The notes under the pieces were generated by a model. The model was not told the DNA's origin and searched no databases. It saw only the letters and a program-made list of their open reading frames with translations. The position numbers and the translations under genes were made by a program. A stretch of 64,000 bases of DNA from Myxococcota bacterium (GTDB lineage Bacteria; Myxococcota_A; UBA9160; UBA6930): assembly GCA_965223415.1 (NCBI GenBank), contig OZ245002.1, forward strand, positions 512,001-576,000, read 5' to 3'. Positions within the stretch are counted from its first letter, which is position 1, and each line of letters begins with the position of its first letter. Positions 1 to 64,000 of this stretch are shown here, one piece after another.

Positions 1-687
1 GGAGAGGCGGCCAAGGCGGTGTTCCACGTGAAGGGCATCCCGTACCTGCCCGTGCGGCAGGACGGCGGGATGGAGAACGCCGCCCTGCGCGCGTGGACCG
101 GCCGGGACAACGCGCCGATCGCGGTGCCGGACGACGAGCCTCCCCGGGACGGCTGGGCGGACATCCTCGCCCTGGCCGAGCGTATCGCGCCAGAGCCGGC
201 TCTGGTGCCGGAGGCTCTGTCGCTGCGCGCCGAGATGTTCGGCTTCACCCACCTCGTCGCCGGGCCCTCGGGCTTCGCCTGGGAGCGCCGCCAGATGCTC
301 TTCGCCCCGATGCTGGCCCTCGGCGAGAACGCACCGGAGCCGATCCGGCGCATGGCGGCGAAGTACGGAACCAACGAGGCCACGACGGCGGCGGCGGCGG
401 CGCGGGTGCGCGCCCTTCTCGAGCACTGGGTGACGCGCCTCGAGGCCCAACGCGCCGCGGGCAGCGAATACCTGGTCGGCGATTCCCTCACCGCCGCCGA
501 TCTCTACGCAGCGGCCTTCGCCGCGATGATCGAGCCGCTGCCGGAAGCGCAGTGCCCGATGGGCGACGGAATGCGTACCGCCTACCACCTGACCGACCCG
601 GCCGTGCGGGTGGCCGGCGACGGCATCATCCTGGCCCACCGCGAGCGCATCTACACCCGCCACCTCGAGCTCCCCCTGGACTTCTAG
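1..687 (+). CDS. Glutathione S-transferase-like protein (5' truncated)
   Basis: Frame is open from base 1 ([15 protein letters not shown]...). GST C-terminal motif [12 protein letters not shown]. Confidence 0.7.
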
Positions 688-689
688 CC

Positions 690-1706
690 GTGCGCGCGCT
701 CGTCCTCCTCCTCGGGCTGCTCGCGGCCTCCGCTGCGGGAGCGGGCCCGACCGTCGGTGTGAGCTGGGGCAACTTCCAGGAGGAGCGCTGGAAGACCGAC
801 GAGGCCGCCCTGCGCGGCGCCCTCGAGGCCGCCGGCGCCCGCTACCTCTCCGCCGATGCCGGAAGCCGCGCCGAGAAGCAGCTCGCGGACGTGGAGAGCC
901 TGCTCGCTCGCGGCGCCGACGTCCTGGTGATCGTCGCCCACGACCGGGACGCCATCCTGCCGGCCGTGCACCGCGCCCGGGCCGAGGGCGTCCCCGTCGT
1001 CGCCTACGACCGCCTCATCGAGCAGAAGGACGTGGTCTACCTCTCCTTCGACAACCGCGAGGTGGGACGCATCCAGGCGCGCGTGATCCAGGATCTCCAG
1101 CCCACCGGCCGCTACGTCTTCATCAAGGGCTCACCCCAGGATCCCAACGCCGATTTCGTGCACGCCGGTCAGCTCGATGTCCTCGGTCCCGCGTTGGCCG
1201 CGGGGCGCATCGAGAACGCCGGCGAGCAGTACGTCGACGGTTGGCTGCCCGAGCTCGCCCAACGGCTGATGGAGCAGATCCTCACCGCCAACGACAACCG
1301 GGTGGACGCGGTGGTGTGCTCGAACGACGGCATGGCGGGAGGCGTCGTGGCGGCCCTGCGGGCCCAGGGCCTGGACGGCATCCCGGTCTCGGGCCAGGAC
1401 GGCGACCGTGCGGCCCTCCACCGGGTGGCCCGGGGCGAGCAGGCTGTCAGCGTCTGGAAGGACGCCCGCGCCCTGGGTGCGCTGGCCGCCCGGGTCGCCC
1501 TCGCCCTGGCCGGCGGAGCCCGGCCCGAAGCGGTCGAAGGGGTCGGCGTGTACCGGGACGGCCCCCGCGGCGTCCCCGTGCCGGCGATCCTGCTCACCCC
1601 GGTGCCGATCACCCGGGAGAACCTGGACGTCGTCCTCGAGGCCGGCTGGGTCGCGAAGGACGACGTGTGCGGCGGCGTCCCCGCGCCGCCGCCCGCCTGT
1701 CGTTAG
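690..1706 (+). CDS. xylF: D-xylose-type sugar ABC transporter substrate-binding protein
   Basis: GTG at 690 begins a signal peptide. [33 protein letters not shown] and SGQDGD motifs typical of XylF. Confidence 0.85.
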
Positions 1707-1730
1707 GCTCGTGCCGAGGAGCGCGCTGCC

Positions 1731-2867
1731 ATGAGCCCCGAGGCCCGCCGCCGCGCCGGCCTGCTGCTGGCCCTCGTCGTGCTCTGGCTCTCCTTCCACG
1801 CGGCCTCGGACGGCGCCTTCCTCACCCTGCGCAACCTCACGAACCTGGCGGTGCAGACCTGCGTCGTCGGCCTGATGGCGACGGGCATGGTGCTGGCGAT
1901 CGCCGCCCGCCAGATCGATCTCTCGGTGGGCTCGGTGCTCGGCGCCACGGGCATGGTGATGGCGGTGCTCCAGGCCGAGGTCTGGCCCCGGGAGGCCGCC
2001 TGGAGCGGCGGGCTCGCCGCGGCGACGGGTCTCGCGGCAGGGCTCGCGATCGGCCTGTGGCAGGGGTGGTGGATCGCCTACCGCGGCGTCCCGGCCTTCG
2101 TCGTCACCCTCGCCGGCCTGCTCGTGTTCCGCGGCGCCGCCTTCCTGGTCACCGACGGGCGCACGGTGGCACCGCTCGCCGAAGGCTTCGCCCGCCTCGG
2201 CGGCGGGCCCGATGGCACCCTTCCGGCGGCGGCGAGCTGGGCCATCGGCCTGGCCGGCGCCCTCGCGTTCACGGTGACGACGACGCGGGGCCAGGCTGCG
2301 TCCCGTCGCTGGCTCGTGGCCGCGGTCTCCTGCGCCGCGGCGCTCGTGGCCGTCGCCGTGTTCACGCTCCCGCTTCGCAGCGGCGCGCCGGCCCGGGGAA
2401 TCCCCTATCCGGTCGTGCTCCTGGCCGGCGTGGCGGCCGCCGTCGGCGTGCTCGCCCATGCCACCCGATTCGGCCGCTGGGTCTTCGCCCTGGGAGGCAG
2501 TCCCACCGCCGCCGCCCGCGCCGGCATCGACACGCGCCGCGTGACCCTGGGCCTCTTCGCCCTGCTGGGCGTCCTCTCGGCCCTGGCCGGCCTCGTCACG
2601 GTGGCCCGGCTCGAGGCCGGCACCAGCTCGATGGGCACCCTGGCCGAACTCAGCGTGATCGCCGCGGCGGTGATCGGCGGCGCCTCCCTGCGCGGCGGCA
2701 CCGGCAGTGTGGCCGGCGCCCTGCTCGGCGCCCTCCTCATGCAGACCCTCGAGAACGGCCTGGTGCTGCTCGGCGCCTCGAGCGCCGCGCGGCAGATCAC
2801 GATCGGTCTCGTCCTCGTCCTCGCCGTCTGGGTCGACGGCCGCCTGCGCGGAGAAGACGAGCGATGA
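1731..2867 (+). CDS. xylH: Sugar ABC transporter permease
   Basis: Hydrophobic. IDLSVGS, VPAFVVTLAG and ELSVIAAAVIGGASLRGG motifs. Confidence 0.85.
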   Translation: MSPEARRRAGLLLALVVLWLSFHAASDGAFLTLRNLTNLAVQTCVVGLMATGMVLAIAARQIDLSVGSVLGATGMVMAVLQAEVWPREAAWSGGLAAATGLAAGLAIGLWQGWWIAYRGVPAFVVTLAGLLVFRGAAFLVTDGRTVAPLAEGFARLGGGPDGTLPAAASWAIGLAGALAFTVTTTRGQAASRRWLVAAVSCAAALVAVAVFTLPLRSGAPARGIPYPVVLLAGVAAAVGVLAHATRFGRWVFALGGSPTAAARAGIDTRRVTLGLFALLGVLSALAGLVTVARLEAGTSSMGTLAELSVIAAAVIGGASLRGGTGSVAGALLGALLMQTLENGLVLLGASSAARQITIGLVLVLAVWVDGRLRGEDER

Positions 2868-3595
2868 CGCTTCCCCTCGTCGAGATGCGCGGCGTCGGCA
2901 GGCACTTCGGCGGCGTGCGCGCCGTGGAGGGCGTCGACCTCTCCCTCGCCGCCGGCGAGATCCTGGGCCTCGTCGGCCACAACGGCGCCGGCAAGTCCAC
3001 CCTGATGCGCGGTCTCTCCGGCGCCGATCCCTTCGACGAGGGCGAAGTCCGCATCGAAGGCGCGCCGGCCCGCATCCGCACCCCCCGCGACGCCCGCCGC
3101 CTGGGCATCGAGACCGTCTACCAGGACCTGGCTCTCGCCGACAACCTCGACGCCGTCGCCAATCTCTTCCTCGGCCGCGAGCCCACGCACCACGGCCTGC
3201 TCGACGAGGCGGGCATGGAGGCCCAGGCCCGGAAGGTGCTGGCCCGGGTGAACCCGGACTTCGACGCACTGCGGGTCCCGGTGCGCTCCCTCTCCGGCGG
3301 CCAACGGCAGGCCGTCGCGATCGCCCGCGCCCTTCGCTTCCGCGCCCGCCTGCTGATCCTCGACGAGCCCACCGCGAGCCTCGGCCCCGCCGAGACCGCC
3401 ATGGTCCACACCGTCGTGCGCCGCCTACGGGACGAGGGCCTCGCCATCGTCGTGGTGAGTCACGACCTCCACGACCTGCTCGAGCTCGCGGATCGCGTCG
3501 CCGTCCTGCGGACGGGCCGGCTCGTCGCCGCGGCGCCCCGTGAGGGGACTTCCCGCGACCAGATCGTGCGCTGGATGCTGGGCGAAGAAGGCTAG
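2864..3595 (+). CDS. xylG: Sugar ABC transporter ATP-binding protein (single NBD)
   Basis: ATGA overlap with the permease stop. Walker A GHNGAGKS, signature LSGGQ, Walker B LILDEPT, H-loop SHD. Confidence 0.8.
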   Translation: MTLPLVEMRGVGRHFGGVRAVEGVDLSLAAGEILGLVGHNGAGKSTLMRGLSGADPFDEGEVRIEGAPARIRTPRDARRLGIETVYQDLALADNLDAVANLFLGREPTHHGLLDEAGMEAQARKVLARVNPDFDALRVPVRSLSGGQRQAVAIARALRFRARLLILDEPTASLGPAETAMVHTVVRRLRDEGLAIVVVSHDLHDLLELADRVAVLRTGRLVAAAPREGTSRDQIVRWMLGEEG

Positions 3596-6500
3596 AACGT
3601 GTACCGCAACCGCACGAAGATCTCGTCCCGCTCGCGGATCAGGGAGAGACCGGGCTCACCGAAGGACTTCTCCCGGTCCTTGCCGAAGCGCTGGATCACG
3701 CCGGAACCGGTGTCGTTGATGGGGGCGTCGAACTCCTTCCAACGCCCCGCGAAGGCGGCCACCCCGAAGGTCGCCGAGAAGTTCTCGTCGAAGCGGTAGG
3801 TCACCTGGGGGATGAAGGCGCCGGAGTTCGAGTGGATGTCGTAGACGAAGGTCATCGACGGCAGCAGCCGGTCCTGGAAGTAGCCGGTCGTGGCGGTGAA
3901 GGTGAAGAAGACGTTCCACGGACCGGTCGAGAGGTGGCCCTGGCGGTAGTCCTCGATGTACTGGAAGAACCACTGGGTGTTGAAGAAGAAGGTCCGGTTG
4001 GCATTCAGGAAGTTGACGAAGGTCGAGCGGTCGATGGAGACCGTGAGATTGAAGGTGTCGATCTCGGAGTTGCCATCGTAGGCGTCCGCGTCCGCCGAGG
4101 GGATCCCCTCCTGCCAGGTGAACTCGACGCCCCAGTTCGTCTTCGTCGTGTCCTCGGTGAAGTCCATCGAGAAGCCGAGGACGTTGCGCTTCTCGTAGCG
4201 CACGACGAGCTGGTTGCCGCCGTGCCACAGGAACTGGCGCCGGCCGAAGCGGCCGTTGCCTCCCGCACGGCGGGTGGAGCGCGTGTGACCCGAGGTGCCG
4301 AGCAGCGTGCGGACGAGCCCGCAGTAGATCGGCCTCGCGAAGGAGCAGCGCTCGGTGGAGAAGGTGTCGTTCGGGTCGAGGACGTCGGTGGCGTTGGCGT
4401 CGTTGCGCGTCAACGTCGTCCCCTCCTCGCCCTGGCTCAGGGCCACGAAGGCGAGCAGGTAGTTCCACGAGACGATGGCGAGCTCGTTCTGCCAGACCTG
4501 GCCGGTGATCGGGTGGACGGCGCCGCCGGGCGAGCCGTCCACGCGCGGGTCGTAGCAGTCGTCGCCCGGGCCGCGGGCGCCGGGCAGCCGGCAGTCGAAG
4601 CCGATCCGCGTGGCGATCGCCTCGCCGTCGAAGCCCACCGTGCCCGGCTGGGCCACGCTGCGGTCGGTCACGTCCCAGAGCTCGCCTCCGGGCAAGAAGG
4701 TGCCCTGGATGCCAGGCCAGGACTGAAAGAGCACGCTGGCCTCGGCGTTCAGCAGGTCGAGGCCCTCGATGTCGCAGTTCGTGTCGAAGAAGGGCCCGCA
4801 GCCGAGGAGCGCCTCCTGCTCGTCGGTCAGGAAGGGCGACAGCGAGTTGCCGAGGATCCCGTTCACGCTCGCGACGCCGAGCGGCGGGGTGAGGCCGGCG
4901 AGGATCGCACTCTGGGTCGCGGCGGGATAGTCGGTGAAGGTCGCGGCGATCCCGTCCGCCGGCCCGACGTGGAGGGGGACGAGCAGCGTGGGCACGGCCG
5001 GCGTGAAGGTGACGAAGTCGAAGAAGGTCGTCGCGAAGGGCGCGTTTGCGCCGATCTGGGTCGAAGTCGTCGGCGTGAAGCCGCCGAGCTGGTACCAGAT
5101 CGAGCTTCCGACCACGGTGCCGTCGAGCCCGTTGTCGCCGGCCGCGATGCTCGAGATCGCCGTCGAGATGGGGACCGGCGAGCCGGGCGGTACACCGAGG
5201 CTGTTGAAGATCGTCTGGGCGCAAGCGGTGGGATCGAGGGGCGGCGCGAAGGCCACCGAGGTCGCACAGGCCCAGGCGAAGAGCGTCTGGTTGGCGTGGT
5301 GCTCGAGGAGCGCGCTGTCCGCCCCCAGGCACGCGTCCTCGCCACCGGTCCGACAACGGCCGGTCTGCTCGGCCTTGCGCGGCCGGCCGGTTTGCGGATC
5401 CACGTTGCGCTGGAAGGTCGCGATGATGTCGAGGTAGGGGAAGTCGCTGTAGCCGTAGAAGTCGGTGAGGGCGAAGGAGAAGCGGTCGTAGCGCCACTCG
5501 ATGCGGGCGGCGACGTCGATGCCCTTCCAGCTGTTCCACGGGTTCGGCGGGCGGATCTCCCCGGCCAGGCCGAAGCCGTTCTGGCCGTGGGCGAGGAGCC
5601 CGAAGGTCTTGTTGCACGCGACGAGGGGCGAGTAGGGCTCGCCGCAGCGCCCGATGTCGCTGGGCTCGAACTGGTCGTAGATGACGGCGAGCTCGGCGCG
5701 CACATCCTGGAGGGGACCCACCTCGTAGAAGGAGTAGACGGCCCGGAGCGCCCACTGGGCGATCCGGGATTCCTCGAGGGTCGGCAGGGACGCCAGCGCC
5801 AGATCGGCCGGGTTGAGCTGGTCGGTCGTGCTGAAGAGCTCGGTCTTGCCCCAGACGATGTTCTGCTTGCCGATCCGCATCCAGAGCTGGTTGTCGAACA
5901 TCTCCAGCTCGACGTAGGCCTCCTTCAGCTCCTTCTCGTCCTGCTGGGAGGCGCCGCGGTTCCACTGCAACTCGTTGACGGTGAAGTTCTGGTCGAAGGC
6001 GTCGAACTCGCCGTCCTTGAGCATCTGCTGGAGGCGCTGGTTCGGGTACCAGACGCCCTGGGGAACCCAGGCCGGGTTGCCGGCGTCGAAGCGCACCTCG
6101 GGCGCGGGGCGGTAGGGCAAGGCCAGCCCACCGCCGCCGCCCCGCAGCACCACGTCGTTGAAGTCCTGGGCGCGAAACGGGCTCGGGACGTGCCGCACGT
6201 CGTGGATGGGCTCGATCCCGCAGCGGATGTTGTGGATCAGCGGCTGCCCGCCGATGCCGTTGCTGGGTCCGCGGATGCGGCGGCCGGCGAAGAGGCACTC
6301 GTCGAGGTTGCTGAGGACGAGCTGGGCGGGATCGTCACTGCCGGGAACGATCCTGCGATCGAACTCGCCGTCGAGACCGGCGCTACCGCCGAAGAGGATC
6401 GAGTAGGTGGAGCCCTGGACGCCGAGCGCCCTGCGGGAGCCGCCCTGGGAGCCGGCATCGTGGCGGAAACGGAAGGCCTGCTGGACGATGTCGTAGTCGA

Positions 6501-6933
6501 AGAAGCGCCGCGTATCGCCGGTGAACTGGGTGCCGTCGAAGCCCGTGCGCCGCATGCTCGAGAGCCGTTGGGGCAGGCGTCCCGGGCGGTCGCCGTAGAC
6601 GTCGACGTTCGGGAAGAGGCCGCAGCCGCGGCTCCACACGCAGTCGAAGCGGACCTCGAGGCGAGCGAATGCGCCGATCTGGTCGAAGGGCCCGAAGCCG
6701 TCCGGCGCAATCTCGGCTTCGATCTCCAGGTCCAGCACGTGGTACCACTGGCTCAGATCCCAGTCGTTCGATCCGCTGAAGTCCTCCCAGATGGAGCGGA
6801 TCTGCTGCTCGTAGAAGCCGTGGATCTGCAGCCGGCGGTCGAAGAACTCGAGCGCGTGGGCGGGCAGAGCGACCGATAGCAGGAGCATCGCGCCAGCCGC
6901 ACAGCCGGCGCGCGTGGCGAGCGCGCGATTCAA
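3592..6933 (-). CDS. Very large DUF1302-like outer-membrane beta-barrel protein (1113 aa)
   Basis: TTG start with GAGGAG RBS and signal peptide. LKEAYVE..MRIGKQNIVWGKTE..DQLNP motif. C-terminal VRLRYTF beta-signal. Confidence 0.65.
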   Translation of the reverse strand: MNRALATRAGCAAGAMLLLSVALPAHALEFFDRRLQIHGFYEQQIRSIWEDFSGSNDWDLSQWYHVLDLEIEAEIAPDGFGPFDQIGAFARLEVRFDCVWSRGCGLFPNVDVYGDRPGRLPQRLSSMRRTGFDGTQFTGDTRRFFDYDIVQQAFRFRHDAGSQGGSRRALGVQGSTYSILFGGSAGLDGEFDRRIVPGSDDPAQLVLSNLDECLFAGRRIRGPSNGIGGQPLIHNIRCGIEPIHDVRHVPSPFRAQDFNDVVLRGGGGGLALPYRPAPEVRFDAGNPAWVPQGVWYPNQRLQQMLKDGEFDAFDQNFTVNELQWNRGASQQDEKELKEAYVELEMFDNQLWMRIGKQNIVWGKTELFSTTDQLNPADLALASLPTLEESRIAQWALRAVYSFYEVGPLQDVRAELAVIYDQFEPSDIGRCGEPYSPLVACNKTFGLLAHGQNGFGLAGEIRPPNPWNSWKGIDVAARIEWRYDRFSFALTDFYGYSDFPYLDIIATFQRNVDPQTGRPRKAEQTGRCRTGGEDACLGADSALLEHHANQTLFAWACATSVAFAPPLDPTACAQTIFNSLGVPPGSPVPISTAISSIAAGDNGLDGTVVGSSIWYQLGGFTPTTSTQIGANAPFATTFFDFVTFTPAVPTLLVPLHVGPADGIAATFTDYPAATQSAILAGLTPPLGVASVNGILGNSLSPFLTDEQEALLGCGPFFDTNCDIEGLDLLNAEASVLFQSWPGIQGTFLPGGELWDVTDRSVAQPGTVGFDGEAIATRIGFDCRLPGARGPGDDCYDPRVDGSPGGAVHPITGQVWQNELAIVSWNYLLAFVALSQGEEGTTLTRNDANATDVLDPNDTFSTERCSFARPIYCGLVRTLLGTSGHTRSTRRAGGNGRFGRRQFLWHGGNQLVVRYEKRNVLGFSMDFTEDTTKTNWGVEFTWQEGIPSADADAYDGNSEIDTFNLTVSIDRSTFVNFLNANRTFFFNTQWFFQYIEDYRQGHLSTGPWNVFFTFTATTGYFQDRLLPSMTFVYDIHSNSGAFIPQVTYRFDENFSATFGVAAFAGRWKEFDAPINDTGSGVIQRFGKDREKSFGEPGLSLIRERDEIFVRLRYTF

Positions 6934-7015
6934 GGGACCCCTCCTCGCCCATCCCCAGATAGGCGGCTCCCACGCTAGACCGGTGTGGGGCCTCCGACAA
7001 CCACCCAGCGCCCTC

Positions 7016-7627
7016 TCAGCGGCCTCCGTCGGGCTCCGGGGTCACCTCCGGGACGGTGCGCCAGAGCACCGCCAGCAGCCGGTCGATCTCGCCGATCAGG
7101 GGCCTGGAGAGATCGTGGCCGACAGCGTGTCGGACTTCTTCGTAGTACCACCGCGTCTGCCCCGGGCTGGCCGTAAAGCGTTCGAAGGCCGCGATCCCGC
7201 GGACCTGGACGTCGGCGACCAGCGAGCGCAGGTTGTCGAGCTTGTCGCAGGCGGCGACCAGACGGGTGCCGGCGTCGGCGGCCCCCACCTTGGCCAGGTA
7301 GTGCCGCTTGCGGTCGAGCCAACGGCTCTTCTTCTCCGGCGTGTCGCCTTCGAGGAGGTCGGTCAGGAGGCCGACCCGCTCGGAGATCGCGGCGCCGAAG
7401 TGCTCTTCCAGGATCGCGGCGGTCACGCCGGCACAATCTTCCAGGGTGTCGTGCAGGAGCCCGACCGCCGCCAGCTCGGCCGTGCCGCCGTGGGCCAGGA
7501 CGAGCCCGGACACCTGGATCGGGTGGCTCAGGTAGGGAACGTCGCTGCCCTTGCGGGTCTGGCCGGCGTGGGCCCGGGCGGCGAAGCGGAACGCCCGGGC
7601 GAGGAGCTCCTGGGCCTCGCGGTCCAA
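7016..7627 (-). CDS. HD-domain protein, RelA/SpoT hydrolase-like (Mesh1/small alarmone hydrolase)
   Basis: AHAGQTRKGSDVPYLSHP, LLHDTLED and DKLDN motifs. TTG start right after the upstream stop. Confidence 0.8.
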   Translation of the reverse strand: MDREAQELLARAFRFAARAHAGQTRKGSDVPYLSHPIQVSGLVLAHGGTAELAAVGLLHDTLEDCAGVTAAILEEHFGAAISERVGLLTDLLEGDTPEKKSRWLDRKRHYLAKVGAADAGTRLVAACDKLDNLRSLVADVQVRGIAAFERFTASPGQTRWYYEEVRHAVGHDLSRPLIGEIDRLLAVLWRTVPEVTPEPDGGR

Positions 7628-7629
7628 GC

Positions 7630-8787
7630 CTAGAGCCCGGGAACCTGCTCCACCGTCCCGAGCAACGCCTGGGCGCTGTCGCACCAGACCTTCTCGCCGA
7701 TGAAGGCGTGCTGGGAGCCGGTGTGCATGTCGCGGAAGCAGCGCTGGAGCAGGCTGCCGTCGCGGATCGCGACCGTCCCCGCGAACTCGTGGGCGAAGGC
7801 GGTGGCCTGCTTCGCGGCCTCGGTGGCGAGGTTGGTCGCCGCGCGAAGCAGCGCGCGCTCTTCCAGGCGAATCTCCCGGCCGGCGCCCGCCGCTTCCTCG
7901 GCGGCACGGAAGCTCTCCAGCACGAAGAGGCGCGCGGCGCGCAGCTGGCTCTCGTGCACGGCGAAGCCCTTCTGGAAGGTGGGCTTGCCCGCCAGGGCCG
8001 TCGGGTCGCCCATGCGCTGGCGTGTCGTGGCGATGGCGGCGAGCTCGTCGAGCGCCCGGCGGCCGACGCCGAGGGCGAAGCTGGCGTGGCCGGCGGCGGT
8101 CATCGGCATCATCCCCTGATCGAAGAGCGGGTGCCCGCGCAGGCGGGTCGCACCGAACAGGGGAAAGGAGAAGCCCTCGGGAATCAGGGCCTCCCGCACT
8201 TCGTAGTCGTAGGAGCCGGTGCCCTGCAGGCCCATCACGTGCCAGCCGTCGGTGAACTCCACCTGCTCCCGAGGCACGAAGCCGACCCGCATTTCTGGCA
8301 GACCGTCCGGGCGGAGGGTCGGCGCGCCGTCCACCAGGGGAATGAAGCCGGCGGAGACGGGGCGGGCGTGGCCGGTGCCGCTGCCGAAGTTGTAGCTGCC
8401 GGTCACGCGGTAGCCGCCGCTCTCGGGCGTGCCCTGGCCGCGCGGGGCGAACTGGCCCCCGACGGTCGCGGCGGGATCGCCGCCGAAGATCTTCTCCACC
8501 GCCTCGTCCGAGAGGAACGCTGCGGCGGCAGCAGCGCCGGAGCCGTTCGCCATCGCCGTCCAGCCGGTCGATCCGTCGGCCCGGGAGATCTCCTCCCACA
8601 CCTCGATGGCGTCCCGATATCCGGCGGCCTCTCCGCCCAGCTCGACAGGGAGGACGAAACGGAAGAGGCCCCCGTCAGCCAGCTCGCACACGAGCCCCGG
8701 CGGAAGCGTGCGCTCCTGCTCGGCACGGGCGGCATGGGCTTCGATCCGGGTCGCGAGCTGGCGGGCGCGTGCGAGGGCGGAGGGCAT
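7630..8787 (-). CDS. Acyl-CoA dehydrogenase-fold flavin-dependent monooxygenase (HsaA-like)
   Basis: ADGSTGW, WHVMGLQGTGS and LQRCFRDMH motifs. ATG at 8787. Confidence 0.8.
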   Translation of the reverse strand: MPSALARARQLATRIEAHAARAEQERTLPPGLVCELADGGLFRFVLPVELGGEAAGYRDAIEVWEEISRADGSTGWTAMANGSGAAAAAAFLSDEAVEKIFGGDPAATVGGQFAPRGQGTPESGGYRVTGSYNFGSGTGHARPVSAGFIPLVDGAPTLRPDGLPEMRVGFVPREQVEFTDGWHVMGLQGTGSYDYEVREALIPEGFSFPLFGATRLRGHPLFDQGMMPMTAAGHASFALGVGRRALDELAAIATTRQRMGDPTALAGKPTFQKGFAVHESQLRAARLFVLESFRAAEEAAGAGREIRLEERALLRAATNLATEAAKQATAFAHEFAGTVAIRDGSLLQRCFRDMHTGSQHAFIGEKVWCDSAQALLGTVEQVPGL

Positions 8788-8831
8788 GGCGGCGGAGGGT
8801 ACCCGATCCCTCCACCCGCTCACGTGCGGGC

Positions 8832-10067
8832 CTAGGCGCGAAGGGCTTCCGAGGGTGGGATGCGCGCCGCGGCGCGGGCGGGCAGCACGCCGGCGATCAC
8901 GGCCACCGCGGCCAGGGCGAAGAGCAGCACGCCGATCGTGAGCGGGTCGATGACCACCTCGCCCACCACCTGCCCGGCGGCCCGCTGGCCTTCCTGCACC
9001 ACGTGCACCATCGCGATGCCGGCCGCGCTCCCCACCACGGAGGCGAGCACGGAGACCACCGCCGCCTCGGCCAGGAACTGGCGGAAGACGTCCCGGCTGC
9101 GCGCGCCGACGGCCTTGCGCAGGCCGATCTCGTGGGTGCGCTCGCCAACCACGACGAACATGATGTTCATCACGCCGACGGCGCCGACCAGTAGGGTGAC
9201 GAGGCCCGCACCGTAGAGAAAGATGCGCATCGCCATCATCATGGCGAAGAGGATCTTCAACGTGTCCCACATGTTCCCGAACCAGATCGCCGTATCGCTC
9301 GTGTGCTCGAAGCCGTGGTGGGGGGCGAGCACCCGCTTCACGCTGACGATCGTGGCATCGCCGTGCTCCCGCACGACGGGCGCGAAGACCATCTCGTGGA
9401 TCACCTCGCTCTTCGTCAGCCACCGCTGCACGGCGGTGTAGGGCAGGAAGACGATCAGGTCGTCCTCGTTGCCGGTGTTGATGAGCTGCTCTCCCTTCGC
9501 CTCGGCCACGCCGACCACGCGGAAGCCCACGGACTCGACCTGCAGTGTCCGGCCGATGGGATCCAGAGCGCCGAAGAGCCGGGTGGCCGCCTTCGGCCCG
9601 ATGAAGGCCACCCGGGAGGCCCGCGCCATGTCGAGGGGGGTGAGGAAGCGCCCGCGCTCGGCGCGCAGGTTGCGCACCCGGTCCGCCCGCTCGTTGATGC
9701 CCACCACGTTCAGCACCTTGGTGCGCCCGTCCGCGCGCACGATCTGGCCCCACAGCTCGATGGTGGGCGTCGCGTTCTCGACCGCCGCGACCGATTGAAC
9801 CCGCTGCAGATCCTCCTCCTCCAGCTCGACGGCGCGAGAAGAGCGCTCGCCCACCCGGTTCTTCAGGATCACGCCGCCACCCATGAAGATGGTCTTCTCA
9901 CCGAGCTCCTCCAGCTCGCGGGTGATGTGCACGTCGGTGCCCGCCATCTGGGCCGAGAGGAAGGTGAGCATGAGGGCGCCCCAGGCGATGCCCAGGGACG
10001 TGAGCAGGAAGCGGAAGGCGTGGGCCTTCAGGCTACGCCAGGTCTCGTGGAGGAGGTCGAGCACCAT
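8832..10067 (-). CDS. MacB/FtsX-family ABC permease
   Basis: GVMNIMFVVVGERTHEIGLRKAVGA motif and C-terminal PSEALRA. Confidence 0.85.
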   Translation of the reverse strand: MVLDLLHETWRSLKAHAFRFLLTSLGIAWGALMLTFLSAQMAGTDVHITRELEELGEKTIFMGGGVILKNRVGERSSRAVELEEEDLQRVQSVAAVENATPTIELWGQIVRADGRTKVLNVVGINERADRVRNLRAERGRFLTPLDMARASRVAFIGPKAATRLFGALDPIGRTLQVESVGFRVVGVAEAKGEQLINTGNEDDLIVFLPYTAVQRWLTKSEVIHEMVFAPVVREHGDATIVSVKRVLAPHHGFEHTSDTAIWFGNMWDTLKILFAMMMAMRIFLYGAGLVTLLVGAVGVMNIMFVVVGERTHEIGLRKAVGARSRDVFRQFLAEAAVVSVLASVVGSAAGIAMVHVVQEGQRAAGQVVGEVVIDPLTIGVLLFALAAVAVIAGVLPARAAARIPPSEALRA

Positions 10068-10070
10068 CGC

Positions 10071-11311
10071 TCACTCCGCCCGCAGGGTCTCGGCGGGATC
10101 CACCCGCGACGCGCGCCAGGCCGGGAGCAGGCCCGCGAGCACCCCCACCGAGCTCATCACCGTGAGCGCCACGGCGACGGTGCTCCAGGAGTAGACCGGC
10201 ACGGGCACGAGGTCGGGAGCGTCGAGGCTCGCCATGGCCAGGGTGAGCAGGCTGCCCAGGGCCACCCCGACCAGTCCGCCGATCGCCACGACGGCGAAGG
10301 TCTCGAGAAAGAACTCGGTGAGAATGGCGCGGCGGGTCGCACCCACCGCGAGGCGGATCCCGATCTCCGGGCGCCGCTCACGGACGGAGTCGAGCATCAT
10401 GCTCATGATGCCGATGCCGGAGATCACCAGGGTGGCGCCGGCGATCATGATCATGAGCTGCCGCTGGCGGTTGGCGGGCATGCGGTTCAACATCTCGACC
10501 GCGCTCCAGATCGGGATCGCCTCCTCGTCGGTCGGCGAGACCTTCAACCGCTCCGCCAGGATGGCGCGGATCTCGTGGCGGGTGGGTTCCAGCAACTGCC
10601 GATCCCGGAGCTTGAAGAGCAGCATCTGGATGATGGGCTCGCCGACGATGTAGTTCGAGAAATGCATCTGGTGGGTGGTGAGGGGGATCCAGACCTGGTC
10701 GTCGATCTCCTCCCCGTCGCGGGAGAGCTGGGTGCCCACCCGCTCGAGGACGCCGACGACCTGGAACGGCGTGCCCCCGAGCCGCACCCAGCTCCCGATC
10801 CGACCGTCGGCTCCGAGCAGGTCGCGGCGCATGTCGTGGCCGAGGATCGCCACCCGCCGCCGGTGGTCGATGTCCGCGGGGCGGATCGGGCGGCCCTCCG
10901 CGAGGGACACGCTGCGGATCACCATGCCGTCGGGCTCGACGCCGCGGACTTCGGCGTTCACCGCCGTCTGGCCGAAGGCCGCCGCCGTGTACTGGCGGGC
11001 TTCGCCGGCCACCAGCTCGGGGAGGCGGGCGCGGCGGCGCAGCAGCTCGACGTCGTCGCGGGTGTACCAGAGCTGGCGACGATCGACGGCGGGGGTGAAG
11101 TCCTCGGAGACCCGGCCGATGAAGACGTGGCCCATGTCCTTTCCCGCCTTCGAGAAGCCGTCGTCGAGCATCCTCGACACGCCCTCGCCCCAGCCGACCA
11201 GGAAGATCACCGAGGCCGTGCCCCAGGTGACGCCGAAGAGCGTCAGCACCGAGCGAAGCTTGTGGGCCGCGAGCAGTCGCCAGGCCTGGCGGATGGTCTC
11301 GGCGAGATCGC

Positions 11312-11315
<4 letters not shown>
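10071..11315 (-). CDS. MacB/FtsX-family ABC permease
   Basis: RSVLTLFGVTWG, ERRPEIGIRLAVGA and VDPAETLRAE motifs. Confidence 0.85.
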
Positions 11316-11997
<682 letters not shown>

Positions 11998-12001
<4 letters not shown>

Positions 12002-13059
12002 TGGAGCCGGACTTCCTCGCCCTCCTGCACGCCGCCGGTGAGCTGCACGCGATCCCGGTCGACCACGCCGATGGTCACGTCCCGGCGCTCGAAGCCGTCG
12101 CCGTTGCGCACCTCCACGTAGACGGCGGCGCCCTCGTAGCGGAGCGCGGTCTCCGGGACGTGGAGCACGTCCTCGAGGGTTTCGGCGACGATCTCCCCGT
12201 CGCCGGACATGCGGGGCCGGAGCAGCTGGGCGTCGCCGTCGGTGATCGCGATCTCGACCTCGAAGTAGGTCACGTTCTGGATGCGCTCGCCCATCGGTGC
12301 GATCTCGCTCACCTCACCCTCGAAGATCCGCTCGCCGTAGGCCTCGGTGCGGATCCGGGCCGGCTGGCCCAGGGCCACCCGCGCCACCTCGTTCTCGTCG
12401 ACCAGCCCCTCCAGGTGCAGGGCCTCGGTGCCGGCCAGGGTGAGCAGCAGGGTTCCGCCAGTGACCGCCGTGACGGGCGAGACGGCGCTGCCCTCCTCCG
12501 TGTGCACGTCGAGCACGCGCCCCGCCATGGGCGCCACCACGCTCGCGTAGCCGAGCTGGGTCGAGAGGGTGTCGAGGGCCGCACTGGCCCGGGCCAAGCC
12601 CGCCTGGGCCTGCTCGAAGCGCGAGCGGGCGTCGTCGAGCTTCTGGGCACTGGCGGCGCCGGTGCGCTCCAGCTCCTGGGCGCGCTTCAGCTCGATGGAC
12701 GCATAGCGTTGCTCGACCCGCGCCGCCTGGACGGCGGCCTCCGCCTCGCGCACCTGGGCCGCGAGCAGGGCCTTCTCGATCTCGACGAGCACCTGCCCCG
12801 CCTCGACCACGTCGCCGGCCTCGACGGCGATCTCCTCGATAATGCCAGCGATGCGCGGGCGCACCTCCACCTCGACCGCCGGCTCGACGGTGCCCGTGGC
12901 CACCACGATGCGCTCGAGGGGCCCTCGCGATACCGGCGCGAGAGACGCTTCCGGCGCCTCGGGCTCGCCGCAGCCGAGCGACACCGAAGCCAACGCCAAC
13001 GTGCAGGCGAGGCTCGGGATGGACGGGATCCGGGAAGCGATGCGAGGCCGGACGGTCAC
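11998..13059 (-). CDS. Efflux periplasmic adaptor (MacA/HlyD-like membrane fusion protein)
   Basis: Lipoyl-like halves (VEAGDVVEAGQVL; APMAGRV) around a coiled coil. Possible lipobox SLGC. Exact start uncertain. Confidence 0.85.
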
Positions 13060-13150
13060 CGTGCGGCTCCTCGAGCAGGCGCGCGAGGACCGAGCCTACA
13101 CGAGCCCAGGCCGAGTGCATAGTGCAGTGCGGCTCGTTCACTGCAGGCAG

Positions 13151-13179
13151 CCGCCAGGGCGCGTCAGCACCCTGGGCGG
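13151..13179 (-). terminator. GC-rich hairpin downstream of the Gfo/Idh/MocA gene
   Basis: Minus strand reads CCGCCCAGGGTGC-TGAC-GCGCCCTGGCGG, just after the stop at 13193. No U-tract. Confidence 0.3.
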
Positions 13180-13192
13180 GCGGACCTCCGCG

Positions 13193-14176
13193 TCAGCCCC
13201 GCCGTCCCAGGCCCGCCGCCTCGTACACCGCGTCGATCGCCTCCATGTTGCGCACGCCGTCCCAGGCGTCCGTGGGCACGGCGACGCCGTCGCGCACCAG
13301 GCGCACGAAGGCCTCGAGCTGGTGCGTATAGCTGGGTCGTCCCGGCTCGGTCTCGCGGGTCTTTCCGGCCCGGTTGCGGATCACGAGCCGGTGGAAGAGG
13401 TGCGGCGCGACCGGGTTCGTCACGCGCATCTCCCCCTCGCTCCCGGTCACCCGCACCCGCAGGCGCGGCGGGGTGAAGGCGAGCAGCGCAGCGGTGAACG
13501 AGCCGGTGCGATCGCCAGGGAAGTGCAGCCGGGCGCGCATGTGGCGGTCGACCCGCGGCGCCGAGAGCTTCGCCTCGGCCGAGACCACCTCGGGCTCGGC
13601 ACCGGCCAGGAAGCGCAGGACCGAGAGGCAGTAGCAGCCCATGTCCATCGTCGAGCCTCCGGCCAGCGCCAGGTCGAAGCGGATGTCCCCGGGCTTCGGA
13701 ATGGGCAGGCACATGTCCATCTCGAACTGCTGCACCCGGCCGATGCGCCCGCTGTCGATCACCTGGCGCATGCGCTCCGCGAGCGGGTGGTAGCGCCAGT
13801 GGAAGGCCTCCATCAGCGGACGGCCGGTCTTCTCCGCCGTCTCCGCCATGCGACGCGCTTCGTCCGCGTTGGCGGCCAGGGGCTTCTCGCACAGCACCGC
13901 CTTGCCGGCCTCGAGGGCGCGGATCGTCCAGGGGGCGTGCAGCCCGTTGGGGAGCGGGTTGTAGACGGCGTCGACCTCCGGATCGTCGACCAGGGAGTCG
14001 TAGCTCTCGTGCACCCGAGCCAGCCCGTGCTTCTGGGCGAAGGCGCGCGCCCGACCCGGATCCCGTGCGACCACGGCGAAGACCTGGGCCTCGGGGACGT
14101 CCCGCGCCGGCCGGATCAGCGCGGTGGGGGCGATCGCGGCGGCACCGAGGATGCCGATGCGGAGGGGACCCGCCAT
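13193..14176 (-). CDS. Gfo/Idh/MocA family oxidoreductase
   Basis: IGILGAAAIA, VYNPLPNGLH, VLCEKP and GGSTMDMGCY motifs. Confidence 0.9.
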   Translation of the reverse strand: MAGPLRIGILGAAAIAPTALIRPARDVPEAQVFAVVARDPGRARAFAQKHGLARVHESYDSLVDDPEVDAVYNPLPNGLHAPWTIRALEAGKAVLCEKPLAANADEARRMAETAEKTGRPLMEAFHWRYHPLAERMRQVIDSGRIGRVQQFEMDMCLPIPKPGDIRFDLALAGGSTMDMGCYCLSVLRFLAGAEPEVVSAEAKLSAPRVDRHMRARLHFPGDRTGSFTAALLAFTPPRLRVRVTGSEGEMRVTNPVAPHLFHRLVIRNRAGKTRETEPGRPSYTHQLEAFVRLVRDGVAVPTDAWDGVRNMEAIDAVYEAAGLGRRG

Positions 14177-14185
14177 GGCCCCATC

Positions 14186-15397
14186 CTACGCTCCGTAGGC
14201 GCGGTCGACCATCCAGAAGATCCCCAATGCGAAGACCACCGCGGTCCCGACCTCGACCGCGATGCGGTGCGGCCGGCCGTCCCGGACGCGAGCGAACGCG
14301 GAAAGGACCGGCCAGACCAGGGCGATGATGGCGAGCTGCCCCAGCTCCACGCCGACGTTGAAGCCGAGTAGCGCCGGCAGCAGCCGCCCCTGGGGCAAGG
14401 CGATGTCCACCAGGACGCCGGCGAAGCCGAAGCCGTGCACCAGGCCGAAGCAGAAGGCGATGGCCGCGCGGAGGCTCACGGGCGCACCGAGCCGATCGAG
14501 CAGGGCGAAGTAGCACGCGCCGAAGAGGGCCAGACCGAGCAGCGTGCCGGCAGGAATCACCCCGACCCCGAAGGCCGCCGGAACCGCCATCGCCGCCAGG
14601 ACGCCCACCACGGCGACGGGTACCGCCTTGCCGCGATCCGACAGGAGCCAGCCGTTCTCCGCGGCGACGAGCGCGATGGAGAGACCGATCAGCGCCTCGA
14701 CGGCGCCGGGCTCGGGCTCGACGCGGCCGAGGGCGGCCAGCGCCAGGGTGATGCTGTGCGCGATCGTGAAGCCGGTGACGATCGTGACCACCTCCCGCAC
14801 GCGTCGCGCGAGCAGCAGCAGCCCCAGCAGGAACACGAGGTGGTCGTAGCCAGTGGCGATGTGCTCCACCCCGACCCGGAGGTAGGAGCCGGTCTGCTGC
14901 AGCCAGGGCTCGTCGGCCGCCGGGTCCTCCCTGCCCGGCAGCGGCCAGCTGCGCTCGGCGCCCGTGAGCACGCGCTCCACCATCCCGCCGTCCTTCCCAC
15001 GAAGGCGGGCGAAGTGGAGATGGCTCGGCGCCACCTCCCGCAGGACGTCGCTCGTCAGGGTGATCGGGCCCTCGGGGCAGCGCAGCTGCCACTCCAGCAG
15101 CGCCCGCTCCGGCGGCGAGGCCAGGGCGCGAGGCCCGGACATGAGGGCACAGGGCGTGCCGTTCACCTCCAGGCGGAGCGCGTCGGGGAGGTAGCGGGCC
15201 AGGGGTCCCGGCACGACCGGTGGCGACACGATCCCCCACGGCAGGCGGGTCAGCTCGAGCTGCGGGATCCGGAAGAGCACCCGGGCGTCGCGTCCGTCCA
15301 GGTCCCAGGTGGACCAGGAGGTGCTGCGGGTGTGGGAAGCGGCGGGCGCCGCGAGCCCGAGCACCGTGGCGGTCACCAGGAGGAGGAGGACCCTCAA
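14186..15397 (-). CDS. HupE/UreJ family membrane protein with N-terminal periplasmic domain
   Basis: GVEHIATGYDHLVF, TGFTIAHSITL, FGLVHGFGFA and GFNVGVELGQ motifs. TTG start overlaps the upstream TGA. Confidence 0.85.
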   Translation of the reverse strand: MRVLLLLVTATVLGLAAPAASHTRSTSWSTWDLDGRDARVLFRIPQLELTRLPWGIVSPPVVPGPLARYLPDALRLEVNGTPCALMSGPRALASPPERALLEWQLRCPEGPITLTSDVLREVAPSHLHFARLRGKDGGMVERVLTGAERSWPLPGREDPAADEPWLQQTGSYLRVGVEHIATGYDHLVFLLGLLLLARRVREVVTIVTGFTIAHSITLALAALGRVEPEPGAVEALIGLSIALVAAENGWLLSDRGKAVPVAVVGVLAAMAVPAAFGVGVIPAGTLLGLALFGACYFALLDRLGAPVSLRAAIAFCFGLVHGFGFAGVLVDIALPQGRLLPALLGFNVGVELGQLAIIALVWPVLSAFARVRDGRPHRIAVEVGTAVVFALGIFWMVDRAYGA

Positions 15398-16284
15398 GGG
15401 CTCGTTTCCGCGAGGACTACTTCGGCGCGAGCGCGCAGATCGTCCAGGTAGCCGCGCAGGGCGCGGTCTCCGGCGCGTCGCACCCACTCGTTGCGGACCT
15501 GATCGGCGATCTCTTCGTAAGCGGGAACCCGCTCCTCTTCCCGATCGACGAGCTGGAAGACGTGGTAGCCGGTGCCCGAGCGCACGGGCTCGCTCAGCTC
15601 GCCGACCTCCATGCCCATCACCGTCCGGAGCGCCGTCGGCCCGACGTACTCGCGGAGCTTCGCCGGAGGCAGCAGGGCGTCGGGCACGGGGGAGACCTCG
15701 CTGTCGCCGTGGTCCTTCCGGACGTCGGCAAGGTCCGCACCGGCCACCCAGGCCTCCCGCGCGGCCTCCGCCCGCGCCCGACCCGCGCCGTCGTCCTCTC
15801 CGCGTCGCACGCGGAAGAACACCTGCCGCACGCGCAGGCGCCCGGGGCGGGTGAAGAAGGCCGACTCCTCGGCAAAGAAGGCCCGCAGCTCGTCCTCGTC
15901 CGGCGGCCGGTCCTCCGCCTCCACCACGATGGACCGGATCATCGCCGAGGTGATGTCGGCCCGGACCCGCCGATCGCTGTCGACGAGGCCGAGCTCGACG
16001 CCGCGCTGGACGAGCAGCTCCTCGTCGATCATGCGGTCGAGAACGCGCCGCTTCATCTCCTCGGAGACCGGCTGGCGGGTGTCGCTCTCCAGGCCCGCCA
16101 CGAGCCGCTCGTGGTCCTCGCCGAAGATCAGCGTGCCGTTCACCCGCGCCACCGCCGAGGCGGGGAGCGGCCCGACCGTGGGATCGGTCGTGAGCAGGCC
16201 CCAGGCGGCGACGGCCACGCCCAGAACGGCTCCCAGGCCGAGGAGAACGAGGGGACGTTTCGTTCCGGGCGACGGGGAATTCAT
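15394..16284 (-). CDS. PpiC/parvulin-type peptidyl-prolyl isomerase domain protein
   Basis: N-terminal TM segment, SurA-like LDRMIDEELLVQRG, and SEPVRSGTGYHV motif. Confidence 0.75.
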   Translation of the reverse strand: MNSPSPGTKRPLVLLGLGAVLGVAVAAWGLLTTDPTVGPLPASAVARVNGTLIFGEDHERLVAGLESDTRQPVSEEMKRRVLDRMIDEELLVQRGVELGLVDSDRRVRADITSAMIRSIVVEAEDRPPDEDELRAFFAEESAFFTRPGRLRVRQVFFRVRRGEDDGAGRARAEAAREAWVAGADLADVRKDHGDSEVSPVPDALLPPAKLREYVGPTALRTVMGMEVGELSEPVRSGTGYHVFQLVDREEERVPAYEEIADQVRNEWVRRAGDRALRGYLDDLRARAEVVLAETSP

Positions 16285-16342
16285 GGGCCCGGAACCGTAG
16301 CCTGTCGGGAAGGGGAGCGGGTCCCCTACAATCTTCGCCCGG

Positions 16343-17431
16343 ATGCCCACCACTTTCGCGATGGTCCTGACCGGCCAACGGGCCCTCGAGCCCCGGGACC
16401 TGCCGATCCCCGACATCGGCGACGACTCGGCGCTCCTGCGCCTGGAGGTCTGCGGAATCTGCGGCAGCGACTACGAGCAGTACGAAGGCGTGCTGCGAAC
16501 CCCCCTCCCGGTGATCCCCGGCCACGAGCCCCTGGGCGTGATCGAGGCCATCGGCGACAGCGCGGCCGAGCGCTGGGGCGTCGACGTCGGCGACCGGGTG
16601 GCCGTCGAGAACATGATCGCCTGCGGCCACTGCCCGCGCTGCCTCTCGGGGCTGCGGCACCTGTGTGAGCGCCGCCGCATCTACTCCTACGTGCCGCTGT
16701 CCGAGAGCCACGGCCTGTGGGGCGCCTACGCCCGCCACATGGTGCTGGCTCCGGGCTCCGTCGTGCACAAGGTGGACCCGGCGCTCCCGCCGGAGCTGGC
16801 GGTGCTCTTCAACCCCCTGGGCGCCGGCTTCCGCTGGGCGGTCGAGATCCCGGAGACGAAGCCCGGCGACACGGTGCTGGTGATGGGTCCGGGCCAACGT
16901 GGCCTGGCCAGCATACTGGCGGCGCGGCAGGCGGGCGCCGATCGCGTCTTCGTGACGGGCCTCGGCGCCGACGCCAGGAAGCTCGAGCTGGCCCGGGCCT
17001 TCGGGGCCGACGCCACCATCGACGTCGAGCAGGAGAACGTCAAGCAACGCATCCGGGAGCTCACCGACGGCCGGGGCGTCGACGTGGTGGTCGAGGTGAC
17101 CTCCTATGCCACGGCGCCGATCACCGACGCCATCGACGTCGTACGCATGGGCGGCACGATCGTCCTGGCGGGGGTGAAGGGCTTCAAGCCGATCCCCGAC
17201 TTCGTATCCGACAAGATCGTGATGAAGGAGATCCGCGTGCACGGCGCGATCGGCGTGACCTCCTCGGCCTACCGCAGCGGGATCCGCCTGATCGAGGACG
17301 GCCGCCATCCGCTCGAGCGCATGCACACCCACGAGTTTCCGCTGGAGGAGGCGGACCTGGCCATCCGAACCCTCGCCCGCGAGATTCCCGGCGAAGACGC
17401 CATCCACTGCAGCCTGCACCCGGCGCTGTGA
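16343..17431 (+). CDS. Zinc-binding alcohol dehydrogenase (MDR family)
   Basis: CGICGSD, GHE, and CGHCPRC...C structural Zn motifs. Confidence 0.9.
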   Translation: MPTTFAMVLTGQRALEPRDLPIPDIGDDSALLRLEVCGICGSDYEQYEGVLRTPLPVIPGHEPLGVIEAIGDSAAERWGVDVGDRVAVENMIACGHCPRCLSGLRHLCERRRIYSYVPLSESHGLWGAYARHMVLAPGSVVHKVDPALPPELAVLFNPLGAGFRWAVEIPETKPGDTVLVMGPGQRGLASILAARQAGADRVFVTGLGADARKLELARAFGADATIDVEQENVKQRIRELTDGRGVDVVVEVTSYATAPITDAIDVVRMGGTIVLAGVKGFKPIPDFVSDKIVMKEIRVHGAIGVTSSAYRSGIRLIEDGRHPLERMHTHEFPLEEADLAIRTLAREIPGEDAIHCSLHPAL

Positions 17432-17483
17432 CCGGCGCACCGGCGCGCGCCGTTCCGACGGCACGCCAACGACGGAACGGAGC

Positions 17484-18350
17484 ATGACGGAAGAGAACGC
17501 CTCGCTGGAGGAAGTTCGCCCCTGGACCACCGACTCGCCCTACGCCCGCGCGCTCGGCGTGCGGCTGGAGAGCTTGGGCGAGGGCACGGCGCGCCTGCGC
17601 CTGCCCTACGCCGACCACAACGCGAACCCGGGCCAGGCCCTTCACGGCGGCTGCGCCGCCTCCCTCGCGGCAATCGGCGCCCAGACGGTGAGCCGCGCGG
17701 CTCTCGGCAGCGATACGGGGCCATTCGTGACCGCGGGCCTGCACGTGAACTACCTGGCCGCGGCGATCGGCGAAGACGTCGTGGCCGATGCCGAGCTCGA
17801 GCGCCGAGGCAAGGGCCTGTGCTTCGCCCACGTGCGCGTGGCCACGGCCGAGGGCAAGGCCATCGCCCAGGCCACCGCGGCGGTGCGCGCCCGCGGCGGC
17901 GCAGCGACGGCGGAGCCGGCCCGAAGCAGCGGTGACGATGGCGCCGCCGAGCCGGGACCGATGGGCGCCGGGGTGGAGAAGCTCGGCTTCATCGCGGCCC
18001 GGGGGATCAAGGTGGAGCACATGAGCGGCGGAACCTCGCGGCTGGTGATGCCTCCCCTCGCCGCCAACGAGGACTGGGAAGGAGCCACCCACGAGGGCGC
18101 CGTGCTCGCCCTGCTCGACACCGCGGGGGCCATGGCCTCCTGGGGCCTCCACGGCATCGGCCGCTACAAGGCCTCGACGCCCTCGATCCAGGCCCAGGTC
18201 CTGGCGCCTGCGCCGGCGGCGGAGCTGATCGCCTACGGCCGCGTCGCCCAGCGGGACGGCGAGATCTTCTGGACCGACGTCGAGATCGCAACCGCCTCCG
18301 GGGGCCACATCGTCGCGCGGGGCACGGTCCTCTACCGCATCGTCTCGTGA
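17484..18350 (+). CDS. Tandem PaaI-type hot-dog thioesterase
   Basis: Two hot-dog repeats (LHGGCAASL; THEGAVLALLD). Confidence 0.75.
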   Translation: MTEENASLEEVRPWTTDSPYARALGVRLESLGEGTARLRLPYADHNANPGQALHGGCAASLAAIGAQTVSRAALGSDTGPFVTAGLHVNYLAAAIGEDVVADAELERRGKGLCFAHVRVATAEGKAIAQATAAVRARGGAATAEPARSSGDDGAAEPGPMGAGVEKLGFIAARGIKVEHMSGGTSRLVMPPLAANEDWEGATHEGAVLALLDTAGAMASWGLHGIGRYKASTPSIQAQVLAPAPAAELIAYGRVAQRDGEIFWTDVEIATASGGHIVARGTVLYRIVS

Positions 18351-19039
18351 GTCCGCGCTGGCTGGCACTGCCCGCGCTCGCGCTCTTCGTCGCCGCGTTC
18401 TGGTGGAGCGGCGCCCTCGACGTCCTGAGCGACGCCGAGCGCATGCGCGCCTTCCTGACCGAGTCGGGGCCCCTGGGCCCGCTCCTCTACATCGTCGCCT
18501 TCTCCCTGATCGAGCCGCTGGGCGTGCCGGGCATCGTGTTCGTCGGCCCCGCCACCACGATCTGGCCCTACTGGACGGTGGTGGGCCTCTCCGTCGCCGG
18601 CGCCGTGGGCGCGGGCATCGTCTCCTACGTCGCCGCCCGTTGGTGGCTACGAGATTGGGTCCAGGAGCACCTGCCGGCGCGAATCCGCCGCTTCACCCGC
18701 CACGCGGAGGAACGGCCGCTTCGCACGGTGATCCTCGTGCGCTTGGTCTTCTTCCTCGCCGCTCCGGCGCACTGGGCCCTAGGCCTGTCGAACATCCGCT
18801 TCGTTCCGTTCGTGGTCGGCAGCGCCATCGGCTTCACCCTTCCGATGATGGGACTCGTGTACGGGACCGCGCAGGCGATCGACTACCTGAGCGAGCAGGG
18901 GCCGAGCGCCTGGGGCGTCGCCGCAGCGGCGGTCGCGGCGCTCCTGCTGGGCGCCTGGCTGTGGCGCCGCAGCACCGGCCGGACGAACGGCGATCCCGCG
19001 CCGCCGGCGGCCGATCCAAACGTCAATCCCGGACCGTGA
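18347..19039 (+). CDS. TVP38/TMEM64 (DedA/VTT domain) membrane protein
   Basis: Hydrophobic. SYVAARW and VILVRLV..P...ALGLSNIRF pattern. Confidence 0.75.
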   Translation: MSPRWLALPALALFVAAFWWSGALDVLSDAERMRAFLTESGPLGPLLYIVAFSLIEPLGVPGIVFVGPATTIWPYWTVVGLSVAGAVGAGIVSYVAARWWLRDWVQEHLPARIRRFTRHAEERPLRTVILVRLVFFLAAPAHWALGLSNIRFVPFVVGSAIGFTLPMMGLVYGTAQAIDYLSEQGPSAWGVAAAAVAALLLGAWLWRRSTGRTNGDPAPPAADPNVNPGP

Positions 19040-20447
19040 CGGACGCCTCCCGCATGGGCGCCTGGTCCAGGTGCGGAAGGCACAGGTACTCGTAGCGGCC
19101 GGGCGCGTCGAAGGCATGGCGGAAGACGTCGCCGCGCATCATGAAGGGCGACGCGAGGGGCACGTTCGTCGGCAGGGTGCCCTCCCCGCTCGTCACCGTG
19201 TGGGCGACGGCGTCGTCGTTCACCCAGGCGACGCGGCTCCCCTGCGCCACCGTGAGGTGCTTCGGGTGGTACCGCATGCCCCGGATGCGCACGACGGCAT
19301 CGGCGTCGGAGACGTCCGGCGGCACGTAGGCCCCCTGTGCGGCACCAGGAGGCGCCCGCCGGCTCACGGGCGTGGCCTCCCCTTCCCGCCGGCCGGCGGG
19401 GGTGACCTCGCCGCAGGCCCGGAGAAAGGCGCCGACCCGGGTGTGGGCGTCCGTCAGATCGACACAGTTGTCGAGGCCCGTGCCGTCCCACGCGAAGTCA
19501 CCCCCGCCGCCGTAGGCCTCCTGGACGGAAGGCGCCGGCTGGAGGCCGTTCGCCGAGAGGTAGTTCGGCCCGATGCGGGTGCGGTCGGAGAGCGGCTCGA
19601 GCTCCGGATCCTTGGCGGCCTGCTCCTCGGCCAGCCGTACGACGCCGATTCCCGCGGAGACGTTGTCCTTGACCCAGTTGTCGTGGACGCCCGTGTCGTC
19701 GGCGCCCATCACGAGGATTCCGAGGCCCGGGGGCAGCCCGCCGACGATCGACTCGGGATCGCCGAAGTTCTGGGCGTTGTTGCGCACGACCCAGTTCCGC
19801 AGCACCTCCGTGCGCAGGCCTTCCTTCTGGACCTTGCCGGGTAGCACGAAGACCAGGATGCCCGCCGTGTTGTCGTAGGCGAGGTTGTCCCGCACCACCG
19901 CGTCGTTGGTGTTCTCGATCTCGATCCCGGCGACGTTGTCGTGCACCTCGTTGTAGGCCACGAGCGCGCGGTTGGACTCGCCGACGTAGATGCCCGCGTC
20001 GCGGATCCGCGTCACCGTGCAGTGGGTCACCGTGATGTTGCGGCTCTGGACCGGGTAGACGCCGTAGAGCCCGGCGTCGTCGATCACCAGATCCGAGAGG
20101 AGCACGCCGTCGACGCCCTGGGTCGTGACGCCGTTGCCCTTGTAGTGGCGAATGCCGAAGCCGGTCATGGTGAACGGACTGCCGGAGACGATGACGCCGT
20201 CGTTCAGTTCGCCCTGGCCGTCGAGGATCGGCCGCTCGCCGCCGCGCACGAGTCCGCGCAGGGTGATGCCCGGCGTGTCGACGGTGAGGGCCTCGTGGTA
20301 GACACCGGGCGCCACCTCGACGACGGAGCCCGGCGGCGCCTTCTCGAGCGCTTCGGCGATGGAGCCCCCGGCTTCGACGTGGAACGTCTCGGCGCCGGCA
20401 GGGGCCGTGGCGAGCCACAGAACCAGAATCGGAACCAGTGCGTGCAT
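19023..20447 (-). CDS. Secreted parallel beta-helix protein fused to a C-terminal cupredoxin (type-1 Cu) domain
   Basis: Signal peptide and PbH repeats (YGVYPVQS, DAGIYVGES, NVAGIEIEN, NTAGILVF). C-terminal HTVTS...YEYLCLPHLDQAPM gives a His/Cys/His/Met set. TGATG coupling to the upstream gene. Confidence 0.75.
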   Translation of the reverse strand: MHALVPILVLWLATAPAGAETFHVEAGGSIAEALEKAPPGSVVEVAPGVYHEALTVDTPGITLRGLVRGGERPILDGQGELNDGVIVSGSPFTMTGFGIRHYKGNGVTTQGVDGVLLSDLVIDDAGLYGVYPVQSRNITVTHCTVTRIRDAGIYVGESNRALVAYNEVHDNVAGIEIENTNDAVVRDNLAYDNTAGILVFVLPGKVQKEGLRTEVLRNWVVRNNAQNFGDPESIVGGLPPGLGILVMGADDTGVHDNWVKDNVSAGIGVVRLAEEQAAKDPELEPLSDRTRIGPNYLSANGLQPAPSVQEAYGGGGDFAWDGTGLDNCVDLTDAHTRVGAFLRACGEVTPAGRREGEATPVSRRAPPGAAQGAYVPPDVSDADAVVRIRGMRYHPKHLTVAQGSRVAWVNDDAVAHTVTSGEGTLPTNVPLASPFMMRGDVFRHAFDAPGRYEYLCLPHLDQAPMREASVTVRD

Positions 20448-21478
20448 CAGGGAACGGCCTCCAGGATGGGCAGGCCCGAGGGCACCCGCTCGGGCACCTC
20501 CGGACGGCGGCTCTCGTCGGTGAGTGCGCGCAGGAAGGCGACCAGGTCGCGGGCGTCCCGATCGCTGATGTCGAAGGGGCGCACGTGCTCGTGGATGCGC
20601 GTCGCCGGCACGCCGTGGGCTCGCCCCCCGCCCTGCCGGTAGAACGCGACCACCTCCTCCAGCGTCTCCAGGGAGCCGTCGTGCATGTAAGGCGCGGTCA
20701 CGGCGACGTTGCGGAGCGTCGGCACGACGAAGAAGCCGTCGAGAGCGGGGGTCCCGAGCGCGCCGCCGACCCCCCGGTCCTCCGAGGGCACGCCGATGCC
20801 CATCAGGAGGGGCGCCTCGAAGGTCGGCAGGCGGTGGCATTCGAAGCAGCGTGTGTTCACCGAGCGGAAGATCGTGAGGCCCCGTCGCTCCTCGGCCCCG
20901 AGCGCGTCCGCCTCGCCACGGGCGTAGCGATCGTAGGGGGAATCGTGCGAGACGAGGGTGCGCTGGAAGGCGGCGAGGGCCCGCGCGACGTGGGCCGTCG
21001 TGACCGGCTCCGGCGCGTCGGGGAACGCGCGATCGAAGGCTCGCCGGTAGCCGGGAATCCCGCGCAGCCGCGCCTCCAGGCGCACCGGGTCGGCGCCGAG
21101 CTCGTGCTCTCCCGTGAGCGGCAGGAGCGCTTGGGCCTCGAGACCGACGGCTCGGCCGTCCCACATCAAGCGCTTCTTGACGGCGACGTTGTAGAGGGTG
21201 GGCGTGTTGCGGGCGAGCGGCGCCCCGCCACGTCCGCGAGCGGTGGAAAGACCGTCGGTGAAGGCCCGGTCCGGACGGTGGCAGTGGGCACAGGAGAGGG
21301 AGCCGTCCCGCGAGAGCACCGGATCGAAGAAGAGCAGCCGGCCGAGCTCGGCGGCGGCGGGCGCCGGCGGCGGCCCCCCGTCGGGAAAGGGCCTGTCGAG
21401 CCCGGTCGTGGCGCCCAGGCAGAACGTCGCCATCAGGAGCAGCAACATCCCCCTCGTCCGGAGCCGTCGCCGCTGCAC
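20447..21478 (-). CDS. Diheme cytochrome c peroxidase/MauG-family protein
   Basis: LGRLLFFDPVLS, CAHCH, RNTPTLYN, LMWDGR, CFECH and PTLRNVAVTAPYMHDGS motifs. Confidence 0.9.
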   Translation of the reverse strand: MQRRRLRTRGMLLLLMATFCLGATTGLDRPFPDGGPPPAPAAAELGRLLFFDPVLSRDGSLSCAHCHRPDRAFTDGLSTARGRGGAPLARNTPTLYNVAVKKRLMWDGRAVGLEAQALLPLTGEHELGADPVRLEARLRGIPGYRRAFDRAFPDAPEPVTTAHVARALAAFQRTLVSHDSPYDRYARGEADALGAEERRGLTIFRSVNTRCFECHRLPTFEAPLLMGIGVPSEDRGVGGALGTPALDGFFVVPTLRNVAVTAPYMHDGSLETLEEVVAFYRQGGGRAHGVPATRIHEHVRPFDISDRDARDLVAFLRALTDESRRPEVPERVPSGLPILEAVP

Positions 21479-21549
21479 GCACGGAGGGTACTGCGTCGGG
21501 GGTGCCGTTCAAGCGCTCGCGACCGGCCGAGCGGCGCTACGCTGCCGGC

Positions 21550-22695
21550 GTGCACTGGGCCTCCGCCGTCTCCCAGTTTCCGGAAGCGGACCGCGCCATC
21601 GGCGAGGCCTGCGACCTGCTCGGAGAACGCATGGCGGGCGTGCCGCCGTCGTTGGTCGTCGCTTTCGCCTCGGCCCATCACGGGGACTCGATGCTCGGCA
21701 TCGGCGAGAAGGTGCGCCGCGCGTTCCCCGATGCGCTGCTCTTCGGCTGCTCCGCACACAGCGTGATCGGCGCCGGTCGCGAGATCGAGGAGGGACCGGG
21801 GATCGCGCTCACCGCCGCGCACCTGCCCGGCGTCGAGCTCCACCCCTTCCACGTGCCCTCCGGCCGCCTGCCGGAGCTCCCGGTACCCGACGAGAGCGAC
21901 TTCCTGTTGCTGGCGGATCCCTTCAGCCAGGAGACGGAGGCGGTCCTTCATCAGCTCGACGAGCGCTACCCCGGCCGTACCAAGGTCGGAGGGGTGGCGA
22001 GCGGCGCCCAGCAGCCGGCGGGCAACGTCCTCTACCTCGGCGGCGAGACCCTGCGCGCCGGCGTCACCGGCGTGGCCCTGCACGGCGCCGTCGCCGTCGA
22101 CACGATCGTCACCCAGGGCTGCCGGCCCGTGGGCCAGCCCCTCTTCGTGACCGGGGCGGAAGGAAACGTCATCCACGAGGTGGACGGCGTCTCGCCGATC
22201 GAAGTGCTGAACGGGCTCTTCGAGCAGGCCGGAGACGCACGGGAGCGGGCGCTCTTCCAGTCCTCCCTGTTCCTCGGGCTTGCCATGCGCGCGGAGGAGA
22301 GCGAGTACGGCCAGGGGGACTACCTGATCCGCAACCTGATCGGCGCGGATGAGGACACCGGAGCGCTCCACGTGGCGGCGCCGGTGGAGACGCGCCAGGT
22401 CGTGCAGTTCCACCTGCGCGACGCCCACACCGCCGACGCCGATCTCGACGCGCACCTCGCTCGCTACCGGGAACGGGGCGCCAAGCCGGGGGGCGCCCTG
22501 CTCTTCTCCTGCCTGGGACGGGGCCAGGGGCTGTACGGCATGCCCGACCACGATTCCGAGGCCCTTCGCGAGGCGATCGGCAAGCTGCCGATCGGAGGCT
22601 TCTTCTGCAACGGGGAGATCGGCCCGATCGGCGGGCGGACCTTCCTCCACGGCTACACCAGCGCGTTCGCCCTCTTCCGATCGATGGCGAGCTAA
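21550..22695 (+). CDS. FIST N/C domain sensory protein
   Basis: VTQGCRPVG, FSCLGRG and GFFCNGEIGP..LHGYT motifs. GTG at 21550 follows a TACGCT box. Confidence 0.85.
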   Translation: MHWASAVSQFPEADRAIGEACDLLGERMAGVPPSLVVAFASAHHGDSMLGIGEKVRRAFPDALLFGCSAHSVIGAGREIEEGPGIALTAAHLPGVELHPFHVPSGRLPELPVPDESDFLLLADPFSQETEAVLHQLDERYPGRTKVGGVASGAQQPAGNVLYLGGETLRAGVTGVALHGAVAVDTIVTQGCRPVGQPLFVTGAEGNVIHEVDGVSPIEVLNGLFEQAGDARERALFQSSLFLGLAMRAEESEYGQGDYLIRNLIGADEDTGALHVAAPVETRQVVQFHLRDAHTADADLDAHLARYRERGAKPGGALLFSCLGRGQGLYGMPDHDSEALREAIGKLPIGGFFCNGEIGPIGGRTFLHGYTSAFALFRSMAS

Positions 22696-22708
22696 GGAGG
22701 CGGCGCGA

Positions 22709-23959
22709 ATGGGCGAGGTGCTCGAGCTCGCGGAGCGGGCGTGGCAGGGAGAGCTCTCGGGGACACAGGTCGCCCCCGGGCGCGCGTTGGTGGGCTTCGA
22801 GGAGCTGGCGCCGGGCCTGGGCTTCATGTCCGCGTTCTCGAACGTCGCCGCGCTGGCGACGGACGAAGGAATGGTCTTCCTCGACACGAGCAGCCTGTTC
22901 CACGCAAGGCAGCTCCACGAGGCCATCCGAACCTGGTCGGACGCGCCGGTGCACACGGCGGTCTACACCCACGGCCACGTCGACCACGTGTTCGGGCTCG
23001 GCCCCTTCGAGGAGGAGGCGGAGCGGATGGGGCGACCGCGCACGCGGGTGATCGCCCACCACGCCTGCCCGGCGCGTTTCGAACGCTACGTGCTGACGAA
23101 CGGCTACAACGCCATCATCAACCAGCGGCAGTTCGGCTTTCCGCGGGCCGTCTTTCCCAAGGAGTATCGCCAGCCCGACGAGACCGTGGGCGACGGTCAC
23201 GTGGTGCAGGTGGGCGGCACGACCCTCGAGCTGCGCCACGACAAGGGCGAGACCGACGACCATTTGTGGATCTGGATGCCGGCCGAGCGCACGATCTACA
23301 CCGGCGACCTGTTCATCTGGGCCTCGCCGAACTGCGGCAACCCCCAGAAGGTGCAACGCTTCCCCCTCGAGTGGGCCGCGGCCCTGCGGAAGATGGAGGC
23401 GCTGGGAGCGGAGCGCCTGCTGCCGGGGCACGGCCCGCCGATCCTCGGGCGCGAGCGCGTGGCCCAGGCCCTGGACGAGAGCGCCACCCTCCTCGAGACC
23501 CTCGTGCGGCAGACCCTCGACATGATGAACGAGGGCGCGCGGCTCGACGACGTGCTGCATGGCGTGGAGATCCCGGAGGCGCTCCTGGAGCGGCCCTACC
23601 TGCGGCCGAGCTACGACGATCCGCGCTTCATCGTGCGCAACCTGTGGCGTCTCTACGGCGGCTGGTACGACGGCAACCCGGCTCACCTGTCTCCCGCCCC
23701 GGAAGCCGACCTGGCCCGCGAGCTCGCCGTGCTCGCCGGCGGCACGTCCGCACTCGTCGCCCGCGCCGAAGCCCTGGCCGCCGAAGGCCGCCTGGACCTC
23801 GCCTGCCAGCTGGCCGAGTGGGCCGTCCAGGCCGCTCCCGACGACAGCCGCGCCCACGGCGTCCGCAGCCAGGTCTTCCGCGCCCGGGCCGAGACCGAGA
23901 CCAGCCTCATGGCCCAAGGCATCTACCGCGCCGCCGCCCGCGACAGCGAAACCCCCTAG
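22709..23959 (+). CDS. Metallo-beta-lactamase-fold hydrolase, alkyl sulfatase (SdsA1)-like with dimerization domain
   Basis: AAGGAGG RBS. THGHVDH, GETDDH, LPGHG and YGGWYDGNPAHL motifs. Confidence 0.85.
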   Translation: MGEVLELAERAWQGELSGTQVAPGRALVGFEELAPGLGFMSAFSNVAALATDEGMVFLDTSSLFHARQLHEAIRTWSDAPVHTAVYTHGHVDHVFGLGPFEEEAERMGRPRTRVIAHHACPARFERYVLTNGYNAIINQRQFGFPRAVFPKEYRQPDETVGDGHVVQVGGTTLELRHDKGETDDHLWIWMPAERTIYTGDLFIWASPNCGNPQKVQRFPLEWAAALRKMEALGAERLLPGHGPPILGRERVAQALDESATLLETLVRQTLDMMNEGARLDDVLHGVEIPEALLERPYLRPSYDDPRFIVRNLWRLYGGWYDGNPAHLSPAPEADLARELAVLAGGTSALVARAEALAAEGRLDLACQLAEWAVQAAPDDSRAHGVRSQVFRARAETETSLMAQGIYRAAARDSETP

Positions 23960-23974
23960 CCCGAAGCGCAAGAG

Positions 23975-24036
23975 CGGGGACGTTCCTTGCAACTTGCGCT
24001 TTCGGTCGAAAGCGCAAGTTGCAAGGAACGTCCCCG
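23975..24036. repeat. Long perfect palindrome (REP/MITE-like), copy 1
   Basis: CGGGGACGTTCCTTGCAACTTGCGCTTTCG-GT-CGAAAGCGCAAGTTGCAAGGAACGTCCCCG: 30-bp perfect arms between convergent genes. Confidence 0.9.
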
Positions 24037-24049
24037 GGCTGCCGCTTCT

Positions 24050-25708
24050 TCAGGCGTCGAGCAGGTGGCGGCGGCCCCGGATCTCGAATCGGGCGCGAAT
24101 GGCGGTGAGGTCGTCGGGCGCCAGGGGCTGGTAGGCGAGCTCCCTCCCGCTTCGCCACCACACCGGGTCGGCGCACTCCCAGTGCTCGCGCCGCAGCACG
24201 CGCTTCAGGATCTTGTTCGTCTCGGTGCTCGGGAGACTCTCGGCGACGCGCAGGTAGCGCGGCGCCCACTTCGTCCCGAGGTCCTCCTGGTCCGCGAGAA
24301 AGGCCGCGAACGCCTCCGGCTCGAAGCCCGCTCCCGGCTCGAGGACCAGCGCCGCCATCACCTGGTCGCCCACCTCGGCGTCGGGTACGGCGTAGACCGA
24401 GGCCAGGGACACGTCGGGGTGGCGGGCGAGGATCCGCTCGATCGGCCCGGCGGCGAAGTTCTCGCCGTCGACGCGCAGCCAGTCGAAATCCCGGCCGGCG
24501 AAGTAGAGGAAGCCGTGCGCGTCCCGGTAGCCGAGATCGCCGCTCCAGTAGATCTGGCCCCGTGTGCGCGCCGCGTCCGCCTCCGGGTGCCGGTAGTAGC
24601 CCTCGAAGGCGGCAGCGGTCTTGACGTTGGCGATCTCACCGATCGCCGCGTCGGCGTTGGCCAGCCGGCCGCTGGCGTCGAAGATCGCGGGCGGGCACTC
24701 CTCGCCGGTGTCCGGATCGAGCACCAGCGTGCCCGGGGTGCCCACGCCGAGGGCACCGGGTGGCGTGTCCGGGGTGCGGCCGATGGAGATCGCGCCCTCG
24801 GTCGATCCGTAGGCGTCGATCACCTGGCAGCCGAAGCGCTCGGCGAAGCGCTCCAGGTCGTGCTCGGCGGCCTCGTTGCCGAAGGCCACCTTCAGTGGGT
24901 TGTCCGCGTCGTCCGGTCGCTCGGGGGTCGCGAGGACGTAGGTCAGCGGCTTGCCAACGTAGTTGAAGAAGGTGATGCCGTAGCGCCGGACGTCCGGCAG
25001 GAAGCCCCTTGCGGAGAAACGGCGCCGCAGCACCATGGTCGCGCCGGCGTGGAGCGCCGGCGCCCACCCCGCCATGAGCTGGTTCGAGTGGAACATCGGC
25101 ATCGCCTGGTAGCAGACGTCGTCGCGGCCGACGCCGCGGGTCTCGCTCACGGTCGCGGCGATCGTCGCGAGTCGGGCCTGGGAGCAGATCGCCGCCTTCG
25201 GCTGCCCCGTCGAGCCGGAAGTGAAGATCAGCAGGTACGGCGCGGCGGGATCGATCGCGGTGTCCGGCGCTGCCGCGCCGGCCTGGGCTTCGACCCGAGC
25301 CCGCCAGTCGGCGCTCTCGATACAGAGCACCCGATCGGCGGGAATTCCGAGCTCCAGCCCGGCCAGGATCGCCAGGTGACGCTCCTCGGTGACCACGAGG
25401 GCGCAATCGGTGTGGGTGATGTCCCGGGTGAGCTCGGCGCCGCGCCGCGTGGGGTTGATCCCGACCAGGGTCGCACCGGCACAGGCGGCCGCGCCCAGCA
25501 GGTAGGAGAACTCCGGGACGTTCTCGAGCAGCACGCCGACGTGGAAGGGCGCCGGAGGCGCCGGCTGCAGCTCCCGGAGCAGCGCGGCCCGGGTGTACGA
25601 AGCGCGCACATGCTCCCGCCAGCTGACGCGCTCGTCCTCGAAGAGGATCGCGGGGTGATCGTCCTCGGCGCGTCGATCGAGGAGGGCCCGTACGGTGGGA
25701 AGCGTCAT
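24050..25708 (-). CDS. Long-chain fatty-acid/steroid--CoA ligase (FadD1/FadD17-like)
   Basis: FTSGSTGQPK, YGSTEG, YWSGDLG and RVDGENF motifs. Confidence 0.9.
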   Translation of the reverse strand: MTLPTVRALLDRRAEDDHPAILFEDERVSWREHVRASYTRAALLRELQPAPPAPFHVGVLLENVPEFSYLLGAAACAGATLVGINPTRRGAELTRDITHTDCALVVTEERHLAILAGLELGIPADRVLCIESADWRARVEAQAGAAAPDTAIDPAAPYLLIFTSGSTGQPKAAICSQARLATIAATVSETRGVGRDDVCYQAMPMFHSNQLMAGWAPALHAGATMVLRRRFSARGFLPDVRRYGITFFNYVGKPLTYVLATPERPDDADNPLKVAFGNEAAEHDLERFAERFGCQVIDAYGSTEGAISIGRTPDTPPGALGVGTPGTLVLDPDTGEECPPAIFDASGRLANADAAIGEIANVKTAAAFEGYYRHPEADAARTRGQIYWSGDLGYRDAHGFLYFAGRDFDWLRVDGENFAAGPIERILARHPDVSLASVYAVPDAEVGDQVMAALVLEPGAGFEPEAFAAFLADQEDLGTKWAPRYLRVAESLPSTETNKILKRVLRREHWECADPVWWRSGRELAYQPLAPDDLTAIRARFEIRGRRHLLDA

Positions 25709-25717
25709 GTCCGCCCT

Positions 25718-26938
25718 CTACACCTCGAGCTCGACGCGGGTGACGCCCTCGAAGAAGATCCGCAGCTCGCGGGTCGCCAGCGGCGCCAGCACGCTGCCCA
25801 TCAAGGGGAGGAGCAGGCCCCGCGCGAGCTCCCCGGCGCGGCCCCGCCGCAGCACCACCTTCGGTGGAAGGGCGGCCAGCGCCTGGATCCGGTCGATCTC
25901 GGGTGCACGCTCCGGCTCGAGCCGCGCGGCCGCCGCGTCGAGAGCAGCTCCGGTCGCACCCGCCCGCAGCGCGGGCACGAGGTGATTGGCGGCGACGACG
26001 GCGTCGCGCAGCGCCACGTTGATGCCCTGTGCGCCCACCGGCGACATGGTGTGGGCGGCGTCGCCGATCAACAGAACACCGGGCCGGGACCAACCCACGA
26101 CGCGATCCGTTGCAGCGTCGAGCAGGAAGGGGCGCGTCACCGCATCCTTGTGGGCGCGCAGGTGCTCACCCAGCTCCGGCCCGACGTGCTCCGCCATGTC
26201 CGCGACCCAGTCCTCGATCCCACGCCGGCGAAGCTCGCCGAATGCGCCCTTCAGGATCACCCACGCCACCTGCAGCTCACCTTCGGGCGCGGGAAGCGCG
26301 ATCAGCAGATGTCCGCGGCCCAGGACGAGCTGGACCCGCTCCTCGGCCCAGGCCTCGGGCCACGGCAGCTTGGCCCAGACGATGTCCATGGGCGCGCCGC
26401 GAACCTGCGCCGTGAAACCTCCGCTCCGACGTACCACCGAGGCGCGCCCGTCGGCACCGACCACGAGCCCGGCGGGCAGCTCCTGCTCCCCGGAGCGCGT
26501 CTGGATGCGTACGCCGGACACGCGCTCGCCCTCGCGAACGAGCTCCTTCACCGCCGCGCCGCGCAGGAAGCGGAAACCCTCGTGCTCCTGGGCCGCGGCC
26601 ACCAGGGCCTCGAGCAGCGCCGGCTGCGAGAGGCTGACCGGCAACCCGCCCAGGCGTTCCGCGTCGAGCAGCGCGGTCAGGGCGCGGCGCTTCCCGTTCA
26701 ACACCTCGATGCGTTCGGGCCGCCGCTGGGGCACCGCTTCCAGGCGATCGCCGAGGCCCAGCGCCTCGAGGGCGTGCCAGCCGCCCGGCATCACCACCTC
26801 GCCGCGGAACTCCCGGGAGAAATCCGACTGACGCTCGACGAGGGTGACCGGGAGCCCGCGTTGGGCCAGCAGCAGCGCCAGCGCCGCGCCGGCCGGACCG
26901 CCTCCGACGATCAGCGTCGCGCCATCCGATTCGCTCAC
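25718..26938 (-). CDS. FAD-dependent monooxygenase/oxidoreductase (UbiH-like)
   Basis: IVGGGPAG, VVGADG and IGDAAHTMSPVGAQGIN motifs. GTG start at 26938; the ORF-track N-terminus is just the palindrome. Confidence 0.85.
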   Translation of the reverse strand: MSESDGATLIVGGGPAGAALALLLAQRGLPVTLVERQSDFSREFRGEVVMPGGWHALEALGLGDRLEAVPQRRPERIEVLNGKRRALTALLDAERLGGLPVSLSQPALLEALVAAAQEHEGFRFLRGAAVKELVREGERVSGVRIQTRSGEQELPAGLVVGADGRASVVRRSGGFTAQVRGAPMDIVWAKLPWPEAWAEERVQLVLGRGHLLIALPAPEGELQVAWVILKGAFGELRRRGIEDWVADMAEHVGPELGEHLRAHKDAVTRPFLLDAATDRVVGWSRPGVLLIGDAAHTMSPVGAQGINVALRDAVVAANHLVPALRAGATGAALDAAAARLEPERAPEIDRIQALAALPPKVVLRRGRAGELARGLLLPLMGSVLAPLATRELRIFFEGVTRVELEV

Positions 26939-26971
26939 CCCGCGACCGTAGCGCGATCCGCCCGCCCTGAG

Positions 26972-27049
26972 CGCAAGCCCGGGGACGTTCCTTGCAGCTT
27001 GCACTTTCGGTCGAAAGCGCAAGTTGCAAGGAACGTCCCCGGGCTTGCG
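26972..27049. repeat. Long palindrome (REP/MITE-like), copy 2
   Basis: 38-nt arms with 2 mismatches around the same GT loop. Near-identical to 23975-24036. Confidence 0.9.
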
Positions 27050-27052
27050 ATA

Positions 27053-28057
27053 TCAGGAGAGGTGCGGGAGGACCTTGCCGACGAAGAGCTCGAGGCTGGG
27101 CCAGGCGACTTCAGGGGGAATGCCACCGCACAGGGGGTAGAGGGGGAAGGCGGCGTAGGGGCCGTCCGCCTCGGCGCGGGCCACGGCTTCGTCGGGGGTG
27201 AGGATCTTGTAGAGGCCTTCGGCGCGAAGGGACTCGACGGTGGTGGCTTCGGACTTGACTGTCGAGGCCTGGCCCTCGCGCTGCCAGCTCCGGTAGCACT
27301 CGGCCTCGTGCAGCAGATGGGGACCGATCTCCGCCCAGGCCCGGTCCGGGTCCTCGGCGAACCAGAACATCTCGCCGGTGCCGGGCGGGTAGACCTGGGG
27401 ATCGGCGACGCCGAGACGCTCGCACTCGGACAGGTAGAGCGCGACCATCTCCTCGTCGTTGTTGGCGGGCTGATAGGGAAGCCCGTAGCGGGCGGCCCGG
27501 CGGGCGCCGCGCTTCGACTGGCCGCCGATCCACACGACGGGATGCGGGTCGGTGTAGGGCGCGGGCGTGACGTGCACCCGGCGGCCCTGCCACTCGAAGC
27601 GCTCGCCCCGCCAGCAGCGCAGCATCACCTCGAGGCACTCGTCGAAGAGCGCCCCGCGGCCCTTCCAGTCCCTGCCGAAGGCCGCGTACTCGTCGGGCCG
27701 GTAGCCGATGCCCGCCGTGATGCCGGTGCGCCCGCGGCTCAGCTGGTCGAGGACGACCAGATCCTCCGCGAGCTTGACCGGATCGTAGAGAGGGACAAGC
27801 AGGGCTCCGACCTGGATGCGCACGTTCTGCGTGCGGCCGGCGACGGCCCCCATCATCGCGACGGGAGAGGGCAGAAAGCCGTCGTCGATGCCGTGGTGCT
27901 CCGACAGGCTGATCGTCCGCGCGCCGTGCTCGTCCGCATAGGCCGCCATCTCGAGGGCGGTGCGGTAGAGCGCGTCCGGCCTCGCCCGCCCCGGCTTGCC
28001 TGTGCCCATGAGCGTCTGCGGCGCGCGCATGTCGAAGCGCAGCATCCAGGTCACCAT
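27053..28057 (-). CDS. LLM-class flavin-dependent oxidoreductase
   Basis: SEHHG..DGFLPSP, KLAEDLVVLDQLSRGR and GIGYRPDEY motifs. Confidence 0.85.
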   Translation of the reverse strand: MVTWMLRFDMRAPQTLMGTGKPGRARPDALYRTALEMAAYADEHGARTISLSEHHGIDDGFLPSPVAMMGAVAGRTQNVRIQVGALLVPLYDPVKLAEDLVVLDQLSRGRTGITAGIGYRPDEYAAFGRDWKGRGALFDECLEVMLRCWRGERFEWQGRRVHVTPAPYTDPHPVVWIGGQSKRGARRAARYGLPYQPANNDEEMVALYLSECERLGVADPQVYPPGTGEMFWFAEDPDRAWAEIGPHLLHEAECYRSWQREGQASTVKSEATTVESLRAEGLYKILTPDEAVARAEADGPYAAFPLYPLCGGIPPEVAWPSLELFVGKVLPHLS

Positions 28058-28061
28058 CGGT

Positions 28062-28874
28062 TCACTTCCCCTTCCAATCCCAGGCCTCGCCGGAGAGCCA
28101 CGCCCGCATCGCACCGGCCGCGTCCTCGCTGCGCATCGCCTCCTCGAAAGCCTCCTGCTCCAGAGCCAGCCCTTCGCGAAGCGTGCCGTCATGGGCGGCG
28201 TGGATCGCGCGCTTGGCGGCGGCAAGGGCGATCGGCGCCCGACCCGCCAGGTCGGCGGCGAAGGCGTCCACCTCCGCGCGGAAGCGATCCGGCGGAAAGA
28301 CCCGGTGCACGAGCCCCAGTGTCAGTGCCTCCTGGGGCCCGACCAGCTGGCCGTGGAGGATCAGGTCCAGCGCCCTCGCCGTGCCGAGCAGCCGGCTCAT
28401 GCGCTGGGTGCCGCCGGCGCCGGGAATGATCCCGACCGTCGTCTCCGGGAGACCGAGCCCGAAGGCACCGTCCATCGCGAGCCGGAAGTCGCAGGCCAGC
28501 GCCAGCTCGAGGCCTCCGCCGGCGGTGCTGCCGTTGATCGCCGCGACGACCGGAAAGTGCTGCGCCTCCAGGCTGAGGCAGAGCTGGTGCATGGCGTGGA
28601 GGCGTGGCGCGTCGGCGGCGGCATCGGCCTCGGACACGGCCCCGGCCTGCTCGGAGGCCTGAGCCAGCTCGCCCACCTCGTAGTGCGCAACGAACACGCC
28701 CTCCCCGCCCCCGCTGAGCACCAGGACCCGCACGGTCTCGTCGGCGGAGAGCTCGGTCACCAGCCGCCGGAGCTCCTGCACACCGGCGGCCGTCAGCGTG
28801 TGCGTGGGCGGGTTGGAGAGGGTGCAGCGAACGATGCCGCCGTCCCGTTCGACGTCGAGATGCCGGTCGCTCAA
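28062..28874 (-). CDS. Enoyl-CoA hydratase/isomerase family protein
   Basis: AAINGSTAGGGLELALACDFR and PETTVGIIPGAGGTQR motifs. TTG start overlaps the upstream stop. Confidence 0.9.
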   Translation of the reverse strand: MSDRHLDVERDGGIVRCTLSNPPTHTLTAAGVQELRRLVTELSADETVRVLVLSGGGEGVFVAHYEVGELAQASEQAGAVSEADAAADAPRLHAMHQLCLSLEAQHFPVVAAINGSTAGGGLELALACDFRLAMDGAFGLGLPETTVGIIPGAGGTQRMSRLLGTARALDLILHGQLVGPQEALTLGLVHRVFPPDRFRAEVDAFAADLAGRAPIALAAAKRAIHAAHDGTLREGLALEQEAFEEAMRSEDAAGAMRAWLSGEAWDWKGK

Positions 28875-29311
28875 GGGCGCTCCTTCCGCTCCGAGGGCAG
28901 GGTGTCGAGGACGTGGAAGCGGACCTGCCCGCGTGCCACGAGCTTTCCGTCGCCGCGGGTGATCCGAACCTCCCACAGCTGCTGGCTGCGGCCGAGGTGC
29001 AGCGGCAGGCCCTCGGCGAGCAGCTCGCCTGCGCTGTGGCTCCGGAGGAAGTCGGTGGTGTTCGAGACGCCGAGGACACCGGTTCCACCGGCGGCCATGA
29101 CCACCCGCCCCGCGCCGTAGCTCGCAACCGCTTCCACGACAGAGCAGTGGACCCCGCCGTGCAGGACGCCCATGGGCTGGTGGTGGCGGGCGTCGGCGGG
29201 GAGCCGGGCCCGCACCCGCTCCGGGGTGACCTCGAGCATCTCGATGCCGAGGGCGCGGGCCCAGGCGTCCTGCTCCGGGACGCCCTCGGGCCACTCGGCA
29301 GCTTCACTCAC
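28871..29311 (-). CDS. PaaI family thioesterase (MenI/EntH-like)
   Basis: HHQPMGVLHGG motif. GTG start with GGAGGAG RBS. Confidence 0.85.
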   Translation of the reverse strand: MSEAAEWPEGVPEQDAWARALGIEMLEVTPERVRARLPADARHHQPMGVLHGGVHCSVVEAVASYGAGRVVMAAGGTGVLGVSNTTDFLRSHSAGELLAEGLPLHLGRSQQLWEVRITRGDGKLVARGQVRFHVLDTLPSERKERP

Positions 29312-29383
29312 GCACGGCTCCTCCAAGCTCGATCGGGGCGTACGATACCGCGGGCGGCCCATCAGCGCGTCGTGGGCGGCCCC

Positions 29384-29859
29384 TCAGCGCGCCGTGGGCG
29401 GCGGCTCCGACGACGTGACGATCACCGTTCGGCGCTCCGCGATGCGCCAGCCCCGAGACGTGCGTCGGTAGCGATCGCGGTACTCCACCGGGGCGAGGAT
29501 CCGGGGCGCGCCTTCGGCCGAGAGGATCGTCGCGTAGCTCGTGCCCCGGGCGGCCTCGCTGCCGAGCACCTCCACCGCTGGTTCGTCACGACGTGCCGCA
29601 CGGCGCTTTCCGCCATGCGCGGGCCGGCGCTCTCGCGGAGCGCCGTGTGTCTGCGGCTCTCTCGGCCGCCGAACTCCATCACTCCGTCCTCGATGAAGAG
29701 CCCGACCCAGGCTTCCAGATCACCGGCATCGCGGTACTCCGCGCAGCGCACCTGGAGCTCCCGGCAGGCGCGCTCGGCCTCGTAGCTCGCGTGGACGTCG
29801 CCGCCGAAGCTCGTGCAGCCGAGCCCCAGCAGGAAGACCCATGCGATCGGTACCCGCAC
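29384..29859 (-). pseudogene. SnoaL/NTF2-like lipoprotein, frameshifted near 29575
   Basis: N-half (..WVGLFIEDG..VRHVVTNQ) and C-half (VEVLG..ARGTSY..YRDRYRRTSRGWRIAER) lie in different frames. May be a sequencing error. Confidence 0.65.
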
Positions 29860-29862
29860 GGG

Positions 29863-30723
29863 CTAGAGGAGCTGCGTGTCCGGCTCTTCGACCACGGTGT
29901 TCTCGATCGCCCCGACGCCCTCGATCTCGACCCGCACCACGTCGCCGGCCACCAGCCACTTCGGCGGCTTCATCGCCACGGCGACGCCGCCGCAGGTTCC
30001 GGTCGAGACCACGTCGCCGGGCTCGAGGGTGAAGGCCGTGGAGAGGTGCTCGACCAGGTCGAAGCAGTCGAAGATCAACTCCTTCGTGTTGCTGTGCTGC
30101 CGCACCTCGCCGTTGACAAGGGTCTTGAGCTCGTGGCCCGAAGGCGTCCCACCCAGCTCGTCCGCCGTGACGAGCGCCGGGCCGAGCGGGCAGTGGGTAT
30201 CGAAGGACTTGCCCATCATCATCGTCGGCGTGCGCAGCTGCCAATCGCGCACGGACACGTCGTTGCAGACCGTGTAGCCCGCGATCACCTCGTGGGCACG
30301 GTCCTTCGGCACGTGGCGACAGCGCCGCCCGATCACGATGGCCAGCTCGCCCTCGTAGTCGAGCAGCTCCGAGACCCTGGGACGGTGGATCGGGTCGAAG
30401 GGCCCGACCACCGCCGTCGACTGCTTGTTGAAGATGATCGGAACGGTCGGCGTCTCGCGGCCGGTCTCGGCCACGTGATCCGCATAGTTGAGGCCCACCG
30501 CCAGGATCTTCGGCGGCCGCGCGATCGGGGCCTCGAGGCGAACGTCGGGGAGCGCGAGCTCGGGCCCCTCGGCACGGCCCGCCCGGGCCAAGGCGTCACC
30601 GCCGGCCTCCAGCAGGGCGAGCATCGTCACCGGGAGTCCGCTCCCGCCGAGATCGACGACGCTCTCGCCGTCCAACCGTCCGAGGCGGGTGGTGCCCGCG
30701 TGGGTGAAGCTGACCAGTCGCAT
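29863..30723 (-). CDS. Fumarylacetoacetate hydrolase family protein
   Basis: GLNYADH, LDYEGEL, NDVSVRDWQ, GKSFDT and TLEPGDVVSTGT motifs. Confidence 0.9.
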   Translation of the reverse strand: MRLVSFTHAGTTRLGRLDGESVVDLGGSGLPVTMLALLEAGGDALARAGRAEGPELALPDVRLEAPIARPPKILAVGLNYADHVAETGRETPTVPIIFNKQSTAVVGPFDPIHRPRVSELLDYEGELAIVIGRRCRHVPKDRAHEVIAGYTVCNDVSVRDWQLRTPTMMMGKSFDTHCPLGPALVTADELGGTPSGHELKTLVNGEVRQHSNTKELIFDCFDLVEHLSTAFTLEPGDVVSTGTCGGVAVAMKPPKWLVAGDVVRVEIEGVGAIENTVVEEPDTQLL

Positions 30724-30732
30724 GGGGGTCTC

Positions 30733-31389
30733 CTAGGGGGTGGGCGGGTTGCGGTTGAGGCGTTCGGCGGCGGCGCGGAGGCCCACCTCGAAGAGCTCGA
30801 TGGCAGTCCGAACGTCGAAGCTGTCTCCCTCCATGTGGCGGACCAGGAAGCCGCCGTCCGCCATGATCATGCAGAGATCGACGAGATGCTCGCGGGCCTT
30901 GCGGCGAGCCGCAGGCTCCTCGATGCGGAGGAGGGGCTCGACGCGGGCCGCCATCGCGGTCTTCAGGAGGTCGCGATACCCGGCCAGGGCCTCGGCCAGG
31001 CCCGGATCCACGTCGCGGCGCTCCAGGGCCAGCAGCATCATGAGTCGCACGTGCTCCGGCCGCTCTTCGATGCGGTCGGCGATGAACGAGGCCGGGACGT
31101 CGCCGCTCATCGCGAACTGCTCGTGGAACTGCTCCGCCGCGCGCCGCGCCACCGCCAGCACGAGCCCCTCCTTGCTCTCGAAGTGCCAGTAGAGCGTGGG
31201 CGGCACCACGTCCGCTGCCTTGCAGATGGCAGCGATGCGGGTGCCGGAGTAGCCGTGACGGCTGAAGAGCTCGGACGCGGCCTCGAGGATGCGCTCGCGA
31301 TTGCGCTCGGCGTCGGCCTGGCGGCCGGGCTTCAAGGGACCCTCGAGGGGCGGCCGGCGAGAGGAGCTCGGGTTTGCATCGGACGGCAA
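30733..31389 (-). CDS. TetR/AcrR family transcriptional regulator
   Basis: RERILEAASELFSRHGY...TLYWHFESKEGL HTH. Divergent from the SDR operon. Confidence 0.9.
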   Translation of the reverse strand: MPSDANPSSSRRPPLEGPLKPGRQADAERNRERILEAASELFSRHGYSGTRIAAICKAADVVPPTLYWHFESKEGLVLAVARRAAEQFHEQFAMSGDVPASFIADRIEERPEHVRLMMLLALERRDVDPGLAEALAGYRDLLKTAMAARVEPLLRIEEPAARRKAREHLVDLCMIMADGGFLVRHMEGDSFDVRTAIELFEVGLRAAAERLNRNPPTP

Positions 31390-31421
31390 GTCGCAATATA
31401 GTGACCGCTACAGAACTTGCC
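31385..31421. promoter_or_regulatory. Candidate TetR operator / divergent promoter
   Basis: Inverted repeat GGCAAGT-N23-ACTTGCC enclosing the imperfect palindrome TAGTGACCGCTA and an AT-rich AATATA. Confidence 0.4.
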
Positions 31422-31442
31422 ACCCGTCACGGGGAGACCTCC

Positions 31443-32222
31443 ATGGATCTCGGAATCGAAGGCCGCCGGGCCATCGTGTGCGCCTCCAGCCGCGGGCTCG
31501 GCCGGGCCTGTGCCACGGCCCTCGCCCGGGAGGGAGCGGCGGTCGTGGTGAACGGCCGCACCCGGGACACCTTGCAGGCCACGGCGAAGGAGATCGCCGA
31601 GGCGACCGGCGGCACGGTCAACCCCGTGGTGGGCGACCTGAACACCGAGGAGGGCCGGGCCGCCCTTCTGGCCGCCTGCCCGGAGCCCGACATCCTGGTC
31701 AACAACAACGGCGGCCCGCCGCCGACCCCGTTCCAGAACACGACCCGGGAGCAATGGCAGGACGCCCTCGAGTCGAACCTGATGGCGCCGCTGCTCCTGA
31801 TCCAGGCGGTGCTGCCGGGAATGCGGGAGCGGCGCTTCGGACGCATCGTGAACATCACGTCGGCCATGGTCCGCGCGCCGCACGCCGTGATGGGCCTCTC
31901 GACCACCGCGCGCACCGGGCTCACGGCCCTGTGCAAGGGGCTCTCCCGGGAGGTCGCGCCGGACAACGTGACCCTCAACAACCTGCTGCCCGAGCGCTTC
32001 GATACGGACCGGCAGCTCCAGATGGCCAATGTGGTGATGAAGCTGCGCGGAATCAGCTACGAGGAGGCGCGGGCGGAGCAGGCGGCGAGCATCGCGGCGG
32101 GCCGGCTCGGCGATCCCGCGGAGCTGGGCGATACCTGTGCCTTCCTGTGCAGCGCCCAGGCGGGCTTCCTCACCGGGCAGAACCTCTCCCTCGACGGCGG
32201 CACCTTCCCGGGCACGCTCTGA
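31443..32222 (+). CDS. SDR family oxidoreductase
   Basis: ASSRGLG, DILVNNNGGP, GRIVNITS and GQNLSLDGG motifs. GGGGAG RBS. Confidence 0.85.
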   Translation: MDLGIEGRRAIVCASSRGLGRACATALAREGAAVVVNGRTRDTLQATAKEIAEATGGTVNPVVGDLNTEEGRAALLAACPEPDILVNNNGGPPPTPFQNTTREQWQDALESNLMAPLLLIQAVLPGMRERRFGRIVNITSAMVRAPHAVMGLSTTARTGLTALCKGLSREVAPDNVTLNNLLPERFDTDRQLQMANVVMKLRGISYEEARAEQAASIAAGRLGDPAELGDTCAFLCSAQAGFLTGQNLSLDGGTFPGTL

Positions 32223-33919
32223 TGGGCGACACCGATGTCTCCACGCTGCCGGTCCTGATCGTCGGCGCCGGCCCGATCGGCCTCACCGCCTCGATCCTCC
32301 TCTCCCGCCTTGGCGTGGCCCACGAGATCGTCGAGCGACGCGACGCGCTCCATCAGTCGCCCCAGGCCCATGTGATCTCCGCTCGTACCCTGGAGGTCTT
32401 CCGGGCCGCCGGCGTCGATCCGGAAGCCCTGGCGGCAGTCTCGACCCCGGCCCAGGACACCGGCTGCGTCCGCTACGTGTACTCGCTGGCGGGCCCCGAA
32501 CTCGGCGTGCTCCCGATCGTCGATGCGGAGCGGGCCGCCAGCGTGCTGGACGCGACGCCCTGCGTGCCGACGAACATTCCCCAGCACCGGCTCGAACCGG
32601 TGCTGCTCGATGCCGCCGAGAAGGCCGGCGGGCACGTGCGTTTCGGGCACGCTTGGGAGGGCAGGGAGGCCGACGCGGAAGGCGTGACCTCGATTCTGCG
32701 CACGCCGGAGGGCGGGACCCGCCGCGTGCGCAGCCGCTACCTGCTGGGCTGCGACGGTGCCGGCAGCCGCGTGCGCAGGGCCCTCGGCATCGAGCTCGTC
32801 GGCCCCACCGAGCTGCAGCGCTTCGCGATGGTCGACGTCGCGGTGAACCTGCGGCCCGTGGTGGGGGAGCGCACCGCCCTCCTCTACTGGAGCCTCGACC
32901 CGGCCGAGCCCGGGGTGATGATCGCCCACGACCTGGGCGAGCGCGTCGTGTTCATGCTCATGCAGCCGCCCGGGCAGCCGACCCCGACCCCCGACCAGGT
33001 GCGCGAGCGGATCGCGGCCCGGATCGGCACCGAGACCCGCTTCGAGGTCCTCCGCGTCGACGAGTGGGTGATGACCGCCCAGGTCGCCGAGCGCTACCAG
33101 GAAGGTCGCGCGCTCCTGATCGGCGACTCCGCCCACCGCTTCCCGCCGACGGGCGGGCTGGGCATGAACACCGGCGTGGCCGACGCGTTCAACGCCGCGT
33201 GGAAGCTCGCGGCGGTGCTGGAGGGCCGGGCCGAGCCGTGGCTCCTCGACACCTACGGCGCCGAGCGCCGCGCCGTGGCCCAGGCCAACACCGACCAGAG
33301 CGTCGCCAACTTCCAGCAGACCGGACGCATCCTGGGCGCCCTCGCGCTGAGACCCGAGGACGACCTCGACGCCCAGCGGGCCTGGGTGCGCAGCCTTCCG
33401 GACGATCCGGAGCGGCAGGCCCGCCTCCAGCAGGCCATCGACGACGACGCACGACACTACGACCTGCTCGACCTGGACCTGGGCGCGCGCTACGGGAGCG
33501 AGGCCGTCGTCCCGGACGGAACGCCGGAGCCGGAGTGGGCGGCGGGCACCTACGTCGCCACGTCGCGTCCCGGCGCGCGGCTGCCCCACGCCTGGCTCGA
33601 GCGGGACGGCCAGCGCGTCTCGACCCTCGACCTGGTGCCTCTGGACCGTCCGCTCCTGCTGCTCGGTCGCGAGGGCGACGCCTGGACGCGAGCGGCGGAG
33701 GCGCTCGGCGTGACCACGGCGATGGTCGACGGCGAGCGCCTCGCGGACGCGGACGGCCGCTGGAGGGAGCTGCGCGAGGTCGGCGAAGACGGCGCCCTGC
33801 TCGTCCGCCCGGACCACCACGTGGCCTTCCGGGCAGCGTCGCTCCCCGGCGACCCGGCCGCGAGCCTGCGGCATGCACTCACCTCCGGTCTCGGCCGGCC
33901 CCTGGAGGCAACCTCATGA
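32222..33919 (+). CDS. FAD-dependent aromatic monooxygenase (PheA/TfdB-like)
   Basis: IVGAGPIG, GCDGAGS, GDSAHRFPPTGGLGMNTG, RPGARLPHAW and LVRPDHHVA motifs. Confidence 0.9.
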   Translation: MGDTDVSTLPVLIVGAGPIGLTASILLSRLGVAHEIVERRDALHQSPQAHVISARTLEVFRAAGVDPEALAAVSTPAQDTGCVRYVYSLAGPELGVLPIVDAERAASVLDATPCVPTNIPQHRLEPVLLDAAEKAGGHVRFGHAWEGREADAEGVTSILRTPEGGTRRVRSRYLLGCDGAGSRVRRALGIELVGPTELQRFAMVDVAVNLRPVVGERTALLYWSLDPAEPGVMIAHDLGERVVFMLMQPPGQPTPTPDQVRERIAARIGTETRFEVLRVDEWVMTAQVAERYQEGRALLIGDSAHRFPPTGGLGMNTGVADAFNAAWKLAAVLEGRAEPWLLDTYGAERRAVAQANTDQSVANFQQTGRILGALALRPEDDLDAQRAWVRSLPDDPERQARLQQAIDDDARHYDLLDLDLGARYGSEAVVPDGTPEPEWAAGTYVATSRPGARLPHAWLERDGQRVSTLDLVPLDRPLLLLGREGDAWTRAAEALGVTTAMVDGERLADADGRWRELREVGEDGALLVRPDHHVAFRAASLPGDPAASLRHALTSGLGRPLEATS

Positions 33920-34512
33920 GCTCGATTCCCGCTCCTGCCCGCGAACGCGGGCGAATCGCTCCCGCCAAGCTCGCCCACATCGTCCTGCGCACCACTTTCG
34001 AGCGCTTCGCGGCACTCGTGGCTTGGTACAAGACCGTGCTCGAGGCGAAGGCGGCCTTCGAGAACGCGGCCATCAGCTTCATGACCTACGACGAGGAGCA
34101 TCACCGCCTGGCCATCGTCGCCATCCCCGGCCTCGGCGAGAAGGTCACCCACTCGGTGGGGGTGGATCACGTCGCCTTCACCTACGCGTCCCTGCCCGAC
34201 CTGGTGGCGACCTACGAGCGCCTGAAGGCGGAGGGCATCACGCCCCGCACGGTGATCCACCACGGGCCGACGATGTCCCTCTACTACCTGGACCCGGATC
34301 GCAACCAGGTGGAGCTCCAGATCGACGTGTTCGAAAAGCTGGAGGACGCGGCGACCTTCTTGGCGTCCGGTCACTTCGAGAAGAACCCCATCGGAGCCGT
34401 CTTCGACTTCGAGGACATCTGCCGGCGCTACCACGACGGTGAGCCGGTGGAGGAGCTGATCCGCCCGATCGAGGGCCCGATCCCCGGACCGGACGCCTTC
34501 GGCGAACACTGA
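33916..34512 (+). CDS. VOC/glyoxalase family protein (extradiol dioxygenase-like)
   Basis: LAHIVLRT, YDEEHHR, DHVAFTY and HGPTMSLYYLDPDRNQVELQ motifs. Confidence 0.85.
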   Translation: MSSIPAPARERGRIAPAKLAHIVLRTTFERFAALVAWYKTVLEAKAAFENAAISFMTYDEEHHRLAIVAIPGLGEKVTHSVGVDHVAFTYASLPDLVATYERLKAEGITPRTVIHHGPTMSLYYLDPDRNQVELQIDVFEKLEDAATFLASGHFEKNPIGAVFDFEDICRRYHDGEPVEELIRPIEGPIPGPDAFGEH

Positions 34513-34535
34513 GCCGCCGGGGTACCTTCCCGGTC

Positions 34536-35600
34536 ATGACACTCGAACCCGCCGAACACAGCGCCGCGGGCCTGGACACGGCCTGGGCCGGCCTCGCCGC
34601 TCCGGGTAGCTGGTTCACCGGCGCCGAGCGCGTCGGGATCGCCCGCGAGGCACGCGCCGCCAGGGCCTGCGGGCTTTGCGCCGAGCGCAAGGCGGCGCTC
34701 TCGCCCTACGCGGTCGGCGGCGAGCATGCCTCCCCCGTCGTCGATGCGGTGCATCGGATCACCAGCGACCCGGGGCGGCTCAGCCAGAAGTGGTACGACG
34801 AGACGCTGACGGCGGGGCTCAGCGCCGAGCAGGTGGTCGAGATCACGGGAGTCGTCGGCGTCGTCACCGTGGCCGATACGCTGGCGCGAGCCCTGGGCCA
34901 GCCACTGCGCGAGCTACCTGTGCCCTCCGCCGGTGAGCCCGGCCGCACGAAGGTGCCCGGCGCCGTCGTGGCCGGGGGCTGGGTTCCGATGGTGGCCGTC
35001 GACCGTGCCGAGGGCATGGTCGGGATGGTCTACGAGCAGATCGGCCAGGCCGCGGGCTTCGTCTTCAACGTGGTGCGCGCCCTGACCTCGGTGCCCGAGG
35101 CGATGCAGGGCTTCTTCAGCGCCTTCGGGCCGAACTACCGCACCCACGGCCCGGTCGGCCCCGGCGGCCTCGACCGCCCGCAGGTCGAGCTGCTGGCGTC
35201 CTCCACCTCGGCGATCAACGACTGCTTCTATTGAACGGTCTCCCATGCATCGCTGCTCCGTGCGAGCGGCCAGCAGACCGGGACCGAGATCGACGTGCGG
35301 ATCGCGACGGGCCGGGCGACGAGCGTCGACGGCGGCGTGCCCCACGGCGAGGTGCTGCGCTGCTTCGCCGCGGCCGTGCTGGGCGACGGGGACGGGCTCG
35401 ACGAAGCCCGCGCGGCCTGCGTCGAGGCGGTGGGCGCGAGCGCGACCGTCCAGGCCGCCTCCATCATCGCGAGCTTCGACGGGATCAACCGCGTCGCCGA
35501 CGCCACCGGAATCCGCCTCGATGCGGAGACCGCCCAGGGGATGGGCGTGGGCATCACCGAGGAGCTCGAGCTCGGCGAGCTGGCCGCGGCCCGGGCTTGA
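34536..35600 (+). CDS. AhpD/CMD-like alkylhydroperoxidase-related selenoprotein (Sec at TGA 35232-35234, residue 233 of 354)
   Basis: ORFs 34536-35234 and 35295-35600 share a frame, separated only by one TGA. Readthrough gives QVELLASSTSAINDCFY-U-TVSH, the AhpD CxxC..H motif with Sec. SECIS-like hairpin downstream. Confidence 0.8.
35252..35270 (+). promoter_or_regulatory. Putative bacterial SECIS element
   Basis: Stem GCTGCTC/GAGCGGC (one G-U pair) with loop CGTGC (G at loop position 2). 24 nt lie between the UGA and the loop. Confidence 0.6.
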
Positions 35601-35601
35601 G

Positions 35602-36765
35602 CTACTCCCAGGCGATCCCGAAGCGCTTCACGTAGGCGCCGAAGCGCTCCTTCACGCCGGCGACGGAGAGGCCGTACTCCTCGAGGCCGTAGTCGTGACT
35701 GCCGTGGCGGCCCTTGGGATGGCTCTCCACCCGGGCGCGCATGGCCGCCTCGGCCCGGGGCTCGAGGGCGAGGCCGAAGTGGTCATAGATGCGCCCGGCA
35801 CAGGCGAGCCCGTCGGCAACGAAGTCGTCGTGGGTCACGTCCACGAAGCGGGCCGGGTCCAGGGCGTCCCGAGCGGCGAGGCCGCGCTCGAGGGAGGTCG
35901 CGTACCAGTCCATGACCACCGGGCCGAGCTCGGCCTTCTCCGCCCCCTCGCGGGTCGCCATCAGCGTATGGGTCATGCTGCAGATGGAGGCCACGGCGAG
36001 GAGTGGCGTGCGATGGCTCCAGACGATCGAGACGTCGGGGAAGGTGTCCACCAACGCGTCGATGCCCCACATGTGGGCCGGCGCCTTGAGCAGCCAGCGC
36101 TCGCCGGGCCGCTGCCAGTCGAGGAGCTGGAGGATCTTCTTCTGGTAGGCGTACATGCCGCGCAGATCGCGCTCCCGCAGCCAGCTGCCGTAGGGCTCCA
36201 TCATGCACTCGACGCCCATCTGCACGCCGGACAGGGCGTAGGCGTGGACCAGAACGCACTCCTCCGGCGTGTCCGCGCTCGTGTAGTGGATCTTGGTGAA
36301 CGCCGGGTTGACCTCGCGCCCCTTCGCGTAGTGGGCCTCGATCGCGTCGCGCCGGGGGTCGGGCGCGCCTCGGCGCTCCGGCGAGAAGCCGGGGAGCGGA
36401 TCCGGGAACTGAGTCTCCCACAGCCGGAGCGGGCGGGCGGCCGGATCCTCGCCCAGCAGGTTGAAGAGTGCCGAGGTGCCGGAGCGCGGGAGGCCGGTGA
36501 GCACCATGGGACGGGGCACCGGCCGCTCGAGCACCTCCGGGTGTTGCTTCCAGGCATCCTCCAGACGCAGCCGCGTCGAGAGGAGGTTCACCAGCCGGCG
36601 CTGGTTCCGCTTGCGACCCTTCTCGGTGTAGGGGTGGCCCTCGTAGGTGGCGATCAGGGCTCGAAGGCCGTCGCGGAAGTCCGGGTCGCCGAAGTCCGCG
36701 AGGCCCGTGGCCTCGCGCGCCGCGGCCAGCAGCGCTTCCTCGTCCAGGGCGTAGGGATCACCCAC
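35602..36765 (-). CDS. Sulfotransferase family protein
   Basis: PAPS-binding GLPRSGTS, WLLKAPAH and SHRTP..VASICS motifs. Confidence 0.85.
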   Translation of the reverse strand: MGDPYALDEEALLAAAREATGLADFGDPDFRDGLRALIATYEGHPYTEKGRKRNQRRLVNLLSTRLRLEDAWKQHPEVLERPVPRPMVLTGLPRSGTSALFNLLGEDPAARPLRLWETQFPDPLPGFSPERRGAPDPRRDAIEAHYAKGREVNPAFTKIHYTSADTPEECVLVHAYALSGVQMGVECMMEPYGSWLRERDLRGMYAYQKKILQLLDWQRPGERWLLKAPAHMWGIDALVDTFPDVSIVWSHRTPLLAVASICSMTHTLMATREGAEKAELGPVVMDWYATSLERGLAARDALDPARFVDVTHDDFVADGLACAGRIYDHFGLALEPRAEAAMRARVESHPKGRHGSHDYGLEEYGLSVAGVKERFGAYVKRFGIAWE

Positions 36766-37888
36766 GGGCGAGCTCCTCGCGGAGGTCGGCGAGGGCAACC
36801 AGCCGACAGCTGGGCTCCGGATGGGACTCGGCGCGGATCCAGCGCCAGCACATGGTGCCCTCGACGTGGCCACAGGGATCGAGCCAGTTGTCGCAGCCGG
36901 GATCCTCGTGGGCCACCACCACCCGGACCGACCCGTCGGACCGCGTGACCGCCGTGCCCTTGTTCAGGTGGATGTCGTGGTAGCGGTAGTCGAGGGACTC
37001 GAGCCAGTAGTTCGCGAGCTGGAAGTTCCAGTAGTCGCAGACCGGCGGGGTGGCCTCGATGACGAGGGCTTCACCCGGTCGGATGCGAAAGGCGCTGTGG
37101 TAGTAGGCGATGTTCGGATCGCCGCCGGCGGCGAAGGCCTTCTCGTGGGGGAAGCGCGGGAGCTGGTTCACGTGGGCCTGGAAGCCGTCGGACCAGTCCT
37201 TGAACAGCGTCGAGCAGCCCATCACGAAGCGGGCGGCGCCCTGCAGCATGCGGTCGAGGCGCGCGGGCTCGAGGGGCCGCGGCGTGGAGGGCCCGTCGAT
37301 GCGCTCGATCTCCACACGCGCCAGATCCTCTTCCCGATGGTGCACGCGGGTCTGGCGAATCTGGATCATGCGGGTCTCGGGCTTCATGGGCAGCCAGTTG
37401 ACGGCTTCGGCGGGCCGCTCCGCGGCGACCAGGATCTCGAAGCTGCCATCCGGCTCGAGGGCCAGGTCCTTGGCCTCGAGGTAGCCGGTCGTGTCCAGGC
37501 TCCCGGTCGCGCCGTAGTTGCCCGCCTGGGTGCCGAAGCCCAGATAGTGCACCGTCCCGCGGGTGCCGGTGATCCGGTAGGTGTAGGCACCGTTTACCGG
37601 CGCGTTCAGGTAGACGTTGTCCGGGTTGTCCATGCCCATCTTGATCGTGGGCCCCGTCGTCTGCTGGAAGGCCGGCGCCTGGGCGTCCGACGCCTCGACG
37701 AAGGTGTCGAGCGCCGCCCGGGTGAGCCGCGACAGGTAGCGCCAGCCCTCGGCGCGAACCAGCGGATCGTCCGGCGTGTCCCCGGCCAACACCGCACCCC
37801 CGGCTGCCTTCAACGTGTCACAGAACTCCTCCCAGCTCCGTCCGTCGACGACGCGCTGGAGGGCCTCCCGCTCCTTTTCTCGAGCCAT
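36758..37888 (-). CDS. DUF1214 domain protein
   Basis: GMDNPDNVY, YWNFQLANYWLESLDY and DPGCDNWLD motifs. Usual partner of this sulfotransferase type. Confidence 0.75.
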   Translation of the reverse strand: MAREKEREALQRVVDGRSWEEFCDTLKAAGGAVLAGDTPDDPLVRAEGWRYLSRLTRAALDTFVEASDAQAPAFQQTTGPTIKMGMDNPDNVYLNAPVNGAYTYRITGTRGTVHYLGFGTQAGNYGATGSLDTTGYLEAKDLALEPDGSFEILVAAERPAEAVNWLPMKPETRMIQIRQTRVHHREEDLARVEIERIDGPSTPRPLEPARLDRMLQGAARFVMGCSTLFKDWSDGFQAHVNQLPRFPHEKAFAAGGDPNIAYYHSAFRIRPGEALVIEATPPVCDYWNFQLANYWLESLDYRYHDIHLNKGTAVTRSDGSVRVVVAHEDPGCDNWLDPCGHVEGTMCWRWIRAESHPEPSCRLVALADLREELARG

Positions 37889-37918
37889 CGTGCGAGCTTA
37901 ACGCAACACGGGGGACGT

Positions 37919-39019
37919 TCAGATGTCGAGGACGGTGCGGACGCCGCGGCTGGCGCGAAGGTCGTCCATGGCCTGGTTGATCTCGGCGAGGGGACGCCGG
38001 GCGGTGATGAGGGCCTCGAGGTCGAGGCGACCGGCCTGCCAGAGGGCGATCAGGCGCGGGACCTCGAGGAGGGAGTTGCAGCTTCCGAGGAGCGAGCCCA
38101 CGAGCTTCTTGCCCGAGACGGGGACGAGCGCGGCGGGGGCGAGGGTGATGCTCTGGTCGACGGGGGGCGCGCCGATCGCGACAACGGTGCCGCCGTTCCG
38201 AGTGGCGTTCCAGCCGCTCTCGACCAGGCTGGCGAGGCCGGCAGTCTCGAAGGCGTAGTCGACGCCGATGCCTGCGGTGAGGTCGCGGCAGGCGGTCGCC
38301 ACGTCGTCGCCCGTCGGGTCGAGCTGGTGGGTGGCGCCGAACAGCTTCGAAGCCTCGCGCCTCTCGGCGACCGGATCGGAGACGATGATCTGCGCCGCCG
38401 ACGCGAGCCGCGCGCCCTGCACCACCGAGAGACCGATGCCGCCGAGCCCGAGCACGAGCACCGTCGCGCCCTCCACTACCTGCGCCGTATTCAGCACCGC
38501 GCCGACTCCCGTCTGCACCGCGCAGCCGATCACGCACGCCACGTCCAGCGGCACCTCCTCGGGGATCTTCACGGCGCCGTTCGCCAGCGTGACCGTGTAC
38601 TCGGCGAAGCCCGCGACGTTGAGCCCGCGGTACACGGAAGTGTCGCCGCGGGAGAGCCCGGTGGAGCCGTCCGAGAAGGTGTTCGTCATGATGCTTGTGG
38701 AGTTGACGCACAGGCTCCACTCGCCGCGCGTGCACCAGTAGCAGGTGCCACAGGGCGGGCACGGCGTGAGCACGACCGGATCGCCGGGCGCGTGGGAGGT
38801 GACGCCCGCGCCCACCTCCTCGACGACGCCGGCGGCCTCGTGGCCCAACACCAGGGGCAGCGTGCCGGGCACGGCCCCGTCCACCACGGTGAGGTCCGAG
38901 TGGCAGATCCCGCAGTTGCGGACGCGGACCTTCACCTCGCCGGGACGGGGGTCGCGGATCTCCACGTCGTCGACGACCGCGAGAGGCTGGCCCTGGGTCT
39001 CGAGCAGTGCTGCGCGCAT
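37919..39019 (-). CDS. Zinc-dependent alcohol dehydrogenase (class III-like)
   Basis: GICHSD, GHEAAG, CGTCYWC, GCAVQTGVGA and GLGGIG motifs. Confidence 0.9.
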   Translation of the reverse strand: MRAALLETQGQPLAVVDDVEIRDPRPGEVKVRVRNCGICHSDLTVVDGAVPGTLPLVLGHEAAGVVEEVGAGVTSHAPGDPVVLTPCPPCGTCYWCTRGEWSLCVNSTSIMTNTFSDGSTGLSRGDTSVYRGLNVAGFAEYTVTLANGAVKIPEEVPLDVACVIGCAVQTGVGAVLNTAQVVEGATVLVLGLGGIGLSVVQGARLASAAQIIVSDPVAERREASKLFGATHQLDPTGDDVATACRDLTAGIGVDYAFETAGLASLVESGWNATRNGGTVVAIGAPPVDQSITLAPAALVPVSGKKLVGSLLGSCNSLLEVPRLIALWQAGRLDLEALITARRPLAEINQAMDDLRASRGVRTVLDI

Positions 39020-39097
39020 GGCGATGTCCTCCGGCCCCGCAGGGTAGCCCCGGATTCCCGGCTGCCGCCGCCGCGGCGAGCGCGGTAGGATCGCACC

Positions 39098-40516
39098 ATG
39101 TCCGCCTCCGCCGAGGCCATCCGCGCCCGCCTCGACCATCCGGTGATCGACTCGGACGGTCACGACATCGAGTACCTGCCCCTGGTCCGCGAGCACCTCC
39201 GCGAGCTGGGCGGCGACGGCGTCCTGCCGGGCTTCGACGCCATGGTGAACGGCGCCCAACTCAGCCGGGGTCTCGACCTCGAGCAGCGCCGGCAGCTCGG
39301 CGTGATCCGCATCCCCTGGTGGGGCCTTCCCGCCGAGAACACCCTCGACCGCGCGACGGCGATGCTCCCGCGCCTCTTCCACGAGCGCATGGACGAGCTG
39401 GGCCTCGACTTCGCCGTCGTCTACCCGACCTACGGGCTGATGGCGATGTCGGCGGAGCCGGCGGAGCTGCGCCGGGCCATGTGTCGGGCCTTCAACCGCT
39501 ACCACGCGGAGGCCTTTGCCGGACTCGGCGATCGGCTGACACCGGTCGCCGTCATCCCCATGCACACGCCCGAGGAAGCGCTCGCCGAGCTCGACCATGC
39601 GGTGGCTGAGCTCGGCCTGAAGGCCGTCCTCGTCACCGGCCACGTGCTGCGCCCCTTCGAGAGCGAGAGTTCCTCGCGCATGGCCCGTTGGATCGACACC
39701 TTCGGTCCGGAGAGCCCCCACGACTACGACCCGGTGTGGGCGCGCTGCCAGGAGCTCGGCGTCGCTCCCACCTTCCACTCGAGCGGAATGGGCTGGGGAA
39801 GCCGCGCCTCCCACACGAACTACGTCCACAACCACGTCGGCAACTTCGCGGCCGCGGGGGAGGCGATCTGCCGCTCCCTCTTCCTCTCCGGCGTTCCCTG
39901 GCGCTTCCCGGAGCTGCGCTTCGCCTTTCTCGAGGGCGGCGTCGGCTGGGCGCGCAACCTCTACTCGGACCTCATCGGACACTGGGAGAAGCGCAACCGC
40001 GAAGCGATCCGGCTCTACGATCCCGCTTCCCTCGACCGGGACCGGCTCGCCGAGCTCTTCGCCAAGTACGCCGATCCCGCGGCGGCCCGGCACGCCGGGC
40101 AGCTCCCGGAGAGCCTCCACCTGCTCTCGGAGCCGGACGAGCCGGAGGACGCGCGCGACGAGTTCGCCGCCTGCCCCATCGCACGGGCCGAGGACATCCG
40201 CGACATCTTCGAGCGCTTCTTCTTCGGCTGCGAGGCGGACGACCCGATGAACGCGATCGCCTACGATCGCCGCAGCGCGCCGCTGGGCGCGACGCTCCAC
40301 GCCGTCTTCAGCTCCGACGTAGGCCATTGGGACGTGCCGGACATGCGCGGTGTCCTCCCCGAGGCGTGGGAGCTCGTCGAGGACGGCCTCGTCGACGAGG
40401 GGGACTTCCGGCGCTTCGTCTTCGCGTCCCCGGCGGCCCTCTGGTGCGCGGGCAACCCGTCGTTCTTCGACGGCACCGCCGTGCAGGAGGCCGTCCAGCG
40501 CGAGCTCCAGGGGTGA
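39098..40516 (+). CDS. Amidohydrolase family protein
   Basis: VIDSDGH, FPELRFAFLEGG and SSDVGHWD motifs. Confidence 0.85.
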   Translation: MSASAEAIRARLDHPVIDSDGHDIEYLPLVREHLRELGGDGVLPGFDAMVNGAQLSRGLDLEQRRQLGVIRIPWWGLPAENTLDRATAMLPRLFHERMDELGLDFAVVYPTYGLMAMSAEPAELRRAMCRAFNRYHAEAFAGLGDRLTPVAVIPMHTPEEALAELDHAVAELGLKAVLVTGHVLRPFESESSSRMARWIDTFGPESPHDYDPVWARCQELGVAPTFHSSGMGWGSRASHTNYVHNHVGNFAAAGEAICRSLFLSGVPWRFPELRFAFLEGGVGWARNLYSDLIGHWEKRNREAIRLYDPASLDRDRLAELFAKYADPAAARHAGQLPESLHLLSEPDEPEDARDEFAACPIARAEDIRDIFERFFFGCEADDPMNAIAYDRRSAPLGATLHAVFSSDVGHWDVPDMRGVLPEAWELVEDGLVDEGDFRRFVFASPAALWCAGNPSFFDGTAVQEAVQRELQG

Positions 40517-41526
40517 AGGTCCTCGTTACCGGCGGCACCGGCTTCACCGGCTCCCACTCGGTGCGCGCCCTGGTCCAGGCGGGTCACGAGGTCCGTCTGC
40601 TGGCGCGCAGCGCGGAGAAGGTGAGGCGGGTGTACGGGCCCCTCGGCCTGGCGATGGAGGACGTCGTGCTGGGCGACATGACCGATCCGTCCCCGGTGGG
40701 CGAAGCGCTCGAGGGCTGCGACGGCGTCCTCCACGCCGCGGCCATGGTGGATCTGAAGGCCCGGAACGCGAGCCAGGTGATCGCCACGAACACCACCGGC
40801 GTGGCGAACGTGATCGGCGCCGCGGTGGAGCGCGGCATCGAACGCATCGTCTACGTCTCGAGCCTGGCGATCTTCTTCCGGCCGGGCTGCCCGCCCCTGC
40901 ACACCGGGATGTCCATTCCGCCGGCGTCCACAGCCTACGGCGAGTCGAAGACCCGCGCCGAGATCCAGGTCCGTACGCTCCAGGCCCGGGGGGCGCCGAT
41001 TCACGTGACCTATCCCGTGGGCATCATTGGACCGGACGATCCCGACATGAGCGACGCGAACCACGCGGTCTACTCCTGGTTCCGGGACCTGACCGTCCGC
41101 ACTTCCAGCGGCTTCCAGATCGTGGACGTGCGTGACGTCGCCGACCTGCACTGCCGGCTCCTCGAGCACGAAGGCCCGCCGGGTCGCTTCGCCGCAGCCG
41201 GCGAGACCGTGGCCTGGAACGACATGCCCGACTTCATCGAGTCGATCACCGGCACCCGACTCCGCTACCTGACGATCCCGGGGCCCCTGCTGCGCGCTCT
41301 GGGCCGCGTGGGCGACGCCGTCAAGCGCTTCCGGGACTTCAGCTTCCCGCTCACCCACGAGTCGATGACCTTCGCGACCCAGTGGCCGGGGACCGAACGG
41401 CCCGAGGCCAGCGAGGCCCTGGGCTTGCGCTGGCGACCGGCCCGGGAGACCTACGAGGACACGCTGCGTTGGATGTATTGCGCGGGCCACCTAACAGCCG
41501 AGCAGGTCGGGCGGCTGGCCGACTGA
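40513..41526 (+). CDS. NAD-dependent epimerase/dehydratase (extended SDR)
   Basis: GTGA overlap with the upstream stop. VTGGTGFTG, YGESK and VDVRDVA motifs. Confidence 0.85.
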   Translation: MKVLVTGGTGFTGSHSVRALVQAGHEVRLLARSAEKVRRVYGPLGLAMEDVVLGDMTDPSPVGEALEGCDGVLHAAAMVDLKARNASQVIATNTTGVANVIGAAVERGIERIVYVSSLAIFFRPGCPPLHTGMSIPPASTAYGESKTRAEIQVRTLQARGAPIHVTYPVGIIGPDDPDMSDANHAVYSWFRDLTVRTSSGFQIVDVRDVADLHCRLLEHEGPPGRFAAAGETVAWNDMPDFIESITGTRLRYLTIPGPLLRALGRVGDAVKRFRDFSFPLTHESMTFATQWPGTERPEASEALGLRWRPARETYEDTLRWMYCAGHLTAEQVGRLAD

Positions 41527-41622
41527 TCCGGGTTTCGGGGAAAGGCCCGACGCCTCCTCCGGCAGCCGCCCCACTCCACCGCGCGTTTTCCTCCGGGTTC
41601 TCCGGATCGACGGCTTGCTCCG

Positions 41623-41650
41623 TCAAGGAGGTCTCGGAGTGCGCCGAAGA
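41623..41650 (+). promoter_or_regulatory. Sigma-28 (FliA)-like promoter
   Basis: TCAAG-N15-GCCGAAGA upstream of the GGDEF-EAL gene RBS. Confidence 0.4.
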
Positions 41651-41672
41651 CGGCCGAGGGGAGACCGGCCAG

Positions 41673-43781
41673 GTGGAGGATCACACCAGGAAGCGCCCGC
41701 GGGTGCTCGTCGTCGATGACGACCCGGGGGTCTGTCGGACCCTTGAGAGGGCCCTCGAACGCGACGGCCTCGAGGCCCAGATCGCGAGAGACGGGGAGTC
41801 GGCGTTGCGCGCCTTCGACGAGCGGCCGCCCCAGCTCGTGCTCCTCGACGTCCAGATGCCGGGCCCCTCGGGCTTCGACGTCTGCGGGACCATCCGCGCC
41901 CGCCCAGGCGGAGCCGAGCTGCCGATCGTCATGATGACCGGCATGGAGGACATCCAGTCGATCCAGCGTGCCTACGAAGCGGGCGCCACCGACTTCGTGA
42001 CCAAGCCGATCCAGTACCTCGTGCTCTCCCACCGGCTCCGCTACCTGCTGCGCGCCGGCTCCACCCTGCACCTGCTGCGGGAAGCTCAGGACCGGGTGAT
42101 CGACCAGCAGCGCCTCGCCCAGATCGGAAGCTGGGAGCTCGATCTCGAGACCGGGCGCTTCCACGGGTCGGACGTGCTCTGGGAGATCCACGGCATCCCG
42201 CGACCGGATGCCAGCTCGGGCATGCGGGTGCTCGCCGACTCAATCCACCCGAGCGACCGCGAACGGGTACAGGAAGCGATCCGGCGCTGTCGCGAACAGG
42301 GGGGCGTGGTGCGCTTCGACCAGCGCATGCGACGCGTCGACGGCTCCGAACGCATCCTCCACTGCCAGGTGCGGCTCGGCTTCGACCCGGAAGGCGTGCC
42401 GGAGCGCCTGGAGGGCGTGGCCCAGGACCTCACCGAGCGACGGCGCACGGAGCAGCAGATCCGCTTCCTGTCTTCCCACGACGCGCTCACCAGCCTGGGC
42501 AATCGACGTCTGTTTCGCGAACGCCTCGATCTCGCGCTTCGGCAGGCGCGCCAGGGCGGCTGGAAGGCCGGCATCCTCTACCTTGACCTGGACCACTTCA
42601 AGCGCATCAACGAGACCTTCGGCCACTCGGTGGGGGACTCGCTCCTCGCGGAGGTGGCCAACCGTCTGGTGATGAGCGTGCGCGGCGCCGACCTGGTGAC
42701 CCGCGACGACGACTCGGCGATCTCCCGCCTTGGCGGTGACGAGTTCTCCATCCTGCTGCCGCGGGTGCGGGACGCCGAGAGCCTCGCCACCGTCGCCCGC
42801 CGGATCCTGCGCGCGCTCGCCCGCCCCTTCTCCCTGGAGGGCCACGAGGTGGTCGTCGGGGGCAGCGTCGGCATCACGGTCTTTCCCAGCGACGGCGACG
42901 ATCCGGAGACGCTGCTCCGCAACGCGGACACCGCCATGTACGCGGCGAAGGAGCAGGGGCGCAACACCTATCAGTTCTACGCGGAGCGGATGAACGAGCT
43001 CTCCCTGCGACGCCTGATCCTCGAGGGCAAGCTGCGCCGGGCCCTGGAAGAGGGGCAATTCGAGCTCTACTACCAGCCGAAGGTGAGCCTCGCCTCCGGC
43101 CGGATCGAAGGCTGCGAGGCCCTGGTGCGTTGGCACGAACCGGAGCTCGGCATGGTCGGTCCCGGCGACTTCATCCCGGTCGCCGAGGAGACGGGCCTGA
43201 TCGTCGGGCTCGGCGAATGGGTCCTGGAGGAGGCGTGCCGGCAAGCCGCCGATTGGAGCCGCCGGGGCGTCTGCGAGGTGCCCGTGGCCGTCAACCTCTC
43301 GCCCGAGCAGTTCCGCAGGCCCGGCCTCGCGCGGCGCGTGGCCCGTGTCGTCCAGGAGGCGGGAATTCCCCCGGAGCGACTGGAGCTGGAGATCACGGAG
43401 GGGGTCATGCTCCACGACACGGAGCAGGTGATCCGGGAGCTGGACGAGATGCGCGCCCTCGGCATGCGGATCGCCCTCGACGACTTCGGGACCGGCTACT
43501 CGTCGCTCTCCTACGTGCGCCGCCTGCCCGTCGATACCCTCAAGATCGACCGCACCTTCATCATGGACATCGACGAGGACCCGGAAGACGCCGCCCTGAC
43601 CCGGGCGATCATCGCCCTCGGGCACGTGCTGGGCCTGCGCAGCGTCGCGGAGGGCGTCGAGACCGAAGCCCAGCGCGCCCGGCTCGCCAGCTGGAGCTGC
43701 GACCAGATGCAGGGCTTCCTCTTCAGCCGCCCGCTCCCGGCAGCGGAGCTCGAGGCCTTGTGGCGGAGCGAGGAGACCTAA
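41673..43781 (+). CDS. REC-PAS-GGDEF-EAL c-di-GMP signalling protein
   Basis: VLVVDDD..LLDVQMP..FVTKP receiver, IHPSDR PAS, RLGGDEF, EAL and DDFGTGYSS. GTG start after GAGGGGAG. Confidence 0.9.
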   Translation: MEDHTRKRPRVLVVDDDPGVCRTLERALERDGLEAQIARDGESALRAFDERPPQLVLLDVQMPGPSGFDVCGTIRARPGGAELPIVMMTGMEDIQSIQRAYEAGATDFVTKPIQYLVLSHRLRYLLRAGSTLHLLREAQDRVIDQQRLAQIGSWELDLETGRFHGSDVLWEIHGIPRPDASSGMRVLADSIHPSDRERVQEAIRRCREQGGVVRFDQRMRRVDGSERILHCQVRLGFDPEGVPERLEGVAQDLTERRRTEQQIRFLSSHDALTSLGNRRLFRERLDLALRQARQGGWKAGILYLDLDHFKRINETFGHSVGDSLLAEVANRLVMSVRGADLVTRDDDSAISRLGGDEFSILLPRVRDAESLATVARRILRALARPFSLEGHEVVVGGSVGITVFPSDGDDPETLLRNADTAMYAAKEQGRNTYQFYAERMNELSLRRLILEGKLRRALEEGQFELYYQPKVSLASGRIEGCEALVRWHEPELGMVGPGDFIPVAEETGLIVGLGEWVLEEACRQAADWSRRGVCEVPVAVNLSPEQFRRPGLARRVARVVQEAGIPPERLELEITEGVMLHDTEQVIRELDEMRALGMRIALDDFGTGYSSLSYVRRLPVDTLKIDRTFIMDIDEDPEDAALTRAIIALGHVLGLRSVAEGVETEAQRARLASWSCDQMQGFLFSRPLPAAELEALWRSEET

Positions 43782-45427
43782 CGTCGGCGCTCGAGCGTGC
43801 GCAGGCGAAGGCGGAGGGCATGGGCGCGACGGGGATCGGCGTCGGCGTCCAACACCTCCAGGGCACGGGCCACCGCCCGGGCCGCCTCCGCGCGCCGGCC
43901 CACGGCCTCGAGGGCGTCGGCCAGGGTCTCGTGGGCGAAGGGGTCCGCCGGGTCGAGGGCCGCCGCCCTCTGCGCCGCCTCCAGGCCCTCCCGGCGGGCC
44001 TGCGCCCCCCGCCCGGCCGCCGCGAGCGCCCGCGAGAGGTTCAGGAGCGTGGGGACGTCGTCCGGTGCGATCGCCAGGGCCTCTCGCAGCGGCGAGAGAG
44101 CCGCCCGCGCCTCGCCCTCCGCGAGCAGGGCGGCACCGAGCCGCTCCTGGGCGCGCAGGTTGGGGCCGGTCACAGCGACGGTGTGCGCGAAGAGACTGCG
44201 GCTGTCCCGCCAGTGGGCGAGCTGGCTGCGGGTCGCCAGGCCCAGGCCGAGGAGACCGGCGAGGGCCAGGGCCCCGAGGGCGCGGCCCAGGGGGCGCGCC
44301 ATCAGGCCGGGCGGCACGCTCCAGGCCACCACGATCGTCAGCCCCGGGGTCGCGAGATAGGTGTAGCGATCGGCCATGGCCTGGGAGCCCACCTGCACCA
44401 GCCCGATCATGGGAACGAGCGTGCCGAGGAACCAGAGCCATCCCACCGCCCAGTAGGGCCGCGTGTCGAGGCGCCGGGTGACCGCGATGGTGAGCGCGAG
44501 CAGGACCACCAGGCTCGGGATCACTCGCAGCGCGCCGAGCTCGCCATGGGGGTAGTAGACGGCGAGGTCGCGCGGCCACAGGAAGTGGCCCAGGTAGCCC
44601 GCGTAGGCGACCGGAACGTTCAGCAGGCGTTGGACGATCGACAGCTGCTCGGCCGAGGCGACGGCACCGGCGCCGCGCTGGGCCACGAAGGTGATCGCGG
44701 AGACGAGCGCGACCAGAACGAAGAGCGGGACCTTCTCGACGACGCATCGACGCAGCCGCTCCGGGTCGATGCGCCCCGGGGCGTCGGGGGCGACCAGCCG
44801 CCCGAGGGGCCAGAGGTCGAGGAGGAGCAGGACGAAGGGCAGCGTGACGTAGCTCGGCTTCGACATCAGTCCGGCGACCACGCACAGGCCGAGCCCGCCG
44901 AGGCGCTTTCGCCCGAGCCCGCCCTGCTCGGCCGCTCCCCGGGTGAACGCCCCTGCATAGATCCACAGGGCGAGCATCCAGAAGAGCCCCGCCAGCAGCG
45001 CCCGCCGCTGGGCGGCCCACGCCACCACCTCCACCTGGAGCGGGTGCAGCGCGAAGACCGCGGCCACCAGGGCGCTGCGCCAGCGGTCGCCGGTGAGCCG
45101 CCGAAGCGCCGCGAAGGCCCCGGCCGTGCACAGCGCGTGCAGCAGCAGGTTGGTGGCATGGACGCCGCGGGAGGAGAGGCCGTGGAGCTCCGCATCGACC
45201 AGGTAGGAGAGCCAGGTCAGGGGGAACCAGTTGCCGCCGAAGTCGGTCGTGAAGGCCCAGCGAACGGCGCCGAGAGAGAGCCCACCCGCGAGCGCGGGGT
45301 TCTCCGAGACGTAGTAGTCGTCGTCGAAATTGAGGAAGGCGTGGCCGGTGGAGGGCTCGTAGAGCACCGCCGCCAGCAGGGCGAGGCCCGCCCCCACGAC
45401 CACGTCCAAGCCCGCCCGCGTACCCAT
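43778..45427 (-). CDS. TMTC-like membrane glycosyltransferase with C-terminal TPR repeats
   Basis: FLNFDDDYYV, NWFPLTWLS, FALHPLQVEVVAW and ADRYTYL motifs, then a TPR-like tail. Confidence 0.75.
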   Translation of the reverse strand: MGTRAGLDVVVGAGLALLAAVLYEPSTGHAFLNFDDDYYVSENPALAGGLSLGAVRWAFTTDFGGNWFPLTWLSYLVDAELHGLSSRGVHATNLLLHALCTAGAFAALRRLTGDRWRSALVAAVFALHPLQVEVVAWAAQRRALLAGLFWMLALWIYAGAFTRGAAEQGGLGRKRLGGLGLCVVAGLMSKPSYVTLPFVLLLLDLWPLGRLVAPDAPGRIDPERLRRCVVEKVPLFVLVALVSAITFVAQRGAGAVASAEQLSIVQRLLNVPVAYAGYLGHFLWPRDLAVYYPHGELGALRVIPSLVVLLALTIAVTRRLDTRPYWAVGWLWFLGTLVPMIGLVQVGSQAMADRYTYLATPGLTIVVAWSVPPGLMARPLGRALGALALAGLLGLGLATRSQLAHWRDSRSLFAHTVAVTGPNLRAQERLGAALLAEGEARAALSPLREALAIAPDDVPTLLNLSRALAAAGRGAQARREGLEAAQRAAALDPADPFAHETLADALEAVGRRAEAARAVARALEVLDADADPRRAHALRLRLRTLERRR

Positions 45428-45520
45428 CGGCCGCAGTGTAGGCCCACCGGACGCCGGAGCGAGTCCGCGTTCCGCCCGGGGGCCGTGGCGCATCGCCACC
45501 ACACGGGGTTGAATCCCGGC

Positions 45521-46375
45521 ATGCCCGAAGTTGCCCACGATCGGACCTTCACCAACCGGGACGGGTTGGCGCTCTACTACCGCGAGTACGCGGGCCCGGG
45601 CGACGCGACCCTGCCGCCGGCGCTCTGCGTGCCGGGCCTCACCCGCAACCACCGCGACTTCGACGATCTCGCACCGCGGCTCGCCACGAAGCGCCGGGTG
45701 CTGTGCCCGGACCTCCGCGGGCGCGGGCGCTCGGCCTACGACCCCCGGCCGGAGCGCTACGTGCCGCCGACCTACGCCCAGGACCTGGTGGAGCTGCTCG
45801 ACGTCGCCGGGGCACCGCGAGTTGCCGTGGTCGGAACCTCCCTCGGCGGCCTGCTGGCGATGCTACTCGCCGCGATGCATGCCGAGCGGATCGATCGGAT
45901 CGTCCTCAACGACGTCGGCCCGGAGATCGACCCCAAGGGCCTGGCGCGCATCCAGGGTTACGTGGGCAAGAGCCAGCCGATCACCAGCTGGGAGGAGGCC
46001 GGCGCGGCGGCGAAGGCGATCTACGGCCTCGCGATGCCGGACCTCGACGACGAGGACTGGATCGCCCAGGCGAAGCGGGGCTCGGCCCGGGACGCGGACG
46101 GCACGATCCGCCCGGACTACGACCCGCGCATCTCCGAGGCCGCGGGAGACGCGGCCAGCGCCGCCCCGGACCTCTGGCCGATCTGGGGGGCGCTCGCCGC
46201 GATCCCGACTCTCGTCCTGCGGGGTGAGACCAGCGACATCCTCTCGGAGGCGACGCTGGATCGCATGGCGAGGGAGAAGCCGGACCTGGTGCGCGTGACG
46301 GTGCCCGGCCGGGGACACGCCCCGCTGCTCGACGAGCCGGTCAGCCGGGCGGCCCTGGAGGAATTCCTTCGTTAG
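45521..46375 (+). CDS. Alpha/beta-fold hydrolase
   Basis: GLTRN, DLRGRGRS, nucleophile GTSLGG and GHAP motifs. Confidence 0.85.
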   Translation: MPEVAHDRTFTNRDGLALYYREYAGPGDATLPPALCVPGLTRNHRDFDDLAPRLATKRRVLCPDLRGRGRSAYDPRPERYVPPTYAQDLVELLDVAGAPRVAVVGTSLGGLLAMLLAAMHAERIDRIVLNDVGPEIDPKGLARIQGYVGKSQPITSWEEAGAAAKAIYGLAMPDLDDEDWIAQAKRGSARDADGTIRPDYDPRISEAAGDAASAAPDLWPIWGALAAIPTLVLRGETSDILSEATLDRMAREKPDLVRVTVPGRGHAPLLDEPVSRAALEEFLR

Positions 46376-46403
46376 GCCGGCCAGCCCTGCCGGAAGTCCC
46401 TCG

Positions 46404-47156
46404 TCAGGCCGGGTGATGCTCCGACTCGAAGCGCTCGGCCAGGGCGAGGAGCGCCGCGGACGGCTCCGCGCGTTCCACCGGGCGCTCCCCGGCCAGGTGC
46501 CGCAGGAGGGCCGCGGCGACCTCCTCCAGGGTCACGCCGGGGACCTCGTCCTGCACCGAGCCCGCCGCGCCGGGATCCATCGGTAGCTCCATCGCCGCGT
46601 AGATCGGCTCGAGCACCCGGCCCACCCGGGCGCCGTCGCCGACTACGACCACGCCTCCGACGTGGGCCGCGCCCTTCACGATCCGCTGTCCCACGCCCAT
46701 CAGCTTGCGCTGACCCCGGGCGTTCACGCTGTGGTCGCCGGGACAGTACTCGCCGGGCACCGCGCCGATGCGTGCGTCGACACCGAGGTCGGCCAGCGCC
46801 TTCCGCACCCGGCGGGCCAGGTCTTCGAAGCGCGCGCCGATCCCCGCCCGCGCGTCCTCGGCGGGAAGGCACCAGGCGAAGGCCAGGCTCTGCCGGGTGA
46901 AGAGCGCGGCGCGGCCGCCGGCGAGTCGCACCACCGCGTCGAAGCCGGTCGTCCGCGCGGCTTCGACGGCCTTGCCGAAGCCCGGCCGGGTGCGGTCGAG
47001 CACGGAGAAGGCCACCACGTCGTCGGGGACGTAGAGTCGGAGGCTCTCGCCCTCCAGACCGGCGGCCACGCGCGTGAGCAGCGCCCGGGAGACGGCGGTA
47101 TCGAAGGCGGCGCGGCCGGGAAAGCGCGCGTCGAGGACCTGGAGCGGGAGCGGCAC
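46404..47156 (-). CDS. Lipoate-protein ligase family protein (catalytic domain only, LipL/LplA-like)
   Basis: RLAGGRAA, GEYCPGDHSV and KLMGVGQR motifs. Confidence 0.75.
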   Translation of the reverse strand: MPLPLQVLDARFPGRAAFDTAVSRALLTRVAAGLEGESLRLYVPDDVVAFSVLDRTRPGFGKAVEAARTTGFDAVVRLAGGRAALFTRQSLAFAWCLPAEDARAGIGARFEDLARRVRKALADLGVDARIGAVPGEYCPGDHSVNARGQRKLMGVGQRIVKGAAHVGGVVVVGDGARVGRVLEPIYAAMELPMDPGAAGSVQDEVPGVTLEEVAAALLRHLAGERPVERAEPSAALLALAERFESEHHPA

Positions 47157-47175
47157 CGCCGGAGTGTAGGCGCCC

Positions 47176-47751
47176 TCAGGTGCCCGGCTCGAACTCCGCC
47201 CGGGAGAGACGATCGGCCACGTGCTCGGCGAGCCCCTTCATCTCGGGGCGCTCGGCCCAGGGACCGGGGACGCGGAGCGACACGTCCGCGCGCAGGACGT
47301 CGCGGCTGGCCGGCCGCAGCAGCATCCAGTTCCAGGTGTGCAGCGTGCGGTTGCCGTCCTCCCGGGGCCCGGCGAAGGCCAGCATCACGTCGCCCGAGCC
47401 GGTGGAGGAGACCGCCAGGTCGCCCCACGCCGGCTCCAGGAAGCTGCGCGCCTGCTTGATCAGGCTGTCGTGGGCGGGCACGGCGCCGCGCACAGGATCC
47501 CGACCGACCGCGAGCCACAGCTCGACGTCCGGCACCTCCGGCAGCCGCAGCACGGTGGCGCCCTCGTCCTCGCGAGCCACCTGGAAGCGCTCGTCGAGGG
47601 AGAGCCGGAGGGAGAGATCCCCCGCGACCGGGGCCTCGGGGGTGGGAGACGTCTCCGGCGCCGGGGAGACCTCCGGCACCACCTCGACCCGGTTGCAGGC
47701 CAGGGCGAGCAGCAGGACACCAGCCGTGAGCAGCGATCGCATCATGCCCAT
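47176..47751 (-). CDS. Hypothetical lipoprotein
   Basis: Lipobox LALAC followed by a Pro-rich linker. GGAGG upstream. No recognisable domain. Confidence 0.55.
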   Translation of the reverse strand: MGMMRSLLTAGVLLLALACNRVEVVPEVSPAPETSPTPEAPVAGDLSLRLSLDERFQVAREDEGATVLRLPEVPDVELWLAVGRDPVRGAVPAHDSLIKQARSFLEPAWGDLAVSSTGSGDVMLAFAGPREDGNRTLHTWNWMLLRPASRDVLRADVSLRVPGPWAERPEMKGLAEHVADRLSRAEFEPGT

Positions 47752-47822
47752 CGTTTCGGCCGGCCTCCCTCCTGGCTGGAGCCGCGTGGGATAGAGTCCC
47801 TGCCTTCGCGAAGGAGAGCGGC

Positions 47823-49025
47823 ATGGGACCGATGGACGGCGTTCGGGTGGTCGAAATGGGGGTCTGGGTGGCCGGACCCGCAGCGGGAGGGATCCTCGCG
47901 GACTGGGGTGCCGACGTGGTGAAGATCGAGCCCCCGGGCGTCGGCGACCCCGGCCGTCTCTTCGCCACGATGCTCGGCGGCGACCTGCCCTTCAACGCGC
48001 CCTTCGAGATGGACAACCGCAGCAAGCGCAGCGTCGTGATCGACCTGAGCACGCCCGAGGGCCGCGCCCTTGGTCTCGAGCTGGTGGACGGCGCGGACGT
48101 GTTCGTCACGAACGTGCGCCAGGCCGGCCTGGCGCGAATCGGCTTCGATCCGGAGAGCCTCATGGCTCGCAACCCGCGGCTGGTCTACGCCGCGGTCACC
48201 GGCTTCGGCCTCGAGGGCCCGGACAAGGACAAGGCGGCCTACGACATCGCCGGCTTCTGGGCGCGCTCGGGCATCGCCCACATGCTCACCCAGCCCGGCA
48301 GCCATCCGCCCTTCCAGCGCGGCGGCATGGGCGACCACAACACCGGCCTCGCGGCGGCCGGCGCCATCTCCGCGGCGCTCTTCTCCCGCGAACGCACGGG
48401 CAAGGGCCAGCTGGTCTCGACGTCCCTGCTTCGCGAGGGCGTCTACACCCTGAGCTTCGACCTGGCGACGGCCCTGCGTTTTGGGGTTGGCCTGCAGGTG
48501 GCCGACCGCACGACCATGGGCAACCCTTGCATCAACAACTACCGGGACAAGGACGGCCGCTGGTTCTGGATCGTGGGGCTCGAAGGCGATCGCCATTGGC
48601 CGCCGCTCTGCCGCGTGGCGGGCCACCCGGAGTGGGCCTCCGACCCCCGCTTCGCCACGCCGAAGGATCGCGCCGAGAACGCGGCGGCGCTGATCGGCTT
48701 GCTCGACGAGGTGTTCGCGACGAAGAGCCGCGACGAGTGGGCGGAGGTCTTCGCGACGGAGCCCGACATGTGGTGGGCCCCGGTCCAGGATCTGGAGGAG
48801 GTGATGGCCGACGAGCAGGTCCGCGCCGATGGCGGCTTCTGCGAGGTTCCGGACGGCGGCGCGACCAGCCTCTTCCCCGCGTCCCCGGTGGACTTCCACG
48901 GCACGCCCTGGGCGCCGCGCTGGATGGCGCCGGAGCACGGCCAGCACACCGAGGAGGTGCTGCGGGAGCTGGGCCGCGACGACGCGGCGATCACCGAGCT
49001 GCGGGCAACGGGGGCGATCGGCTAG
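47823..49025 (+). CDS. Family III CoA-transferase (CaiB/BaiF)
   Basis: LADWGADVVKIEPP, NRSKRS, GDHNTG and APEHGQHT motifs. AAGGAG RBS. Confidence 0.9.
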   Translation: MGPMDGVRVVEMGVWVAGPAAGGILADWGADVVKIEPPGVGDPGRLFATMLGGDLPFNAPFEMDNRSKRSVVIDLSTPEGRALGLELVDGADVFVTNVRQAGLARIGFDPESLMARNPRLVYAAVTGFGLEGPDKDKAAYDIAGFWARSGIAHMLTQPGSHPPFQRGGMGDHNTGLAAAGAISAALFSRERTGKGQLVSTSLLREGVYTLSFDLATALRFGVGLQVADRTTMGNPCINNYRDKDGRWFWIVGLEGDRHWPPLCRVAGHPEWASDPRFATPKDRAENAAALIGLLDEVFATKSRDEWAEVFATEPDMWWAPVQDLEEVMADEQVRADGGFCEVPDGGATSLFPASPVDFHGTPWAPRWMAPEHGQHTEEVLRELGRDDAAITELRATGAIG

Positions 49026-49035
49026 GCGCCGGCGG

Positions 49036-50583
49036 TCAGTCGGACTCGAGGCCCGGCAGGAGCACCGATCGGTGTCGGTCCATCTCCTCGGCCATGAGCC
49101 GGTGCCCGAAGGCGGTGAGGTGCACCCGGTCCCACCACAAGAACCCCTCCGCGCGGCGGGCGACCAGCGCGGCGTGCAGGTCGAGCACCGGCACCCCGTG
49201 GCGCGCGCCGACGGCGCGCAGCACCTCGTGACGCTCGCGAAGGCCCGCCAGGCTGCGCTCGCTGCGGGCCTCGATCGTGTTGGGCTCGAGCACGAGCACG
49301 GTGCGGATGTCGCGGGCGCGATTGAAGACGACGAGCGCCTCCAGGGCCTGCTCCATGGCCTCCGGGTCGCGATCGTTGTTGCCGAGGTTCACGACCACCA
49401 GCTCGGGGGCCCAGGGGCTCCAGGTCTCGGTCCAGAGCGGCAGGATCTGGGGAGCGGTGAAGGCGGGGATGCCCGTGTTGATGCACTCCACCCGCGTCCC
49501 CGCCGCCGCGTCGGCGCTCCATCGCTGCTCGAGGTGGTGCACCCAGGTGTCCTCGGGCGTCGGCGCGCCGGAGCCCCAGGTCTGGGAGCTGCCGAGGAAG
49601 ACCACCCGGCGCACGCCGGTTGGCGCGGGCTCCAGGGGGTGATCGCGCGCGAGCCGCGGAACGATCTCTCCCTCGTACTCGATGAAGTTCGCGTAGCCGG
49701 CGAAGTCCGGCGCGGCCGGGTGCAGCTTGCCCAGGTAGATCCACTCCACGCCGAGGACCAGCGCGGCGACGGCCGTCACCACGAGGTTCGTCAGCAGGAG
49801 GACGGCGTCGCTGCGGATCTCGCCGCGTTGCCGCGCCCGCCGGGAGCCGCGCCAGGCCAACGCGCCGACGCCGGCCACCAGGACGAGCGCGACGCCGCCG
49901 ACCGCCGCCGCACCGCGCCGGTTCGCGAACCGCTCCTCGACCGCGGTCCCGTCGGCCAGGACGACGCGCAGGTCGTCGACCCAGGCCTTGTCGCCGGCCG
50001 TGCTGCGTAGGGCCAGGCGAACGGGAGGGTCGAACTCGCCTCCGCAGTGGCCGAGTTCCTGGCCATCGAGGGCCGCGTGGCTGCCCCGCCAGCGAAGCCG
50101 ATGCCAGCCGGCGTCGAGCTGCCCCGCTTGCGTGCCGGGCAGGCCCCGGATGCGCTCGATGGCGCCGCCCGCGGCGACCCGCAGACAACCCCCGGGAAGA
50201 CCGGGGCTGCGGCTGAACCGGAGCGCGTCGAAGCCCCGCTGGTCGTCGCCGAGCAGTACGCTGAAGGTCCCCTCTTCCGGGAGGCGGAAGCGCAGCTCCA
50301 GCTCCGCCGGCGCGACGGGGCGTCGCAGGCGGAGCTCGTGGTGGCCGTGCCAGACCCCGAGATCGAGGCGCTCGCGAAACAGCGCCGTGCGCGTGGTCAG
50401 GAACGAGACGGAGCCGAGGATGCCGCGTGCGAGCCCGACCTTGCCGCTCTCCCAGCGACCGTTCGCGTGCAGGGTGTTGCCGAGCTGGAGCCAGGTGCGG
50501 GAGAGCAGGCTTGCGGCCAGCAGCGCCAGGAGCCCGTTCGCGATCCACAACCCGGCGCGCCCGCCACGAGCGGGCTCAGCCAC
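49036..50583 (-). CDS. Membrane-anchored SGNH/GDSL hydrolase family protein
   Basis: FLGSSQTWG, NLGNND and WDRVH blocks after TM segments. GTG start overlaps the selD end. Confidence 0.65.
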   Translation of the reverse strand: MAEPARGGRAGLWIANGLLALLAASLLSRTWLQLGNTLHANGRWESGKVGLARGILGSVSFLTTRTALFRERLDLGVWHGHHELRLRRPVAPAELELRFRLPEEGTFSVLLGDDQRGFDALRFSRSPGLPGGCLRVAAGGAIERIRGLPGTQAGQLDAGWHRLRWRGSHAALDGQELGHCGGEFDPPVRLALRSTAGDKAWVDDLRVVLADGTAVEERFANRRGAAAVGGVALVLVAGVGALAWRGSRRARQRGEIRSDAVLLLTNLVVTAVAALVLGVEWIYLGKLHPAAPDFAGYANFIEYEGEIVPRLARDHPLEPAPTGVRRVVFLGSSQTWGSGAPTPEDTWVHHLEQRWSADAAAGTRVECINTGIPAFTAPQILPLWTETWSPWAPELVVVNLGNNDRDPEAMEQALEALVVFNRARDIRTVLVLEPNTIEARSERSLAGLRERHEVLRAVGARHGVPVLDLHAALVARRAEGFLWWDRVHLTAFGHRLMAEEMDRHRSVLLPGLESD

Positions 50584-52795
50584 CGCGGGCTGCCACGGCG
50601 AAGCGGGCGCCGTCACCCCGGGCGGGCTCGACGCTTCCGATGCGGCGCGCGCCCTCGTCGCCGGCTGCGTGCAAGGCGGCCAGGGCCTCGTCGGCGTCAC
50701 CCGCGGGCACGGCGAGCAGCAAGCCCCCGGAGGTCTGGGGGTCGAAGAGCAGCTCCGCCTCGGGCCGTCCCTTGGCGCGCGCGTCCCACGCCAGGCCGCG
50801 CCGGCCTTCGGCGTTCTGCTCGTGGAAGCTGCTGCGCACACCGGCGGCCAGCAGCGCGGTCGCGCCGGGCAGCGCGGGCAGTGCGTCGACGTCGACCGTC
50901 GCCGCCTGCTTGCCCGCGTCGAGCATCTCGGCCAGGTGTCCCGCGAGGCCGAAGCCCGACACGTCGGTGGAGGAGCGGGCGAAGCGCAGCGCGACCTCGG
51001 CCGCCGCTGCGTTGGAGCGCACCATGTGGCGGAGCGCCGCCACGAGCCACGGGCCGCGGGCGCGGCCTTGCATGTCCGCGGCGAGGACCACGCCGGTGCC
51101 GAGTGGTGCGGTCAGGAGCAGCGCGTCGCCGGGCCGGGCCGTGGACAGGGGAAGCGGCCCCGGCCCGCTGGCATCGCCGGTGACCGACAGGGCCACGAAG
51201 AGCTCGGGCCCCTGGGTCGAGTGGCCGCCGACCAGGCTCACGCCCAGCGGATCGAGCGCGGCGCGCAGGCCCGACAGGACCTGGAAGAGGGTCTCCTCGG
51301 CCCGGTCCGCGTCCTCTTCGGGAACCGTCACCAGGGCGAGGGCGTGGCGGGGCGTGCCGCCCTTCGCCTGCACGTCGCTCACCGCGTTGACGGCCGCCAC
51401 CCGGCCGACCCACCACGGATCGTCGGTGAAGGCGCGGAAGCCGTCAACGGTGGCCAGCACCACGTCGCCGGCGGGCGTACGCAGGGCGGCCGCGTCGTCG
51501 GGTGCGTCGAGGCCGACCACCACCCGCTCGTCCGACGGGGCGGGCGCGAGGCGGGCCAGGGCCCTCGCAAGAGGGCTCGCGCCGACCTTCGCCGCGCATC
51601 CTCCGCAGGGCATGTCCTCCATTCCCATCTCCTCGGGCGTCGGGAACGGCGCCGCGGGCGCGCCCTCGGGACCGAGCACCTGGAAGCGCTCCATGAAGCG
51701 GCGATCGATGCGGTCCTTCCATCGCCACACCCAGGGGCCCGAGAAGGCGAAGCCCCACTTCCCGCCCAGGGCGCGCCCGCCCCCCAGGTTGAGGAGCGCG
51801 AGGAAATCGCGCTGGGGCCGGTGGGTGCGGAGCGGCCGGCCCTGCAGGGCCGCGCGCAGGTTCGCATCGAGGGTCGGGCCCGCGCGCACGGCGTGGACGC
51901 CCGCCTTCGGAACCCACGGGTGGTCGACGAAGGAGGCGCAGTCTCCGGCGGCGAAGAGCGCGTCCTCGCCTTCGACCCGGAGGTCCGACGTCACCCGAAG
52001 GAAGCCGGCCGCATCCTTCGGGAGGTGCGAGGCCGCGAGGAGCGGCACGGGCGCTGCTCCGGTGGCCCAGACCACGAGCTCCGCCGGGAGGACCTGGCCG
52101 TCCTCGAGTCGCACGCCGTCGGCCTGCACGGCGGAGACGCGAGCGCCGGTGCGCAGCTCGATACCACGAGCCACCGCCTCCTGCTCGGCACGTCGCCGCA
52201 GGCGAGCCGAGGAGCCCGGCAGCAGCGGATCGTCACTCAGGAGCTGGACCGCGGGCTCGAGCCCGGCGGCGCGGCAGCGCGCGTCCAGCGAGAAGGCCAG
52301 CTCGGTGCCCGCGGCGCCGCCACCGACGATCAGCACCCGCGGCCGGCCGACGGCGCGGAGGCGGCCCAGGACGGCGTCGACGCGGCCGACGAAGTCGGCG
52401 ATCGGGCGGGTGGCGAGGGCGTGCTCGCGGACACCGGGAAGATCGGCGCCCCGCACCGTGCTGCCCACGTCCAGGCTCGCCACGTCGTAGCGGATGGGCG
52501 CGCGGCCCTCGAGCGCGATGGAACGGGTGGCGGGGTCGATCCGCGTCGCCGCTGCGAGGATCACCCGGGCCCGGGCGCGCCGGGCCAGGGGGACGACGTC
52601 GATCTCCGCTTCGGCGGCGCCGTAGTCGCCGGCGACAACGCCGGGAACCATGCCGGAGTAGAGCGCGACCGGCCGGTCGAGCACGACGCTGAGCCGCACG
52701 TCGGGAAGCGGGTCCATCATCCAGCGACGCAGGACCTGGACGTGGGCGTGGCCGCCGCCGACCAGCATGAGGTCGGCACGGGGCGTAGCGTTCAT
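50576..52795 (-). CDS. selD: Selenide, water dikinase fused to an N-terminal pyridine nucleotide-disulfide oxidoreductase domain
   Basis: GGGHAH, YSGMVPG, GGGAAG and AAGDCA, then CGGCAAKVG, DDAA, NAVSDV, GGHS, TDVSGFGLAGHL and DPQTSGGLL. Confidence 0.9.
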   Translation of the reverse strand: MNATPRADLMLVGGGHAHVQVLRRWMMDPLPDVRLSVVLDRPVALYSGMVPGVVAGDYGAAEAEIDVVPLARRARARVILAAATRIDPATRSIALEGRAPIRYDVASLDVGSTVRGADLPGVREHALATRPIADFVGRVDAVLGRLRAVGRPRVLIVGGGAAGTELAFSLDARCRAAGLEPAVQLLSDDPLLPGSSARLRRRAEQEAVARGIELRTGARVSAVQADGVRLEDGQVLPAELVVWATGAAPVPLLAASHLPKDAAGFLRVTSDLRVEGEDALFAAGDCASFVDHPWVPKAGVHAVRAGPTLDANLRAALQGRPLRTHRPQRDFLALLNLGGGRALGGKWGFAFSGPWVWRWKDRIDRRFMERFQVLGPEGAPAAPFPTPEEMGMEDMPCGGCAAKVGASPLARALARLAPAPSDERVVVGLDAPDDAAALRTPAGDVVLATVDGFRAFTDDPWWVGRVAAVNAVSDVQAKGGTPRHALALVTVPEEDADRAEETLFQVLSGLRAALDPLGVSLVGGHSTQGPELFVALSVTGDASGPGPLPLSTARPGDALLLTAPLGTGVVLAADMQGRARGPWLVAALRHMVRSNAAAAEVALRFARSSTDVSGFGLAGHLAEMLDAGKQAATVDVDALPALPGATALLAAGVRSSFHEQNAEGRRGLAWDARAKGRPEAELLFDPQTSGGLLLAVPAGDADEALAALHAAGDEGARRIGSVEPARGDGARFAVAARGG

Positions 52796-52896
52796 CGAAG
52801 GCGGCCGTCCTCGGGCATCGGGCAAGGGGTAGCGCATTGGACGCCCCGCGAGGGTCGAGTAGCCTGGGCGCCCCCCTTGGAGGAGCATTCGCGCCG

Positions 52897-54357
52897 ATGG
52901 ATCCCCGAACTCCGGTCCTTGTGGGTGCGGCTGCGGTGATGCAGCGGGAGGACGATCCCTCGCGCGCCCGAGAGCCCCTCGACCTGATGGAGCGGGCGAT
53001 CCGCGCCGCCGCCGACGATGCGGGCAGCGTCGCGCTGCTGGAGCGGGCCGGGTGGATCGGCACGCCGCGCGGGTTCTGGGACTACGCGGATCCGGGAAGA
53101 GCCCTCGCCGAGCGCGTCGGCGCGACGAGCGCCGGCTCGATGCTGGCGGAGATCGGCGTGCTGCAGACGACGCTCTTCGGGGCCGCGGGACGGGACATCG
53201 CCCGGGGCCGCGCCGACGTGTGCATCGTCACCGGGGGCGAGGCGAAGTACCGGAGCCTCCGGGCGCAGATCGGCGGCGGCGAGGCGGGGCTGTCGCCGGC
53301 TCCCGGCGTGCCCGACACCGTGCTGCGTCCCCAGGACGACATCATGCACCCGCTCGAGCTGCAGCACGGGCTCGCGATGCCGGTGAAGCAGTACGCGATG
53401 ATCGAGAACGCCCTGCGCATCGCCGAGGGGCAGCGCGTCGATGCGCACCGGGACGAGGTCGCGACGATCTGGGCGGGCATGAGCGAGGTCGCGGCAAAGA
53501 ACCCGGATGCCTGGGTGCGCGGCGCCCTCTCCCCCGCGGAGGTGCGCGGGGCGGGGGGGCGCAACCGGATGCTCGCCTTCCCCTACACCAAGCTCCACAA
53601 CTCCCAGTGGAATGTCGACCAGGCCGCGGCGTTGATCCTCTGCGCCGCCGAGACCGCCTCCGCCCTGGGCATCCCGGAGGAGCGCCAGGTGGTGCTGCGC
53701 GGCGTCGCAGACTCGAACTTCATGCTCCCGCTGTGCGAGCGCGAGGCGCTGCACCGCTCGGCGGGGTTCGCGGCGGCCGGTAGGGCCGTGCTGGAGAGTG
53801 CGGCCTTGTCGGCGGGCCAGATCGACCACCGGGAGCTCTACAGCTGCTTCCCCAGCGCCGTGCGGGTGCAGCAACGGGAGCTCGGTGTGCCGCGGGAGCT
53901 GCCGGTCACGGTCACCGGCGGCATGACCTTCGCCGGGGGTCCGCTGAACAACTTCGTGCTGCAGGCGGCGGTGAAGATGGCCCAGGTGCTGCGGGCCGAT
54001 CCGGGCTCCCTCGGAATGGTGAACGCCGTGAGCGGTATCCTCACCAAGCAAGGCGTGAGCCTGTGGTCCACAGCGGCGGGGCCGCCGTTCGTCTTCCACG
54101 ACGTGAGCGTCGAGGCCGAAGCCGGGACGCCGCGGGTGGAGCTCGTGGCGGGGGTCGACGCCGACGCGACGATCTGCACCTACACGGTCGAGTACGACGG
54201 CGATGCGCCGAGCCGCGGCGTCGCCCTGTGCGAGCTCGAGCCCGGCCGCCGCACCCTCGCCACCACCCCCGACCGGGAGCTGACTGCCGCCCTCACCACC
54301 ACCGACCTCGGCAGCCGCACCGTCCGCATCCACGCCGACGGAACCTTCACAACTTAA
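52897..54357 (+). CDS. Thiolase-like protein (acetyl-CoA acetyltransferase family)
   Basis: GGAGGAG RBS. PRTPVLVG, NVDQAAA, ELYSCFPSAV and TVTGGMTFAGGP motifs. Confidence 0.8.
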   Translation: MDPRTPVLVGAAAVMQREDDPSRAREPLDLMERAIRAAADDAGSVALLERAGWIGTPRGFWDYADPGRALAERVGATSAGSMLAEIGVLQTTLFGAAGRDIARGRADVCIVTGGEAKYRSLRAQIGGGEAGLSPAPGVPDTVLRPQDDIMHPLELQHGLAMPVKQYAMIENALRIAEGQRVDAHRDEVATIWAGMSEVAAKNPDAWVRGALSPAEVRGAGGRNRMLAFPYTKLHNSQWNVDQAAALILCAAETASALGIPEERQVVLRGVADSNFMLPLCEREALHRSAGFAAAGRAVLESAALSAGQIDHRELYSCFPSAVRVQQRELGVPRELPVTVTGGMTFAGGPLNNFVLQAAVKMAQVLRADPGSLGMVNAVSGILTKQGVSLWSTAAGPPFVFHDVSVEAEAGTPRVELVAGVDADATICTYTVEYDGDAPSRGVALCELEPGRRTLATTPDRELTAALTTTDLGSRTVRIHADGTFTT

Positions 54358-54383
54358 CAAACGGAACCGGCCCCTAACTTAAC
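54351..54383. repeat. 8-bp direct repeat AACTTAAC flanking a 17-bp spacer
   Basis: AACTTAAC at 54351-54358 and 54376-54383. Each copy contains the TAA stop of one of the two convergent genes. Confidence 0.6.
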
Positions 54384-56283
54384 GCGGGGTGTACCAGATG
54401 GGGGAGGTCCAGGCGCGTTCCTGGAGCTTGGGGCGGTGCTGGTCGGAGCAGCAGGGGGCGAGGGCGTCGGGGATGGACGCGGGGTCGGCGCAGTCGACGC
54501 CGGCGGCGTTGCAGACGTACTGGCTCCAGCGGCAGGTCGGATCTTCGAGCACGCGGGCGTAGTAGAAGGCGCCCTGGGCCGGGTCGAAATCGGGGTCGGT
54601 CCAGACGCTGCACAGGGTGTCGGAGCCGGCGCTGCCGGTGGGCTGGCAGGTGGCCAGGTCCACGTCGGCCCCGCCCTCCCCGCCCGCGACCAGCACCACC
54701 TTCTCGTGGGCCTCGTCGCCCTCCACCCATCCCTTGACGATCTGGATGCGCTCCAGGGGGCGCGCAGCGGAGGCGGCGTCGCGCATCGCCCAGACGGCCA
54801 GGGTCGGCGCGCCGGCGCCGTCAGGGCGCTCCGGAAGGTCGGCCCCCATCGGGACGCCGTCGGCGTAGCCCCGGGCCACGAAGTCCTCCCGCTCGCAGAG
54901 GTCGGCGGGATAGTCCCAGCCGCCGAAGAAGCGCACCTGCGGACGCGTCCCGCTGGTGGCGTAGGCCTCGCGGCGCTGCATCGCGGAGAAGAGCGCGTCG
55001 CGGCTGTTCTCCGCGGCCCAGAGCACCGCCAGGCCGCCGGGCCCGAACTCGAAATCGTCCGGGAAGCCGTAGGACGCCGCCTCGTGGGCGCCGATCCCGG
55101 CGCCCCCGTGACCGGGGTGACCTTCCTCTGCCACCTGGCCGGGCGCCGCGATGTGCGAATCGGTGCTGCCGATGAAGCCGAACTGGAAGGGGTTGGCACC
55201 GTGCCGGCGGGCGACGAGCAGGCCCTGCTTGAGTGCGTCCCGCGCGAAGTTGCTCGCGGCGGGCACCTGCTCCGAGACGAACATCGACATCTTCGCCCCG
55301 AAGCGGTCGTAGGGCAGCTTCTCGAAGCCGCAGGCCTCATCGTCGGTCCAGCCTGCGGCGATATCGCACTCGCTCTCGCCCTTGTGCTGCACCAGCTCGA
55401 CCAGGGGCTCCCAGCGCGAGCGCCGCCGCGCCTCGTCGACGCCGATCTCCATGCCTTCGTCCTCGGGCGAGGTGATGCCCGCGGACTGGAAGATCAGCCC
55501 GCCGGAGATGTTCGAGTTGTGGGGAATGGTGAGCGCATCGCAGCCCGGCTTCCCCTCCACGCACTCGGCCTGGAGCCGATCCCACAGATCGAGGGCCGAC
55601 GGTGTGTCCACCCAGCTGACCGGCATGTCCGGGACCTTCTCGTTGCGGAAGATCACGTTGCGGTGGAGGTTCTGACCCTCCCCCACCGTGCCCGTCCACT
55701 CGTAGCCGACGAAGCTGGTGAACGAGCAGGCCGCGGTTCGGTCGTAGGCTTCTTCCGCGGCGTCCCGGATCTCGCCCCAGACGATGCCGCGCTGCTCGGC
55801 GCAGCGGGCGCCGTCGTCCCCGCACAGGCCCCAGCGCGTCTTCGCGACCAGGGTTCGGCTCGCGATCAGGAGACGCGCGAGGGAGGGGAGGTTCCGGTGG
55901 GCGATGCAGGCCGGGTGCCAGTAGCCGTCCATCCCCTCGGTCATGCACACGCGCACCGTGCCGAGCAGCTCCGAGTGGTCGCTCAGCGCGGTCCAGTCGA
56001 GGGGCCGATCGAGCTGGATCGTCCGTGTCGCCTCCCCGCGCTCGTCGTAGGGCTGGATGCCCATCGGCTCGCCCCTGGCGAAGCGGTAGGCGTCCCGCGG
56101 CGTGTTGCGGGTGTCCTGGGTGCTGGCGTCGAAGGAGTAGGCGGTGTGCACGTGGGTGTCGCCGAAGAAGGGCCGGCGCAGCGGATCGTGCTGGGCGCAA
56201 GCCTCTCGGTGTTCCGTGCGCTCGAAGGCCGCGCCGGAAGTGGCGAGCAGCACGACCATGGAGGCGGCCATGATCCCGCGCAT
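54379..56283 (-). CDS. DUF3604 domain secreted protein (PHP-like metallohydrolase)
   Basis: FGDTHVHTAYSFDA, SDHSE, GYEWT, NLHRNVIFR, IPHNSN, GSTDSH and ERAWTSPIWY motifs. Confidence 0.85.
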   Translation of the reverse strand: MRGIMAASMVVLLATSGAAFERTEHREACAQHDPLRRPFFGDTHVHTAYSFDASTQDTRNTPRDAYRFARGEPMGIQPYDERGEATRTIQLDRPLDWTALSDHSELLGTVRVCMTEGMDGYWHPACIAHRNLPSLARLLIASRTLVAKTRWGLCGDDGARCAEQRGIVWGEIRDAAEEAYDRTAACSFTSFVGYEWTGTVGEGQNLHRNVIFRNEKVPDMPVSWVDTPSALDLWDRLQAECVEGKPGCDALTIPHNSNISGGLIFQSAGITSPEDEGMEIGVDEARRRSRWEPLVELVQHKGESECDIAAGWTDDEACGFEKLPYDRFGAKMSMFVSEQVPAASNFARDALKQGLLVARRHGANPFQFGFIGSTDSHIAAPGQVAEEGHPGHGGAGIGAHEAASYGFPDDFEFGPGGLAVLWAAENSRDALFSAMQRREAYATSGTRPQVRFFGGWDYPADLCEREDFVARGYADGVPMGADLPERPDGAGAPTLAVWAMRDAASAARPLERIQIVKGWVEGDEAHEKVVLVAGGEGGADVDLATCQPTGSAGSDTLCSVWTDPDFDPAQGAFYYARVLEDPTCRWSQYVCNAAGVDCADPASIPDALAPCCSDQHRPKLQERAWTSPIWYTPR

Positions 56284-57329
56284 CAGGCGCCCTCGCGGAT
56301 CATCGTCACCGCGGCGTCGGCGAGCCCGTCCACCTGGGCGCGGAACGCATCCGTGTCGGCGCCGCTCCCCATCACGCCCTTCAGGTAGCGGGCGAGGACG
56401 CCCTCGACGATCGCCGCCAGGCGCCAGTACTGGAACGCCCGGTAGTAGCTCACCTGGGAGACGTCGCGGCCCGTCCGCTCGGTGTAGCGGGCGAGGAACT
56501 CGGCGCGGGTCGGAAAGCCGCCGCAGGCGGTGGGCGAGATCGCCGCGCCGCGGGCCGTCGGCCCCTCGTCCCCGGGCTCGGCCCAGTTGTTCATGATGTA
56601 GCCGACGTCGGCCATGGGATCGCCGAGGGTGCAGAGCTCCCAGTCGAGCACCGCCGCCACCTGCCCTTCGGCCCGGGAGAGCATGTTGCCGAGGCGGTAG
56701 TCGCCGTGGACGATTCCGGCGCCCACCTGCTCGGGCATCCGCGCCTCGAGGGCCAGGGCCACCTCCTCCATGGGCGGGAGCTCCCGGGTCTTCGTCTTCT
56801 CCCACTGGGTGCGCCAGCGCTTGATCTGGCGCGCCAGGTAGCTCTCCTTGCGCCCCAGGTCGCCGAGGCCGATCGCGTCGGGATCCAGGGCGTGGAGGTC
56901 CGTCAGCACCTCGATCACGTGCTCCCCGAGTCGCCGGCGGGCGGGCTCGTCCAGGATCTGCGCCGCCTGGCGCGCATCGGTGAGGACGTGCCCTTCGACG
57001 AAGGCCATCACGTAGAAGGGCGCGTCGTTGACGCTCTCGTCCTCGCAGAGGCCCAGGGCCGGAGGCACCGGCACCGACGTGGGGCCGACCGCCGAAATGA
57101 TCCTGTGCTCGCGGGTCATGTCGTGGGCGGTCGCGATGACGGCGCCGAGGGGCGGACGGCGCAGCACGTAGGCCCGCCCCGCAGCGTCCAGGACCTTGTA
57201 GGTGAGGTTCGAGTGGCCGCCGGTGATCAGCGAGAAGGAGAGCGGCGGCTTCACGTCGGGGACGTGGCTCTCGAACCAGGCGGTCACGTTCTCGGCGTGG
57301 ATGCCCTTCACGGGTTCCGGATCCGTCAT
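56283..57329 (-). CDS. Phosphotransferase family protein (APH/ACAD10-11 N-terminal-like)
   Basis: GGHSNLTY, VLRRPP, HGDYRLGN and LDWELCTLGDP motifs. Confidence 0.9.
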   Translation of the reverse strand: MTDPEPVKGIHAENVTAWFESHVPDVKPPLSFSLITGGHSNLTYKVLDAAGRAYVLRRPPLGAVIATAHDMTREHRIISAVGPTSVPVPPALGLCEDESVNDAPFYVMAFVEGHVLTDARQAAQILDEPARRRLGEHVIEVLTDLHALDPDAIGLGDLGRKESYLARQIKRWRTQWEKTKTRELPPMEEVALALEARMPEQVGAGIVHGDYRLGNMLSRAEGQVAAVLDWELCTLGDPMADVGYIMNNWAEPGDEGPTARGAAISPTACGGFPTRAEFLARYTERTGRDVSQVSYYRAFQYWRLAAIVEGVLARYLKGVMGSGADTDAFRAQVDGLADAAVTMIREGA

Positions 57330-57339
57330 GGCGCCGACG

Positions 57340-58323
57340 CTAGCTCGAAGGCTTCTCCCCCGCGAAGAACGCCCGCGGATTGTCCACCAGAAGCCGCTCG
57401 ATCTGGGCCTTGCTCGCCCCGCCCTCGCGAAGCTGCGGAACGATCCGCTCGAAGAAGTGGCTGGGGTTCCAGACCCGGGTCGCCTCCGCGTACATCTCCG
57501 GCGGGAAGGGCTGACCGCGCCAGCACCAAACCGAGTCGTGGGACACCACCACGTGCCCCTCGGCGCCGGCCTCGAGCAGCTTCAGCAGCGCGCCGACGCG
57601 CTCGGCATCCGGGTGGATCATCTCGATGCCGAAGCGGTCGAAGCCCAGGTAGGAGCCGCCGCGCACGAGCTTCATGTGATAGTCGTGGTCTGCCGTTCCG
57701 CAGGAATGCCCGATGATGATCCGGTGGGGCGGCACTCCGTTCTCGGTGAGGATGCGCTGCTGCTCATCGCCCATCGTCCCGGCGTCCGTGTGGGTCGTGA
57801 TCGGCGCGCCGGTCGCCACCGAAGCCTTCGCGGCCGCCGTGAGCACCTGCTCCTCGTACTCGGTCACCTTCCCCGGCCCGGTCGCGACCTTGATGATCCC
57901 GGCCCGCACCCCGGTCTCGCCGATGCCCTCGGTGAGCTCCTTCTCGAAGAGCTCCGCCATCATGTCGACGACCGGCCCGAAGTTCGAGCGGAAATGCCAG
58001 TACGGCACGCCGCCCTCGCTCTGCTTGTAGAGCCCGGTGGCGCAGATGATCTGGAAGCCGGTGCGCGACGCCATCTCCGCCATGAACTCGACGTCGCGCC
58101 CCAGATCCGCCGGACACGGGTCGAGCAGCGACACCACCCCGTGATCGCGGATCTCGGCGACGCGGTCGGTCACTGCCGCCCGCATCTCGTCCCGGCTCGG
58201 CCCGGGATGGATCGTGTCCGATTCCCAGCCCGGGTAGCCGATCAGCAGGTGCTCGTGCATGAGCGTCCGCCCCAGCTCCTCGGGTGAGATGGGGCCGGTG
58301 ACGGTCTGGATCTCCTGGGCCAT
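57340..58323 (-). CDS. Phosphotriesterase-like lactonase family protein
   Basis: TLMHEH, IIKVAT, TTHT, IGHS, FDRFG and SHD motifs. Confidence 0.9.
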   Translation of the reverse strand: MAQEIQTVTGPISPEELGRTLMHEHLLIGYPGWESDTIHPGPSRDEMRAAVTDRVAEIRDHGVVSLLDPCPADLGRDVEFMAEMASRTGFQIICATGLYKQSEGGVPYWHFRSNFGPVVDMMAELFEKELTEGIGETGVRAGIIKVATGPGKVTEYEEQVLTAAAKASVATGAPITTHTDAGTMGDEQQRILTENGVPPHRIIIGHSCGTADHDYHMKLVRGGSYLGFDRFGIEMIHPDAERVGALLKLLEAGAEGHVVVSHDSVWCWRGQPFPPEMYAEATRVWNPSHFFERIVPQLREGGASKAQIERLLVDNPRAFFAGEKPSS

Positions 58324-58340
58324 GGCGCTTCCTCCGCCGC

Positions 58341-60323
58341 TCAGGGTACCCCGGAACGCGGCGCCAGGTGCTCCTCGAAGAAGGCCGCCAGCCGGGTGTA
58401 GAAGCGGATGCGGTTGGACTCGAGGAGGAGACGATCGGTCTCGTTCTCGAACTCCAGGTGATCGACGACGGCGCCGGCTGCGCGGAGCGCGCGGGCCATG
58501 TCGCGAGAGTGGCGGGGGTGGACACGCGAGTCGTCCGCACCGTGGCCGAGCAGGACCGGCACCTGGACTTCGGCGACCCGCCGCAGCGGCGAGTGGTTGC
58601 GAAGGAACTCGCGGTCGTCCCTTCCCTCCCCGACCAGGGCGCCGTGCCATTCGTGCCGGAACTCGTACCACTGGTCGTCCCCTACGAGCGTTTCCAGGTC
58701 CGAGACCCCACCGAGGCTCGCTCCAGCGCGGTACTGATGCGGCGTCTTCACGAGGCCGAACAGGGCAACGTGGCCTCCGAAGCCCTCGCCAAAGATGCCT
58801 ACGCGATCCGGGTCCGCGACGCCGCGGTCGATCAGATGCCGGACGCCGTCCGTGACGTCGTCCTGGATGCGGCGACCCCACTCCCTGCGGCCCGCGTGGG
58901 CAAACACGCGTCCGAAGCCCTGCGATCCCCGATAGTTGACCTGGAGAACGGCGAACCCGCGGCTTGCGAGGAGCTGGACCACGGGGTCCCAACGGATCCA
59001 CTCGCGGCTCCAGGGATCCGCCCACGGGAACCCCTTGGGCCCGCCGTGGAGCACGACGACCAACGGAAGACCCGAGCTCCCGTGGCCCGTCGGGAGGGTC
59101 AGATAGGCCCGGATCGAGAGGCCGTCCGTCGCTTCGTAGTCGATCCGGCGCGTGGGAGAGAGGCGGTCGTCCGGCACGTCCGGCCAGGGTTCGGTAAGTG
59201 GCTCGAGCCGCCGTCGGGCCCGGTCGAACGTGTAGTACATCGGCGGTCGCGTGGGTCCCCCGACCCAAGCCAGCCACACCGCAGCGTCCGTGGTCACGTC
59301 GATCCAGAAGATTTCGACGTCCTCGTCACCGAACGCTCGGCGTACGGCCCGGTGGATCCGCCCGAACTCCTCATCGAGCGGCTCGATTCGGGCCCTGTCG
59401 CCGATGAAGCGCACACCCAGCAGCCGCTCCCGGCTCCGATCGAAGGCGAGCGATCCTGCATCCACCTCGGGATGGGAGAACAGGCGCCGGCCGATCTCGC
59501 CGGTCGAGATCGACATCTGGTGGACCGCCACCCGACCCTCGGTCGACCTCCCGACGAAGATGCGATCGGGGTCGCTGGACGAGAAACCGAGGAGGCGCAG
59601 TCCTTCCTCTTCGATCGCACGGTGCCGACCGATCTCGACGAAGTCCTCCTCGACCGAGCGGCGGACCCATAGGAAGGACTCCTGGTCTTCGCCCCCTCGG
59701 CCCGCGCGGACCCCTCCGGCCGCATCCACGAACCACTCGAAGATCGGTCGCTTCGCGACCTGGCGCATGGTGAGAGCGCCTGTCCGGACGTTCATGGCGC
59801 GGATACTCCGGTAGCGGGAATACGGGTCCCGGTACTGCATCAGCACGTGCTCGGGATCGTGCGGAAGCAGATGCACGACGCCGTCCTGGAGAAAGGCCTG
59901 CAGCTCCTCCTGTCCGTGGAGCGGCCAGCGCTTGCCGAGCCAGTCGAAGTCGCTGCCGTCGGCGTCGATTCCGAACAGCCGAGTGGAGCGGCTGCGCATG
60001 CCGACGGAGGCCAGATTGCGAGTCTCCGCACTCAACAGGAGACGCTCGCCGTTCGCCCATTCCAGCCAGCGGAACCGGTAGGCCGGGTCCGTGAGCTTCG
60101 CGATGGGCCGGAGCTTGCCGCCTGCAGCGTCCCGCACGAGCAGGAACTGGTCGTCCCCCTTCGAGTGCAGGAGCGCGACCTTCTTGCCATCCGGCGAGAA
60201 ACGCGGCGAGGAGAAGACCGGATTCGAGAACAGGGCCTCGACGGAGATCGGCTCGGGGCGCTCGGCCGCCGCTCCGGCGGCGAGGAGAATCAGGCTGAGC
60301 GCGGCGAGCGGGCGAACCAGCAC
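58341..60323 (-). CDS. Secreted S9 (prolyl oligopeptidase-family) protein, probably catalytically inactive
   Basis: Propeller-like region plus HGGP, NYRGSQGFG and DPDRVGIFGEGFGG (Ser replaced by Gly). His motif appears as ETDR. Confidence 0.8.
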   Translation of the reverse strand: MLVRPLAALSLILLAAGAAAERPEPISVEALFSNPVFSSPRFSPDGKKVALLHSKGDDQFLLVRDAAGGKLRPIAKLTDPAYRFRWLEWANGERLLLSAETRNLASVGMRSRSTRLFGIDADGSDFDWLGKRWPLHGQEELQAFLQDGVVHLLPHDPEHVLMQYRDPYSRYRSIRAMNVRTGALTMRQVAKRPIFEWFVDAAGGVRAGRGGEDQESFLWVRRSVEEDFVEIGRHRAIEEEGLRLLGFSSSDPDRIFVGRSTEGRVAVHQMSISTGEIGRRLFSHPEVDAGSLAFDRSRERLLGVRFIGDRARIEPLDEEFGRIHRAVRRAFGDEDVEIFWIDVTTDAAVWLAWVGGPTRPPMYYTFDRARRRLEPLTEPWPDVPDDRLSPTRRIDYEATDGLSIRAYLTLPTGHGSSGLPLVVVLHGGPKGFPWADPWSREWIRWDPVVQLLASRGFAVLQVNYRGSQGFGRVFAHAGRREWGRRIQDDVTDGVRHLIDRGVADPDRVGIFGEGFGGHVALFGLVKTPHQYRAGASLGGVSDLETLVGDDQWYEFRHEWHGALVGEGRDDREFLRNHSPLRRVAEVQVPVLLGHGADDSRVHPRHSRDMARALRAAGAVVDHLEFENETDRLLLESNRIRFYTRLAAFFEEHLAPRSGVP

Positions 60324-60333
60324 CCCGCCGAAC

Positions 60334-60816
60334 CTAACACGCCCCGGCGAGCTCCCGCACCAGCTCCGCCAGCTCGCCGCTCCCGACGAGGCCCCGCAAC
60401 GGGTGATCGTCGTCGCGCTCGACGAGGCGGACGAGTCCGGGCGTGCCGGAGCGCGCGAGGACGCGGCTGTCTTCCGGGTCGATCAGGTCGTCCCGCAGGC
60501 CGTGGACGATCCAGATCGGAACGCCTTCCGGCAGCTCGGCGGGCAGACCGCGCCGGAGCGCAGCCTGGGCCAGGAGCAGAGTCGGCCCCGCCCAGAGGCC
60601 ACGTTGGAGCAGCGCCACGGCGACGGCTCCACCGAAGGACGAACCGACCAGCACGTCCGGCCGGAAGCTCGCGACGACTTCGGACTGCTGCACCACGCAG
60701 CCCTCGAAATCGCTCGTGTCCATGGCCGGCGTGAGCGCTTCGAAGTGCTCCGCGAGGAGCGTCGCCTTCGCGCTCTGCGGGCTGCTCTCGAGACCGTGGA
60801 CGAAGAGGACTCTCAC
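60334..60816 (-). CDS. Small alpha/beta hydrolase (YqiA/YcfP-like)
   Basis: HGLESSP, GSSFGG, HGLRDD and DDH motifs. Confidence 0.75.
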   Translation of the reverse strand: MRVLFVHGLESSPQSAKATLLAEHFEALTPAMDTSDFEGCVVQQSEVVASFRPDVLVGSSFGGAVAVALLQRGLWAGPTLLLAQAALRRGLPAELPEGVPIWIVHGLRDDLIDPEDSRVLARSGTPGLVRLVERDDDHPLRGLVGSGELAELVRELAGAC

Positions 60817-61592
60817 TCCGGCGTGACGTACGCCGCCGTGATCCCCCCGTCGACGAGGAAGGTCGAGCCGGTCACGAACGACGATTCGTCGGAGGCCAGG
60901 AACACCACCGCCCGCGCGATCTCCTCCGCCTCGCCGAAGCGCCCCATCGGGATGTGGACGAGGCGGCGGTTCCGCTTCTCGTCCGTGTCGAGGTACTTCA
61001 TCAGCAGCTCGGTGCGCAGCGGGCCCGGGCAGAGCGCGTTCACCCGGATGCCCTCCCGGGCGTGGATCACCGCGAGCTCCCGGGAGAGGGCCAGCACGCC
61101 GCCCTTGCTGGCGGTGTAGGCGAGCTGCGGCGTGGCGGCGCCGAGCACGGCGACGAAGGAGGCGGTGTTGATCACCGAGCCGCCCCCGGCCCGCCGCAGC
61201 GCCGGGATGCCGTACTTGCAGCCGAGGAAGACGCCCTTCAGGTTGACGTTCATCGTGAGATCGAAGACGGCCTCGTCGGTGCTCTCGGCGTCGCCGTCGT
61301 CGATGTGGGAGATACCGGCGTTGTTGAAGAGCACGTGCAGCGCGCCGAAGGAGCGCTCGGTGGCGGCGACCATGCGCTCGCAGTCGGTCGCCTTCGACAC
61401 GTCGGCCTGCACGAAGAGCGCCTCGGCGCCGTCCCCGCGCAGGCGCTCGGCGGCTGCGCCGCCCTCCTCCTGGTCCAGGTCGGCGAGCACCAGGCGGGCC
61501 CCCTCGGCGGCGAAGGCGCGGGCGGTCTCGAAGCCGATCCCCCGCGCCGCACCCGTGACGAGCGCGACCTTCTCCGTCAGCCGATCCGCCAC
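60813..61592 (-). CDS. SDR family oxidoreductase
   Basis: TGAARGIG, NNAGI, YTASK and NALCPG motifs. Confidence 0.9.
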   Translation of the reverse strand: MADRLTEKVALVTGAARGIGFETARAFAAEGARLVLADLDQEEGGAAAERLRGDGAEALFVQADVSKATDCERMVAATERSFGALHVLFNNAGISHIDDGDAESTDEAVFDLTMNVNLKGVFLGCKYGIPALRRAGGGSVINTASFVAVLGAATPQLAYTASKGGVLALSRELAVIHAREGIRVNALCPGPLRTELLMKYLDTDEKRNRRLVHIPMGRFGEAEEIARAVVFLASDESSFVTGSTFLVDGGITAAYVTPE

Positions 61593-61595
61593 CGC

Positions 61596-62639
61596 TCAGC
61601 CGCCGATCCGGTACATCTCGATGCGCTCACCGGCCTTCCGGGGCCCGGCCTTCTCCGAGCGCTCCTCGGAGTAGCGGTCGGTCCGGGCCCGCCAGGTGCC
61701 GGTGATCAGATCGCGCAGGGTGGCGTCGCTGACGCCGGCGCGCAGCGGGCCCTTCAGATCGCGCCCGCCCCGGGCGAAGAGACAGGTGACGAGCTCGCCC
61801 TCCGCCGAGAGGCGCGCGCGGGTGCAATCGCCGCAGAAGGGTTGGGTGACCGAGGCGATCACGCCGATCTCGCCACCGCCGTCCCGGTAGCGCCAGCGCC
61901 GCGCCACCTCGCCCGGGTAGTTCGGCTCGGCGGGCTCGAGGGGCAGCTCGGCGTCGACGCGCTCGACGATCTCCCGGGCCGACTCCACCTCCTCGAGCTG
62001 CCAGGCGTTCATGGTGCCGACGTCCATGAACTCGATGAAGCGCACGATGTGTCCGCTGCCGTGGAAGTGGCGCGCCAGGGCCACGACGTCGTCCTCGTTC
62101 GCGCCGCGCCGCACGACGCAGTTGATCTTGATCGGGCCGAGGCCCGCCGCCTCGGCGGCGGCGATGCCCGCGAGCACCTGCTCCGGCGTGCCGCGTCCGC
62201 CACTCATGCGCTGGAACACCTCGGTGCGCAGCGAGTCGAGGCTGATCGTCACCCGCTGGAGACCCGCCTCAGCCAGTGCCGCGGCGTGGTCGGGAAGCAG
62301 CACGCCGTTGGTGGTGAGCGCCAGGTCCTCCACGCCGGGGATCGCGGCGAGCCCGGCGACCAGCTCGCTCAGGTTGGAGCGCACCAGCGGCTCACCGCCG
62401 GTGATGCGCAGCTTCGCCGCGCCCAGCCCCACGGCCAGGCGCGCGACGCGCAGGATCTCCTCGAAGCGCAGGATGTCCGGCCGCGGAAGGAAGCGGTAGT
62501 CCTCGCCGAACACCTCGGCGGGCATGCAGTAGGGGCAGCGGAAGTTGCAGCGATCCGTGACCGAGATGCGCAGGTCGCGGAGCATCCGCCCGCGCGTGTC
62601 GCGAAGCCCCTCTCCGCCATGGCCGCCCTGGCCGCTCAG
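61596..62639 (-). CDS. moaA: GTP 3',8-cyclase MoaA (start uncertain: CTG 62639 or ATG 62585)
   Basis: [43 protein letters not shown] and C-terminal MYRIGG. Confidence 0.9.
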
Positions 62640-62989
62640 TCGGCGTAGCCCCACTTCTGCTTGTTCGCGGCGACGTCCTCGGTGGAGGGCGTCGGCTTCT
62701 CGGTGACCTCGGGCACCGCGAAGGTGTCCTTGTCGTCGACGATCTTCGCGTTGAGCGCGGTGTCCTCCGCGAACACCTCGGGCACGCGCTCGTCCTCGAA
62801 GATCGCCTCCCACGGACACTCGGGCTCGCACACGCCGCAATCGATGCACTCTTCCGGGTCGATGAAGAGCTGGTTCGGGAAGGTGGTCTTGTCGTCTCCC
62901 GTGTACTCGTAGATGCAGTCGACGGGGCAGACCTCGACACAGGCCTGATCCACGCAATCCCGACAAAGACGGGTCACTACCCAGGGCAT
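62636..62989 (-). CDS. fdxA: 7Fe-type (FdxA-like) ferredoxin
   Basis: [18 protein letters not shown] and [17 protein letters not shown] motifs. AGGAGA RBS. Confidence 0.8.
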
Positions 62990-63068
62990 CGTCTCTCCTC
63001 AGATGGGCCGCCCGGCCTTCTCTCACCGGGCGGCGGGATCCTAACCCCTCGTGGCGGCTTGGGGAAGG

Positions 63069-63101
63069 AATCTTGACTGATTGGTCGCGTATTTCTACCC
63101 T
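63069..63101 (+). promoter_or_regulatory. Sigma70-like promoter overlapped by an IscR/Rrf2-like box
   Basis: TTGACT (63073)-N17-TACCCT (63096). AATCTTGACT-GATT-GGTCGCGTAT at 63069-63092. Confidence 0.5.
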
Positions 63102-63136
63102 GCCCGCCTCGTCCGGATCTTCCCAAGGAGGCCGCC

Positions 63137-63454
63137 ATGAGCGACGCCGCCCGCGATCGCATTCAGAGCCTGGTGGACGGAGAACCCGTCGTCCTGTTCA
63201 TGAAGGGCAACCGCCAGATGCCCCAGTGCGGCTTCTCGGCCCAGGTGGTGCAGATCCTGGACACGCTGGTGCCCGACTACACCACCGTGAACGTGCTCGA
63301 GGATCCCGAGATCCGGCAGGGCATCAAGGACTTCTCGAACTGGCCCACGATCCCCCAGCTCTACGTGCGTGGCGAGTTCGTGGGCGGCTGCGACATCATC
63401 AAGGAGATGTACCAGTCCGGTGAGCTCCAGCCGCAGCTGCGCGGCGACGGCTGA
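63137..63454 (+). CDS. grxD: Monothiol glutaredoxin, Grx4 family
   Basis: [19 protein letters not shown] and GGCDI motifs. AAGGAGG RBS. Confidence 0.92.
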
Positions 63455-63476
63455 GCCCGCCGCGAGGATCCGATCC

Positions 63477-64000
63477 TTGGATCCCCAGCCTGCCGCACCC
63501 GCCGTCTTCGACGTCGGCGACGAGGGCTTCGTCGCCGAGGTGCTGGAGGCGTCCCACCAGGTCCCGATCGTCGCGGACTTCTGGGCTCCCTGGTGCGGGC
63601 CGTGCAAGGCCCTGGGACCGATCCTCGAGCGATTGGCACGGGAGTCCGGCGGCGCGTTCCGCCTCGCCCGGGTGAACGTGGATGAGGCGCCCCAGGTCGC
63701 CGCGCAGGTGCAGGCCCGCAGCATCCCGCTGGTCGTGGGCTTCCGGGACGGGCGGGCCGTCGCCGAGTTCGTCGGCGCCCAGCCCGAGAGCGCCGTGCGC
63801 CAGTTCCTGGAGCAGCTCCTCCCCAGCGAGGCGGACCAGCTCGCCGACGAGGGGCGCGACCTCCTCACCGGCGCCCAGCCGGGGGCCGCCGAGCAGCGGT
63901 TCCTCCTTGCCCTGGAGGCGGAGGACCGCCACCCCCGCGCGCTCCTCGGCCTGGCCCAGGTGCTCGCCGGGCGGAGTGACACCGAGGCCGCCCTGGAGGC
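63477..64000 (+). CDS. Thioredoxin-TPR co-chaperone (YbbN/CnoX-like), 3' truncated; not in the ORF track
   Basis: From TTG 63477 it reads ..VPIVADFWAPWCGPCKALGPILERLA..FVGAQPESAVRQFL, then helical TPR-like sequence. Open to the window end. Confidence 0.8.
   Translation, partial: MDPQPAAPAVFDVGDEGFVAEVLEASHQVPIVADFWAPWCGPCKALGPILERLARESGGAFRLARVNVDEAPQVAAQVQARSIPLVVGFRDGRAVAEFVGAQPESAVRQFLEQLLPSEADQLADEGRDLLTGAQPGAAEQRFLLALEAEDRHPRALLGLAQVLAGRSDTEAALE

Follow-up and report, generated by a model that had tools for sequence, protein, structure and literature searches.

Introduction

AhpD-like selenoproteins with a CxxU motif were reported in 2005 from the Sargasso Sea, in a paper whose accessible sections also list a four-member family called "hypothetical protein 1", likewise with CxxU, and, in those same sections, report no functional evidence for that family (PMC1088965). 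Two groups, AhpD-like 1 and AhpD-like 2, are listed in the accessible part of the 2008 Global Ocean Sampling (GOS) study (PMC2398784). According to a table from a 2026 review, of which an excerpt was available, the curated family NF041238 is the "hypothetical protein 1" of the Sargasso Sea selenoproteome (PMC13188914). In the full-text literature searched, the expression "alkylhydroperoxidase-related" was not found together with "selenoprotein".

This work concerns a locus of a Myxococcota genome that consists of one contig of 5.83 Mb. The window, i.e. the whole stretch of 64,000 nucleotides that was analyzed, corresponds to C1:512001-576000 of that genome. We are highly confident that positions 34536..35600 of its (+) strand form a single gene, and that it codes for a predicted cytoplasmic thiol/selenol oxidoreductase of 354 residues, a member of the AhpD-related CFYUT selenoprotein family with selenocysteine (Sec) at U233. 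The selenoprotein is real, but it belongs to a family that has been in print since 2005 and is curated as NF041238, and in this sense it is already known.

Results

Reading frame and family assignment

The 232-aa ORF at 34536..35234 (+) has the C-terminus SAINDCFY, followed by a TGA codon at 35232..35234. Past this internal TGA, the only one before the end of the gene, the frame gives TVSHASLLRASGQQTGTEID... and the next stop is another TGA at 35598..35600. GC3 is 0.87 on the 5′ side of the internal TGA and 0.94 on the 3′ side, so that both parts resemble the coding sequence of a 72% G+C genome. The initial annotation had proposed that the frame stays open up to 35600 and yields one 354-aa AhpD/CMD-like selenoprotein with C230-x-x-U233 followed by a His, and with a second CGLC motif near the N-terminus. 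The coordinates and the translation agree with the open frame, the comparative data given below agree with the single selenoprotein, and the second motif corresponds to C45-G-L-C48 (34668..34679, +) of the read-through product, which also contains C230-F-Y-U233.

The read-through product was recognized by the NCBIfam equivalog model NF041238.1 (AhpD_rel_CFYUT, alkylhydroperoxidase-related (seleno)protein) with 370.8 bits and E = 7.3e-111, the curated cut-off being 175 bits. Residues 9–349 were aligned to model positions 5–355 of 357, i.e. along its full length, and the C-F-Y-U/C-T motif that names the family is present as C230-F-Y-U233-T234. The Pfam model PF02627 (CMD; gathering score 23) scored 26.2 bits with the read-through product, at residues 209–246, and 13.8 bits, under the gathering score, with the 232-aa stub. 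The E-x11-CxxC-x3-H signature of this domain is present, with E218, C230, U233 and H237 invariant among homologues, and the modelled fold agrees with it; the active-site signature E218-(x11)-C230-F-Y-U233-T-x-x-H237 of the C-terminal AhpD/CMD domain occupies 35187..35246 (+). Two other models of the superfamily were matched below their cut-offs: TIGR01926 (peroxid_rel) with 67.2 bits at residues 149–327 (cut-off 81.8), of which the read-through protein is a relative and not a member, and TIGR00777, for canonical AhpD, with 19.4 bits (cut-off 191.95).

Selenocysteine machinery and genetic code

The initial annotation had pointed to selA, selB and selC as the genes on which the reading of the UGA as Sec depends. 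All of them were found in the genome, in addition to selD, each one above its curated cut-off. The tRNA-Sec, with anticodon tca, scored 69.4 bits (cut-off 47), selA 495.9 bits (cut-off 267.9) and selB 288.2 bits (cut-off 242.25); these three are scattered on the chromosome outside the window. The gene of selenophosphate synthetase, selD, which would act in trans, is inside the window at 50702..51610 (−), 15 kb downstream of the selenoprotein gene, with AIRS and AIRS_C domains and 252.9 and 252.6 bits for TIGR00476 (cut-off 125). Directly upstream of selB and on the same strand lies serS (442.2 bits; L010:23-3411, equivalent to G000:C1:1702434-1705822), a pairing that places the enzyme charging tRNA-Sec with serine beside the Sec elongation factor.

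Concerning the meaning of TGA in this organism, it is the commonest stop in the window, where it ends 21 of 31 ORFs, including the selenoprotein gene itself and the VOC gene upstream of it. TGA being the usual stop, the code is not reassigned.

The hairpin downstream of the UGA

The candidate SECIS hairpin lies at 35252..35270 (+). Its 5′ arm is GCUGCUC (35252-35258), its loop CGUGC (35259-35263) and its 3′ arm GAGCGGC (35264-35270). As is expected of a selenoprotein gene, the hairpin is placed just 3′ of the UGA and has a G in a small apical loop. It had been described at the outset as a 7-bp hairpin with G early in the loop, 24 nt past the UGA: the hairpin itself and the G, at loop position 2, stood up to the analysis, and the distance of 24 nt is correct for the loop but not for the stem, which begins at 17 nt.

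The window sequence alone did not fold better than shuffled sequences (z = −0.47 for 69 nt and −1.78 for 31 nt), and a search of 35100-35400 against Rfam, with E up to 10, returned no SECIS model and only a chance lncRNA match. Since the single-sequence energy is not significant in this 72% G+C DNA, the hairpin was judged on comparative counts. RNAalifold, run on the homologues, predicted independently exactly the same seven pairs. In 31 copies of the gene, standard pairs fill 99.1% of the pair cells and both bases have changed in two of the pairs (CG<->AU in 6 and GC<->CG in 2). In a set of 81 sequences, 79 of them distinct, pairing is kept in 96.7% of the pair cells and such double changes occur in three pairs, 21 cells in all, the compensatory changes being of the types CG<->AU, GC<->CG/AU and CG<->UA. 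When the partner was slid by 1–3 columns as a control, pairing was 26–61%. The observed covariation score was reached by 0/500 shuffles with both the 31- and the 81-sequence sets, which are related and overlapping, so that these counts overstate independence; they should not be taken as probabilities, given the relatedness of the sequences and the conserved peptide that is encoded by the stem.

Part of the conservation of the stem could come from that peptide, LLRAS, and the peptide alone can hardly account for several coupled coding changes. Leu240 changes to Met (CUG to AUG) coupled with the change of Gly or Ser245 to Val or Ile (GGC/AGC to GUC/AUC), and the synonymous change of CUC to CUU at Leu241 is coupled with G to A at the paired third codon position. 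With the exception of two, the 81 sequences all have AGC or AGU as the codon of Ser244, and UCN is absent from this site. All of them (81/81) have the G at loop position 2 (column 29).

These data bear on the possibility that the UGA is read through as Trp, Cys or Gly, by near-cognate decoding or under a changed code, instead of as Sec. Sec insertion at U233 is what we infer from genomic sequence, and to that extent another residue could be imagined at position 233. This alternative is highly improbable in view of the complete Sec pathway of the genome, the hairpin located at SECIS distance, the use of TGA as terminator in 21 of the 31 ORFs of the window (among them the selenoprotein gene and its upstream neighbor), and the fact that the only sense codon other than TGA found at the site in homologues is that of Cys, the usual partner of Sec.

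Comparative test of the UGA

In a collection of 5.8 billion proteins, 93 matches were obtained. Ninety of them are ORFs of about 227–297 aa that end directly after C-x-Y (CFY in 81, CVY in 7, CLY in 1 and CAY in 1). Two others, P0066 (367 aa) and P0067 (383 aa), are full-length homologues, single proteins with CFYCT and hence with Cys at position 233; the last one, P0094, is an unrelated weak match. The entry that the collection itself holds for the genome is a 232-aa stub (P0002), which bears out the earlier expectation that standard callers would split the gene. Altogether 90/93 database relatives, including the entry of the window's genome, are cut at the UGA into stubs of about 240 aa, which are without the catalytic Sec and the His and a third shorter than the protein.

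Whole genomes were also examined. Thirty-four of 61 relatives, including the window's own genome, contain a match at E ≤ 1e-20. All the genome matches (49/49) have exactly one in-frame TGA each, and one of them has a TAG besides. In the 31 copies, from 30 loci, that were kept from this search, the TGA is always (31/31) followed by T/A-x-x-H-A-x-L/M-L-R. A second genome set was composed of one genome per species; related loci were not found in it with the single protein as the query, and scanning with the family alignment gave 80 loci. The Sec site has TGA in 79 of them and TAA in one (L081). The 80 loci come from Myxococcota, Gamma- and Alphaproteobacteria, Binatia, Acidimicrobiia, Gemmatimonadaceae, Methylomirabilota, Opitutales, Spirochaetaceae, Chloroflexota and Hydrogenedentota. 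The 61-genome and the 80-locus sets overlap, so that their counts are not additive. Cys forms amount to 2/93 of the database matches and to 0 of the gene copies in genomes. As judged from these sequences, the family is widespread across phyla and Sec looks nearly obligatory in it.

In a full-length alignment of 33 sequences, E218, C230, Y232, U/C233 and H237 are invariant. Mean column conservation is 0.63 for residues 234–254, which lie between the two ORFs delimited with translation table 11, and 0.57–0.60 elsewhere; by position relative to the UGA, it is 0.59–0.60 before it and 0.63 and 0.57 after it. T234, H237, A238, L241, R242 and S244, all of them encoded 3′ of the UGA, are each at least 90% conserved. 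The initial annotation had anticipated Cys or TGA at position 233 of the homologues and conservation of the linker 35235-35294 at the protein level, and both were found, the former in the TGA and Cys counts given above and the latter in the score of residues 234–254. Homologues ending at FY with TAA or TAG, which it had named as the contrary outcome, did not appear apart from the TAA of L081.

A decayed gene was considered as well, i.e. one in which a Cys codon (TGC or TGT) turned into TGA and left a truncated 232-aa product plus an untranslated remnant. One base change suffices to convert TGC into TGA, gene callers do give the 232-aa stub, the homologue L081 has TAA at the site, and the genome holds a second copy lacking about 56 N-terminal model positions. 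However, the TGA is kept in 49/49 and 79/80 copies belonging to many phyla, and the downstream frame, peptide and codon bias are intact. Independent decay would not recur at one codon, and the presence of the same TGA across phyla led thus to the rejection of decay as extremely improbable. As to two separate genes, one for a 232-aa protein up to the TGA and another for a 101-aa protein from the GTG at 35295, both ORFs exist under table 11, but this alternative can be given practically no weight when the intervening residues 234–254 show the same level of conservation as the rest, the junction lies inside both the CMD domain and the NF041238 match, one modelled helix crosses it, and the Cys-form homologues of 367 and 383 aa are single proteins. 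The preferred reading is a single gene with UGA decoded as Sec.

Some individual loci deserve comment. In L081, from an Alphaproteobacteria MAG, TAA replaces TGA at the Sec position (L081:2164-2166) and the downstream frame and the hairpin are intact, which may reflect a recent inactivation or a sequencing error. In L041 (G020:C12:603852-606093), two members of the family stand back to back in opposite orientations with 187 bp between them, and each has its own TGA. In L110, from a Myxococcota MAG, a Cys-type CMD-like gene (CGYCSTAH) occurs in the same 4-kb locus as a Sec-type member. The window's genome has a second NF041238 copy at G000:C1:5146758-5147627 (−), equivalent to L131:1321-2955 (−), with 379.6 bits, which also has CFY-TGA and the hairpin. 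Its match is limited to model positions 57–356: the N-terminal stretch with CxLC is missing and a short preceding piece is found in another frame. This could be due to a deletion with frameshift or to an assembly error.

Structural model

The AlphaFold2 model, built from a 32-sequence alignment, is all-helical, with pLDDT 95.1 and pTM 0.94. In it, a single helix, 231–248, starts at CxxU and runs through residue 233. With the whole model as the query, Foldseek gave no match at E ≤ 0.001 (the best one had 1.3e-3). The C-terminal half matched the AhpD-core structures 6k40 and 2prr, with TMt 0.78–0.80 and 22–24% identity, and VIA-align gave Z scores of 14.6 for 2pfx, 13.8 for the CMD protein 3lvy and 13.2 for the debrominase Bmp8. 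The match to 6k40 was also seen at the sequence level, in residues 156–326, across U (E = 5.9e-8). The best match of the whole model by VIA-align was human Sestrin2 (5cuf_A), with Z 15.5 and an rmsd of 3.5 Å for 229 residues in the range 2–327.

The N-terminal 149 residues were also modelled alone (pLDDT 94.2). The structures ranked 1–7 against this domain are all of the AhpD/CMD type, with Z from 8.1 to 5.6, and are followed by unrelated helical proteins at 4.8; against Sestrin2 the N-domain alone gave Z 4.4, a value that is common among helical folds. The Z values of the N-domain (up to 8.1) and of Sestrin2 lie within the range that the tool calls common for helical proteins, and the assignment of the N-domain is for this reason probable only. 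With this qualification, the model depicts two CMD-like domains in tandem. C45 is predicted just before helix 46–53, with C48 in its first turn, and C230 and U233 are predicted in like positions at helix 231–248; neither Glu nor His is found at the N-domain positions that match E218 and H237. The four residues C45, C48, H64 and H73 occur together in 32/33 sequences, and L050 has none of them. As H64 and H73 are lost together with both Cys in L050, they may be part of the same center as C45 and C48.

Gene neighborhood

Upstream of the selenoprotein gene there are a divergent TetR gene, a gene for an FAD aromatic-ring hydroxylase (32210-33916) and a VOC/glyoxalase gene (33919-34509) that ends 23 nt 5′ of the selenoprotein ATG; downstream, sulfotransferase and DUF1214 genes converge on it. 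The location directly after monooxygenase and VOC genes had been correctly noted in the initial annotation, which had added that the protein may detoxify peroxide from uncoupled flavin chemistry. This latter proposal did not fare equally well. In 29 other loci, within flanks of about 1.5 kb, a VOC gene adjoins the selenoprotein gene in 2 (L024 and L028), a hydroxylase gene in 1 (L024), and a sulfotransferase gene in four close relatives. Since the link to hydroxylase and VOC is conserved, within those flanks, only in the closest relatives, it was rejected as a general functional property. Removal of peroxide from uncoupled flavin chemistry is possible in the lineage of the window, as a role that the comparison does not support.

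Other parts of the window can be mentioned. The minus-strand cluster at 24053-31407, beside the hydroxylase/VOC pair, resembles a catabolic island for aromatic or acyl-CoA compounds, with genes for an AMP-binding ligase, an FAD monooxygenase, a luciferase-like monooxygenase, a 4HBT thioesterase, a protein of the FAA-hydrolase family and TetR. At 41136-43778 (+) there is a response regulator-PAS-GGDEF-EAL protein, of up to 881 aa in the open frame, which likely acts in c-di-GMP turnover.

Discussion

Proposed mechanism

By analogy with the standard bacterial pathway, SelB-GTP carrying Sec-tRNA(Sec) would bind the 7-bp hairpin as the ribosome reaches the UGA, so that Sec would go in at codon 233 and termination would be avoided. 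In the modelled protein, the C-terminal domain contains the E218...C230-x-x-U233-x3-H237 center at the start of helix 231–248, and U233 takes the place of the second Cys in the alignment with the CxxC of AhpD. By analogy with the AhpD family, U233 would be the nucleophile that attacks a peroxide or an oxidized partner, and E218 and H237 would act as a proton relay. C230 would then resolve U233 as a selenenylsulfide, to be recycled either by an external reductant or by the N-terminal dithiol. A more specific version, in which the tandem of CMD-like domains, with its Sestrin-like outline, uses C45-x-L-C48 as a second center (a redox relay or a metal site) that recycles the C230/U233 selenenylsulfide within the chain, seems rather unlikely, and it is put forward as a speculation. 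The near-obligatory character of Sec could mean that the substrate is other than a simple peroxide, by analogy with the CMD-fold debrominase Bmp8.

Comparison with known systems

Sestrin2 (5cuf), the best whole-model match, is the one that spans both domains of the model. Presumably, Sestrin2 is made of two AhpD-like lobes in one chain. The identity is 9%, with no link at the sequence level, and the Z score is common among helical proteins, so the resemblance is one of architecture only.

The structures 6k40 (alkyl hydroperoxide reductase AhpD of D. radiodurans), 2prr and 2pfx superpose on the C-terminal half, about residues 145–340. In the sequence alignment, NDCFYCTVSH is opposite NRCVYCAVSH. 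They differ from the window protein in being single-domain Cys proteins of about 190 aa, 22–24% identical to it, without Sec and without the N-terminal domain. The AhpD of Mycobacterium tuberculosis (1gu9/1knc) has the same fold (Z 7.8) and the same E...CxxC...H signature. HMMER aligned residues 190–247 of the query with 91–147 of this AhpD, with U233 opposite Cys133, which we take to be the nucleophile, assisted by a Glu/His proton relay. In contrast to the window protein, the mycobacterial one is 177 aa long and has Cys instead of Sec; its model, TIGR00777, is missed by the window protein, and the AhpC/lipoamide partner belongs to the mycobacterial system.

The AhpD-like selenoproteins of marine metagenomes, of the COG2128/TIGR01926 type, share with the window protein, as far as the accessible parts of the two papers go, the CMD/AhpD fold, CxxU and a SECIS with G in a small apical loop (PMC1088965, PMC2398784). 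Unlike them, the window protein is below the TIGR01926 cut-off and has an extra N-terminal CMD-like domain, probable as assigned from the model, with its own CxLC.

The closest system is NF041238, equated in the 2026 review table with "hypothetical protein 1", to which the window protein is alike in the full-length match to the model, the literal C-F-Y-U-T, the size of about 355 aa and CxxU as printed. There is nothing different in kind: the window protein is a further member of it, and its nearest copy in the searched genomes is 71% identical. The matter is mainly one of annotation, in which the correct reading adds one selenoprotein to the selenoproteome of a Myxococcota genome; the probable two-domain architecture, the second conserved cluster of CxLC and His, and the near-exclusive use of Sec make the family mildly interesting.
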